Source: Entomortierella parvispora E1425 (taxonomy: Eukaryota > Fungi > Mortierellomycota). From it: a stretch of DNA of 64,000 bases. Shown in pieces: positions 1 to 64,000 of the stretch (position 1 is its first letter; each line of letters opens with the position of its first letter). Location of the stretch: positions 310,001 to 374,000 of the forward strand of contig BQFW01000006.1 of the NCBI GenBank assembly GCA_020891255.1, given 5' to 3'. The notes below the pieces were generated by a model, which ran no database searches, was not told where the DNA came from, and saw only the letters and a program-made list of their open reading frames with translations. The position numbers and the translations under genes are program-made.

Positions 1-295
1 GATAATTTTCAAAATGGATGATGATCAAAAGACACAAGGTGATACGAGTCCATCTGCCATCTGTGTTGATCCAAATGTCGCTCATATGCATTGTCACGGC
101 ACGCGTTCTCCTGAAGAACAATCTTTGACTAAGCACTGTGCGCGAATACATATCTGGGAAACGATTTTGATGGTATGGTCTTTATTGAGCAGAAAACGAA
201 CCTATATCAGGAGCTCTGTATTTCCTGAGTGCAAGATGAAAGAAAACAGAAATAGATCCAGGAAAAGAAACCATACGGAAGGGTGGCGGAGAGGC

Positions 296-727
296 CTACT
301 GATCATCTGTGATGGTCAAAAGAGGCTGGAATGCCTTGTCTGTCTTTTTCAGGAAGAGGGCATGATCTTGCAGATCGTCTTCAAGTCTTGACAGTTCGTC
401 CTCCATTTCCTCGCGCTCATTGTTCAGGCCCGTGTCTGCCTGCATCTGATCCTCGACCTTTTCCCTCAGCAGCTTGAAGGACCCCAGGCGGTCCTTGAGG
501 GTCCTGGCGAGATCATCCGCGGCATCCAGCTGGGTCCGCTTGCGCTTCAGAATGACCTTGCGCTCCTGGATCTTTTTCTCGAGACGGACCGTGATCCCAT
601 CGAGCTCCTGGGCCATCTTGTCGATCCGGACACGGAGACTGGCCAGGTATTCGTCGTCGATGAGCTCTTCGATCTTGGTCTTTGGCTCGCGCTTGTCGTC
701 AGTGTTGACTTTCGTGTTCGTGGTCAT
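296..727 (-). CDS. Hypothetical coiled-coil protein (about 143 aa)
   Basis: ATG at 727 (MTTNTKVNTDD), GC-rich coding-like composition, heptad-rich charged sequence (LRVRIDKMAQELDGITVRLEKKIQE), TAG at 296-298. Confidence 0.6.
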   Translation of the reverse strand: MTTNTKVNTDDKREPKTKIEELIDDEYLASLRVRIDKMAQELDGITVRLEKKIQERKVILKRKRTQLDAADDLARTLKDRLGSFKLLREKVEDQMQADTGLNNEREEMEDELSRLEDDLQDHALFLKKTDKAFQPLLTITDDQ

Positions 728-1789
728 GATGGCGTGTTGTCGTTGAGACTGGGTAGGTGTTGGAAGCTCTGGGGATGGACCTCTGATAACGAAAAGGATC
801 ATTCGGAGGCGGGAAGGAAGAGCAAGTATGTGCGTAGTTGCTGAAAGCAAGGTGGAAAAGCAGAAGAGAGAGTCTTTTTTTTTGTTTGGTTTTTCTTCTG
901 GGAGCGTTCCGGGTGGGATGAGGCAAAAAGGACTGTTTCATCACTGCGTCGCTGATCAGTCGCAAGTGAGCTTGCAAGATGCCCAGCAGGCGAACCAAGT
1001 TAACCATCACTGCTACAACCAACAGCCTTCTTTCACCTGCACCTCATAACATATGGGCATGGGGCTGACTCGACCAGAAAAACCCTCAATGTCCACGCCA
1101 AGTACCTAAAATGGCAGCATCTGTCGGTGGGCAGATCACACTGGTCTTCCGGGCTGATTTTCATTGCACCGGGCACTTTCCCTCTTTCAGTGAGCCCCAA
1201 ACCACCTGAGATTTCATACCCCAGTATCAACTTGCTGCAATAGCTTTGCAAAAGGAGCAACGGAAGGACGACGCCACCAAATTAATCAACCCGACTGACG
1301 CCACCAAGCAAGTCGGGTAGGATCGCCAATCCACATCGGATTTGTCCCGGCGAAAACTCCTCGGTCGCCCAAAAAGGTAAGACCATTGGAGAGGCTGAGG
1401 CAAATGTTTGTCTGGCGACGAGACACAGGGCCGATAGTCCCTCCGTCCATATTGCGCCCGTCTGCATGCATCTCCTACGTTGTTTGTTTCGGCAAGCTCT
1501 TCTTTTGCAATCCTCTTTCCTCCGTCCACGTCAGCCCTGTGAGGCCCTTCCAGGATCATGTCCGACCGGGATGACGGCTGAATTGATGCCGTCCCTGTTG
1601 GGGCAGTGCAAGATCGGTCCGAACAACTTTTTTCTTTTTTTTTTCGGGAATGCTCATTCCTGATCCATGCCGTCAATCGAGGCTGAGTTCTAGATTATAT
1701 AAAGGGGGCTGTTCGCGTCCACCCACTTTATTTTTCACTCCAACATTGTACCCAAGCAAAACAAAATAAGCAAGCACGCGCACATAACA

Positions 1790-3989
1790 ATGCCAGACCC
1801 ATCCATACCGCCCAACGCTCACAAAACAGCTGAGGTCCCCGTCTTGATCTCTGGAGCAGGACCAACAGGCCTCTTTACCGCTTTACTCCTCACCAAGATG
1901 AATATCCCCTGTCGAATCCTTGAACGGGACCTTCACTTTTCGCCTCTCTCCAAGGCCTTGGCGATTCATTCAAGAACTCAAGAAATCCTTCAAATGACAG
2001 ACCCAGAACTGATTCAACAGTTTTTGGACGTAGGTTATTTCCCTGAGAAAGTTCGATTCTATTTCGACGGTAAACTTGTCAGTGGGTTTGATATCATCCC
2101 TGGAAGTGAATCACATTACTCAAAGATCTTGTTAGTTCCTCAAGCCAAGACGGTCCAGATCTTATCCAACGCTTTGGAAAAGGCTGGAGGAAAGATTGAA
2201 TGGGGATGGGAACTGGTGGATACAAAAGTGGTAGAATCCATCGATGGGGACTCCTCGTCCTCCTCTTGGGTTGAGACGACTGTCCGAAAAGCTATTCAAG
2301 GAACGAACACAAGGGTGGGTGAGAGCACCATCCTTGGAACAGTGGAATTGGCAGGAGAGGATGAAGAGAAGATGTATGAGTACGAGACCATCAAGTCCCA
2401 ATACTTGATCGGGTCTGACGGAGGTCGATCTGCAGTCCGTCACAAAATCCAGATGCCCTTCCCAGGCAGGACGCGCGATATTCATATGATTCTGTTCGAT
2501 GGCACCGTGAAGAGCAACATCTCAATGGAACATTTCACGTAAGGAGGGGAGATGGATAAAAGAGATCTCGTTTTACCAATTCACGCACGACCTGGCTATG
2601 GGGCTGACCTCACAAGCATTTTTTTGTTTTTGTTTTTGTGATGACTCTTTAGATTTATCAGTGGCAAACACAACCGCACCCTCGGCATCTTCCCAATTGG
2701 AGAAAAGGACAAAGTCCAGCTCGTCCTCAAACTCGGGTCCTTGACACCCGATCAATTTGAGGCTCAAAAATCCTGCCCACCATCCATCGAGGCCTTCCAA
2801 CAACTCTTGGACGAATCTATTTCCCCACTAGAGATCACAATTCAAGATGCAAAGCTCTTGACCCATTACCGAATTAACGAACGAAGAGCTAAAGAGTTTT
2901 CATACAGGGGACGTATCTTCTTAGCCGGGGATTCAGCCCATGTTCATTCCCCTGCTGGTGGGCAAGGTTTGAATATGGGACTACAGGATGCCTATAATCT
3001 GGCTTGGAAGATGGGGATGGTCATCAATGGAACAGCACCTCCTTCCCTCTTGGATTCTTATGGGGAAGAACGACCAGCGATTGCCGATGAGGTTATCAAG
3101 TTAACAATCAAGACTTTGTTTATGGAATTTGGTGATGGTAACATGTTCCAACGAGCTCTCAGACGCGCTTTCATTACCATTGCACCGATTATCGTGCCTT
3201 TGATCAAAGGCTCTCCTCCTGCCTCTATGGTAAGTCCCAAGAGATGTCACGAAAGAAACCCTTGCACCTCGTCGCTTCCATATCTACAAGGACATTTTCT
3301 AACTTGCTCGACATGACCTCTTTACTGCATCTTTCTAGATTGGTCTTCGATATTATGAAAACTCGCTGAACAAGAAGCACAAGACACAGACCACGCCTTC
3401 AGGCACAGGAGCTGTGGGCAGACGCGCCCAAGACGGTTCCTTGATCCCATTGCAGTCGAAGACCAGCAACTCAACGATTACATCTGCAACAGAGAGCTCG
3501 ACGGCGACTCGACTTCACGAGCTTATGGCCAACCCTGGTAGCTTTCATATCTTGGTCTTTACTGGTGATCTTTGGACGGATCGACCAGAATCTGCTGATG
3601 ACTTGTCGAAAATGGCGGAGCGCCATCTAGCTCACTGGAGGTCAAAATGGCCGTCTGCAGCCAAGGATCAACATCAGTTTCGTGTTCATACATTGACCAC
3701 CCTCTATGCAACGACAACAGCAGCAACAGTGACCGGTGGTGCCAATCCTTCGATGGAAAAGAAGATGGGGGATGGTGCAGCGTACACGGATCTGAAAGGG
3801 CTGTTGCATTGTCGGTATAATGTTGACTCCAAGGTGAATAAGAAGTATCCTGACTCTGCGGGAGCTTTGGTGGTTGTCAGACCCGACTCTCATATTGCCT
3901 ACCGAGTCCAAGGTGTTGGAGAGAGCGCATGGAAGGATGTGGATGAGTATTTTGGCTCGATTTTGAGTCATCCGATGGTCGAGCAGTAA
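1790..3989 (+). CDS. FAD-dependent aromatic monooxygenase (FAD_binding_3 plus C-terminal thioredoxin-like phenol-hydroxylase domain), 3 exons: 1790-2538, 2653-3229, 3339-3989
   Basis: GAGPTG Rossmann motif, GSDGGRSAVR (DG motif), GDSAHVHSPAGGQGLNMGLQDAYNLAWK (GD motif), YGEER, VVVRPDSHIAY. GT-AG introns restore the frame. TATA-like TATATAAAG near 1697. Confidence 0.93.
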
Positions 3990-4216
3990 AAAAAAAAGCT
4001 CGAGTTCATAGTCTTTTTTTTGTAGGAATATGAGTATATCGATTTTATTGCTATCCAGTATGTCTATTCGATTCGAATTGTTTGTCTTTTCACCATGTCC
4101 TAAGTGTGAGCTCCCATCCACACATTTGAACTGGGATATCGTGAAGAGGACGGTTCTCGAGGGAGGGAAATTAGTGAGCACGTCCTGAGATACTGTACTG
4201 TAGTGGTACCAGGCCC

Positions 4217-4640
4217 CTTGGGTCGCCAGGGGGGATTTTTCTGAGAGGCGACAACTCTATTTGGGATATGGATCCTCCATCTCCATCTCCACTTTGTCGT
4301 CCTCGTTCCTGTGGTAGTCGTCGTTTTCGGGGTCTATTTCATCCAAGCTCTGAGCTCCACAGTACAAGCTACAAGCTGTCCAACAAGCCCCGCCAGCGCA
4401 CGACCTTGCCGTTATGGTTACCTCTGACCCATTTAGTGCCAAGCTTGCGTGAACGGTCACTGATCTGTGGTAACTTAGTCTACCAAGTCGTCTGCAAGGA
4501 TCATAAAAGAAAATCCGTCGAGAAGCCCGTTGTCGCTCCAGAGCGTCCTCGACCCTTCCCCCATGTTTCTTCAGACTGTCCATGGATTACGGCAGAGGAG
4601 CTCTTTTCGATAGATGTAGTGTGCACAAGGGTCGGGGGGG
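4217..4640 (-). pseudogene. Decayed, frameshifted and internally deleted copy of part of the phosphoesterase gene at 62784-64000
   Basis: The reverse complement aligns by eye to about 63080-63568. Examples: ccgacccttgtgcacactacatctatcgaaaag vs ccgacccttatgcacactatatctatcgaaaag; agagcttggatgaaatagaccccgaaaacgacgactaccacaggaacgaggacg is nearly identical to 63437-63490. Confidence 0.9.
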
Positions 4641-4716
4641 CATGGACCCTTCTTTTCTCAATTTCACTTCTGTCACCACACCCTGCCTTTCGCCCGCATC
4701 GTGAACTCAGTGCTTT

Positions 4717-5270
4717 GCCAACGCTGGATGAACGCGATCGCCAACGCTGGATGAACGCGATCGCCAACACTGGATGGGAGCGATCGCCAACGCTGGATGG
4801 GAGCGATCGCCAACGCTGGATGAAATGCGATCGCCAACGCTGGTTGGGCGTGATCGCCAACGCTGGTTGGGCGCGATCGCCAACGCTGGATGGGCGTGAT
4901 CGCCAACGCTGGATGAATGCGATCGCCAACACTGGATGAATGCGATCGCCAACACTGGATGGGAGCGATCGCCAACGCTGGATGGGAGCGATCGCCAACG
5001 CTGGATGAAATGCGATCGCCAACGCTGGATGAATGCGATCGCCAACGCTGGATGGGCGCGATCGCCAACGCTGGATGGGTGCGATCGCCAACGCTGGATG
5101 AATGCGATCGCCAACGCTGGATGAATGCGATCGCCAACGCTGGATGGGCGCGATCGCCAACGCTGGATGGGCGTGATCGCCAACGCTGGTTGGGCGCGAT
5201 CGCCAACGCTGGATGGGCGCGATCGCCAACGCTGGATGGGCGCGATCGCCAACCCCGGTTGGGCGCCATC
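4717..5270. repeat. Minisatellite, 24 units of 23 bp (two are 24 bp), consensus GCCAACGCTGGATGRRHGCGATC
   Basis: Units counted directly: 21x23 + 2x24 = 531 bp, then one degenerate unit at 5248-5270. This array explains the repetitive ORFs in the track. Confidence 0.98.
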
Positions 5271-5719
5271 ACGGGATGGAGATCTGACTGTTGCCGGACT
5301 GCCTGGCTCTCGCAAGGAACAGGACCCCAAGTACCACGTGGATTAGAAAGTTCAGGCACCAAATGTGTTGGATTAACCTAGTCTAGACTAATCAATATAA
5401 ACTTTCCAAACTCAAAATATAAAAGTACTGTAGCAAAGATCAATGAACGCGTGGAATGAGGGGATCAACAACGCTTGATGGAGATCACTGATGCTGAAGC
5501 GAAGTGCACAACGCATGAGAGCTGTCGCTGCACGTGATCTGTATTTTGCCACTGTTTATAACAGACCCATTATTTGCGCTTCATTCGACATTGCAATCAA
5601 ACCATGGAGGGCGTGAATGAGGTCAGGAGAAGAAAGCGTAACCATTAATCTGAAAATGGAGCTGACTTTAACGCGTTACTGACAGCCTATTTCTTCCCTT
5701 CAAAAGTCTGGTGCCTTTA

Positions 5720-7052
5720 CCCTGCGTCTAAATGACGAGGACATAGTGTTCCAAGGTGTGCCAGAGCACGAAAAGGACCCAAAGCATTGGAAAGTTCTTT
5801 GCCCTGGCTGTGATAAGAGCTATCACCGACGGTCCGCTGGTCGCCATTATGAGGATATTCACACATCCTCACCGGGCAGAAAACGGCCCAAAACAGAGAA
5901 AGACAGCTGTGAAAAAGGAAGCGGACAACTGAGGTTACCGATAACGAGGAGAGCGAAGAATTGGCCTCCCACACAGCTGCAACTGCAGAAGAGATGAGGA
6001 CCCTGACAGGGGATATCCCTATAGAGCTTGTGGAAACTTACCTGAAGCTGTTAAAATCCACCCCTATTCGGATCCTATCAAAATACTCAACACACAGTCT
6101 CATTGCACCGAGTCTTGATGTTCCATTTCTCGCGAAAGATTTGAGGCCAGCAGGCTTTACAGTCCAAACCTTTAAGTTGACCAAAGCACACCCGTCGTCG
6201 CTCCTTGACATTGACCTGAGTAAAGAGCATGACGAATTGACTGAGGTCGAGCTGACTTTGATTGAAGGAGGTGGTGAGCAAGGCAGAGAACGCTTGGCAG
6301 GGGCCATTATTTTGACAGGGAATTCATGGCTTGAAATTCACTGCCTTGAAGAGTACAACCGTGATTGTCATATAGACCCACACGCCGAGCCTTTCGCGAT
6401 CAGCCCGTCCAGTGCGCCAGATGAAAGCAGCGCAACACAGTACCCGAAGAGACTCAAAATAGTCGTTATACATGATGGCCATGGGAATCCACGCCTAGTA
6501 ATTGGAGTCAGGGGCCTTAATTACTTAGTCACAGCAGGTAAATTTGATGGGAATCTTCAGATCGGTCCCTCTCGATGTGGTAAATTTCCTGTGGAAGAAG
6601 TTACAGGATTGCATGTCCGACGTGAGAGCCAAGGGCACAATTTCAGCGACGTGTTAGGCCTAGCCCAGGTTCGCTCCTCGTTCGGGCATGTGGCGACTTT
6701 TTCGAAACGTCGTTGTGCCTTTGTTGGTCACTCCGCTGTTTCGCAATTGCCCGTGACGGTGTTCACGCTGTCGCAATGGGGCGTCCCACAGGCTACAGTC
6801 TTCCGCAGGCTCTGGGAACGCTTTCAGGAATCAGGAAGACCGATCCTGTTCTTGGACGACATGACCGTGTCCTGTGAAAACGAGACCCCTCAAGGAAAGC
6901 TCCTCAGAAAGTTGCGCTCTCTTTTTTCCAACAGTGGCACTCTTGACGTCTCCCTGAATCCAGAAGCGGACCGCATTCTCTACGAACTTGCCAATGGGTT
7001 TTCGAGCACGATTAGCGCAAAAAACAAGATCGTGCAAAGCAACAACTCCTGA
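5720..7052 (+). pseudogene. Zinc-finger (CxxC-x11-H-x4-H) hypothetical gene with a 1-nt frameshift near 5915
   Basis: WKVLCPGCDKSYHRRSAGRHYEDIH in ORF 5746-5997. gaaaaaggaagcgg lacks one base relative to the paralog (gaaaaacagaagcgg). The frame then continues into the 363-aa ORF 5961-7052. Confidence 0.6.
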
Positions 7053-7469
7053 GTGAATAACTTGAGTGGGATCAAATTTGTTCAACCGTTCATGAAAAAA
7101 TCATTCATCCCTAGGCGTTGTGAACAACAGAACACATTCTTTTTATGTCCTTCAACTGGCTGACAGTTGGCTACAATCCTCCTGAAAATAAAGAACACCT
7201 TGTGCAACAGCAAGTGAATGGACAGGTGATTGGGATAGAAAACGGAATAAAGAAAAAGTTCTCTTGTACAGGGCTCTAGAGACCCTGGCTAGAGGCTAGA
7301 GCTATTCTGTTGAATGAAATAAACCAGATTTTTATCAGCATGTGCATTATGGTGTAAGCTGACATTGTGAAGGGGAACAAGAGAGGAGACGGAAGCGAGG
7401 CTATGGAGACGACGACAATAGGAAGCTAGAAACAAGGGTGAAACGTCCGCTCTATGAAAAGGCACTTCG

Positions 7470-7650
7470 TTCGCACCAGGACTCTCGCAGTCAGGTAAAA
7501 GTACCCAGCCGATAAGTCGGCTCAGAGCCAATATCGATATTCCAGTGATGGGGTCTCCATCGCGCTGCGGTTACATGTGAACGCGCGAACTCGCATCCGT
7601 TACACAGCAGAGAGGGTCTTCGAGCACACCTTTCAAGGCTCATTGAATTG
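7470..7650 (-). repeat. Dispersed decayed coding remnant (HNH/Zn-like), copy A
   Basis: gtcggctcag..atcgat.ttccagt.at.gg....ccatcgcgc.g.ggttac is shared with 12817-12880 and 13870-13940. Stops interrupt a QFNEP*KVCS / RVHM*PQRDGDPITG frame. Confidence 0.7.
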
Positions 7651-7765
7651 GGAGGTGCTCAGCACTTTAGTAAAATAAGGCGTTGGCTCTTACGTTGTTC
7701 ACTCTGCGCTGTCACTTCTGTGGGCTTTATCGGGTCATTCTATCAGGTGACCTACATGGGCGACA

Positions 7766-8344
7766 TTGACCAGGGCGAAATGCAATTGCAGGAGCAACAA
7801 CAATAATCACTATGAAGCTCCCTCGATCACGCGGAGCTCTTATCTCCTTCATGCAAGACAAGTCACTTGCAATGTTGTTCAAGGTGTGCCAGAGAACAGA
7901 AATAATCCAAGACATTGGAAAGTTCTATGTCCTGGCTGTGACAAGGGTTATCATCGACGGACCTCTGGTCGCCACTATGAAGATATCCACACATCCTCAG
8001 CGAGCAGGAAACGGCCCAAAACAAAGAAAAAGAGCAGTGAAAAACAGAAGCGGACATCTGAGGACACCGATAATGATGAGAGTGAAGAATTGGTCTCTGG
8101 TACAACTGCAACTACGGAGGAGATGAAAACCCTCGCGGGGATACAGTACAGAGCTGGTAGAGACTTATCTGAAGCTGCTAAATCCCACCCTTATTCGAAC
8201 CTCATCAAAACACTCAACACAGAGCCTCATTGCACCGAATCTTGCATACTATTATCATTCGTCCAAAACTTGCTAAAGGGTCGATTTTATGGTCAAGGTG
8301 CTTGTATCACAAGTAGTGAGGGCAGTTCAGGACTGCATTATTGA
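7766..8344 (+). pseudogene. Truncated tandem paralog of the 5720-7052 zinc-finger gene, frameshifted near 8145
   Basis: WKVLCPGCDKGYHRRTSGRHYEDIH. DNA similarity to 5750-6120 continues to about 8245 in a shifted frame. Confidence 0.65.
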
Positions 8345-9106
8345 CACAGCAAAGTTAATAAACCGTGACGAAATGAACGCGTTTAACGTGTAGCTAGGGG
8401 CTGGTATTGCACGAAAAAGAGGAGCCGTTGCACCGCGTCTCTCAAAAGAAAAAAAGCGGCACCGAACGGGTTCACTGCAAAAAAGCTCTCACTCTCGATT
8501 TTTTTTCATTTGTTTTTTCCTGGACCAATTAATGGAGGCCTAAAGGGTCGTAAATAGAATCTAGGGACTTAAAGCGAAGTGTGAGAAAACAATGTCACCA
8601 ATAGCAGTGAGATCCTTGAGGGGGATTGGAAGGAGAAAAGAGGGGAGGTTGAATGTGTATTTCAGGCTCAGGATGCGTTCGATCAAAACAATGGACCGAG
8701 GAAGATATCTGAAAAAAAAAAAAAAAAAAAAAACGCCATATCCGCAGTTCCAAAAGTGAACATGTTGGTGCATCGACTTCAAAAAAAAAGAGAACCGAGG
8801 TGCAGCGCAGAGTGGTCCCAATCCCTGCCCAATATCAGAATATGAGATGGAGAGTATGTGGAAATCGAAGTAGTGGCTTTCCACAACGTGCTAAAGGATA
8901 TAATGTCAACGACTTTCTGGTCAACATGCCTTTTTTCAAAAAAAAAAAAAAAAAAAGGGTAACATACACCCATGCGCCAACGAATTGACGCCGTAAGGTC
9001 AATAAACACGTTTATTTATTTACAAACGACTTTGATTGTTTGATTGCCTTTTTTTATTGACAAGGGGCTTATGAAAAGACTTTGTTGTTTGATTGCAATC
9101 TTGCGA

Positions 9107-10128
9107 CTATTCTTCCTGGGGACCAGAGGTAGCTTCGATTCCAGCGACTATGGCTGTTTGGAAGGCTTTCGTCTCGTAATCGCCCACAAAGGACATTTTG
9201 TTGTCAACAATGACCATCATGCAAGGCACCGCCATGAACCCGGCCTTTGTGAAAACCTCTATAACCTCAGAAAAAGCCCGTTAGCAACGTTGACTATTCC
9301 AGCAAACCTTCTCCAATTCTTCCCCAGGTGATCGTTCCTTCTTATCACAGAGATCTGATTCCTACCTTTCTTAGCGTAGTGATCGACGCTGTCAAGTACC
9401 ACAGTATAACGCATGGTATCTTTCTTGGTCTTAACCACAGTCTTAATTTTTTCGACATCATGAGGCTGGTCTGGCCCAAAAATCGCATCGTTGTTGATTG
9501 CAATGAACGCAACCTTGCCAGCATGCTTATCCGCCAAGTCCGAGATCAACAATGCGGATTCCATGCAAGGAGTGCACCTATCATCAAAGGGCCGCGTAAA
9601 GAAATCAAGAGGGACACAAAATGAGGAGTCAGGAAGCATGAAATCATGCGCTCTCTTTTATCCGTATCAAAACCGGGACATTTTTTTTGCAATGGAGCAA
9701 AGAACAGCGTTCTCCTCTTACCAAGTAGCCCAAAAATCCAAAACAACAACTCTTTCCTTGCTCGAGAACTTCGGTCCTGCAAGGTATTGACACCGATCAA
9801 CCAGTTTCTTGACTTCCACGGTCTGTCCAACTAGTTCGCTCACCCAACCCTCTCTCACAAAAGCTGGTGGTCCATCCTTAAGATATTTCTTGAGTGCCTC
9901 ATAATCCTCAAAGCTCCCTTTCCTTTTCATGTACTCGATGGGATCATCCTTGAATCCAAGTTCCTTGGCATAGGCTTGGAAATTTTCAACGGCCGCCCAA
10001 AACTCGGCATCAACAAATTTCTCCTCGTACTTTGCTTCAAAGGGCTTGGAGAAGAATTTCACCATACCCGTATTGATACCGCTCTTTTGCTCGGCAGTCA
10101 GTTCTTGAAGTTCCTTAGTATCTGACAT
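9107..10128 (-). CDS. TlpA/ResA-like thioredoxin-fold thiol-disulfide oxidoreductase, 3 exons: 10128-9722, 9577-9366, 9258-9107
   Basis: Splicing builds VVVLDFWATWCTPC (CxxC split by intron 1). KVAFIAINND and the cis-Pro motif AVPCM are present. GT-AG junctions are in phase. Confidence 0.9.
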
Positions 10129-11818
10129 AGTTTCGTGGTTGATGACTCGCGCTTAGCAAGAGAGTCGGTAGTGGTGCCTGTGTTTCGTCGCCGAACGTAG
10201 TAGCTGACAGAGGAAGAAGAGGGAAACAGAAATTTTGGTTGTGTTCGGGGGATCATTCTATCCACCTTTGCTTCTATTTATACCCGAAAGAGCGTCCGGA
10301 CTGCATGAGGGTCGTTCTCCAGTTTTTCCCACAGGCATTTTGCTAATGTCTTAGCCAGATTATAAGAACTTGTTTAGACCAACAACGAGAGAGACTGGCG
10401 GAGTACCAATGGACGGAAGGCAAAGCACTGAAAGTTGACTCACTTGTGGCCTGCGCTATTCAATTTGGCCTTGATGCAACAGGTCGAATGGATAGAATTA
10501 AAAACTTTGGGGGAGGGGGCCTACTTGGATGCTCATTTACATTGTTACATTTTTTTTTGTGCCTATTTCGCTTTTAGTACCATGCAGGAGTGGTTTTAGC
10601 CAGCTATCGTCCATTTCTCTCTTATTATTGGTCCGGATTTCTGCACCATCGTCATGCACAGTGCCTGGCATGCGCGCCACAACCTATCCCACCTGCAAAA
10701 AACACATTAGCTTGTGCATTCAACACAGTGAATCCACTACAGTTCGGCTGTTGTGCGAGAATGCCCGGGATGGAGTGAGGGGTTTTATTTCTCACAGCGG
10801 ATCAGCAACACGCAAGGGTGGGACAAACACCAATTTTGGGATATGCGAGGATAAAAAAGCAAATCGGTAAAAACAGAGTAACGTAGGATAACCAATTGGT
10901 CAAATTGACAAATGTTGGACTCAAGGTTGAAAAGACCATGTACGAGAGCAGCGTGTGTTTGAAAAACAGAAAAGCCAACGAGGGTAAGAGTTGCTCACAA
11001 CCCCTGTCTGCTTCCAAACCTTAACACTGTTGGATATTTTTCTCCTTTCGAGGCGAGATGGCCCGGGATGTGAACTAGCGCATGGTGTGAGAAGACTGAA
11101 TGTGTGTCCAGCAGTGAGCGGGAAAGGCCCATAGGCCAGGAAGCGGTGCAGAAATCCAGAAGAAAAATTAGAGAACCTCGAACATCAATAAGAGAGCATC
11201 GAACGCAACAAGGGAGCATTGAGAGACACGCCGGGCTTTACATTACTGTATTTACCAGGACGAAAACCCAGACACCCAGACCTCGATGCTTGTTGAATCG
11301 TTTTGAAAAGGAAACAACCAGGCATGTTACTATCACACTGTCACACTGTTGGTCTGGTCAGTGACTATGGTTCAAATTGAATTATGAACATAGCATCGAG
11401 AGGATCATAGACAACAGCCTGACATATGCAGATATCCCACATCCCTTCTTTCCTTAATGAGCGAGTCCACGACAAAAAACCATGACCAACCATGACCTTC
11501 AATTCTGACCAACTGAATCGAGGACTGTATTATCTCCCACGATGTCCTACAAGCAAACACAAGCGCTCTGTTTCGACTAGAAAATATAAAGGTCACCACT
11601 GTGATCGCTTTATGCACAGTTGTTCCATTTATTAAAGAGACGCGCCGGCTGCTCTTATAGCTCGAGAAAGAGTCACAACAACGGCTGTAGCGTACCCGGG
11701 CAGAAGGAAACTGTTTTTTTTTTTATTTTTTTTATTTGAAAGGCACAATGTTGAACAACACAACCTGACAACACTACATATGTAGGGTCGAAAGTTCCAG
11801 AACGGTGCTGAAAAATGT

Positions 11819-12109
11819 TCAGAAAATGCAAATGCCGTAGCAGCAATCGCCTCTGTAAATTCCGATGCAAATAGGATCCTCACGGCCAGGGATTTTAACA
11901 TCGAACGTGTTGATGTCCTTGTTGACCGTGACCAGGGCATTGACGCCCTCCTGAGCCTTGACCTTAATATGATGACTATCAAGCCCGGCAGAGACCTTTC
12001 CTCCAGTGACCTCGAAGGTGACTGAGTTATGGGTGGCTGGAGCAGGTGCAGCTTGGCCGAGAGCGGCAAACAACAAGGCAGCGGCGGCGACAAGAATCTT
12101 GGATTGCAT
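11819..12109 (-). CDS. Small secreted protein (96 aa) with a Cys-rich C-terminus
   Basis: Signal peptide MQSKILVAAAALLFAALGQA|APAP; tail CIGIYRGDCCYGICIF; TATAAAA near 12297-12303 on the minus strand. Confidence 0.75.
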   Translation of the reverse strand: MQSKILVAAAALLFAALGQAAPAPATHNSVTFEVTGGKVSAGLDSHHIKVKAQEGVNALVTVNKDINTFDVKIPGREDPICIGIYRGDCCYGICIF

Positions 12110-12589
12110 TTCTTTGAAAACAGAAAAAGAAAAATGAAACGAGCCAGATCAGTCTTGAGTCTTGACGAATAAATGAGATAGCGCTGATTATCATCATTGT
12201 TCACCAGAAAACTTACTGTGCGAGGTTGAGGATCGGAGAAGTGGCTTTTTGAGGAGAAGTGAGTGATGAGTGATAATGTCAAATTCTCTTGCCCCTTTTA
12301 TAGCTAACGGAAACAGCCTCGCGTCCTATAAAAACACCTGCATGTCCATTGTAATTCAAAACATAGTGTATTCTTCAGTAGAAAAGACTTCACGGATGAA
12401 CGGCATAGTGTGAGTCGAGTCGGTAGAGTGGACATGGAAAGGTATCCTTGTTTGCTATGCTTGCTTTTTTTTTTTTTTTTTTTTTTTTTGCAACTGAACT
12501 TTCCAGAGCCACTGAAGTAAGTCAGACTCTTCTTAGATATTCAGTAATTGGTTGTATTCACAACTGTGAGCCGAAGGCACAACACCTAT

Positions 12590-12890
12590 CGATAGCCTGC
12601 TTCCTTTCTTGTATGCCCAAGAGAATCAGTTTTTTTGATTCTTTGAGTTGATTGACCTTCTTTCGTTTTTGTGTAACTGGATTCTGAACATGGGACTTAA
12701 CCCCGGGGAAAATAGATGAGCGTGTGTAATCGATACAGTGAGTCCACTCCTGCACGACAAGGCGCTTTGTGTGTGCCAGGACTCCCACAGTCAGGTGCAA
12801 ATCCCCAACTCTAAAGTCGGCTCAGCGCGAACATCGATGTTCCAGTAATCGGTTGACCCATCGCGCCGTGGTTACGCGCACTGTACTGTA
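12590..12890 (-). repeat. Dispersed decayed coding remnant, copy B
   Basis: Shares blocks with 7470-7590 and 13840-13940, with an inverted piece at about 13440-13505 (gtgga.tcactgtatcgatt.cac), and with 25455-25500 (ctttcttgt.tgcccaagagaatca.tttttgattct). Confidence 0.7.
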
Positions 12891-13839
12891 CATGTAGTCT
12901 CCTGAAAGAGTTCGCGCAACGTGTTTACTTGTCGCCTGCTTCTCCGATATATCTCACCAAACGATGAAAGGCTAGTATCAATAGAAAACAGAGAAGACAA
13001 ACAAGAGAAGAGAAAAACACATGGATGGATGGAAATTGAGGACAGCGGATAGCGGTAACGGTTAAGCCGGAAGGGTCTGTCAGTTTGTTGGGCCACTGCA
13101 TACCCCTCTACAGGTCAAAACATACAAAAAAGCTCACAACTTTTAGTTATTTTTGCTCACAGACAGTGCAGTGCACAGCATATTTCTCACGCGCAGGAAG
13201 AGAGTGGTATCGCGCCAGAGAACTATCCCTCAGTGGGCGACTCGTATTTTCGGGTGATTAGAGCATTGCAAAAGTTGTCCGGCTCGACCGTTTCTTTAGA
13301 GGATCACCATTCAATCACTTCCGAACTTCAATCATTCGCTACTCTGTTTTACGATTTGTTTTTTTTCTTGCTTTCCCAGAATTGGTGTTTGTCCTACCCT
13401 CCACTGTAGGAAGTGAAATCCCTCACTCCACCTGGGACATTCTGGCACAACAGCCGAAGCGGGGTGGATTCACTGTATCGATTGCACAAGCTCGTCAATT
13501 TTTCCACAAGTTAATTCTCAGGCTCAGAATCCGCGCCTGAAAGTCGCGATATCCTCTCTAACCAGCAAGTGTGTTCAGAAGGTTTATTCCTAGCTGAGAG
13601 AATACTTATTGGAAGCTGTTTTCTTGTTGCCCATTCCTCAGCACAAGGTGGCACACGTAGTTCAACTTCACAAAACGAAGTCTCACGTTCAGGTCTATTC
13701 GCCGAAGAGAGGTTGAGTCTGACTATAAAGGCGTTGCTGGACCGGTCTACGAAAAGGCATTCCCGTGGGCGCAAGGCGCGTCAAATTGTTGCTGCAGATG
13801 GACACCTGCTGTGCTGCAGATGTACTGCACATGTACAAA

Positions 13840-14010
13840 AGCGGCAATTTGTGTGTGTCAGGACTGACACCGGCTCAGGGCGAAACATCGATGGTCCGGT
13901 GATTGGCTTCCCATCGTGCCGTGGCAAGATGTGAGCGCGATCTCGTGTCAATTCCACAACAGTGAAGGTTATCGAGCACATCTTGCAAGGCTCATTGAAA
14001 CTTTGACTCT
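13840..14010 (-). repeat. Dispersed decayed coding remnant, copy C (best preserved)
   Basis: Translates as FNEPCKMCSITF...RAHILPRHDGKPITG. tcgagcaca.ctt.caaggctcattgaa is shared with 7620-7650. Confidence 0.7.
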
Positions 14011-14378
14011 TGACGTCCCGCATACAGTACAAACTGTTGTCTTGTGACACCCGAGAGGAGATACACCAATCGGCTTGGTGTTCCGAAAGGCTCCATGAGA
14101 TAACGTGGGTTGAGGCATTTCAGAGATTGGCTGCTGCTCATCCTGTGAGCCATTGGGGTCAAATTACCATATTGCCGTCAGCATTGTAGATGCCATGATA
14201 TATAAGAGAGTCCGTTTCTTCAGCCAACGATTTTTCAACTGAGAACACCCATCGAACCATTCTACTTTTTTTGTTTCACTGGAACGAGATGTAGGTCTTA
14301 TATCTTGGCAGTAGGAAAGGCTGCTGCTGTACTCATTGACTAACCGTTTCCTTCAAGTTAGAGAACTCATTTTTCGCT

Positions 14379-14639
14379 ATGCCTGCTGATGTTCCTGACC
14401 AAGGCTCTATGCCCAGCCGTTGCTATGGCATTTCTTTTGGGCATGACAACTGTTTTGGGGTGTCTATCAAAGACAAGCCCGCCATGAGCCCCTCTGACAA
14501 TTCTGACGCTCAAGAGAAGAATGTCGTGTATGACTACAGCAAACGCAACCTCCAAGGATACAAGCTTGGACCATTCTCTATTGGAATCACAACGTTCTCT
14601 GAAAGAGAATGCCCTCCTTCCACCCCCTCCAAAGAGTAG
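14379..14639 (+). CDS. Possible small hypothetical protein (86 aa)
   Basis: TATATAA near 14200, an intron-like gtagg...ctaac...aag segment upstream, clean ATG and stop. No recognisable family. Confidence 0.3.
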   Translation: MPADVPDQGSMPSRCYGISFGHDNCFGVSIKDKPAMSPSDNSDAQEKNVVYDYSKRNLQGYKLGPFSIGITTFSERECPPSTPSKE

Positions 14640-15170
14640 AGCAGCCACAAGCTTTGGTTTGTCTGAAAAAAAAAAAAAAAAAAAAAAAAAAAGAAAGCAT
14701 TCGCCTCTGCGCCACGGCATTCGAGCTGATGCTGCACGACAACATGAACGCCTTCGACGCGTAAACCAATTCTTTCTACTTTTTGTTCTTTGAAAAGAGA
14801 TGCAGGAACCGGGAGCCACCTTGGGGGTCGTTCTGGGTCTGGCAGACTCGGGGCGTAAATTGGTGCTCCCCTGACAAATAAAAAAAAATCAAAACAGCAG
14901 TCAGGCTCTGTCATACATACGCTTCGCTGCGAGGCTCTCGAAGGCTCGTGGTGGCATGCAGAGGGTGTGGAGGGACTTACTGGTGGTCATAGTTCAGTAT
15001 GGGTGGTGGGTGGGAATTGCCTCCATGGCGCTTTTTAAGTCTGCTGCAGCATGGCGAAGCTGAGAGCATGGCGAAGCTGAGAGTGATCGTTTTTTCGCGC
15101 CTTGAATGAGCGTGACTTAATCTTTTGGACGCAACGTTTCTTCTTCCACTTCACACCATTTTTTTCGTTT

Positions 15171-15665
15171 ATGTCGACTCCAATCAAGAGGTTCACCAAG
15201 TTTTTCCAGCCACGCTGGCTAGAATCCAGTCGGGCACCAAAGTCAACCTACGGGATAAGCTTGTCAAGAAGAAAGGCCCGTTTGATATTCTTACAAAAAA
15301 CAGCACTGTTGAGCCTATTCCTCCCACACAAAAACAGTGGACGCACCCAAACGGTTGCTCTCTTCGATCCCCGTACAGCACGGCTTTTCATGATGTAGCT
15401 GACAGTTTCGGCGATACGGACGTCGACATTTTCATTATTGAGGAGGGTACTTCGATCCCAGCTGACCTTGTCTTGTTGTACGAGAGAGGGGACCACTTTT
15501 CGTTCCAGTGTTCAAGGTCCATGCCCCTGACTGACCTCAACACCAAACTCACCGATTTTTTTGGCGCGGAACGCCACCCACATGAGCAAGGACGCTTATG
15601 AGGATGCGTTTCCCGCTGGCAAAGACAATGATCGCCTGGATGTCAAGTCTCTAAAGGAAAACTAA
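15171..15665 (+). pseudogene. Tse2-like ADP-ribosyltransferase-fold toxin homolog, copy 1 (two homopolymer frameshifts)
   Basis: PATLARIQ, HPNGCSLRSP, FIIEEGTSIPADLVLLYERGDHFSFQ, MPLTDLNTKLT resemble the fungal members of the Tse2 ADPRT family as I recall them. There is a -1 shift near 15205 and a +1 shift (T7) near 15560 relative to copy 2. Confidence 0.65.
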
Positions 15666-15916
15666 ACTGTGCCCAGCAATGTTTGCAGGGGCCCTTCTGG
15701 GAAATCCGACTGGCCTCTTTCTAGAACTCTTTTATTATATAAAAGTGGTAGTGTGGCCCCTGAGCCACACGCGAACAAGCTTGCTTGTAGACTGCTGTGT
15801 CGTATCAAAACTTCCGCTTTTTGGTCCTGCCCTTCTGATCCCTCTCTAATTGGTTGCCCCTCTTGAGTCGACTAGAAGTACACTATGGTCTCCGGTGCAC
15901 GAGTGTTTTTGAAAGG

Positions 15917-16870
15917 CTACACGCGCACCATTTTGCTTGCAGACTGCTCAGCTGCGCTGAACTTCTGTTTTTTGGTCCTGAGCTCGCGTGCTGGGATTTC
16001 CGAGTGCATCTTCCTCATGAGCCACACAACCTGTCCCAGCACAGACTCAGCTTCAGCTCTCCAGGTGTCCTTGTTGTAGTTGACGATATCCTTCAGTCTC
16101 GAAATCCTGAACCTTGGGCGCTCCCCTGAGTCTTGCGATGGGTCGATGGTGCACTCCACAAAAAGCCAGTACGAGGCGTCAGTGACAATCCCATACGCCC
16201 TCAGGGGCCCCGAGTTGTCCTCTTCTTGCCCTCCATCTTTATAATCATCATCGTCGTCGTCGGTGCTGTGCTTGCGCTTCCTCACAGTCAGTGATGACTC
16301 CAGCTGCACGAAGTTCTGCGCCAGTCCCTTTTTATAGTTCTCGTGCTTCACCTCTGTGACGCCCAGGACGTGTCTCGTGCCATCTTTAGCAAGCGCCTCG
16401 ATCGCGTAATCCACCTTTCTGTGGCCATTCTTGCCTCGCAGCGGCCTCTCTGGAGCAAGTGTCAGCTCGCCATTAAAAATTAAAACAGCCTGTGTGAGGA
16501 ACGAGCAGATATAGGCAGAGCATGTGGCCTCGTTGGAAATGGTGTCTGTTGGTATCGCTCGGATCCTGGAATCGAGCTCATCAAGCAGTCGTCGCAGAGA
16601 CTCTTTGTGCAAGTCTGAATCGAGAGCCTCAGTGGAGATGCCCTTGAAGGGCGGCAGGTCAGAAATGTTGGGAGGGTTCATGTTAAAAATATCGTAGAGG
16701 GTGTTGACCTCCTTGAGCGTGAAGTCGGTATACTTCTTTGTCGGTGTCTCCAGCACCACTGTTATTGTCCTGGTGCTTGTTCTTTGGTACTGTTGTAGGA
16801 TATCGCGAAAATGTGCCTGTGTCCACTGTCTAGAAAGATTCAGGCCGGTCCAGCAAGTTTGGACTGCCAT
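15917..16870 (-). CDS. Crinkler-type C-terminal PD-(D/E)xK restriction-endonuclease-fold protein; no N-terminal header domain found
   Basis: SNEATCSAYICSFL, GHRKVDYAI, LGVTEVKHENYKKGLAQNFVQLES, YGIVTDASYWLFVEC. This is the motif order of Mucoromycota CRN REase domains. Confidence 0.8.
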   Translation of the reverse strand: MAVQTCWTGLNLSRQWTQAHFRDILQQYQRTSTRTITVVLETPTKKYTDFTLKEVNTLYDIFNMNPPNISDLPPFKGISTEALDSDLHKESLRRLLDELDSRIRAIPTDTISNEATCSAYICSFLTQAVLIFNGELTLAPERPLRGKNGHRKVDYAIEALAKDGTRHVLGVTEVKHENYKKGLAQNFVQLESSLTVRKRKHSTDDDDDDYKDGGQEEDNSGPLRAYGIVTDASYWLFVECTIDPSQDSGERPRFRISRLKDIVNYNKDTWRAEAESVLGQVVWLMRKMHSEIPARELRTKKQKFSAAEQSASKMVRV

Positions 16871-17439
16871 CCAGACCCCTTGTCTTTTAGGAAAGGCTAA
16901 TAGACCTGTATAATTGCAATTTTTATGTATAAAGGGTATGAAGGCACTTGTGGCTCGCCCGCACAGGCACTCGACTCGACTGCGCCACTCAGCCCAAACC
17001 TTGTTTCATGACTTGGGTTTTTGTTGCATGCATGCAATCATGCCTCCATTACTCTCTTCATTCTTGGAGTTTCTTCTTTTTCACAAGTTTATTTGTGTGC
17101 CCCCTTGTTGTCGCCCTTCACAGAGATTATTGATTGAACTAAAAAACATCATGGCGAAGCAGCGGCGTGGGTTGTGTCGCACAACATCTCTTTTGTTTGC
17201 TCGACTTTCAACCGGGCGCATGGGGAAACAAAAGTCAGAGCCTCAAAGTTGCCATTCTTGTTTCCCTTTTCCCTTCAACGCCCGCCCTTGTTCACTATAC
17301 CTTCCTCCCTCAGTTTTAGTAAACCATATCCGTCTCCTCTTTCTCTCTACTCTGCTTCTGAAAATATAGCGATCCGCAAGGTACAATCTCTCCAGGAGCA
17401 TGTTGTAAAGCATCTGAGGCTCCGGACAGTGCCTAATAG

Positions 17440-20400
17440 ATGGCTCTTGTTATCCTTTGGAATAGGTTCAACATGCCTCTTTCCGCTGAAAATGCTTTGG
17501 AAAAGGCCAGGATCGAAATCGAATCAGCTCGAAAGGCTCGTGGTTCAAAACGAACCATCAAAAAACACTACAGAGCTGTCAAGAAAATCCTCAGTGATGT
17601 TGATTCTACTACAGCGGATACTGCATCTTTGAAGGGAATGATTACCTCATACCAGGACCTTGCCGCCATACTAAGTCAGTCGGGAGACCAGGGAAGGGCG
17701 ACCAAGTGTGAACTGAGAGGGGGCGTTCTGAAGTAAGTTCATCCTCCTATTCATCATACCTGAGTTGCCTGCGGAACTTCTAACTGCTCAACGTTACCTT
17801 CAGGCAAGAGTTTGACAAGAGAATGAGGACCAATGCAGCTACCATCTCTGCGTCGTTAGTGGGGCCCGGATTCTCTTCGGCAATGCAGGCAGGAGTCGTT
17901 CAATTGAACTCTTCAGAAGTCAGATCTTCGTTGTCAAGAACCATCACTCCCACCGCAACCACTATCAGCACTTCCCCCGTGCCTCAACTGCCAGCCCTAC
18001 CTATCCCACAGACTATAATCTCTGTCTCGGTAGCCCACGCTATCGCGTCATCTCCGCCACTCTTTAGCAAGGATGTGCGCCCCAAGCCCTACATCTGCCC
18101 CCTGCCTGGTCCAGGCGAGCCACTACAATCTACCCATCAACTTGCCTACTGCCTCGCGCTGCTACAGCCCTCAGTTCAAGAGAATGATATCCCTCCAAAT
18201 GCTCTCCAATGGCGACGCTGCACATTGGAAAACGCGGATGAGAAGTACCGCTTAGAGAGCTTGGCTGTAGAAACCATCAATGCATTTGCCAAGGATGCTA
18301 TGAAAGATGCCGCTACAGTTGCAGAAGTTGTTCGGTTGGCCCCTGTGCTCAATAGTGATCACTCTCGGTTTCTTCTCAAGATATTCATCGACACCGTTAA
18401 TCAATCCGAGATTCTGCAACTGCACTCACTGGAAGGACTGGCTAAGGTCATTCAAGGAGCAGCCCCAGGATCTATCGACTCTGGCGATCTTGTCAACATC
18501 CTTCGGTCTCTTCACAGGCGACTCGGATCTACCCATTCAGAAAGTCATCATAACCAATACTTGATGGCTGCAGTTTCGCGAGTTTTGGATGCCATGGCAG
18601 ATGCTCATGTCAGAGATGTCGATCGCATCAACCTCCATGAACCCCTGACGGACCTTCTTCGAGAATCAGAGTCAAGTGAGAATCCGTATCTGACCTTTCA
18701 AGCTGCGTATGCCACCCAGGCGCTCTTGAATGTGTCTGATGATGACAACATTTGGCGAGCAGGATTCAGGCGGGGATGCCTAGTACTGAAAGGCGGTGCA
18801 GGATTCGCCAAGATGCCTGACCTGACAGAGATAGCAGACGCTCTCGAAGGTTTGGAGAAACTCTACCAAGTCGGCAAAGGAGGTGCCAGGGTATTCAAGA
18901 CTATATGGGAAGCGATCAAGTACCGTGAAAGCCCCACATTCACAGTGGAAGAAGGTCTGAAGTTCAGGAGAGCCTGGTATCGCGCCATCCGTACCGCAGA
19001 AGTGTAGATTCGGGCGGGCCAACTTGTAAAGTTTAAGGACCTGGTGACGACCGTACAATGCCGACACCAGCCCATGTTCCAGTGGGGAATTTGTGAGCTG
19101 CTTGGACAATTCGCGGCCGAAACTCAATGGGATGAAGAGGCGCGGCGAGAAGCAATCACCTTCATTACAGCTATCTACAAGGACGAGGAGGGGCGCAAAG
19201 GACAAAGGAAGATTGGTCAGGTCGTTTTCGACGTGCTCACTAACTGGACCTCCAACAATGGCACGTGTGTTGAAGGTATGTCAACTTCGTGGTCTATTCA
19301 TTTATTCATGCTGCCGATCGGAGTACCTGACTCTGACTCCCTTTTTTTTTTACTCAAGTGATTTCAGTTGCCAAGCCCTTGCTGGAAAAGATGGCGAAAC
19401 GGGATACAACGCTTAAGCTACTCGCCGACCTACAATCGCCACCTTGGATGAACACTCAGTCCGAAGAGTTGACTGGGAGTAGCACCACGAAAGTTACACT
19501 GCTGAAGACTGTTCAGGATCGAACTAGTCGACATGCAAAGCTCAAAAATCTACCCGATCTTCCCCCGCAGCCCAACCTCGATGACATTCAGTGTGCACTC
19601 AAGACATACCACGCACCAGATCTCTTTATCATGAGAGTTTCAGGAAAGAGACTGGATTTGGAGACCTGTTTCGTCAATCTCGCAATTGTAGAGGCGCCAG
19701 ACAATCGGGAGATGGAGAAACAAGATCTCCAGGAGCAAGCTGCTATCTTTCATAGGATTCCGAGTTTCGAAAGCGTGAACGCGAATACTCAATCGTTGAT
19801 CCCACTGGAACAACTTTTCGACAAACGCAACCTACAGGATGGAGAGGAGGCAATTCCTAAGCGAATCTTGGTGCAGGGTCGAGCAGGCATCGGCAAAACA
19901 ACGCTCTGTAAGAAACTAGTCCATGCGCATCAGAGTGGACTATGGAGGGATCTATTCGATACCGTAGTGTGGATCCCATTGCGTCAACTCAGAGGATTCA
20001 AGAGCAGCACCCTGGAATCTTTATTTCGCGAAAGAGTTTTCCACGCTCAGAATCGCGACCGAGAACAGGAGGCATTGGCCTGTGCTCTTATGACTTGCGC
20101 TGAAAAGGGTAGAGTTCTTTTCATCTTGGACGGTCTGGACGAGGTTGTAACCGATGCAGAGGGCGATGAAAGTAGAACCTTCAGATCGTTCTTGAAGGTC
20201 CTGCTTTCTCAGCAACATGTCGTTATCACCTCCAGGCCCTCTGGTGTGGACAGCGGGCTATTACCGCCAATTGATCTGGAGCTTGAAACCATTGGATTCA
20301 GTCAACAGAATGTCAACGACTTTTTGGTCAAGGTGCTTGAGCCAGAAGCCGTGAAAACGGTCCAGGACTTCATTCAGCGGACGCCATTGATCCGAGGACT

Positions 20401-23400
20401 CGTCAATATCCCAGTGCAGCTTGATGTGATCTGCTTCAGTTGGGACTCGCTTCCAAAAGATGGCCCGCCGATCACCATGACAGGACTATATCAGCTGATG
20501 GTCTGGAAACTGTGGTGCAAGGATGCTCTCCGTCTAAAAAAGATTGCTGGTGTTATGACAGAGCGACAGATCGGCAGATCCAAAGCCAAGGAGATCAACG
20601 ACCTAATGGCTACCGAACTGCAACATCTCGGATATCTCGCGTTCAAAGGGTTGAGCAACAATCATCAAATCGAATTCGATGAAGACGCCCTTGTTAGTGC
20701 GTTTGGCGATCTTGAGTACCGTACAGCAGACAACCGCCGACTTTTATCTCCTCAGGTCGTTGAAGTTATGAAGCAAACATCATTTTTGCATACGGCCGAT
20801 GTCGGCCTGGACTCTATCGACGCCGATTCTCCACAGGCCTGGCATTTTCTGCATCTGACGTTTCAGGAATATTTTGCAGCAACATGGATCGTCCGCCATT
20901 TTCACCGTCAACCACAGTGTAGCACATCTGGCATGATGACCACAAGGAAGATGACGGAGTTCATTCACCAACACAAGTACAACCCTCAGTATGAGATTGT
21001 GTGGACAATGGTAGCAGGATTGCTCGATGGAGAGCCGTTGAACTATTTCTTCGATCTTTTGCAGCGAACCCCGCGCGATTTGATTGGGGGACGCCATCAG
21101 CAGGTGCTCGCGACCTGCTTGGAGGAGGCCCGTGATCGATTGGACTCAGCGGTCGCGTCAGATTTGGATTCGGAACTGGCCAACTGGCTACACTTTGAGA
21201 TGAAACTGCGTCAACACAAAGATAACAGCAGGAGCATGCTAGGCAGTCGATTGTCATTCCCGGAGGACTCTTTATTTGCGACATTGAGTTCAGTAAGCCA
21301 ATGGAAAACTACACTCATACATACTCTGAGGGCGCGACGCGTACTATCAGATTCAGCCTTCCAGTTCCTCCTAAGTGCTCTCAAGGATGAAGTCAAGGAA
21401 GTCAGGTCTTCAGCAGCATCAGCGTTGAGTAGCCAGTCCGCGTTACCAGAATCAGTCATCCAGTGTCTCATTGATACAATGAATGATAAAGCAAAGGATA
21501 TCAGGTCCTCAGCGGCTACAGTCTTGAGTAAACAGTCTGCTTTGCCGGAATCAGCCATTCAGTCCCTCATTTCTGCACTCAGTGGTAATGTCAAAGACGT
21601 CGTGTTGGCATCAAAATCAATATTGGCCAAGCAGTCTGTGTTACCGGAGTCGGTCATCCATTCTCTCACCGCTGCACTCAAAGATAAAGATGGCGGTGTC
21701 AGGTTTACAGCCCTATCGGTATTGGATAACCGCTCGACACTACCCGAATCAATCATCTTGCCCATCATCGCTGCACTCAAGGATGATCATTGGAAAGTTA
21801 GGTCGTCAGCAGCGTCGGTATTAGGCAACCAGCCTGTGTTGTCGGAGTCAGCCATCCTTTCCCTCATTGCTACTCTGAAGGATGACAATCGGAAAGTCAA
21901 GACTGCTGCAGCGTCGGCATTGAGCAACCATTCGACATTTCCAGAGTCAGCCATTGAACCCCTTATTACGACGCTCAGGAATGAGGACAGTAATGTCAGG
22001 TCAACAGTAGGATCGATATTGGGCAAACAAATCGTGTTGTCTGAGTCAGCCTTCCAGTCTCTCATTGCTTTACTCACGGACGCCAATAGCGACATCAGGA
22101 CTCTAGTAGGATCGATATTGGACAGGAGATCTGATTTATCGGAATCAGCGTTTCAATCCCTCACAGCTATCCTAAAGGATGGAACAAAAAATGCCAGGAT
22201 TTCAGCTGCAATGGTATTGCGCAACCAGTCTGGGCTGTCAGGACCAGTTATCCTTTCTCTCATTGCAGCACTTAAGGATGAAGAGAGGAGGGTCGGCGGC
22301 AATGCTGTATCGGCCTTGAAAAAGCAGTCGAAGTTTCCGGAATATGTCATTGAGCCACTCATTGTTGCAATTAAGAATGACGATTCTTACATCAGGGGCG
22401 AAGTATTGTCGGTATTAAACAACTTGCCTGCATTCTCAGAATCAGCCCTCCTTTTCGCCACTGCAGCACTCAAAGGCGAACATGGCTATCCCAGGTCTTT
22501 CTCTTCACTCCGATCGATCCTAGGCAAACAGCCGGCGTTACCAAAGTCAGTCATCCAGTCCCTTGCGGCTATAGTAAAGAGCGGAGAAAGCTACGAAAAA
22601 TCCCTAGCAGCAGGGATTCTTTGCGAGCAATCTAAGCTCCCAGAGTCCACCATCCAGCCACTCATTGCTCTACTTAGGAGCGAGGAGCGTTATATCAGGG
22701 ATGAAGTTGCATCGGCCTTGGGTAATCACCCTGCGCTTCCGGAATCACTCATTCAGTCCCTCACTTCTCTACTCAATGATGACAACGAGTTTGTCGGATC
22801 TTCGGCCGCAGTGTCATTGGGCAAGCAATCTACGTTATCGGAGCCGGCCCTCCATGCCCTCATTACTTCACTCAGACTCCGCCACTGGAGAGTCAGGTCC
22901 TCAGCTGCATGGGCTCTGGGCGAGCAGTCCGCGCTACCGGAATCGGCCGTCCCGTTCCTTGTTGCTGTACTTAAGGATGACAATGGCAGTGTCAGGTCAG
23001 CAGCTGCGCGTGCATTGAGCAAGCAGACAATTTCTCACGCCTCAGCCATCCGACCCTTCGTTGGTGCACTCAGGGATGATGATTTAAATGTCCTCAATTT
23101 TGTTGAAAAGGAATTTATCAAACGACCTGCAGTCATCGTTGCTGCACTCAAGGACGAAGATAAATCTCTCAGGTTTTCAGCTGCATTGGCGTTGAGAAAT
23201 CAATCCGAGCTGCCAGAATCAGTCATCCATTCCCTACTTGCTGCACTCAAGGATGAGTACCACGGTGTCAGGATGTCAGCAGCAGAAGCACTAGGCAGGC
23301 AGTCAAAGTTGCCAGAGTCAGCCATTGAACCCCTCATCGCTGCACTCGGGGATGAAAACAAGTATGTCAGGTCCCCTGTTGCGATGGCATTAATCAAGCT

Positions 23401-24433
23401 ACCTGTTTTACCAGAGTCAGCTATCCCATCCGTTACCGCTGCCCTCAAGGACGAAGATAAAGATGCCAGGGAGTCCGTTGCTTCGGTATTAAGCAAACAA
23501 CCTGCGTTGCCAGAAGCAACCATCTGTGCCTTAATTGCTGCGCTCAAAGACGACCATTGGAGAGTCGGGAATTCCGCAGAATTGGCGTTGAGCAAGCAGT
23601 CCACATTGCCAGAATCGGCCATCCATTTACTCGTTGTTTTACTCAAGGATGAGGAGGACAAATTCAGGAAATCGGCGGCATCGGTGTTGAGCAAGCAATC
23701 AACATTTCCAAGGTCAGCCATTCAATTCTTCATTGCTGCGCTCAAGGAGGAGGGTAAAGCCCTCAGGTATCTAGCAGTATCGGTATTGGACAAGCAGCCA
23801 TCGTTGCACGAATCAGCCATCGAACCTCTTATTGCTTTATTCAAGGATGAAGATGAAGCTATCAGGTCTTCCGCCCGATCTGCACTAAGTAAGCAATCCG
23901 TGCTACCGGACTCTGCCCTCCAATCCCTCCTTGCTGCTCTCAGGGATGAGGATAAAAGTGTTAGGATTTCAGCAGTATCGGTATTGGACAAACATTCTAT
24001 ATTGCCAGTATCAGCTATTGAACCCCTCATTGCTGCTCTCAGGGATGGCATTGAAGCTGTCAGATCTTCTGCACGATCATCACTGAGAAGGCTACCTGCA
24101 TTGCCGGAATCCGCCTTCAAGTCTCTCATCGACGCACTCTGGGTGGAGGATAAAGGTGTGAGACGTGCCGTTTCGGGAGTTCTTCGAGATCACACCCGCT
24201 CCTTGTGCAATGCACTCCCACACTTGACAGGGAGTGAGATGGCTTGTCTTTATGACAACTATCTATTTCTCTATAGTTGCAGTCATGTCATGTCTTTACA
24301 GGTTCAGGACAACATGATGGTCTTTTACACAGAGCAGGGACAGTTGCGCTTGCAGCCCTTTAATAACGAAAAGGAGCAAAGTATCAAGGCGGCCATCAGG
24401 GCCGTTCAACACAAGGCAGGGTTAAAGTCTTAA
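17440..24433 (+). pseudogene. NLR-like ARM-like N-terminus / NACHT / HEAT-repeat gene, exons 17440-17732, 17804-19275, 19359-24433, with an in-frame TAG at 19005-19007
   Basis: Walker A GRAGIGKT, Walker B LFILDGLDE, VITSRP, FLHLTFQEYFAA, then 33-aa repeats. Introns are in phase. The sequence reads through TAG in frame (AEV*IRAGQLVKFKDLVTTVQCRHQPMFQWG). Confidence 0.88.
21344..24195 (+). repeat. About 29 tandem 33-aa (99-bp) HEAT/PBS-lyase-like repeats within the NLR
   Basis: Consensus LPESAIxxLIAALKDExxxVRxSAAxxLxKQSx, counted by hand in the 1691-aa ORF. Confidence 0.92.
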
Positions 24434-24780
24434 AACAAATAAATGGCGCTGTGATTGCTGACCATCAGATGATCAAGAGCATCATTCCACCTGGCTTCAC
24501 ATTTATCTTTGTTAGGCGTTCACCTTCCGAGAAACAAAGGAAACTCATGTAGTCAAAGTCAGCAATGGGGTTGTAACTCTTCAAATAAGGCCGTGCTGCC
24601 TGATATCCCAGAACGTTCGTCCATGGCCTAGCTTTTGACCGATTCCTGTGGACCCAGCTGAGGTGGCCATAGTGGGTTGGAGCGTTAACTTGTGAAAAGG
24701 GCAGATATGAACTGTAGCTGGTTAATATAGTAGAATGCACATCACTTTATGTCCATCCCACTTTTGATTCGCTCATCTCA

Positions 24781-25136
24781 GGAACCCTCTGCTCGAGCGT
24801 TAACGAGATTCCGGATCCCAAAGCATGCTGCCACTCATTGCCTCTAGCATGACAAGGCTTTGAGCGGTGTTAGATGGGTTGAAGGCAAGACAAGCCAAAG
24901 GGTCAGTCGCTTTCAAAAGCAAATGACCTCTCACATCTAACGCGCCTGAGTTGAAACCGCTGCCATCCAATACCAAAAGCAAAGGATGGATTGAGTGAGC
25001 TTTACGGCCCAAGAACCCTCTGCTGGAGTGTTAATGAGATTTCAGGATCCCAAAGCACGCTGCCGATCATTGCCTCTAGCATGGCAAGGCATCGAGCGGT
25101 GTTGGACGTGGCTAGAGGCAAGACAAGCCAAGGAGT
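24781..25136. repeat. Diverged direct repeat of about 120 bp, period 231 bp
   Basis: gaaccctctgct.gag.gttaa.gagatt.c.ggatcccaaagca.gctgcc..tcattgcctctagcatg.caaggc at 24782 and 25013. Confidence 0.8.
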
Positions 25137-25375
25137 CAAAACAAAGATCTCCTCCCGTCAAACGCGCATGAAATGGAACCACATCCATCCAGTACGGACA
25201 GCAAAAATGGTGGCCAGCCCCGTATATCAATAGCCAGTGTGAAGAAAAAGGGTGGGAAGGGTGCAGGAGGGTAACATATATACCTTCGACACGCAGCCAG
25301 AGATCTTGAGAGGTGCAGAGGGTCGCAAGGCACCTTTGATAGCTCGAATGAACGTGAACGCGGGTGAAGATAATA

Positions 25376-25445
25376 GGGCAACGACACAAGGTAAGACGGC
25401 AATGACACCAGGTAGGAGGGCAATGATACAAGGTAAGAGGGCAAT
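25376..25445. repeat. 21-bp tandem repeat, about 3.5 copies
   Basis: gggcaacgacacaaggtaaga / cggcaatgacaccaggtagga / gggcaatgatacaaggtaaga / gggcaa. Confidence 0.8.
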
Positions 25446-26639
25446 AGCCGCCCTCCTTTCTTGTGTGCCCAAGAGAATCACTTTTTGATTCTCTCTGGAA
25501 ATCACACAAAACGAAAAGAATGGCCTCTTGGCCTCGAAGAAAGAAAGCAGGCTAATGATACGCGGTAAGTCTTTGTATCCTTGACAGCGCAGTTCCGGCA
25601 GAACAGTCTCCCGATGTTGACTTGGAGACAAACTCTTGACAGACGGGACACTTGCCAGAGGACTTGGTAGTCGAGTGGGAGCGGGGCGAAAGTGCCAGTG
25701 AGGACGTCAACCGAATGTTAACGAATGTCAATTGACGAGAGCAACTTTCGGAAGTTGGGAGTTGAATACAAGATGTGCGGATGTGCGGGGAAATAAAGAA
25801 TCGTTAGATCCTGAATTGTACCGGTACCTGGATTGTGCTGGAGCCCAATTCCTTTTGTGTCCTATTGTGCTGATGTTCATCATGTGCCCTGTTTCCCTGT
25901 TGTCCTGCTGCTCACCATGCCCTGTTTCCTGTTGTCCTGCTGTTCACCATCTGTCTCGTCAAAATTCACAAGGTTCTGCATTTGGTTCGCATTTGGTTCC
26001 CATTTAGTCCGCATTGCCAGATTGCTGGCTCACAACATCAGGCTTGCTTACGCATGCATAGCAGCCACATGATGCCGCAATATGAAGTCTTCCTTTAAAA
26101 AGCGCTCTACTTTAATCAGCACTGTGTTTTCTGTCCTTACCTCGTGTTGCTCAGACTTGACATGATCATGAATGCCTTTCATGAAAGGGCGATAATAAGG
26201 CACGGGATGATTCGAGAAAGGGGTTGGGGACATAGTCGTTCGAGTGTTAACGGTATGCTGTGGTCGTTGTAAGGTTGTTTCTATGCCAAATGTTCAAGAG
26301 ACCGGCCGTGGTCAGGATGGAGATGGCAGGATGGCACGGTCGAGAGAAAAAAAACGCGTTGATATAGCACACGATTCGAGTGAGAGCATTTACGTACACT
26401 CTTGCCAGTAAGGTTCTCATTTTCCCTGCAAGGCAGGAAACGGCTGATGGTATCAAGTGGCACGGGTCATTATTGTGTTGCCACCGTTTTATCTCTTCCC
26501 GCCTTCTTGCTTCTTACCATCAAGTTCTGCTCCCAACTCTGTATTCTTCAGCTCTCTCAGCTCAGCTTTGGTCTCCTCAGCTCCTCATCCCCGCAGCTCT
26601 TTGTTCCTTGGCTCCCTGCCCTTTGTTACTCAAACACTC

Positions 26640-29600
26640 AGCCTTGTGCTTTCTCAGCTATCACTCCACTTTGTTCACAGCATCATGACTGTCCATTTTT
26701 ACTGTCTCTTTGAAGGCGAATATAAGTCTCAAGCCTTCAAACCCAAGGGCATCTCCTTGTCCAACGAAGTTGATGATCTCAAGCGTGCCATTCAGAAAAG
26801 GATTCCGAAAGATCGCTACAAACCTGAGGCGAGATACCTCATCCTCCGACACGTATCCATTCCCGATGGCAAGGACGAGTCTCCCATCATGCTTAGTGAT
26901 GTTGTGATCGAAATGGAGCTGAAGGACCCAATGAAACAACTCGGCGCCTTGTTCCCTGAAGATCCTGACAGGGCCATACTCATACTTGTGTGCTTACCTG
27001 TACCAGGTGATTATATGTTGTTTCTTTGCCCTGCCATATGCACTTGTTGCTGTAGTACTCACTCTTTTTAATTTTTACTTTTTTTTTTTTTTTTTGTTGA
27101 TTCTTAGCTCAAAAAAAAAAAAAAGAAAAAAGAAATCGCGACGACGATGAAGGTGAGTAACTGTTTACCATAACTGTTTACCATAACTGTTTACCATTCA
27201 TTCCACCATTCATATGTATATTCTAGAGTACTGACTCTGCTTTTTCTTTTCTTCCACCAGAGCGTTCTGCTAAGAAAGTCCGCTCCAGTTCAAGAACGAT
27301 AAAGAGGGCCATCGCAACAGCTGGATTCACTGAGAAAGTTGTTGCTAAGGGAACTTACGACATTTCGCTACTAAGTAGCGAGGAGAGAGTCAGGCTTCTT
27401 GATGCCCTTGGCCAGGATGTGGGAAAAACGGAGACCTTCATTTCATTGTTTAATACTGCCATCCAGCTCCGACACATCAGCGCGAACATTGAAGAAATGG
27501 ACAGAATATCAGCCCCGGGTGACGCTCGTTTTCCTGTCATCGATTCAAAGGATCTCTACATCAGAAAGTCGTACCAGGTTCTTTACAAAGAAATTCTCGG
27601 GCATTATGAGAGGACTGATCCGCACGACCCCAGCGCTCGGAATCAAGTCATCGTCACAGGGACATCTGGAATCGGCAAATCAGCTTTTCTGTTATACTTC
27701 GCTATCCGTCTTCTTGTTGAGAGCGCTGAAGACAACCCTCCTATCATCATTTTTCACACCAAGCGAAGAAAGGCATGTTTCGCTTTCGGAGGGTGCTCCA
27801 GTGTCCGATTTGGATCCATCGAAGAATTCATGCCATTTCTCATCCTACCTGATACGTGGTATCTTGTTGACAGCTCCAAAGATCCGGAACTTTCTCTGGC
27901 CAAAACCATCATATCGGTTTCTCCGCAGACCATGTCTTCCGAGAAATATAAGCTTGTCGACGAAAAGGTTCCATGGAGATATTACTTGGGCCCGTGGAGT
28001 CTTGAGGAACTAACGGACTGTTGGTGCAAGATTGCTCGATTCCAAGCTATCCCTTTGTCCCTGGTGGAAGAGCTTTACTCGGAAATTGGTGGTATACCGA
28101 CATATGTGCTGGAAACCCCGACAAAGGTATGATGTACATTGAACCCTCCTGGTGTTTGCCAAGGAGGTGTTGCTGAATGTTATCAAGTTGTTATCATCTA
28201 CTAATGCCTTCTTTACTGGGCCTCGATTACTGACGTTGCTAGATATTAGCAAAAAGAACAGGGACATTGCAGGACGCCAAGAGCAGCTCATGTCAACATG
28301 TTAGAGAGGCTCTCAAGAATATCACCGGTCGGGAGGTGTTGTTCCAGTATATTTTACAACAGAAAAAAGCATTGGAGTTCAGCAGCAGCCTGATCCATCT
28401 CTGGCCCTCGGAGGATCTCGTCAACTACCAACTTCAGTGGGCTTCAAAGTCCATTGGAGACAAGGTTGCCGATCAGTTGGATGTTGACGACCTGAGACCT
28501 GTATTGGCGCGTTTGGAGAAGGAAGGGAGTGTTACAAGACTTCTATCAGAACCCTTTTTCCTTCGTGAATCCCGAGAGGTTAGGTTGGAGATTTGAAAAG
28601 GTGTTTGATCTAGAGAGAGAGAATACAGACAACTCTCTAGCAAGCATGTGTTAAAGATCGATGTCGCGTCAAGAGCTATTGCAAAATCACCGAAGTTGGG
28701 TCTTGTTTGTATCACTAAATAGCAAAAGAAAAAAAAATTGCTCTCTTATCTTCAGGCAACCGTCATTCTCCTGGAATCAACGCACACATTTCTCAGTGCT
28801 CAACTCATCATAGCGCAACACATAGAATAAACAACTGTGGCTGATGTGCTGTCTTCGTCGCTAGTCCTTGAAAGACGTTGGAACCACCTATACTCTCTTA
28901 CATTGACGGCATCCAGACTATCTTAAATCCCAAGTGCTAGCCTGCGCCATCAGTGTTTCTTAGGGTGTGGACCCTCTTCCAAGACTTCATTCTCTTCTGT
29001 AGATGCGCCAACGCCTCCTTGCCAGGCTAGTACACCTACATAATACAAGATGGTAAATAAAGCCAACGTATGGCATGTTGCCATCAGCTTTCCACAACTT
29101 ACTTTTCCACGCTGATTACCAGTGATTATTGAGTTTTCTGCATGTCTCTCTCTCTTCTCTTTCTTTTTTTATTTCTTTTCGGTTTCCTCTCTCTTCATCT
29201 CGCTGTTTCTTCAACCCTCTGTTATTCAGCTTTACATTCCTTAGCCTTTTGCTTTCTCAGCTATCACTCCACTTTGTTCACAGCATCATGACTGTCCATT
29301 TTTACTGTCTCTTTGAAGGCGAATATAAGTCTCAAGCCTTCAAACCCAAGGGCATCTCCTTGTCCAACGAAGTTGATGATCTCAAGCGTGCCATTCAGAA
29401 AAGGATTCCGAAAGATCGCTACAAACCTGAGGCGAGATACCTCATCCTCCGACACGTATCCATTCCCGATGGCAAGGACGAGTCTCCCATCATGCTTAGT
29501 GATGTTGTGATCGAAATGGAGCTGAAGGACCCAATGAAACAACTCGGCGCCTTGTTCCCTGAAGATCCTGACAGGGCCATACTCATACTTGTGTGCTTAC

Positions 29601-30370
29601 CTGTACCAGGTGATTATATGTTGTTTCTTTGCCCTGCCATATGCACTTGTTGCTGTAGTACTCACTCTTTTTAATTTTTTTTTTTTTTTTTTTTTTTTTT
29701 TGTTGATTCTTAGCTCAAAAAAAAAAAAAAGAAAAAAGAAATCGCGACGACGATGAAGGTGAGTAACTGTTTACCATAACTGTTTACCATAACTGTTTAC
29801 CATTCATTCCACCATTCATATGTATATTCTAGAGTACTGACTCTGCTTTTTCTTTTCTTCCACCAGAGCGTTCTGCTAAGAAAGTCCGCTCCAGTTCAAG
29901 TACGATAAAGAGGGCCATCGCAACAGCTGGATTCACTGAGAAAGTTGTTGCTAAGGGAACTTACGACATTTCGCTACTAAGTAGCGAGGAGAGAGTCAGG
30001 CTTCTTGATGCCCTTGGCCAGGATGTGGGAAAAACGGAGACCTTCATTTCATTGTTTAATACTGCCATCCAGCTCCGACACATCAGCGCGAACATTGAAG
30101 AAATGGACAGAATATCAGCCCCGGGCGACGCTCGTTTTCCTGTCATCGATTCAAAGGATCTCTACATCAGAAAGTCGTACCAGGTTCTTTACAAAGAAAT
30201 TCTCGGGCATTATGAGAGGACTGATCCGCACGACCCCAGCGCTCGGAATCAAGTCATCGTCACAGGGACATCTGGAATCGGCAAATCAGCTTTTCTGTTA
30301 TACTTCGCTATCCGTCTTCTTGTTGAGAGCGCTGAAGACAACCCTCCTATCATCATTTTTCACACCAAGC
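26640..30370 (+). repeat. Near-identical direct duplication of about 1.13 kb: 26640-27764 and 29243-30370
   Basis: Exons and introns match, including the 13-bp ctgtttaccataa triplet. Visible differences are poly-T length and rare substitutions. Confidence 0.95.
26685..28596 (+). pseudogene. Crinkler (CRN) effector-like gene copy 1: ubiquitin-like header plus P-loop NTPase, with the REase core deleted; exons about 26685-27006, 27108-27152, 27261-28126, 28243-28596
   Basis: Header MTVHFYCLFEG...VDDLKRAI...LILRHV...ILILVCLP; Walker A GTSGIGKS; GGIPTYVL. After LLSEPFFLRESRE the sequence jumps to a remnant (KHVLKIDV..., about 28640-28715) matching the extreme C-terminus of copy 2. Confidence 0.8.
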
Positions 30371-31676
30371 AAAAAAAGACATGTTTCGCCTTTGGAGGGT
30401 GCTCCACTCTCCGATTTGGATCCATCGAAGAGTTCATGCCATTTCTCATTCTACCTGATACGTGGTATTTTGTGGACAGCTCCAAAGATCCGGAACTTTC
30501 TGTGGCCAAAACCATCATATCGGCTTCTCCCAAGACCCTATCTTCTGGCGAATATTGGATACAAGCAATTTGAGCACAAGGTGCCGTGGCACTACTGCAT
30601 GGCCCCATGGGATCTGGACGAATTAAAAAAATGTTGGCACGAGCTCGCACATTTTCAATCGGTCCCTTTGGATCTCGTGGAAGAACTCTACTTCGATATA
30701 GGAGGCGTGCCTAGATATGTCTTGGAGACGCCAATGGTGGTAAGTTATGCAATTTGTGCCCTAGGTGTTAGCTATAGGGAGGCATTTTAGAACAATTCCA
30801 GGTGTTTTCATCAACTAATGCTTTCTCTACTGGTACTCAACTTTGGATCTGTAGGTTTTGAAAGATGCGAATTCTACTCGTGATCAGGCTAAGGAAAGCG
30901 CATTTAAACGCATCAAACAAGCTATCAATGCCATCAAAAGTGCGACAGAACTAGTGCAGTACTTTGCACAAGGGAAAGATACACTAGAGTTCAGCAGTCG
31001 TCTGTTTCATCGATGGCCTTGTTCAGATGATCTAAGAAAATACGATTTGCGATGGGCCTCACAGACTATCATGGACATGGTCACTGATCGGCTGGGACAG
31101 GACACTTGGAGCGACACTTTGAAGAGGCTCCTAGATGAACCCGGGGGGGCTGCTAGCGGGCTTATGTTTGAGTCGTTCGTGCTTCGTGCATTCCGAGAAG
31201 GAGGCCACACTTTCGAGCTCAGGGGTCTTGAGGAAAACGATAATAAGGAAACTACCACATTGAAGATCCCTTTGAGACCAGAGATCAAAAACTTTCACAC
31301 GTTTTCCTCAACTGAGCCGGGTCAACTCTGGATTCCGAAGAGTCGTAACTTCCCCTGTGTTGATATGTTGTTTTCTTGCAAGGACTTGTTCCAAGTTACA
31401 GTGTCCAAGAACCATTCGATCAAAGGGCCACCGCTATCGAAAATTATCGATGATCTTGTTGAATGTGGCTGGATTACCTCGGCAGATGGACTTCGACTTA
31501 TTTTTGTCGTTCCTGCCAACATTTTTGATGACTTCAAAAAACAACCGTACCTGAACTCCTCAGGGGACACGTACTCTAATCACTCAAACCACATCCATCG
31601 AGTGAGGCAGTACGTGATGAAGATCGATATCGGGTCAGCGGCTGCTGGAAGGTCACTTGGATTGGATTTGCAATAA
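29288..31676 (+). pseudogene. Crinkler effector-like gene copy 2: header, NTPase and REase, with a frameshift near 30545; exons about 29288-29609, 29714-29758, 29867-30739, 30855-31676
   Basis: Same header and Walker A as copy 1. REase motifs WIPKSRNFPCVD, LFQVTVSKNHSIK, LIFVVP, RQYVMKI. The main frame stops at 30573 while the homologous KVPWHY..GGVPRYVL continues in a shifted frame. Confidence 0.82.
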
Positions 31677-31726
31677 AGTCAGTATATTCGTCGCACTCAA
31701 GGTCGAGGATAAAGGATTAAAGGATT

Positions 31727-31959
31727 GAGACGTGCTGTTTCGGGAGTTCTTGTGCAATGCACTTCCACACTTGACAGAGAGTGAGCTGGCTTGTGGTTAT
31801 GAAAATCTCTGTTCCTATAGTTGCAGTCTTTACAGGTACAGGACAACAGGTTGCTTCTTTACACAGAGCAGGGACAGTTGCATTTGGTATCCATTGGTTA
31901 AGACAAGGGAGATTATAACATCAGCCTTCAGGGACGTTCAACACAATCAGGGCTAAAAT
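31727..31959 (+). pseudogene. 3' tail remnant of a paralog of the NACHT-HEAT NLR
   Basis: gagacgtgc.gtttcgggagttctt...ttgtgcaatgcact.ccacacttgacag.gagtgag...ttacacagagcagggacagttgc aligns with 24160-24430, with small deletions. Confidence 0.88.
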
Positions 31960-32010
31960 TAGGGTCGTCACCATCCCCTCCGACGGTCAGTGAGGATGGT
32001 GACGAGCCTA
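31960..32010. mobile_element. 51-bp miniature foldback element, 17-bp TIRs (1 mismatch), apparent 9-bp target-site duplication
   Basis: TAGGGTCGTCACCATCC ... GGATGGTGACGAGCCTA, flanked by GGCTAAAAT (31951-31959) and GGTTAAAAT (32011-32019). Absent from the homologous site at 24420-24433. Confidence 0.65.
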
Positions 32011-32185
32011 GGTTAAAATCTTAAAATAATTGGCGTTCACCAAATTGAACAAGGGGAAAATGCACGCTTCCCCCACATGTTGGCGTGCGCTCAATTGAGT
32101 CACAGTCAAGAAAATTTCATGCCCATTCCCTCCCCGCTTCACGCCATGCCCCTTTTCTGCTTCCTTTCTTCGCATCCAATCCATT

Positions 32186-32688
32186 ATGTCGACGTCACTC
32201 AAGAAATTCACCAAGTTCGTCCCGGCCACGCTGGCTAGAATTCAAGCAGGAACCCAAGTCAACCTACGCGATAAGCATATCGAGAAGCTAGGCTCTTTTG
32301 ATCTCAAAACAGTCAACGGACTGGTCAAACCGCTCCCTCCGATGCAAAGAAGTGGACGTACCCGAACGCCTGTTCTCTTCGATCGCCCTACAGGCTTCAG
32401 CATGAGCCTTCACATTATCGCCGACTGTTTCGGTGATACAAATGTGGACATGTTCATTATTTAGGGGGGGCACCTCGATTTCAGTGAACCCGGTCCTCTT
32501 GCACGAGAGAGAGGACCACTTTTTTGCTGCAGTGTTCAAAACCCATGCCCCTGACCGAGCTCAACGCTAAAATGACCAATCTCCTCGCGTGGAATGCCAC
32601 CCACATGAGCATGGATGCGTACGAGGAAGAATATATGGCTGGTGAGGACAACGACAGCCTAGATGTCAAATATCCTAAGGAAAACTAG
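32186..32688 (+). pseudogene. Tse2-like ADP-ribosyltransferase homolog, copy 2 (frameshift near 32345, nonsense TAG near 32461)
   Basis: MSTSLKKFTKFVPATLARIQAGTQVNLRDK...; 3' end MDAYEEEYMAGEDNDSLDVKYPKEN* is collinear with copy 1. Confidence 0.65.
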
Positions 32689-33308
32689 ACTCTCCTAGAG
32701 GAACTGCATTTACCAGACTGCATTAAAGTGGTAGCGCAGTAGTTGTCAGACAATGGAAAGGCTGTGGTGTATGGATACATGTTGCTTACAAAAGCCAAGA
32801 GTTGAACACAGACAGGCCGGGCATGTTAGTTCACTAGAAAGGTATCTGGAGGGATCGCGCACAATGAGTCGAGCTCGCATCAGGGTACATCAAAAATTAT
32901 TGTGCCAGAGTGAAAAAAAAAAGCAAGACCTAATGCTGTCGTTGTCACTGGCTTTTAGAACAAAGATAAGAAAAATAATGGCGATAAGATTGTGGATGGA
33001 GATCATGACAACGAGTAAAGACGGGCGAAAGGATGGTCCGAGAAAACTGATTGTTCCTGCTACAGAACGGATCACGGACCATTAGGACATGTCTATATCG
33101 CTTCCATGAACACCTTTTTCCAATAGAACCTTTTTCAATGCGAAAGACTCTCGTAAATATCCCTCATCCAAGTTGATTGTGGCTAAATGGAGAGCTCGAA
33201 CAGATGGAAGGTAGGGAGGAAAACGATATGAAATGAGTTCTTGGTGAAGATAGAACAACTTTCAGAGAGAATCCTCATTGGTCTTAGGAAGAGATGGTGG
33301 TAAAGATG

Positions 33309-36300
33309 TCACACGACCCTTGAACGCCTAACGACCATCAACGGACCCACAGCAGCTTCCGTAGCCTTCTGCTCTTCCCCCGCCTTCTTTTCTTCCTCCT
33401 CTTCACCTTCTTCCTCGTCCTGATTGCCCTCGCCATCCTCTTTAACGATCTCAACATAGTTAGACGGAAACCAGCCCTGACGGCCTTGACAATAGCCGGC
33501 CCACCAGCCCGACTCGAGCTGGGCCAGGACTTGGATGATGTCACCCTCCTTGAGTGCCAGGTTGGTCACATCTTCGGATTCAAAGTCGTACAGAGCTCGG
33601 ACAGTGACTTGAACTTCAAGCGCCGCTTTTGATTCTAATCCCTTCTTTTATCGAAAAAGGGAGGGGGATTAAATAAGGTTAGAAGGATATCAGTGTGGAG
33701 GTGCTGATACTGGGTACTTTATACCTTCGTCGTGGTGTCCTGAGCAGTCATGGTCACCTTTGGAGGGTTTAATAAGATCTCCAGGGGTCTCCCACGAGCT
33801 AGGGAGCGGATCTTGTCCAGGGACGACGAGTGGACTCTAGTTCCTTTCAAATTCAGAATTTTCAATGGTTCTTCCAACCAGTAGTTGGCTGCAAAGATAT
33901 CCTGCTCGGACACATCTGATCCAGAGAGATCCAACTCCTCCAACGACTTTCCCTTCAGGAATTGGAAAAAAGAGATCCATAACATGCTCGATTGGTTCAC
34001 ATTGCGCAAGTGGAGTATCTTCAGTTTAGGTGGAGTCAAGATTAACCGCCTCATCGAAAACATCCAAGAAGCTGCATCTCTGCCCAAAATTTGGCCGTCT
34101 AAAGCGATCCGGAGTGAGGTCATGACGGGAAATACATCCCGATCCGAGAAAGAAGTGGCTAGCTCTTGGATCCACTTCTCGATCTCAGATCCTCGCAACA
34201 CCAGCTCGTGGATAATACCATTGTTCTGCTGCAGCATACTGACGACCACCTCCGGAATCGTTTCATTGCATTCACAAACAAATGCAAAGTGTGTCAGGTG
34301 GTGCGACCGTACCAGGATCTGCCGGAGAGAGTCGAATACCCTCTCTGTAAGGCTCGTTGACGAGAGTCGCAAAGTTCTCAAGCTCGATGGGGGCTTGCTT
34401 GATACTCGTTCGCACCACAGTGCAGCGTCCTTTTCCGAAAGCAGAACACTCTCTGTATCCAAATGTTCCACGTAGTCTCCCAGATCAAACAATGTATCTC
34501 CTAGATCATTACTGAAGTCGAAGTAATCCAAGGGTATGTCATTGTGGTGGGTTGCCCTTGGTCCACGTAAAATTAGCTTCGGGGGAGCATTTGGCAAGAT
34601 ATCCAAACTCCTTTGCCCATCACAGAGGTGGTGCTCCCATTTGGACTCGTCTTGTGATTCGAAGACTCGGGTTAATTGCCATAATTCAGCAAACTCTTTG
34701 ACAGGGCAGTGAATGTAGAGCTTGGAACTGACCAAGTATGGCAAAACGCGAAGCAGGAAGAGGTTTCGTAGTTCTTTTTTCATCTGGCTTCCATTAGAGC
34801 AGAAAACCGTCAGGGACGATAACTTGGACCTAGAAATTACGTGAATCATGTCACCGACATTAATCGTATTCAATTCTGAAGTATCCACTGAGATTTGCTT
34901 GTATGTTGAAGGGAAAACCCGAGTCCATTGCTCCATCCGGTCGAGCATCTCAGAAGTAATCGACACTTGAGCCTCTGATACCGCTTCGTCTACGCTGAAA
35001 AACTCGTTACCAGTGGTGGACGTCCAATTGTTATGCAGCCTGAATTGCGCGACACAGACATTATCAAAGATAATAGTGTTCGCCTCGTCAGTCAATCGGA
35101 GACAACGCTCCGTTCCATCTGACGACAAGGCCACTCTGAGGTATTCGAGGTTTGTTGGGATCAATTCCGTTGTGCAGTGAAGAGTCAATTTTCCATTGCG
35201 TAGGTTCCGCGCCATCTGCACGATGAAATCTACATCATCCTTGTAGTATTGAACATCCAAAGAATCGAGGGTGCATCGTCCAATAATGTCAATAGTGAGA
35301 TCCTTTGCATCGCGTCTGAGAATTCTTGGGTCAACTGTCAGGCTCTTGAGGTTCGTGTCTTCCGGCTGAATGAGCTTATCCAAGAATGAAATGACCGAGT
35401 CCGAGATCAGTGTGTATACACCAAGCATGCTTGGCAAACACCTAAACATCTCATAAAACTCCTCCACTGGTATGTCGAGGTTGTCGTTGCAAATTGAAAT
35501 ATCTGCTGTCTCGTTATCTTGGATGTCCGTTAAAAATATTGAGTTTACGCCATCACTCAATTGAAGTCGACCGCCCATGTCGGAAGAGACAAAACTTCGA
35601 ATAGATTTGAAGAATTGACAAATCTGGCCCTCCAAGCAGTGAACATCAAGCAAAGCGTCCTTTAGTTTTGGTGTCACCTCTTTAATCAACCTCCAGAGCA
35701 AACTCGAATCCGCGGAGAAGGTTTTGAGCCGAGTGCTGACCTGGATAGAAAGTTCCTCGAGAGCTGACCTCTGAATAACCAAAATAGCGTTATCGACACC
35801 CTTGTCATCGAGGATAGAGATATCCATCTGAAGAAAGTTGATGCGCGATATCTTCCTGGTGTTCCTCTCGAGCCTGGCAAAGATGTCATTGGTAAGCGCT
35901 ACTGATTTTCCACATGAGCGCGGGGCTGCTCCAAATACGTCCAAGAGGCGATCAAAATCCGAAGAATCGTCTACCAGATCGATCTCGGCTGTACTGAGAT
36001 CTCGAATGTCGCTCATGATCAAGATGTTGTTCTTATCCTTGTCGTGGAAATAGGAGCGCCGAATTCCCTTTCCGTTCTCGACGATAGAGCCGCGAGCGTC
36101 GAAAAATCGGCCTGCCTCAACCTGAAGAATGATCTCTTTTAGATCCTTAGCCTTGGAGAGGAATTGAGCGAGGTGGTCCATATCGGATGTGACATTAATG
36201 GCTGTAGCGAGCTTGGTGATGAAACTAAGAGCCGCGATGTCTTTAGTACAATCCATGGTCGAAAGTGAAATGTCAGCAAAAGAATTTCCTTGAATTTCGC

Positions 36301-38255
36301 CTGTCAAGATCTCGCCAGTTTCTACGCGCGCTTCCAATACCGAGGCTCCTTTGAACTGATATCTATCCGCCTTAGCGTATAGTAGGAGGGCGGATGGTAG
36401 GTCTGGCAATTGGATGATCAGGTGGCGTAGTCGAGGACTTTTCTTGATAAGCGATGAAATGAGGTTCATTTGAGTTCGTCCTTCAATGCCGGCACCAACG
36501 TCGATCTTTCGGAGCTATGGTATCAACTGAGAGGTCAGAGGTCCGTATGGAGGTTTTTACGTTGTTACCCTGTCGCTCATCCAGTCGACATACCTGATTA
36601 TGAAGGTTCAATTTCTCGACTTGACTCAGGAACTCACTACAGTTTCTGATGGAGAACGATTGGAGTCCAAGACCAGCCATGATCTTGTGCAAAACGGAAG
36701 ATGGAGTGCCTCGAGTAACAAGGTCACGGAGCCTGGACTGTGTGTTGCAACAGTCGACTGTCAAGCTGAGGATTGTTGGTAGAGACGACATGACCGCCTT
36801 GAAGTCCTTAAAGTCATCCAGAGTCGTATACCAGTCCAGAGTCACGACCAACTCGTGAACAAAGCGCGCCTTGACCAATTGCTGATAAAACTGAGAGGCC
36901 ATTTGCTTCGAACTGAGCCGTATCTCGACTTTTCCTTCGTTGGAGTAGTAGGTGCCGTTGTTTGTATCGACAAACTCCATAAAGTGCTTCCGGTCGATAG
37001 CTTTGTATTCTTCTCGATAGTGGTCCAGGCAGACCCATTTGATGGTTCCGTCAGGTCTTGCCAGTCTATAGAGATTCCCCAAGACTTGAGTTTCGTCACG
37101 AGTTTTCAAGAATGAGGCCAGATGTCGGAGATCAGCACCTTCCAAGGCCTCAATTTTTTCGACATCGTAATTCAGAGAATCCACGTCGTTTCCTGTTTCG
37201 ACCTGGTTTCTGGTCGGCAGATCCTTCAAAAATACAATTGCCTCGTCCACCTTTTGCTTCAGTTGGTCCTTGGCAGCACTCTCAAACTCCTCAATGCCCT
37301 TTTGGAGGCCTTTACCAATGCCAGCAATGTGAGGCACTGCGAACGAGCCTGCAGACACCGAGAAACGGAGAAGCTGCAGCAAGGTCAGAATGTACGGACC
37401 ATACTTTTTGAAAAACTCTGTCGGTCGTTCCAAGTCGTATCCATCGTGCTTGGCAAAGTGGATGTGTGGTTGTGATCTGCCTCCATTTCCTGACACGGAT
37501 AAATCGCATTCGCAGAGAAAGTAGAGACGATATTTGTCGACGAGTGGATTTAGCCTGTCTGTGAACGAGTTGCGACCGGGCAGGATGACGAATAGCCGTG
37601 GGATGGGGTACTCATGGAGTTCGTATGTGAGTCGAAAGATGGCGTTGGCCCTGTCGAGGATCAAAGCGAGCCAGTTATGGGTGGTTTTCATCATGTCGAC
37701 AGTCTCTGCATGGTTTTTGTGCTGGGTATCTATGACTTCTTTGACTCCGTGAGCGATATCGACCAGAAGTTGTCCGTTCATTGACGCCCGCATGGGCTGG
37801 GTCGCCGATTCAGCAACTGGACCGAGCGCGTTTTGGTTTGATAGGGATACAGCTACGGCTGTTGAGTCTGATGCGGAATGCTCCACTACAGGATGCTCAA
37901 AGGGGACGACCTTCAGGACCTTGTTTGGTACGCACTCTATACGCAGTGGCTCAAGACTATTCGATTGGAGGATGAAATCAACAGGGGGTACCTTTTCAGA
38001 ACATCGAGACGACCAAACAAAACGCGAATCTTACAGTTTTCTGCTTTTGTCTTTCAGGCAGCGGACTATCTTCATGTCGTCTTGGATGTAGACATTGCCT
38101 TGATAGGACGGAGGTAGGATATCCTGAAAGAAGACAACGTTCTTTCCAGTCTCGGGGTCAAACTCTGCTTGGACGGCTTTGACATCCCCCCCTGGCCATT
38201 GGAAGAGCTGGTGGAAATCCTCAGCATCTCCAGAGTTTGGTATGGCCATCGCCAT
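33309..38255 (-). CDS. Large multi-domain protein: Mortierella-type header, ELHEYPIPRLF domain, RNI/LRR-like super-repeats and a C-terminal SH3; exons about 38255-38035, 37956-36594, 36514-33725, 33650-33309
   Basis: Donor/acceptor pairs join four track ORFs in frame (EPLRIECVPNKVLKVV; HNQ|LRKIDV; TTK|KGLESK). SH3 signature VRALYDF...LKEGDII..L...ESGWW.G...GRQGWFPSNYV. The last acceptor is an AAG after a ctaac branch point, so it is less certain. Confidence 0.78.
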
Positions 38256-38916
38256 GATAAGAGGAGACGTGTTTGAGGGTGGATTGAGAGGGGATTCCGA
38301 GGGGTGGAGGGGTGGAGGGTGGAGGGTGGAGGTAGTAAAAAAGAAAGGATTGCAAAGCAAGAAAGAAAAAAGTTTGTGTGTTGACTCTGGACGGCTGTGC
38401 ATCGCTTGCCCTTTGCATTCGCCCCATCCATCCATCCATTCATCCATCCATCCATTTGCCCTGTCCCAGTTGGATCGGCCTAGAGAGATGGCCGAACCAG
38501 CCGATGCTCATCAGCTCAAGAAGGAAGAAGAGTAGAGGAAGGAAGCCATGATGGCCACGAGCGGACTGGGGTCCATTAGAGGAATGAGGCGCGTGGCGTG
38601 GAGGACCGACTCGTCTCCCTGTCCCAGGGAGAGACCGCCAGCAGAACAGCCCTGGACCAGAGCCCCTATTGGACAAACAACCATGCACAACACACAGAAA
38701 TAACAGACAAAAAAACACAGGCAAGCAGGTATTGTGCAGACTCTGGACACAGACATCAACAACGCACAACAAAGCAGCAACAGCAGGGCGACAGTCCACA
38801 GCCTGCGATCCTCTAGTGGACTTGTATCAAGAATGACAAGGAGCCAGAGGGTCCTGCGGTACTGCCAAAACAGAAACGGGGACGCGTCGTGTTGATCATC
38901 TCTATTGACTCTACAT

Positions 38917-41900
38917 CTACAATGAAATAACACCAGATTGTATCTTGGAAGGCACGGTCATGAACTGCTTGAAGAGCGACCCTTGGTGACTCGTCGGCCT
39001 CTTCACCGCAATCGAGACAAACACTCCCGACGGGTCCGACACATCCTCTTCGTCGCTTTCAAGACCATCCATGTCGATATCAAGACCTCCTTGATGATTC
39101 CTATCCTGAGCCTCTAACTCTGTCAGATCCAAGAGATGTCGCATGGTTGGACGACCGTGAGGACAGTTCCAGGGCTGATCAATTTCACCCATATGTCGAA
39201 CAATCCGCTTCATCTGCATGTGGTTGAGGACATGCCCAATCATCACCGATCTGCGACACGCCCTCGATGCAAACAACGCTCGCACTTTGGAACATCGGAC
39301 CATCTTTTCCGTCGCTCCTGCTACCTTGGCATGCTTATGGCTGTGTCCATTCTCCTCGGCCTCGTCCAATCCATGATCATCTGGTGCGCTGGTTTGTTGT
39401 GACAATAAAAAGACGAGCTCCTCAAAATCCTGGAGATCAAACACCACTCGCTCGCTGACGGGTAAAGTGACGAGCTGAAGGCGATGGCTGACCTGAGCCT
39501 CGGGGTCATATTCCAAATAGAAGCCATTCTGGTTGAGCATCTTCATATGGTTCACAACCGTGATTTCCTCCTGAGCCGTCAGGTACAGTTTCTTGGGCTG
39601 GAACATCCGCTGGGTGGAAAATACAGTCTTGGCCTGGAGCGTCTCAAAGTTGTACTTTTCGTCCGACGCGTGCTGGTCAATCACAAAGATGTCAGAGCTC
39701 ACTCGCCGCGGCTTTTGTGGTTTCTCGGAGGCGTCTTCAGCAGTGGACGAGGACGGGGAAGACGAATACTTGTCCAGTCGAGCCACAATGAAGGCGCGAT
39801 TGAATTGGCCTAGAACCTTCATCTTTGCAAAATCGCCCTTGGAGATGACACGACTAAGTGACTTTTGAGCCTTAGCGTCATCCAGGTTGGCAAAGCTGGC
39901 ATCGGACAGCTTCATGTTCCTGGTTCTCCGGTCGTGTATCTCCTTCAATCGTTCGCTCCGACGCTCCGAACTTTCTGCACTATCGACTTTCTCGGATTCG
40001 ACCTCGGATGAATCCGCTGCACGTTCACTCCTCTGTTGTTCCAATCGCTGGCGCCGCTCCTGACGCCTAGCCGATTTCTCATGCTGCAATCGGCGTGACT
40101 CTGTCAGGGATTTTATCCTCAATGCGCGTTTCCGACGTTGTTCAGCGATATCAAAGCCGACCATGATCCAGTCCCGCTCTCCCTCTTGCTGGACCACCGA
40201 GTCCAGCACAACGACTCTTTGTTGGGATTTCAACTTTTGTTGCTGCTGTCGGACAGAGTCAAAAGCTTTCTGGCCCTCATCGTCGCTATCGCTAACAATT
40301 TCCTCTCCATCCTGACGTGATCGGTCATCCAGAGGGTCATAGCCTTCCAGTACATTCAAGTCAGCCTTGTTAGAGGTAGAGGGTGAGCGAGAGCCGATGA
40401 TCTCTACAACATTGATATCCGAACGTTTGGTCGAGGCGACAGTGTCATTCTCTACAGGGCGTCCCGCAGGGTGTCTGGTTTCTGCTGGCGAGGGGGGGTC
40501 GTGGCTTGGCTCTTGATCCGACTCTGACTCTGACTGGGACTCTTGAGCCTTCCTCTTCCTGACGGGTGATTCTACAGGGTGCATTGTATCTCTTAGACTG
40601 GTCTGGGCGAGCCTGTGAGTCGCGTTCGAGACGGCAGAGGTTGCTCGGGAGGTCAAAGGAATGGTTTGGACAACGGTGTCCCGGCCATTAGTCGCTCTCG
40701 TAGGTCGACTTTCCACAGAAACTCTGTTCCCTTCCTTCTCCTCGTCATCCTCCTCCTGATCCTCTTGTTCGCCATTGCCGTTATCCATCGTTTCGGCACT
40801 ATATTTCAATCGACTGAAAAGATCTGGTTTTTTGATCTGCTGTCTAGCTTCACTGACTGCAAACGTGCTCCTGCTGGGCTCGAATAGTTCCGTGAGTTTG
40901 TTCCTGATCTCCTCTACCAGCATGCGCTCGTTGTGCAAAAAGATGGTTCTCTTGTCGGGACTCACATTGACATCATACGAGGCAGTTGGCAGGATCAAGT
41001 TGGCGACCAGAAAAGGACTTTGGTTTGTGTTGAATGAGTGATAGACCTCGTTGATGACTCTGGAGATCTTGGGTAGTACGCAAGGTCGGCCGTTGATGTA
41101 GAGATACTGTCGATCCGCCGCGGAGCGACCCTTTCCAAAGTTGGGAGAGGAAATGTAGCCGGTCAAGGAGATTCCTGTATCCTGCTCGTTTTCATCCTCG
41201 TCATCGCCATCAGCATCCTCGACAGTGTCCTTGCCATTGCCATTGCTTTTATCGTCCTTGTCGTCCTTGTCGCCGTCACCCTTTGCTTGACCCTTTACCA
41301 GCTCGAGATCGAAATCGACCACGTCGACCATAGCCTTTGGACCAAATACATTGATGATATTCTGTCGCACAGAGGCATTTCCGCTTGTTGCGATATATGT
41401 CACAGCTGACCTAGTATTGCATCGGATCAAATTATTGTTAGTTCCATTGCCTATTGCATCAAGTCATACTTCAGCAATATTTTCTCCGTCAGCAAGTCCA
41501 TTACTTTTTATCCGTCTGGGAGACGCAGCTGATGCGGACATTGGGGACGATAAGCGCGTAAGCTTGGATAAGACCAATACACTTTGTGTACTCGCGCTTG
41601 ATGTTCTTGACAAACTCGTTTCTGCGCACAGGCATTCCCTCAAACAAGTTGCTGATCTTGACAATGGTTCCTTTGGTCATAGGCGTGGGGGTTTTTGACT
41701 GGATAGTACCATCGGACGTATATTCGACTAAGACGCCGACGGGGCTATCGCCTGTAGAGGTGGTAACAGAGAGAGTGGCGAGTGCGCAGAGGGATGAGAG
41801 GGCCTCGCCTCGGAAGCCAAAGGACCGGACCTGAGCCAGGTCATTGAACGAGCTCAGCTTGGAGGTGTAATGCTTCAGGGCTACGGGAGAGTGAGAGAGA

Positions 41901-42291
41901 GAAAAAAAAATTAATGCGAAAATTGGTGGCAACAGGCAGTGAATAGGCTGCTCATTGCTTACCAAGTGTCTCGAGGTTAGGTGCAGAGATGCCACAGCCG
42001 TTGTCGGTGACGGTGATGTAATCAAGACCACTCTGCTTGAACTTGACCACTGTAGAAAAAGGCAGGGGAGAGACAAGCAGAGGTCAGCTTTGGGTGAACG
42101 CATGCATTCATGGACAGGGGAAATGAACACACAACAAAAAAAAAAAAGCACACACCGATCGAAGTCGCGCCTGCATCGAGCGAGTTTTCGAGCAACTCCT
42201 TGACGGCCGTGGCCATGTCCAGGACGACCTGCCCCGAGCAGATGCGATGGACCGATTCCTTGTCGATGGCCCGGATCGAGTTGGAAGACAT
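38917..42291 (-). CDS. PMS1: MutL-alpha endonuclease subunit (PMS2/yeast PMS1), 4 exons
   Basis: IRAIDKESVHRICSGQVV, VKELLENSLDAGAT, DNGCG, FGFRGEALSSL (GHKL ATPase), DQHASDEKYNFE metal-binding motif, WNCPHGRPT. Confidence 0.96.
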
Positions 42292-43349
42292 GAAGGGAAT
42301 GAAGAAGGTGACCCTGTCGGACAAGTTAGTGCACGCAAAAGGTGCATAAACGGGAAGAAAAAGAAAAAAAAAGAAAAATGAAGGAAAAAAAAAAAAAAAA
42401 GCCACACTTCCACTCTCACACTGCACCCGCTCTGTCGCACCACTCGCGCACATTCACTCGACTGGGGCACATTGGCAACGCGGCATTGTTGCATGCACGA
42501 GTCCCTCTGTCTTTGTCCTCTCTCTCTCTCTCTCCCTCTCTCTCCCTCTCTTTGCTCATCCTCCATTCACCCTCCTCCTCCTCCCTCCCCTCTCCTCTTC
42601 CCTGCCCTTCACTGCATCCCTCACAAAGCAGGACCCGCCTCTCATCTCGTCATCCATTCCCCCTCCTCGGTCCTGACCTTCCTCCATCCCACTGTCCATC
42701 TCTATTCTCCATTTCTCTGCCATCCACCTGGACAGTTGACCACAAGACTCAGACCTTGGTTCTTCAGAAGACACAGCTGAGCGTGAGGCTGTGAAAGCGA
42801 CAAAGAAAGAGTAAGTTCACGACACCCCTCCTACTCGCTGCGGCCCGCAAAGACAGACACGGCAGGACAGTCGGGGAGGAACGCGCGTCTCACGTCCTTT
42901 TTCGCGTGCGGCCCTTTTTTCTTGTTCAGTTACCCATGGTTTGGTTGAATGGCGGCAGGAAGCAACAGGTCTGCACTCCTGCCCTTGACAATCCTTTGTC
43001 GCTGATCTGTGCTGCTCTGTCTGACCTGCGTTCATGCACAGAGATCACAGCTCGCTCGCTCGCTCTCCACCGTTTTCATTTCTTTTTTTCCTTTGCTCGT
43101 TTCTCTGCCCCATGCTTCCATCGTTCTGCAATTATCGCTTTTTTCTTTTTCAGCTCTTAATATCCTCGGTTGATTGAGCGCTGTTTGAAGCAGATGACAC
43201 TCTTCTGACCCCGTTTTCATGGTTTTTTATTATTATTCCCCCCCCCCCCCCTCCTCCTCCTCCTCGTTCTTTCACCCACAGCAATTTAAGCACGCGCCCT
43301 GTCACACAGAGAAAGTAACCACACCCTGGATACTTCAAAGGCGACCAGA

Positions 43350-46300
43350 ATGGTCCACGGATCGACCCCCTTCTCCGAGGACTCGGAATCAGCCGCTCTC
43401 AAACCCCCTTCTTCTGGGAACAGGAGCTCGTACGGCTACTGGGCAGGGAGCAGATCCTCGTTGAGCACGCCTAATCTAGGCGGAAGTCTTTACCAAGTGA
43501 GCTATGATCCCCATCACAACGACACGGGTCATTGTAGGGATGCCTTTGGTCCGGGTCCCTCTCCGTCCTCCTACCCGTTAACGTCAGAGGAGGATGCTCA
43601 TGGCGGACACACACAATCCCTGAGGCAGGCTCAAGTCTCAAGTGTGGGCTCGATAGCCAGCGTGGATAGCTCATCCAGCACCTCATTCCAAAGGCAGCGC
43701 AAAAGAAGCGAGAGCACTGGTGGATTTAAGGTAAAATTGTTTAAAAGGATCCAAAAAATGGAAAAAAAAAAAAAGAAAAAGAAAAAAAAAAAAGTGGAGG
43801 AGGGGAGAAGAAGGGGAGACGCCGTCGACCCGGAGACAATGAAAAGAGAGAGATCCGAGGCCTTTTTCTCTTTCCTTTTGCCTTGAATGAGATGGACCTT
43901 GTGTTACTCCGTGATTAACAGGCAGTAGCTGTTTTCCACCTTTGTTTTTCATAGTCCACCGCAGGAAATATCTCGAGGATGGTCAGAAAGAGCAGCAGCA
44001 ATTTCTTGAAGAAGCTTGTCAAGGTTAGCCCTCGATACTCTCCGCTTGGCTCTTTTAATTATCGGGGAATTTGAAAAAATGTTTGTCCGTGGAGGTTGTT
44101 GACAAGTTTTTTTTTTTTTTATGTGCTCTTCTTTCTCAACTTAGAACTTTGACGATAAAGATGCTCCACCAATACCGACTAGCCAGTACAGTCAGTCCAG
44201 CATCAGTCTTGCTTCACCCTCAGGGATGACAGGAGACCATGGAAGTCATTCTCTAGTGCCAGAGATGCCTATGCTGCGATCTCTTTCGTCTCAAAACATT
44301 CGCCGCATTGGTCCTTTGGACACACCCCCACCCCTCTCCCCTTTGATGGGTTATGAAATGGCCTATCAATTTGCCGCACCGATGGACTATCAGGACTCGG
44401 GGCATCACGCGATCGACGCCGAGGTACATCCATCTTCATGGCCCAATAGCTCCACTAGCGCCATGCCCATTAGCGGCTCTCAATATATGACGACCGTATT
44501 GTCGCCGCAGGAAGTCGCTGATAGTCTCGCACAGCTAGTAGCGGATGCGGCGTTGGTCACAGAGGACAGAGATACCGAAGTGGACGAGGAAGAAGATGAA
44601 GAGGAAGACGGAGATGAAGATGAAGATGAAGATGAAGACGTACCGGCAGCAATCACTAATCGACTCTCAAGACTCTACGATACTGGATCCATCCACCTGA
44701 ATCAATCTCAGACGTCGCTTTACTATTCTACAAAATCGACGCTCTCGGACTCTGAGGCTTCAGAGATGATGGGATCCATGAGTCCAACACTTTCACCCAA
44801 CACGATCAAGCCCACAAGCGACGATGTCAGCAGCAGTGGCCACGGTGGTGGCAGCGGTAGTGGCAATAACAATAATACCGGCAATACCAGCCACAAGGGT
44901 GGCAGCTCTAGCAAACGGGGGTCGTACGTGCAGGATGCTCTGGGATATAGCCTTGGCCTCTCCCGAGGCAACTCTATTCGCTTTTCGCAGTACAACTTGG
45001 GAACAATGCAGGGGTTCAGTGGTGCGCCCGTTCAGCCACTGAGTTCCTCCATCTCCACCCCAACCTCTCCCGGGACTGTGCGTGGGACCAGCAGCACAGC
45101 TGCTGCTAATCAGCGGGAGTTTGGAGAGGCGCGCAAATCGGTTACCAGGCGACCAGTGACCATGTTTATACCCTTGACAAGCTCAGCCGCAGACCAGGCC
45201 GAGTCCGATGTCGATAATCTAACAGTATCAGAGGACCCTGTGCGCGAAACCGCGGCGGCAGCCCAACCAACAGTGGAACAGGATATGTCTTCTCCACCCA
45301 CTTCTCCATACCGCGAATCACGGCTACAGGAGCGCAATCTGCAGTCACTGACGGTCGATACAGCATCGCTCCCGCCAACAGATACGATTGATTCTAGTCC
45401 TATCCTACCCAGTTCTTTTGGTCGCTCCTTGAGCATCCAAGCAACGGCGCCAAAGAGACCGATGACGGTGTGTGTCGACACAAACCAATCGTTGGCACCT
45501 CTCTACCCACTGGCGACACCAACTCTCTTGACCCCAGACGATCCCCCAACAGGCGAACAGCGCGAGAGTACGTCGTTGCTGGCACAACGGACAGCCCGAC
45601 GGTGCTTTGAAGAGGACGAGTCCTTTTTGAGACGCGAAGAGATTTCAGAGTATCTGGGAACGCCCAAGCCCTTCCATCGACAAGTTCTAGGAGCCTATAT
45701 GAACCACTTTGACTTTCGTGGCAAGAGGATCGATCTGGCCTTCCGACTGCTCTGCCAAAAGCTGATCTTGAAGGGCGAGACGCAGGAGGTTGATCGTATC
45801 TTGGAGGCATTCGCCAGGCGTTACGTGGACTGCAACGATGGTCGACAGAGCGAGAGCAGCGGTGGCAGGAGTCGACCCATGCTGCTGGCCGTGGCAGATC
45901 ACGCCAAGGATGTAGTGCACGCTGTCAGTTATTCAATTTTGCTCCTCAACACGGATCTGCATGTTGTCCAGCAATCGACCAAGATGTCTCGATCGGCTTT
46001 TGTCAAGAATACGCTCGAGGTGGTACAGGCCCAAAGGGGCGGGGCGATAACCCCAGGCATGGGCTCTCCGGTGCATACAGTGGATCCTGTAGGATTGGGA
46101 ATGCCTCGATCCTTGACCTCGGATTCGATTGCTGAAGCCGGACTCGCCCCTTCGTCCTCCTCCAGCTTCCCGTCCATGGGCAGGCGGAGGACGCCTAGTG
46201 TCAAGAGTTGGAAGAGTGGTCATAGTCAGCAGAGCACCAATTACGACATGAACAGCAGCAGCAGCGGTGGCAATGTCGCCCATAGCAGTGGTAGCAGCAA

Positions 46301-49008
46301 CAGCAGGATGGGATCGGACCCTTCCGCCAATGGTGGTTACGGAAATGGCAAGGCATGGATTCAGGAACTGGAGAGTCTGTTCAAGGAGATCTACACTGCT
46401 GTCAAGCACAGTCAGATTCGCCTGCCTAGTCCGACGTCGGCGACACAGACCCCTGTCAGTGGACCCCATTCCAGTCGGGCGGGTTCGCGCTCCAATAGCA
46501 CCTTTAGTGCCATTTCTTCGCCACCCACCTCGCCCGCAATGGCTCCTGTCGGAGGGTTTGGTTCTTCTCTCTTCTCCTCTAATCGCATGAGTCGCCTTAT
46601 CCAACCCTCGACGTTATTCACATCCAACCAGACACAGCAACAGCAACAGCAACCACTGGGAGGTGACTTGGACTATCCCACGGACTCAGGAGTGGGGATC
46701 TTTGGAGGATCTGTGAACAGGAGAAAATCAATGAGCACCCGTGCCAGCCAACTTCGAAACGATGCCATCCAACGATTGAGCGCTCAGGCGCAGGCCCAAG
46801 CGCAGGCCAATGTACAAGCAATGGCGAACGCGGTGGCAGTAGCCCAAGCCCAGGCGGAAGCGGATGCAGAGATGAGAGAACGCAATTCGGCTGCCAGACT
46901 GGCCTCGAGTGCAAATGCATTGACTGCATCCGTCGCGGCTCCAACGAGTAGGTCACGCTACAGCGTTTTTGGCAACCTGGATGTCAGTTTTGGCGGTGGC
47001 GGTGGAAATACTGGAAGCGGTGGAAGCAGCATCAACTTTGTGGACAGAGGACCAGTCAGCTCTCGAGATGTTGTCTATCCACAACAGAGTTTGTCTGGCT
47101 CTTCGCGGCGACACTCCCATTTTGCATATTCAGAAATTGGAACAAACACTTCGGCTTCGACCGATACCACGCCTTCCGCCTCGCAGAACAGTCTTGCATC
47201 CTTGCAGAGTAGCACACTCTCCACATCCGCTGGTGGACCGCGTGACGAGCCCCGATCAAAACCTGCCATGGATGACCATTCAAATATGGAGCACAAACCT
47301 GAGGATTCGATCTCGTCAGGACCTCCCTCACTCGAAGCGTCCTCTTTTTTGGACGAATTCACGGCGGAACAAAAGGAACAGCGTCATCAGTTACACCTGC
47401 AATCCAGATACCGGATGGAGGGCATTCTCTGGAGAAAGCACTTGTTGGAGAGAAGCGACAAGAAAGCGCAGCATCGAGCGTGGAGGCAGCTTTTGGTGGT
47501 GTTGGACATGGAACAAGGATCTTTAGCCATGTTCCGATCCGATGGCACGTTGCCGTCCATGTCCAAGAGCACCTTGCCCTCGCCTTCATTGAATCCAACA
47601 CCGTCAACATCTGCGGGCAGGACTCATTCATCCGGCCACAGGACAAACCCAACAACACCGACTTCCAGCACTACTGTGGCTCACATGGCACTCTTTGACG
47701 AAATCCCATTGCAACATACCATCACTAATATTCTCCCACCCCCCGGCTATTCTTCAACGCGCCGGAACGTCTTTGCAGTGCAGCTATTTACAGGAGGCGT
47801 CTATCTGTTCCAGACCTCTACCCCTCAAGAGTGTGAGAACTGGGCCAGGAGCTGTAATTACTGGGCTGCAAGGACCAGCAAGGAACCCTTGGCAGGAGGC
47901 GTCATCAACATGGAGTATGGATGGGGTAGAGCCTTGGAGACGTACCTCTCTCGTTCACCTCTCTCGCCTTCGGCGTCTCTGTCTCCACTGGTGACAGGAT
48001 CGCAGCATGATCTGGGATTGAGTCCACTGAGTCAGTCCGCCTTGACCAGTCCGTTCGCGCAGAGTCCTGGAGCCATGTCAAGTGCATCTGCCACTTCTCC
48101 TAGCCACTACTTGAGCCAAGCGGGATCGGAAGCCTCTGGCTACTTTGGTATCACCAGCAGCAACCCAGCCATGGGTAACAGCAGCAGTCCTCTCCAAATG
48201 CGCAGCTCTGGCAGATCTACCTCTATGAAGTCTTCGTCTTCAAGAAGAGGCTCGATCTCGCTGTCCAGTTTTGGAGCAATGACAGGAGTAGTGGGTTCGG
48301 GTAGCAGTCATTCGTTGATTGCGGGAGCCGCTGCTCTTCATCCTGGAGATCAAGTCACCCTCTTTGAATGGACAGCACCTCAACCAGCCATGGCCTTGAG
48401 TCCCCATACGGAGGAGGCTGATCAGCTATGGGCTTTGAAGAAATATGTCCGAGAACTGGAATCCGAGATGGAGGCACATCAGGAACATCGCGGACCCATG
48501 CTCAAGTTGGTACGTTTTGTCATTGTATTCTCTCGGGGACTAATCTCTTTATTTATTTTTCCTCCACCCTCCTTTTCACGCTCAACTCTTTTGTCAACGA
48601 ATAATGGGGTTTGCCCAAGGGTCATGATGATGATTATTATTAATTACTAGTTTTTGGTATTTTTTTGTTTGATAGTTTCCACCAAAGTCGGTCAACCATG
48701 TCAAGGCATTCAACAATTGGGAACGACGTTCGAGGCACTTGCTCAAGGAGATGGTCAAGAATAAAATCTATGAGGAGTGCCTCGCGATGTCCATCGCTTA
48801 TCAAAATGAACAAGATCTCTTGGAGCTGAAAGCCTGGCAAACTCTGCAACGGCCGCCACGGCCGCCACAGCCACATCCGCTGGAAGGGCCGCTATCGGAA
48901 CTGAGAAAGGAGCCAGGGCTCGTGTCGATGGGAGCGTTGTCGTCGTCGTCATCTGATCTGGAAGCGGATCTCGAGGCCTTGGTGGTTCACGATGAGCCAG
49001 ACTTATGA
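43350..49008 (+). CDS. Sec7- and PH-domain Arf guanine-nucleotide exchange factor (Syt1/EFA6-like), exons about 43350-43730, 43957-44025, 44145-48509, 48676-49008
   Basis: Sec7 motifs FDFRGKRIDLAFR..LKGETQEVDRILEAF and SYSILLLNTDLH; split PH domain EGILWRKH...WRQLLVVL...YLFQTSTPQECENWARSCNYWAAR. Introns are in phase. Confidence 0.92.
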
Positions 49009-49307
49009 TACCAAAACAAAAGAGATAAAAAAAAAAAAAACAAACAGTCAATAACAAAGAGACTTGTACAATAAAATGATCGATTTTCTTATATAAAAAC
49101 AAATGGAATAGAAATGGGGGAAAGAAATAGAAAGAAAGAAAAGAAAGCTGCAGTCCACTGACCTCGAACTGCTGAAGAGTCGTGTATGGAAGCCATCGCC
49201 ACTGCCTGTTGGGGGGGGGGGAAGGAATGATTGGTACAATGGATTAACGACAGGCTGGGAATAGCTCTCCTCTCTCTTTTTCTTTTCTTTTTTTTTTTTT
49301 TTTTTTT

Positions 49308-51306
49308 TTAGCGTCTATGGAGCTTTGCCAGGCTTGACCCCAGCACCGCTACCACCAACACAGCCACAATAATCTTGTTGGCCTTGCCTGCAAGTCCCAG
49401 CCCGACGTTCTCTTTGACGCCCTCCCAGAATATCCTGAATGAGCTCCCTATTGACCCTGACGACTTTGGCCGTTCCATCGCGCCTGCGCTCGTCGACGAC
49501 ACTCTTGTCGATCCAGACTCCCTGGATTTCTCCTCGTCCCTGGATGTGGTGGAATGGCTGGTAGGTCGGGCCCTGGATCGCAATCCGATGCCAATCTCTG
49601 CCTCCAGCGCACGAAGTCGCTGAGACAGCATGGAGATGGAGATGTCGCCGTCGCTCTTCTTTTCTCTCAACACGCGGGCTTTCTCGACAGCCCCAGACTG
49701 TCCATCGCCGCTCTCGGGAGGGTTCTCTTGCTCCTGGCGGGATGGGCGAGTGTCACTGTGGACTGGACTTTCGGACTGTGGCAGTTCAACCTCGGCGGGG
49801 TCCATGTCCAGATCATTTTCGTGTCCTTCCAGCATGGACTCGTTGCTGAGGTTGCCTCGCCTTGGGTCCTGCAAGGTTGACTCTAGCTCCATTCGATCCT
49901 TGGCGGCCGTTGTCAGGGCTTTGGAGTCGAGATAAGGTGTGATTTTGGGAATTAAGGCGTTGATAGCTCGCAGACCATCCGGTACTGCTTTCGTCGAGAC
50001 TAAAGAGAAGGAAAAGGGAAAAACAATGTTAGTAGGCATGGTTTAGGCCAGTACGGCAATGCCAGCATCAAGAGGACAAGGAGTCTCCCTTACCCATTTG
50101 AATCACTTTATCCGGAATCCAGCCTTTCAAATCCGCATCCAACACTTGGATCAAGCTACATGACATGGATCCGTTGGCAGGATCCTCTGGGGTGATAATG
50201 TGTCCAGCGACGGCCGTCTCCATCCGGACAATCTTTTCCTTGACGCGCTCAGGCATGCTGGGGTGCTCTACACTAGCATTGACCATAAAGAGCCGTCCAT
50301 CCTGGAGCTCCTTGATGGTGCCTAATACAACGGTGTCTCTGGAGGCTGTGGGCCACACAGCCTTTGTCCGTACATATTGCACTGTGGTCCCTGGCAGCGC
50401 TTTGACATCCTCCAAGACGCGAGCTTCCACGCACATGGGGTCCCAGTCGGACCGACGGTCCAGATCACACATGGCGTCAAAGGTCACTGCGGCGGAATTG
50501 TTCATCCGTGCGACAATTTTGTAGCACATGGGCCGTTCCTTGTACTGAAAGACCTCAATCCAGGGTTTGCCCGGTTGGGCGGCTGGCGTCGGTGTCTTGT
50601 CCTCGTAGACCTTTTCCCAGATCTCGTTGTTTTCGATGTAATTCATAAATTTTCGTTCCATGGCTTCCAAATCCTTGGTGTAAGGGTGGACAGCCGCCGG
50701 TTGTGGGAGTGACGTTGTTGAGGGTCGACTGGAGGGCTTTTTTGAAGTGGACTTGGTGAGGGACGCGCCTGCCAAAGTTGTGCATGAGGTGGTGGTGGTG
50801 GTGGTGGTGGTGGAGACGGTGTCGTGTGATGACGGGGTATTATGAGTGATGACGGCTGTCGTTGACTTTATGTCCGAGTGGTTCGTTCCTGTAGTCGTGT
50901 CGGCGATTGGATTTGCGAGACTGGTTTTGATCGGCGGTAGACCCTCGACAGATTGGATGTGGATGGGGCCCTGAAGATGGTTCGGGGCCAAAAATCTGGC
51001 GGGAAAGATTCTTTCGGCCAGATCGGGCAATCCAAACACCCTCCGGAAGGCCAGCACAAAGATCAACTCGAAAAACAGATAATGTATCTTGTCGAGGACG
51101 CCATGCAGGACCACTACTCGAGAAAAGGATAGAACAAAGAGAGGTATGTATGTTTGGTTGAGACAGAATCCATAGAGTGCGTGGGTGTCTGAAGGGAGGT
51201 GGATTCATCTTTACAAAAGAGACTTACGCTCGTTTACAATATAGAGGATTGTGTAAGGCGTCACCAAGACCAACATGGCCAGGGGCGACTGGGTCGTATC
51301 GACCAT
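49308..51306 (-). CDS. START/Bet v1-like lipid-binding domain protein with N- and C-terminal hydrophobic segments, 3 exons
   Basis: RSDWDPMC, VQYVRTKAVWPTASRDTVV, VNASVEHP, DADLKGWIPDKVI; C-terminal IIVAVLVVAVLG. GT-AG introns near 51227-51118 and 50093-50002. Confidence 0.88.
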
Positions 51307-52090
51307 GGCAGGGCCGGCGAGTCTGTGTCGAGTCTGTGGAAAAGGAGAGACGAAGGGGGTGAGTGGGGGTAGTTCAGTCAAGTACGATGCAGACGGTTGG
51401 GTGTGTGTTGTCGTGTGGTTAGTTGTTTTGGAGCTGGGCATTTACCTGCTGTGCGAGTGAATGAGAGGAAGAGTCGAATTGGTGGCGAAGCGGCAGAGAC
51501 AGGGGCAGGGGCAGGGGCAGGGGCAGGGGCAGGGACAAGGAGACGGAGAGCACAGCACAGACAGGGACAGAGAATGAAGAAATGAAGGAAGTGAAGAAGT
51601 GAAGTGAAGGACAGCGATGCAGCAGTGTTCAATCACACACGAGAATGACGAGAATGACGACAGTGAGGAAGAGAAGAAGAGGCGAAGGAAGTGAGTGGGC
51701 GGAGAGGCAAAGAGAGAAAGAGAGAAGTGAGAGAAACTCAGTGAGAGAAAGCACACTACTGCAGAGACAACCACAGAAGGGAGAATGAACACAATGAACA
51801 CAGGGGCCAGCCCCAGGCGTCGCGTGGTGTCTGTGTGAATGTGGGAGCGGTGGTCTGATTGATTTTTGGGTCGTGTTGTCGCTGTCTGTGCAACCCGAAC
51901 AGGAACATCAGAACATCACCCCACTTTTCGGCAGTCACGTTTCGTTTTTCTTTTTCTTTTTTCTTTTTTTCTCTTTTTGGACTACGGTGTGTTATTTCCG
52001 TCGCGTCCCTGCTGCGACCACCCTTTTTGACTGGCGAAAGGAATCTATTGTGGTTGATCAGAGACTGAAGAAGATGAGCGAGCCCCTACT

Positions 52091-54145
52091 CTAATACTCT
52101 CGACTGGAACGGAAGAGGAGCTGTTTTTGGAGTTTGCCTGAGGTTCCTTGGTCAAACTGAAGTCTGGTAACAAAGGTTTTACCCTGCACAGTTGCCTCCA
52201 CTCGGATTTCACTCAACCCAAAGTAGAAGCTCAACTGGACAGAAATCTATTTCCGAAGGTAACACCGTCGATTGAAAATAACAGTTAGAGTAGCAATAGA
52301 AACACATCAACAGAGCACCGATTCGAGTAAATGGTTCAAAGAAAGAAATGCCTACCTCTCTCCCTGGCGGATCAAAGGACGAAAAAGGATCTGGAATACT
52401 AATGAAAGCTGCCCCTTGCAGGTTGGTGACATATCGTGGTGGATCTCCATCAATCGCAAAGACGGTGAAACGATAGTCGCTTGACTCTCCGTAAATTTTG
52501 TTTACCAAAGTGTAGTGGTGGGTGATGCACTCGTCCATCTTGATCTTCTGGCCACTCAGGGCAAATGTGCTGAAGCGACTGCGACACAATGTTTCCCCGA
52601 ATAGGTCAAACTTGAGGTCGGGGCGGAGGTAGTCAATGCTCCAATCAAAGGCATCAATTATACCAACGCCGTAGCAACGACGGGTTGCTCTAGCGGTTAC
52701 CTTCCTTGGGTTCATTCCAGCATATACCGCTCCATAGACAACTGCCATCTCGGGTCTGTTGGGAGCTGCTATTTTCTTTGCCATGTTCTCAAACTCCGAT
52801 CTAACACGACTCTGCAAATAAGCTGAGGATGCAAAACCACCCACCAAAAATATCGCCGACATTTTTTTGGCCCTATTCTGTGCTCTCGCCTTGTCCAATT
52901 GACTACGGATCAGCTCCAAAACTTGTGACACGACTGGATCAAATACTTTTTCTCTGAGCTCGGAAGCCCTGAAAAGCATTTTGCCCTCATGGATATCAAA
53001 TCTGGCTGGATTCTTGAGCCCTGAAAAGAACAAGTTCCAGGGGAGCTGGAGGCGCAAGTCATTGTCACCCTTGAAGTTAGGCTTTAGCTGATACGCGAAT
53101 GCGGTGGCAAGTTCGGAGAGGAGAGAATCGGGAATCTTGACATCGTGATTTGCAAACCTGTTTGCTAAAACGGTGGCAAAGTTCTCGTCTATGAAGATCG
53201 AGCCACAAGAGGCACCGTGACCTTTGGTAACCTCCGATAGTGTCTGGCCTTCTTCAGACACTGCAACATCATACACGATCAAATCGACGGTTCCACCGCC
53301 TGCATCGCAGATCAAAAACCTGTCGCCTTGCTGAAGATCGTATTCCTTGCACGTGCGTTCACAGTACAAAGCTGCGGCTTCTGGCTCCGATACCAACATT
53401 AATCGGTCAGGATCGTCGCCTGCGGAGATAATACCAGCGTTGATAGCTGCTTGCCTCATGACATACTTGGCCTCATCCGACCACATTGCTGGCACAGTGA
53501 GGCAATATCGATAGTTCTCACGGCCAATGGCTATTTGACTTTCGATCTTTTCAGCCGCGCAATTGTGGAAGTCCTTGAGAAAATCTGATATAGCCTGCAT
53601 CACTGTAATGTTGGCTGTCCAAGCGGGCAGTGAAGCATTTTCGTCCAGGTGCAACTTGTACTGAGACAGCTGAAGGAACTTTGAGCTTAGCTCTTTCGCT
53701 TCCATATCCATCATTTTCAATTTCGACGAGAACCCCCAGGCCACCATGTCAAGTCTCTTCCCGGTTTTCTTGTAAAGATTGACAGTGGGTGTCTTCACAT
53801 AGTGACCCTGATGGTCAGGCCTATGATATATATCCATTCAACCGATGTGTAAATCATCTGACCTTGACAGGTGTACCTCTTTTACCTCTAATGAAAACAA
53901 TCCTTACCATCTATCGAGAAGTTTAGGCTCGTCGATATTTGCAAAGCTTTTGTATGCACAGCCTCTGTGAGGAACAACGATTTTGTTTTAGGAAAAAAAA
54001 AAAAAAAAAAAAAAAAATACGCGTTATCAATGCACAATTTCTTAAAAAAAAATTGCAAAGGACCCTTCACTTACGAGTAAGTAGTTCCAAAGTCAATGCT
54101 GACAAGGACTTTGAAGTCGTTAAGACCACGAGTGATTGAAGACAT
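52091..54145 (-). CDS. HSPA12-like atypical Hsp70 (actin-like ATPase, short substrate-binding region), 4 exons
   Basis: Start MSSITRG at 54145; VSIDFGTTYS (exon 1), KTPT, CLTVPAMW, SEPEAAALY, DAGGGTVD, LVGGFASS; last exon FYFGLSEIRVEA with TAG at 52093-52091. Confidence 0.9.
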
Positions 54146-54388
54146 GAGATCGAGTGATGGACAGTGAATTGGGTGAAATGGGCTTTCGCTGAATGGGAGG
54201 ACAAGAGCGCGGCGCGGTGAGTTTCTTTTATAACAACGATGGCAACCTCAATCATGCGTGAGAGTTGAAGGTGGGGAGAACAGGATAAAGAGACGAAGCA
54301 AGAAAATGCACAGAGAGGAAACAGGGGGTGAAGATAGGGGCGAGAGAATTACATTGAGGTTCAGTAGCCGGCAAAGTGAAGGGAATAC

Positions 54389-54528
54389 TTGGCAAAGTAA
54401 AAGGAGTATTGGCGAAGTAAAAGGAGCATTGGCGAAGTAGAAGGAGCATTGGCGAAGTAAAAGGAGCATTGGCGAAGTAAAAGGAGCATTGGCGAAGTAG
54501 AAGGAGCATTGGCGAAGTAGAAGGACCA
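54389..54528. repeat. 20-bp tandem repeat, 7 copies (TTGGCGAAGTARAAGGAGCA)
   Basis: Period-20 pattern visible directly; lies between two divergent genes. Confidence 0.95.
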
Positions 54529-55042
54529 CTTGAATGAGAGCATAGGGCAAAACATAAACTGATGCTTCTACTTCCTGCAATGTCCATGGTTGAAAGGACA
54601 CTTGCCCCTTTATTTTACGTGGGACAGAAGTGAACTTGTTGTTGTTGTTGTTGGGGGGGGGGGAATGCCCATTTCTCAATGTGCGGGACGAACGTATGTA
54701 TGTACATTCACACCTTTCTTTCCCTCTTTTCCTTTCCTTACTTCACAACAAACTCCATTCTTGTCCCCATTTCCCCACTTCCCATAGGCGGTGTTCATGA
54801 CAGCCTTTCAGCTTGCCATTTGGATAGTCTTTCATAAATTGTGCCGTGCATTCCAACGTTACTGTGGGCTCTGTGCAAGACTTACTTTAGGTGGCGTCTA
54901 TTTTTCACTCCTATGTCACTTATGGAGGTAGGACAAGAGTTTCGGCTCGTCAATCCAAATGTGGCAATATCCCTGATCAATGTACTATCTTCTGACGTTT
55001 GATAGCTCTATCATTTATGACATTCCGAAGTGTATACATTAT

Positions 55043-56348
55043 ATGAAGGACGCATTCGGCGGAAAAAAGCGACCGAGAGCTGTAACGCAAGCAGAAGACT
55101 CAGAGGACTGGCAGCCTGTGTCCATTGGTACCGCTCATGGACTATTGATCTGGTGTGCGAACTCTACTTGGCTGTAGACAACGTTTAACAATTTTCTTTT
55201 GATTAGAAAACGAAGTGAGTACCAATCAAGTCGCAATTGTTTCCAGAACAGCAGCGGCGGGGGACGTTGATCAATGGACAAGTCTAGATATGCATCCGGT
55301 ACAGTCTATATCAGAGGATCATCAACAACATGCGATAGCGGCACCATCGCAACCAGCCGCTCACGCTGTGTTCAATGAGAACAAACGGCTACAAAAACAG
55401 ATTTCAAATCTCGAAACCAAACTTCACCAAATGACTATCGATTTTCAACATGCCTCCACCGGTTACCGAAAAGTGTCCAACGATCTTCAGTACCTCAAGG
55501 CCGATTATAACGAACTTCTCCGTCACTACAACGCACTGAGATACCATAACCAGGACATGATCAATAAGAAAGATCTGGCGGAAAAAGACTACAATGACCT
55601 TTACCAGAAGCATTTCGCCATCGTCGGAGCCCTCCAAGTAACGAACGACGATCACTCCACTATTAAAAGGAAGCTGACTGACATGATGGTAGCGATCGAG
55701 CACCTGGTTGCCGCAGGGCTAGGTGAGGGTTCTGTTAACTTAAACAGAGATGCCGCCGTCGGGCTCTTCATGGAGCAGGGATTGCTCCAGAGTCTCTCAG
55801 TCGACGTGCAACTTTTGGAATCCTTCCATCTTAGCCATTGCTTAGAGACTTCCATTATGAAAATCTTGATGAATCACCTGTTCAAGAATCCACTGCGATA
55901 TATCTTTGGCCGAGCCCGAGAATTCGAGGTGGTCTGCCGTTCGGTGGAAAAGCAAGGCAGCACAGTGTCGGACCGTTGGAGGCAAGAGCTATGCAAATTG
56001 ATTGCCAAAGACAGCAAGAAGATGATGGAAATGAAGAAAAGGGCCGTCAGGAAAACCAGCTTGGATATCAAGAACATGATCTCCAAAGTCTGTCTGAATG
56101 TGAACGATACTGATGTGATCGACACGATTGAGAACCTGTGCGACCAGGCTTTCGTCCTCTCATACGCCATGTTTGGGATGGAGTCTAGGATCTACCCTGA
56201 ATCGCCCCGTGTTGATAGCCCATACAACAGCGCTACTATGGACATGGTCTGGGGATCAAATCCTGAAGGTTTAGTCTCAATGGTGATACATCCAGTATTT
56301 CGAGATAGCGAAACAATATTCTTAAAATCCAGGGTTTGGTGTTCGTGA
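55043..56348 (+). CDS. Coiled-coil protein with a GrpE-like C-terminal beta head; probable short first exon 55043-55127, main exon from about 55207
   Basis: 377-aa open frame with long heptads (LQKQISNLETKLHQM...). Tail PYNSATMD..GLVSMVIHPVF..IFLKSRVWCS. The first exon is tentative. Confidence 0.75.
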
Positions 56349-56574
56349 GAGCATCCCTATCGCTTCGTTGGACGTGTTAATAAAAAGTCTATACAGGTGA
56401 TAAGATCGTCAATTCATAAAGATCTCTTAAGGTAATGGCCAAAGAGTGCTTTATTTTGTTAGAGGCAACCAAGCAAGTGGCCAATTTTAATGGTTTTCCG
56501 ACGGTGTGAAAACTCAGCAGAACGGATCAAAAGCATCCACAGAGCCATCTAATGTGATGGCTCATTTTCTTCAT

Positions 56575-57180
56575 TGGGTCAATCAAGGGTACCCTGCGAA
56601 AATCCTAATCGATGGTGGTGCAGAAAGTAATACTATCAGTACCTCGTTTCAAAAACGACATCAGCTTGATCGAACCTAATACCCAATTGATAGCAGAGGG
56701 CTTTATCAAGCCCAGGGCTTCTCCCTATGGAGTCCCCGTACTAGCTGTGCAGACGAAGGACGGCACACTTCGAATGTGTGTAGATTACTGTGCTTTCAGC
56801 AGTATTACCAAGAAGAACAGGCACTTGCTGCCGTGCATCGACAAGCTACTACTCGACCGTTTCCGTGGAGCTCGCTTCTACTCCAAGTTAGACTTGTTAT
56901 CCGGTTATCAGCAGCATCGTACCTTTGAGCCTCATATACACAAGACTGCCTTCCGTTATCGCCATGGTCACTTTGAGTTCAGTGTTGTCCTCTTTGGCCT
57001 TACTAACGCTCCTGCTTCGTTCTCCAATATGTTGTTGTGAGTACTCGAACCGGGTTTGGACAAATAGTTCGTTGTCTATCTCGATGACCTGTTGATCTAC
57101 ACCAAGACAAAAGAAGAACATCTGCGACACCTCCGAAGTGTGTTGACCCTACTGCACAAGAACAGCCTTGTAACAGGAAC
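56575..57180 (+). mobile_element. Ty3/gypsy LTR-retrotransposon relic (protease fragment plus RT, with stops)
   Basis: KILIDGGAESN (aspartyl protease); [54 protein letters not shown]. In-frame stops near 57037 and 57064; no LTRs seen. Confidence 0.93.
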
Positions 57181-57505
57181 ACAGTGACATCACGCGATGT
57201 GCATTGAAATCCTACTAAGGAAACCGACAATTCGAGTCCTGAACCATGCTTGCAAAATAATAAAACGCACTTCTTGTCTCCACTCCACTCTCGACACTCC
57301 TATTGCAAGCCTGTATGCAAAATTGAGCAAATGCCCCCCTGAAATATTTTGGTACTCACGAGAAGTAATTGGGACAACGAGAAGGATCTGAACTGACCCC
57401 TCCGTCTCGATCCTATAGGGACAAGCCAGAGTGGCATAGCACGGCTCCTGTCATCTTGCTTTATTGTGCTATCTGACATGCCCGCTTGACCCAAATATAC
57501 CACAG

Positions 57506-58714
57506 TTAGAGTCTAATAGCTGCCCTCAAGGCAGCATATTTTGGCGTTCCTAGACCCGTGACGGGATCCCACCCTTTGATAGCAGAGAATCCATTTGTGT
57601 TGCAGCCTGGATTGTTGCCAGAAGTAATGTCGGTCAACCCGGAAGCTCCTGCTGGGGAATAGAGAAGAGGGTTCAAAAATCCTAACCTCGGCTTTCCAGC
57701 AGATATTAATTCGTCATTGAGGAGGGCGATCACAGAGCCAAATATCAGAGCGCTGGCTTCAGTTCCATCAATCAATGTAAATTCTCCTTTGTAGGAAACG
57801 GCGATTTTTTCACCCTGCGCAGCGACGTCTGGGTATCCACGTCCAGTTGCATCATAGCGACCATGGTACTGGCCTCCAAGTGCCTTAATATACCTGGACA
57901 CAGCAGCTTTTTGGTACTGAGGTTGAGGAAAGATATTCGAAAATCCCCCAGCTGATATATCGGCCCCCACTTCTTGAATACCAGTCGTTGCACCAACAGA
58001 TGTCACGTAAGGACAGGTGGCTGGGAATGAAGGTATGAATGTGCTGCAGTTGTTGCTTGTGCTTAATCCAGCTACTCCACCATCACCAGAAGAGACGATG
58101 ATGCTAGTACCTCGCTCGCCTAACTTTTTAAAGGCATTACACAAGTTCGTGGCGGCAAGAGGTGGCACGTACATCTCATCTACGCCATAGGTGAGGATCA
58201 GAACTGAGGGAGCACTCGCCTGCTGGATCAAGGTGTTGACGAGATCAAGGTATCCAGTTGTATCATTCCTCCCCACGGAGTAGAAAGTTGTCGGTACTCC
58301 ACTCGCTAATCCAATTGTGTACTGCACATTCAGATTGGCCAATTCTCCAGGGTCGTTTTGATCATTCCGGCCTCCATCAATAGAGACCTCACTAAATGTG
58401 GGTGCTGGGTTCAAGTCGGGGCGCAAGGTCCGTAAGAAGCTGGCTAGATCTGCCCTGTTTGCGAATTCGTTCAGAAAGCCAGCAACTGCGATGGTATTGC
58501 TTGCTTGAGTGGCCCTGGTTTTTGGGATGCCGTAAAGTGCTTGGATACAGGCTGGGGTCACATGATTATTGCAACTCTGGGGAGGTCGTCTCTTGAGGAG
58601 TCTCGAAGTTGCCTGAGTGAATTCTGCGTGAGAAGATGGGCTAGTGGCAGGAAATGCGAGGACGCAATGGAGGCCAATGGCTAACAGGAAGTATATAAGG
58701 GCAGGAGATGGCAT
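57506..58714 (-). CDS. Secreted S53 sedolisin/tripeptidyl-peptidase-fold protein, predicted catalytically inactive, no activation pro-domain, intronless
   Basis: Signal peptide, LLKRR site, VTPACIQALYGIP, SSGDGG, FPATCPYVTSVGAT, GRGYPDVAAQG, LGFLNPLLY, GWDPVTGLGTP. Catalytic motifs are altered (GELANLNVQY, GTEASAL). Confidence 0.92.
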   Translation of the reverse strand: MPSPALIYFLLAIGLHCVLAFPATSPSSHAEFTQATSRLLKRRPPQSCNNHVTPACIQALYGIPKTRATQASNTIAVAGFLNEFANRADLASFLRTLRPDLNPAPTFSEVSIDGGRNDQNDPGELANLNVQYTIGLASGVPTTFYSVGRNDTTGYLDLVNTLIQQASAPSVLILTYGVDEMYVPPLAATNLCNAFKKLGERGTSIIVSSGDGGVAGLSTSNNCSTFIPSFPATCPYVTSVGATTGIQEVGADISAGGFSNIFPQPQYQKAAVSRYIKALGGQYHGRYDATGRGYPDVAAQGEKIAVSYKGEFTLIDGTEASALIFGSVIALLNDELISAGKPRLGFLNPLLYSPAGASGLTDITSGNNPGCNTNGFSAIKGWDPVTGLGTPKYAALRAAIRL

Positions 58715-59610
58715 GATACGAAATGAATGTTCTCAGTGAGTGTGATTGGAGAGTAGAAGGTCAGAAGATTGATGCTTGAACAAGGCGTTAGACCAGGCGG
58801 CGTCGGCATGTAAACTTTTATATATCCGTTGACCACAGATCTTCCAACCTGTACTCAACTTGCGTTACTAAAAGAGAATGCAGAAGACCCGGATATAGAG
58901 AAAAAGAAAAAGAGGAGGATCTTGAAAATATCGGGGTTGAACGGGGGGATAGAGAATATGTTGGCGGAGGAAGGCGGAAGGGACAAAGAAACAGTAGAGA
59001 GACAGAAAAAAGATGTCAAAGGAGGGACAGAAAAAATAAGGTTTGAGATAAAAAAAGGATATGACGATTTTACTTCACACCTGTACTTTTTAGGTTCGGA
59101 ATCTTGTTGCCTGAAGTTGGAACAGTTTTCACATCCTCACCTTTTTTTCCGAGATGCTTCTGGGAGGGATGCAATTGCTTTTGTTCTTTTGCAAAGAACT
59201 CTATTGAAGCATGGGGTCAGCGAATTGCATGGGAGACCGGGCGATCCACTCCGGTGTCAGCTCCAACTTTGCGATAACAAAAACATTGGAGGTCGTGATA
59301 TTCATTTCCTGAAGGAAAGGGTGGTAGATGATGCTGAACTTGTGGCACAGGGAAGGGATCGCAGTGCCGTTTGGCAATCTGCAAGTTCATGTTCGCGCCC
59401 GTGTGGTTGTAGAACGACGATATCCATATTTGAGATTCAAGGGGTAAAGAGGAGGTGCAATTGGCAAGTGAGGATTTTCAACTTGAAAACAAGTAAGGCT
59501 CTATGCATTGTCTCCCCACGATGCAAAAGGGTGACGGATCTCTAATAAATACTCACCTTCCTTGTCTTCACTTTCAAAATTCAAGCTGAAACTCCATGCA
59601 TTGTTAATTT

Positions 59611-60290
59611 TTTACATGTGCTAGAACCAATCTGTAGAAAAGACCGCTGTATAACACCCGGGATACACGGTGTGAAAGCCAAATGTTTACATGCGCTAGA
59701 ACCCATTTCCGGGTTCCTGATGGCATCATCAGCTAGCTGAAACTGAGGACTACTATGAGCCAAGGTACCAGGGCCCCAGGATCTAGCCTTGCCACCGAAA
59801 AAGTGCTCCAAGTGAGGGGTCAACGTTCAACTTTGGGACTTTTGACGAACTTTGAAGTGATGGTGCTCGAGATCAAGACTAGGATTCCGGGCTCCAAATG
59901 GCATGAGTTGCAAGGAGCGCATGTGGACGACCTGGATCCAAGCTACCAGGGCCCCAGGTCCTGAACTTGGCAAGTGATGGTTCAAAAATTATACGGGTTA
60001 GGTACAGGGGGCCCATTTTTTTTCTGGGCCGGGCCGGCTGGCTTACATGACTCTAGCACGGGGACGGGGGCCAACTTTTTTTTGTGTGTTTTTGCGGGTT
60101 CGCATGGCTCCAGCGCCCCCGTTGGACATGGTTCTAGCTATGTTGACTATGATGGATGGTAGAAAGTAGCGAAACGTTGGTGGCAAGACATGAAAGGTTA
60201 ATGGCGGCTGTGCAACGGCCCAGGACGTTGGTGGCAAGGTTAGTGGCGGCTGTGCAACGACGCGAAAAGTTGGTGGCAAGTCGCGATCAG
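59611..60290. repeat. Cluster of short direct and inverted repeats upstream of the Fanzor gene (possible transposon-end region)
   Basis: tttacatgYgctagaaccMat x2 (59611, 59686) with inverted tggttctagc (60129); taccagggccccagg x2 (59766, 59945); gttggtggcaag x3 and ggcggctgtgcaacg x2 (60175-60280). Confidence 0.7.
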
Positions 60291-60358
60291 CCCCCCTGTA
60301 GTCCTATTGCACAATTGTGTTTTAGAGTACAAATCAAAGGATTGAGACCACAAATTAA

Positions 60359-61612
60359 GTTACGAAGAGCAACCCCGGTCTTACCGGCAGTGGTTATCAG
60401 CACAACATCCCTGCCGTAGCTCCAGAGGAAGGTTGTCTTGCTCTGCCTTCCGCTCCTTTTGCTGCATCTCCCGCTTTACCTTCATCCCTGGATATATACG
60501 ACTTAGAGCGTTGGATGACTCCTGATCCTGTACTTGAGGAGAGCCTGCCTGGAAGTGAGACGGAAAGTCCTAATGAGGGTCCTAGTGGTGAGCATGGAGA
60601 TCCAGGGCAGGGACAGGTGGTACAGCCAAACCTCGCAGGCGTAAAGGCTGCAGTAGTACATGCGAAAACCCTGCCGTATGTTCAGGACCTCTTCTCAGCA
60701 ACACAGCGCGTTCAGTCTTTAGGGGGCCCGCATTTTATCGGGATCCGGGGTGGATCCAGGCCGGGCGAAATCTGCAAGCGTGGTCGCAGCACACACCAAG
60801 TACCCTGACTTTTCACAGACCCTCGATATCACCGACACCGTGGCTAAAGACATTCAAAAACGATACATGGGATGTCTAAACGCGAAGAAAAAGACCCACG
60901 GGATCGACAAACTGGAGAACACATTGATTGCAGATGTTGCTTCCGTACAAGTGAAGGTCACTCAGGAAAACGGGACAACAGTTTGCGATTGGAGGGCAGC
61001 TGCCCGCGCACTCTATAGTAACCACTTGGACTGGCTCAGACCTCGCCTCGCTGCATTTGAGAAGCTAAGAACCTTTTACGGATCAATCAGTTTCAAGAAG
61101 GATCTCTATGATATGAAGATGGCGATTCGAAGCGACAGAAGCCTGGTCTGTGCAGCGGCTATCATGATGGCCCATATTCCCCACCCGAATGTTCCACCGA
61201 CTGAAGTTCAAGAGTATCGGCCGTTCTTGGAATAGGTGACGGGGACTTTGGCGGCCGAAAGGAAAAAACCTTGGACGAACAAGCGTGGACAGCAAGTGCT
61301 GCTGGAGTCGATTTTCAAAGAGAGTAAGGGGTGTTACATCTAACACCTGGTTCTCTTATACATTATGGGCGAATGCCAATGGCATCCCAGGTGAAGCTCC
61401 AGGAGTTTCTATCCAGTCAGTTCTGCAGCCTATGTCGCTTCCGGGCAGTTCAGAAAGGCAGATCCATCTTCTGTGAAAACTGCAGTTGGGACATTGACAG
61501 AGACCATAACGCTCGCGAAAATCTCGCCAGATGTCTGGGTACTCACCTACAAACACAGACATGGCCAGCGCCTCTCGACAAAGCGCTCGCCAAACTTCAC
61601 TCGCGCGAGTGA
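60359..61612 (+). mobile_element. Fanzor (eukaryotic TnpB/IS200-IS605 OrfB-like RNA-guided nuclease) gene, 5'-truncated, with two frameshifts and one stop
   Basis: RuvC-I GVDPG (about 60747-60761), FYGS..FKK..YD helix, VLGIGDGDFGGRK, RuvC-II LQEFLSSQ, Zn ribbon CSLC...CENC, RuvC-III DRDHNARENL. Confidence 0.85.
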
Positions 61613-61725
61613 GGCGCAGATGGGATGAGCTCAATCTTCTTTACAGCGTCATCGGTAAGTGCAACAAAAAATCCGAGGACAAAAGTACAAACCTTTATAT
61701 TTTCAACTAATTTATGAGCCAGATA

Positions 61726-62218
61726 AAATTAGTGGTGCGCATCTAGTGGTGACCTCACCACTAGACACCACTTAACCACTAGACACCACTAGACACCACT
61801 GGAGGTTTTGGAACCCCTTTATTCATTCTGAATTCGATTCAATATGTAGGTGTGGTTGTATCTCTGCTTGGTATTGCGGTGCAATGGCCGACACGCACCC
61901 CTCGAACAGATGAAAATGCGATGTGCTGCTCCACCCCTTCTGCTCGTTGATTGTCTCTCTTAAAACTACTCTCCTGGTGCCCAGATCAATGTGCAGTCCA
62001 CATGTTTGCACTTTGGCATACTTCCTCTAAGCCCAACAACACTAACCGAGATACCCATTAACAAAAAAAAAAAAAGTGACACACGGGTGTAGTTCAAATC
62101 GGAATTTTATTGGCATGGAGTCTGGTGGCGCGGTGGACTGCCTAGTGGTGCCTAGTGGTCTAGTGGTGCCTAGTGGTGCCTAGTGGTGAGGTCACCACTA
62201 GATGCACACCACTAATTT
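61726..62218. mobile_element. MITE-like element (about 490 bp) with long TIRs made of CACCACTAG subrepeats
   Basis: aaattagtggtgYgcatctagtggtgacctcaccactagRcaccact at the left end matches the reverse complement of the right end. The interior is non-coding. The TSD could be TA or AATT. Confidence 0.88.
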
Positions 62219-62783
62219 CCATGGCACCGGTTGAAGCTAGATGAAAAGTTTTTGTACTCGCGTGACAAATGAGTCTTGGGAGGTAATAACAGATATCCCC
62301 TCAAAGTAAATAAATAGCTGACCCACCATAAATAAAACCACTCGGGATGCCCTGGATCTCTACCGCGCTCGGGAAAAAATCGATCTTCAGGTCCGCCCAC
62401 TTGCAAGACGCGCCACACCACATGTCGATGGAGGACAATTCGGTACCGCCCTATTTGTTGCCCTGACGAGATAAGTCTTGAGACAATGGCACTCGGGAAA
62501 GTCTTTCCTTGACCTTCTGGGACCTGGAATGCCAAGCAGGGGTGGGCTGGAGTACAAGATCATAGACACCTGTCTGTTTCGTAGACACCGCTCCTTCTCC
62601 TATCTTTGGCTCAATGCGGGTTGACATCATTCTCATTTTCTTCTGATCCCAGTGCCCTTGGAGTGCTCTCACTTTCTTTCTTATTTTGAAAGAGCGATGA
62701 GATGGTCCTTTCTGTTCAATTCAATCATTCCTCTCCAGTCAACCATCCATCAATCCGACATTCACACACATTGATCTTAGGAC

Positions 62784-64000
62784 ATGCCGCAAATTGCATC
62801 CAGTCACCGCCAGACTCTGGCCACATTGGTTGTCATTGTCTTTCTCCTAGTGGTCGTTGCTCTCGGCCTTAACGTGACTCTTCTGAATCAGTCCGCGCCA
62901 AGCAACAGCCATTGCATCGCGCGCCCCCCCGCGGACAACAACAGCAACGACAACAGCACCAGTGGTCAAGACGACCAAGACCCCATCATCACCGACGACG
63001 ACCTCGACTTTTCAGACACGCTCTTTGACTCGACCCACCTTGCTGTCCTAAAGGAACCCACGACCCCTCCAGAGTCCCTACCCTCCGACCCTTATGCACA
63101 CTATATCTATCGAAAAGTGTTCCCTCTGCCAAAATCCATGGAAGGTTTGAAGGGACCTGGCGGAAAGGGTCCAAAACGCTCTAGAACGAGGACAATTGTT
63201 ATTGGGGATGTCCACGGGCATCTCGACGGATTTAATTCGTTCCTGAAAAAAATTTCGTACGACAAGAAAGAAGATTCGTTGATCCTTGCAGGCGACATTG
63301 TCACCAAAGGAGACCAGTCACTTGGGATCATTGACCGTGCACGCGAGCTTGGTGCTTACTGTGTCAGAGGCAACCATGACGACAAGGTCGTGCGCTGGAG
63401 GGGCTTTTTGGACAGCCTGTCACTTGTGGAACTTCAGAGCTTGGATGAAACGGACCCCGAAAACGACGACTACCACAGGAACGAGGACGTGGAGATAGAC
63501 ATGGAGGATCCATCATCTCAGATGAAGATGTCGCCCCTCAAAAAAGATCCCTCCTGGCGACCCAAGATTCCCTCAGACCTCAACCGAAAGTCCCCACACT
63601 ATCATTTGGCGCGGTCCATGAGCAAGGCCCAGTACCAATATCTCAGGAAGTGCCCATTAATTCTCTCCCTCCCTCGAGAACTGTCCCCTCACAACATCCC
63701 AGTTCATGTTGTCCATGCAGGAATTGACCCGAGCCGCGATATCCTAAAGCAAAAGCCTTGGGTCCTTGTCAATGTTCGCAACTTGCTCAAAGATGGAACT
63801 CCGTCTAACCAAAGAGATCGGGGATTGGGATGGGCCAAGGCTTTTAATGAGCTCCATTGCGAAAAACCTCGCAAAAAGGACGAGGACGGTTTGCGCCCCG
63901 AACCGGACCTTGATTTTATGATCGTCTATGGCCATGATGCAAGTCGGTCCTTGAATGTGATGCCATGGTCTGTTGGTCTCGATACTGGCTGCGTTTATGG
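62784..64000 (+). CDS. Calcineurin-like metallophosphoesterase with N-terminal membrane anchor (Ppn2/ApaH-like), runs off the window end
   Basis: ATG at 62784, hydrophobic TLVVIVFLLVVVALGL, then IGDVHG, AGDIVTKG, RGNHD, VHAG, VYGHD, GLDTGCVYG in one open frame. Confidence 0.93.
   Translation, partial: MPQIASSHRQTLATLVVIVFLLVVVALGLNVTLLNQSAPSNSHCIARPPADNNSNDNSTSGQDDQDPIITDDDLDFSDTLFDSTHLAVLKEPTTPPESLPSDPYAHYIYRKVFPLPKSMEGLKGPGGKGPKRSRTRTIVIGDVHGHLDGFNSFLKKISYDKKEDSLILAGDIVTKGDQSLGIIDRARELGAYCVRGNHDDKVVRWRGFLDSLSLVELQSLDETDPENDDYHRNEDVEIDMEDPSSQMKMSPLKKDPSWRPKIPSDLNRKSPHYHLARSMSKAQYQYLRKCPLILSLPRELSPHNIPVHVVHAGIDPSRDILKQKPWVLVNVRNLLKDGTPSNQRDRGLGWAKAFNELHCEKPRKKDEDGLRPEPDLDFMIVYGHDASRSLNVMPWSVGLDTGCVY

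Follow-up and report, generated by a model that had tools for sequence, protein, structure and literature searches.

Among the closest described counterparts of the protein examined here are the Clostridioides difficile proteins CspC and CspA, which belong to family S8 of clan SB. Their catalytic triad is substituted, they are under selection, and they act in sensing or binding and not in cleavage (PMC7200643, PMC6636752). In the Csp pseudoproteases the prodomain stays attached and uncleaved, and CspC requires it in cis (PMC7200643). For S53 and S8 enzymes alike, the prodomain is considered an intramolecular chaperone (PMC6278154; PMC7200643). For the sedolisins (S53), the main survey in fungi left out sequences suspected to be pseudogenes or errors of gene modelling, and it gives no account of inactive members or of members without a prodomain (PMC6278154); in a survey of fungal serine proteases, homologs that were probably inactive were set aside (PMC5567314). 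We found no pseudo-sedolisin in the literature searched, which comprised open-access papers and preprints. Secreted, catalytically dead hydrolase homologs that act by binding include the Phytophthora decoy PsXLP1 and the protease-like glucanase inhibitor GIP1. PsXLP1 operates alongside a paralog that is active; the fold of GIP1 is that of chymotrypsin (S1).

The gene analysed here lies on the minus strand of a 64-kb stretch of DNA, referred to below as the window; its features are given in Table 1. In the ORF listing of the window it is one uninterrupted frame of 402 codons, in line with the first-pass annotation, which had described an intact ORF without stops, frameshifts or introns. Upstream of the ATG the frame stays open for 5-6 codons more, or 408 aa in total. 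By inspection, the hydrophobic core of the signal peptide comprises residues 5-20, with the likely cut after Ala20, and the protein is probably secreted. The signal peptide is homologous to those of full-length Mortierellaceae S53 proteins; in tblastn it matched, weakly, the N-terminal ends of P0006 and P0052. Between the signal peptide and the catalytic domain, the same annotation had seen about 20 residues leading to a KRR site; the site is there, and the linker in fact measures 23 residues. A dibasic (K/R)-R pair stands directly before the catalytic domain in all Mortierellaceae S53 proteins examined, whether active or not, and from this comparison the linker appears to be what is left of the junction between prodomain and catalytic domain.

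Table 1. Features of the S53-homolog gene in the window. Positions are those of the window; residue numbers refer to the 402-aa protein.
Feature	Position	Strand	Detail
S53-homolog CDS, complete, intronless	57506..58714	-	402 aa + stop at 57508-57506
Signal peptide (predicted), residues 1-20	58655..58714	-	Hydrophobic core, V-L-A before the cut; by inspection
Linker, 23 aa, residues 21-43	58586..58654	-	Ends K41-R42-R43; disordered up to residue 40 in the AlphaFold model
K41-R42-R43, dibasic, putative Kex2-type site	58594-58586	-	End of linker
Sedolisin (S53) catalytic-domain fold, residues 44-402	57509..58585	-	PDB phmmer, AlphaFold2, Foldseek
Leu125 at the catalytic Glu position	58340..58342	-	TPP1/homolog alignments
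Asn129 at the catalytic Asp position, codon AAT	58328..58330	-	Podila codon identical
Asp211 of S-G-D, oxyanion-hole Asp, kept	58082..58084	-	Asn in Podila
Glu319 at the nucleophile Ser position, codon GAA	57758..57760	-	Podila codon identical
C-terminal Ca-binding region	57566..57631	-	Asp362 (57631-57629) and Asp383 (57568-57566) kept; TPP1 alignment
TATA-like box TATATAAAAG	58815..58824	-	101-110 nt upstream of ATG; read from sequence, putative function
AATAAA polyadenylation-like signal	57460..57465	-	About 40 nt past the stop codon; read from sequence, putative function

Membership of the protein in family S53 was assessed from its fold, its homology and its functional residues. In a phmmer search of the PDB, residues 37-397 aligned to human TPP1 (3edy/3ee6) with an E-value of 5e-53, and kumamolisin was matched at 1e-24; the only Pfam match of the protein was to S8, below threshold. 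An AlphaFold2 model based on a 120-sequence alignment has a pLDDT of 90.4 and a pTM of 0.88, with only residues 1-40 disordered, and the top Foldseek matches of this model were TPP1 (E 1e-30) and kumamolisins (TM 0.83-0.86). Fold and homology are therefore those of a sedolisin. The oxyanion Asp is present, and so, by alignment, is the Ca site, whose Asp362 and Asp383 correspond to D517 and D543 of TPP1 and are invariant or nearly so in 120 homologs. The catalytic domain also keeps six cysteines. What is missing of the family's characters is the Ser-Glu-Asp triad and the Pro-kuma_activ prodomain (PF09286).

In the alignment with TPP1, G-I-E-A-S-L-D stands opposite G-E-L-A-N-L-N, and GTSAS opposite GTEAS. 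All three triad residues are replaced, as had been claimed at first reading, and the further statements that S-G-D, the cysteines and the Ca loop are kept and that the Glu codon lies two or more changes from Ser were borne out as well, the codon GAA being at least two base changes away from every Ser codon. A small correction concerns the range 58345-58328 given for G-E-L-A-N-L-N, which spans only E124-N129; the Gly is at 58348-58346, so that the coordinates were right to within one codon. The flank of GTEAS is also altered, with Pro323 replaced by Leu and Ala326 by Gly. These replacements can be set against the conservation of the family as a whole. Defining as family-conserved the 119 positions that are each at least 95% conserved among 114 canonical homologs, the window protein retains 111 of them (93%). 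The eight that differ are E125L, D129N, F155Y, S175T, V315I, S319E, P323L and A326G; that is, three of the eight changes hit the four catalytic positions (hypergeometric P = 8e-4), and two more lie in the nucleophile helix. Given this clustering, we conclude that the loss of the active site is targeted.

The prodomain is absent at every level at which it was sought, which extends the corresponding claim of the first-pass annotation. The Pfam model Pro-kuma_activ has no match in the window protein, nor in the whole genome of 38.9 Mb (20 contigs), and eight Mortierellaceae prodomains used as tblastn queries found nothing in the 64-kb window. Searches of the genome for S53 genes found no locus other than this one, whether the query was the window protein, either of two active S53 proteins of the Mortierellaceae, an HMM of the family or the Pfam model of the prodomain. 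S8 subtilases in the same genome gave 37 exon-level hits, corresponding to about 20 or more genes.

Relatives were found by a word-indexed search of 5.8 billion proteins. Two are near, at about 63% identity, namely a protein of 404 aa from Podila epicladia and one of 392 aa from Basidiobolus meristosporus; the remaining matches are full-length pro-sedolisins with 50-61% identity to the window protein. The Podila ortholog (P0002) has the same architecture, with a near-identical signal peptide and N-terminus and no prodomain, and its four catalytic positions read Val/Asn/Asn/Glu. The Basidiobolus relative likewise has no prodomain; it keeps the catalytic Glu and Ser, and its catalytic Asp is replaced by Gly. 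The codons of Asn129 and Glu319 are identical between the window gene and that of Podila, and those of Leu323 and Gly326 are identical in all three genes. The Podila gene is intronless, and the Basidiobolus gene has one intron of 75 bp. No further member of this group was recovered by a search with the N-terminal region, by an exhaustive search of 1.84 billion representatives or in the window genome itself, and a scan of JGI metagenomes yielded none, the best match having 53% identity.

Maximum-likelihood trees of the catalytic domain unite the window and Podila proteins with support of 99/93 to 99/95, and of 99/96 when Basidiobolus is added. The short clade formed by these three members is nested inside the Mortierellaceae S53 genes, as sister to two active proteins of Mortierella sp. 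GBAus27b that are encoded in tandem (95/90, SH-aLRT 97 and 85/86 in three trees). Because the three short proteins form a clade, a single ancestral internal deletion took the prodomain. The origin of the gene is thus a Mortierellaceae S53 gene from which a prodomain of about 160 aa was deleted internally, with retention of the signal peptide and the dibasic junction. As to the order of the losses, the catalytic Asp went in the stem of the clade, and the Glu and Ser later, on the Mortierellaceae branch.

Codon-based analyses were used to assess selection. The pairwise comparison of the window and Podila genes gives dN of 0.27-0.30, dS of 0.84-1.07 and omega of 0.25-0.35. Under a codon ML model (GY+F3X4), omega is 0.234 for the three short genes and 0.106 for three active Mortierellaceae S53 genes; the short genes thus have roughly double the omega of their active relatives, and constraint on them is somewhat relaxed. 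A model with omega held at 1 is worse by 92 log-likelihood units (2dlnL = 185, p = 5e-42), in a test that rests on few and rather diverged sequences (dS about 1 or above), since three members of the clade are known. The terminal branch of the window gene measures 0.21-0.25 substitutions per site, no longer than the branches of active enzymes, and that of Podila is about three times longer. These data demonstrate that the window gene is under purifying selection and is not a decaying pseudogene. Both checks proposed in the first-pass annotation, for homologs sharing the substitutions and for dN/dS below 1, had a positive outcome: the Podila ortholog carries the same Asn and Glu, and omega is 0.23. 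Its suggestion that the fold was kept by selection after the triad was lost is upheld by the same shared substitutions and omega, together with the model of pLDDT 90. With all three triad residues replaced, the protein cannot work by the Ser-Glu-Asp mechanism. A pseudo-protease is recognised by a lost triad combined with purifying selection, and the window gene shows both.

The genomic setting was compared with those of the two relatives. No synteny was found around the gene between the window and Podila or Basidiobolus; the genes that flank the Podila ortholog map to contig C7 of the window genome, at 1.386-1.427 Mb, and the window gene is on contig C6. For other gene pairs of the window genome and Podila, dS is 0.55 and 1.40 (HSP70-like) or saturated (an ion channel). 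The dS of the window/Podila pair falls inside this range, so the two look like ordinary orthologs, though their loci are non-syntenic, and a recent transfer between the window genome and Podila is not indicated. The neighbourhood is gene-poor, with transposon remnants. A short, degenerate reverse-transcriptase fragment is located just 3' of the gene, at 56612-57040; neither direct nor inverted repeats were found on either side of the gene, and capture by a transposon was rejected on these grounds. An origin as a retrocopy was also ruled out, because the active Mortierellaceae S53 genes P0004, P0018 and P0052 are intronless as well, which makes the lack of introns uninformative.

To place the substitutions in a wider context, we collected 339 fungal S53 catalytic domains, of which 296 are canonical. 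Loss of the triad recurs in the fungal family: the non-canonical state requires at least 21 changes on the tree, with a few cases gapped at catalytic columns that may be gene-model errors. Losses of the nucleophile Ser number at least 16. Its commonest replacement is Glu, found in 11 of the 339 sequences with at least 6 gains on the tree, or conservatively at least 5-6 independent origins: in the short clade of the Mortierellaceae, in Clathrus columnatus (P0139), in Hysterangium (P0290), in Armillaria fumosa and A. borealis, in Mycena latifolia and in Mycena filopes. Some Glu variants, such as that of Mycena latifolia (E-D-D-E), have all the other catalytic residues in place. Clathrus P0139, which keeps its prodomain, has exactly the Val/Asn/Asn/Glu pattern of Podila. 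It is placed firmly among S53 proteins of Clathrus and other Phallomycetidae (98/99 and 96/96); in a data set without the kin of Clathrus, an AU test did not reject the joining of Clathrus to the short clade (p = 0.42). The pattern arose separately in Podila epicladia and Clathrus columnatus. A second, unrelated prodomain-less dead form, Cladobotryum mycophilum P0150, groups with S53 proteins of Talaromyces. The recurrent Glu may be a structural stand-in for the buried carboxylate that is lost with Glu125.

Taken together, the evidence leads us to favour, with reasonable though limited confidence, the view that the window gene is a real, selected gene that encodes a secreted, non-catalytic and probably peptide-binding pseudo-protease of sedolisin fold. 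After removal of the signal peptide, a Kex2-type cut would probably follow after K41-R42(-R43), and the released protein would have its substrate cleft open, with no prodomain in it. Since no acyl-enzyme could form, such a protein would be expected to bind instead of cutting, and its likeliest ligands would be peptides or free N-termini, encountered either outside the cell or within the secretory pathway. The deletion of the prodomain may be understood in the same terms. A dead pro-sedolisin could not shed its prodomain by autoprocessing, so its cleft would stay blocked; a deletion would leave the cleft open, which fits the binding of peptides or N-termini. Some considerations weigh against this reading. 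Constraint is somewhat relaxed relative to the active enzymes, and the selection tests draw on few sequences. The window protein has none of the intramolecular chaperone that the prodomains of S53 and S8 are held to provide, and the AlphaFold model says nothing on folding; moreover, the recurrent change from Ser to Glu could mean residual or new chemistry.

The last of these considerations is the basis for an alternative in which the protein is still a hydrolase. Glu319, beside Asp211, would activate water as in glutamic or aspartic peptidases, and the enzyme would cut peptides, or some other substrate, at acid pH without a serine and without an inhibitory prodomain. It is because Ser-to-Glu recurs across fungal S53 that such a rewired, carboxyl-type site has to be weighed, as an alternative of low probability. 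Glu is the most frequent replacement of Ser in fungal S53 even though it cannot be reached from a Ser codon in one step, and the convergence of Podila and Clathrus P0139 on Val/Asn/Asn/Glu, the remaining catalytic residues retained beside the Glu of Mycena latifolia, and the conservation of both Glu and its GAA codon between the window and Podila all speak for it. However, the catalytic Glu and Asp that would position the water are gone from the window protein, and Asp211 is Asn in Podila, so that no common carboxylate dyad is conserved even inside the clade. The Glu may also just compensate structurally for the carboxylate of Glu125, and no precedent for a rewired Glu-type sedolisin was found in the open-access papers and preprints searched. 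On these grounds we consider a rewired hydrolase unlikely. A bolder form of the idea, that Ser-to-Glu is a new catalytic type that evolved repeatedly in the sedolisin fold, with the window protein a carboxyl-type hydrolase, strikes us as no more likely. It is similarly improbable that, under such a scheme, the Glu would activate water together with the oxyanion-hole Asp or Asn and the Mortierellaceae/Basidiobolus lineage would have been freed from the need for a prodomain.

A dead protein might also act as a decoy that soaks up sedolisin inhibitors of a host or competitor and shields active enzymes. A homolog that is predicted to be secreted and catalytically dead, and that preserves the fold and most of the cleft, would suit this role, as would its gene-poor neighbourhood with transposon remnants, since effector genes often sit in gene-poor, transposon-bearing neighbourhoods. 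However, there is no second S53 gene in the genome that it could protect. The suggestion of the first-pass annotation that the protein serves as a decoy for protease inhibitors, in the sense of a dead paralog shielding an active one, is not supported by this finding, and the decoy idea as a whole loses force, since an active sedolisin in need of a shield is lacking; we regard it as quite improbable.

Much less probable again is a neutral relic, that is, a gene inactivated not long ago, whose ORF has by chance escaped interruption so far. The gene does adjoin the degenerate reverse-transcriptase fragment, is not syntenic with Podila and has an omega above that of active relatives. Nonetheless, the inactivating substitutions are common to Podila at a dS of about 1 with both ORFs intact, omega = 1 is rejected, 93% of the conserved positions are unchanged and the gene stands on a short terminal branch. 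Scarcely credible, finally, is a gene-model artefact in which an upstream prodomain exon would make the true protein a normal pro-sedolisin: beyond the general possibility of such errors in a eukaryotic genome nothing speaks for it, and a good signal peptide, common to Podila, opens the ORF, no prodomain match was found in the genome or by tblastn in the window, the family members of the lineage are intronless, and the triad is absent anyway.

Sedolisins are held to depend on the prodomain for folding and on the Ser-Glu-Asp triad for activity. Returning to the reading of a non-catalytic, sedolisin-fold pseudo-protease, the gene shows that a sedolisin with neither triad nor prodomain can be the sole member of its family that a fungus keeps, by selection. 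It offers a natural test case for how a domain of the subtilase clan folds independently of a prodomain, and for the role of a secreted pseudo-protease in soil fungi. The repeated replacement of Ser by Glu in fungi provides, in addition, a simple and testable pattern, of either structural compensation or altered chemistry.

In comparison with known systems, the window protein shares its catalytic fold, S-G-D, cysteines and Ca site with the fungal tripeptidyl-peptidase-type sedolisins and their human counterpart (human TPP1, Aspergillus SedB-D, Mortierella sp. GBAus27b P0004), and its dibasic junction with P0004 and other Mortierellaceae S53 proteins; its identity to active enzymes of fungi amounts to 50-60%. 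Unlike the active sedolisins, it has neither the Ser-Glu-Asp triad nor Pro-kuma_activ, and would be expected to undergo no auto-activation and to form no acyl-enzyme. The Csp pseudoproteases are bacterial spore proteins of family S8 with a prodomain, whereas the window protein is a predicted secreted, eukaryotic S53 protein from which the prodomain has been deleted; the retention of an uncleaved prodomain, typical of Csp, is not found here. Nor is the active paralog in the same genome that characterises a decoy of the PsXLP1 type, there being one S53 locus in 38.9 Mb. Other fungal S53 proteins with a dead triad, in Ramicandelaber (P0005/P0089), Russula (P0055), Clathrus (P0139), Armillaria (P0310/P0334), Mycena filopes (P0158) and Lactarius, represent independent losses, several of them with Ser-to-Glu, in which the prodomain is kept and active paralogs occur alongside. 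Among the dead fungal S53 proteins found, only the clade of window, Podila and Basidiobolus and, separately, Cladobotryum P0150 are prodomain-less. Pseudo-proteases are thus known as a kind; what is new here is one that belongs to S53, has dispensed with its prodomain and is the sole member of its family in the genome.

Replacement of the sedolisin nucleophile serine by glutamate is not confined to the pseudo-sedolisin gene of the window; it has at least 5-6 separate origins among fungi. Outside the window's genome, the substitution is carried by the S53 homologs P0139 (Clathrus columnatus), P0290 (Hysterangium), P0297, P0310 and P0334 (both Armillaria), and P0158 (Mycena filopes). The complete set Val/Asn/Asn/Glu, i.e., the residues at the positions of the catalytic Glu, catalytic Asp, oxyanion Asp and nucleophile Ser, arose convergently in Podila epicladia and in C. 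columnatus.

In the tree, the prodomain-less S53 gene of Basidiobolus meristosporus is enclosed by S53 genes of Mortierellaceae (support 99/96). This placement may reflect horizontal passage of the gene from one fungal phylum to another, or else an old paralogy with subsequent losses. The clade-specific substitutions of the Basidiobolus gene use the same codons as those of its relatives in the short, prodomain-less clade. Its dS relative to the window gene is about 1.8-2.1, still measurable; against the active S53 genes of Mortierellaceae, the dS of the window gene has reached or passed saturation. The active relatives closest to the window protein are P0004 and P0062, a tandem pair from Mortierella sp. 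GBAus27b, with the branch of P0062 being much longer than that of its partner.

The pseudo-sedolisin of P. epicladia is flanked by an ion channel gene, a 742-aa ORF and an HSP70-like gene. The counterparts of these neighbors, in preserved order, lie on contig C7 of the window's genome, whereas the window copy is on contig C6; thus, the pseudo-sedolisin has relocated in at least one lineage.

Locations of features in the window and in other loci
Feature	Location	Details
Ser-to-Glu codon, window gene	57758-57760	
Basidiobolus prodomain-less S53 gene	L004:10001-11254	MCFE01000139.1
P0004	L027:2001-3680	tandem pair
P0062	L027:5074-5680	tandem pair
Counterparts of Podila neighbors	G000:C7:1386770-1426937	
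Degenerate reverse-transcriptase fragment	window 56612-57230	RVT_1 match, E 1e-4
1691-aa ORF, intronless	window 19358-24433 (+)	NACHT/NB-ARC NTPase, then about 14 HEAT repeats

A second prodomain-less sedolisin homolog, phylogenetically separate, is P0150 from Cladobotryum mycophilum (413 aa). Annotated as tripeptidyl-peptidase SED2, it has a signal peptide followed by only about 50 residues ahead of the catalytic fold, and is substituted at all four catalytic positions. P0188 (Mortierella alpina, 452 aa), a further Mortierellaceae homolog, has a dead site (Gln/Asn/Asp/Ala) and retains part of the prodomain; it lies on a long branch outside the short clade.

Within the window, 280 bp separate the 3' end of the pseudo-sedolisin gene from the reverse-transcriptase fragment, which is 47% identical to a retroelement ORF at the Basidiobolus locus. 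The domain order of the 1691-aa ORF corresponds to an NLR-like architecture.
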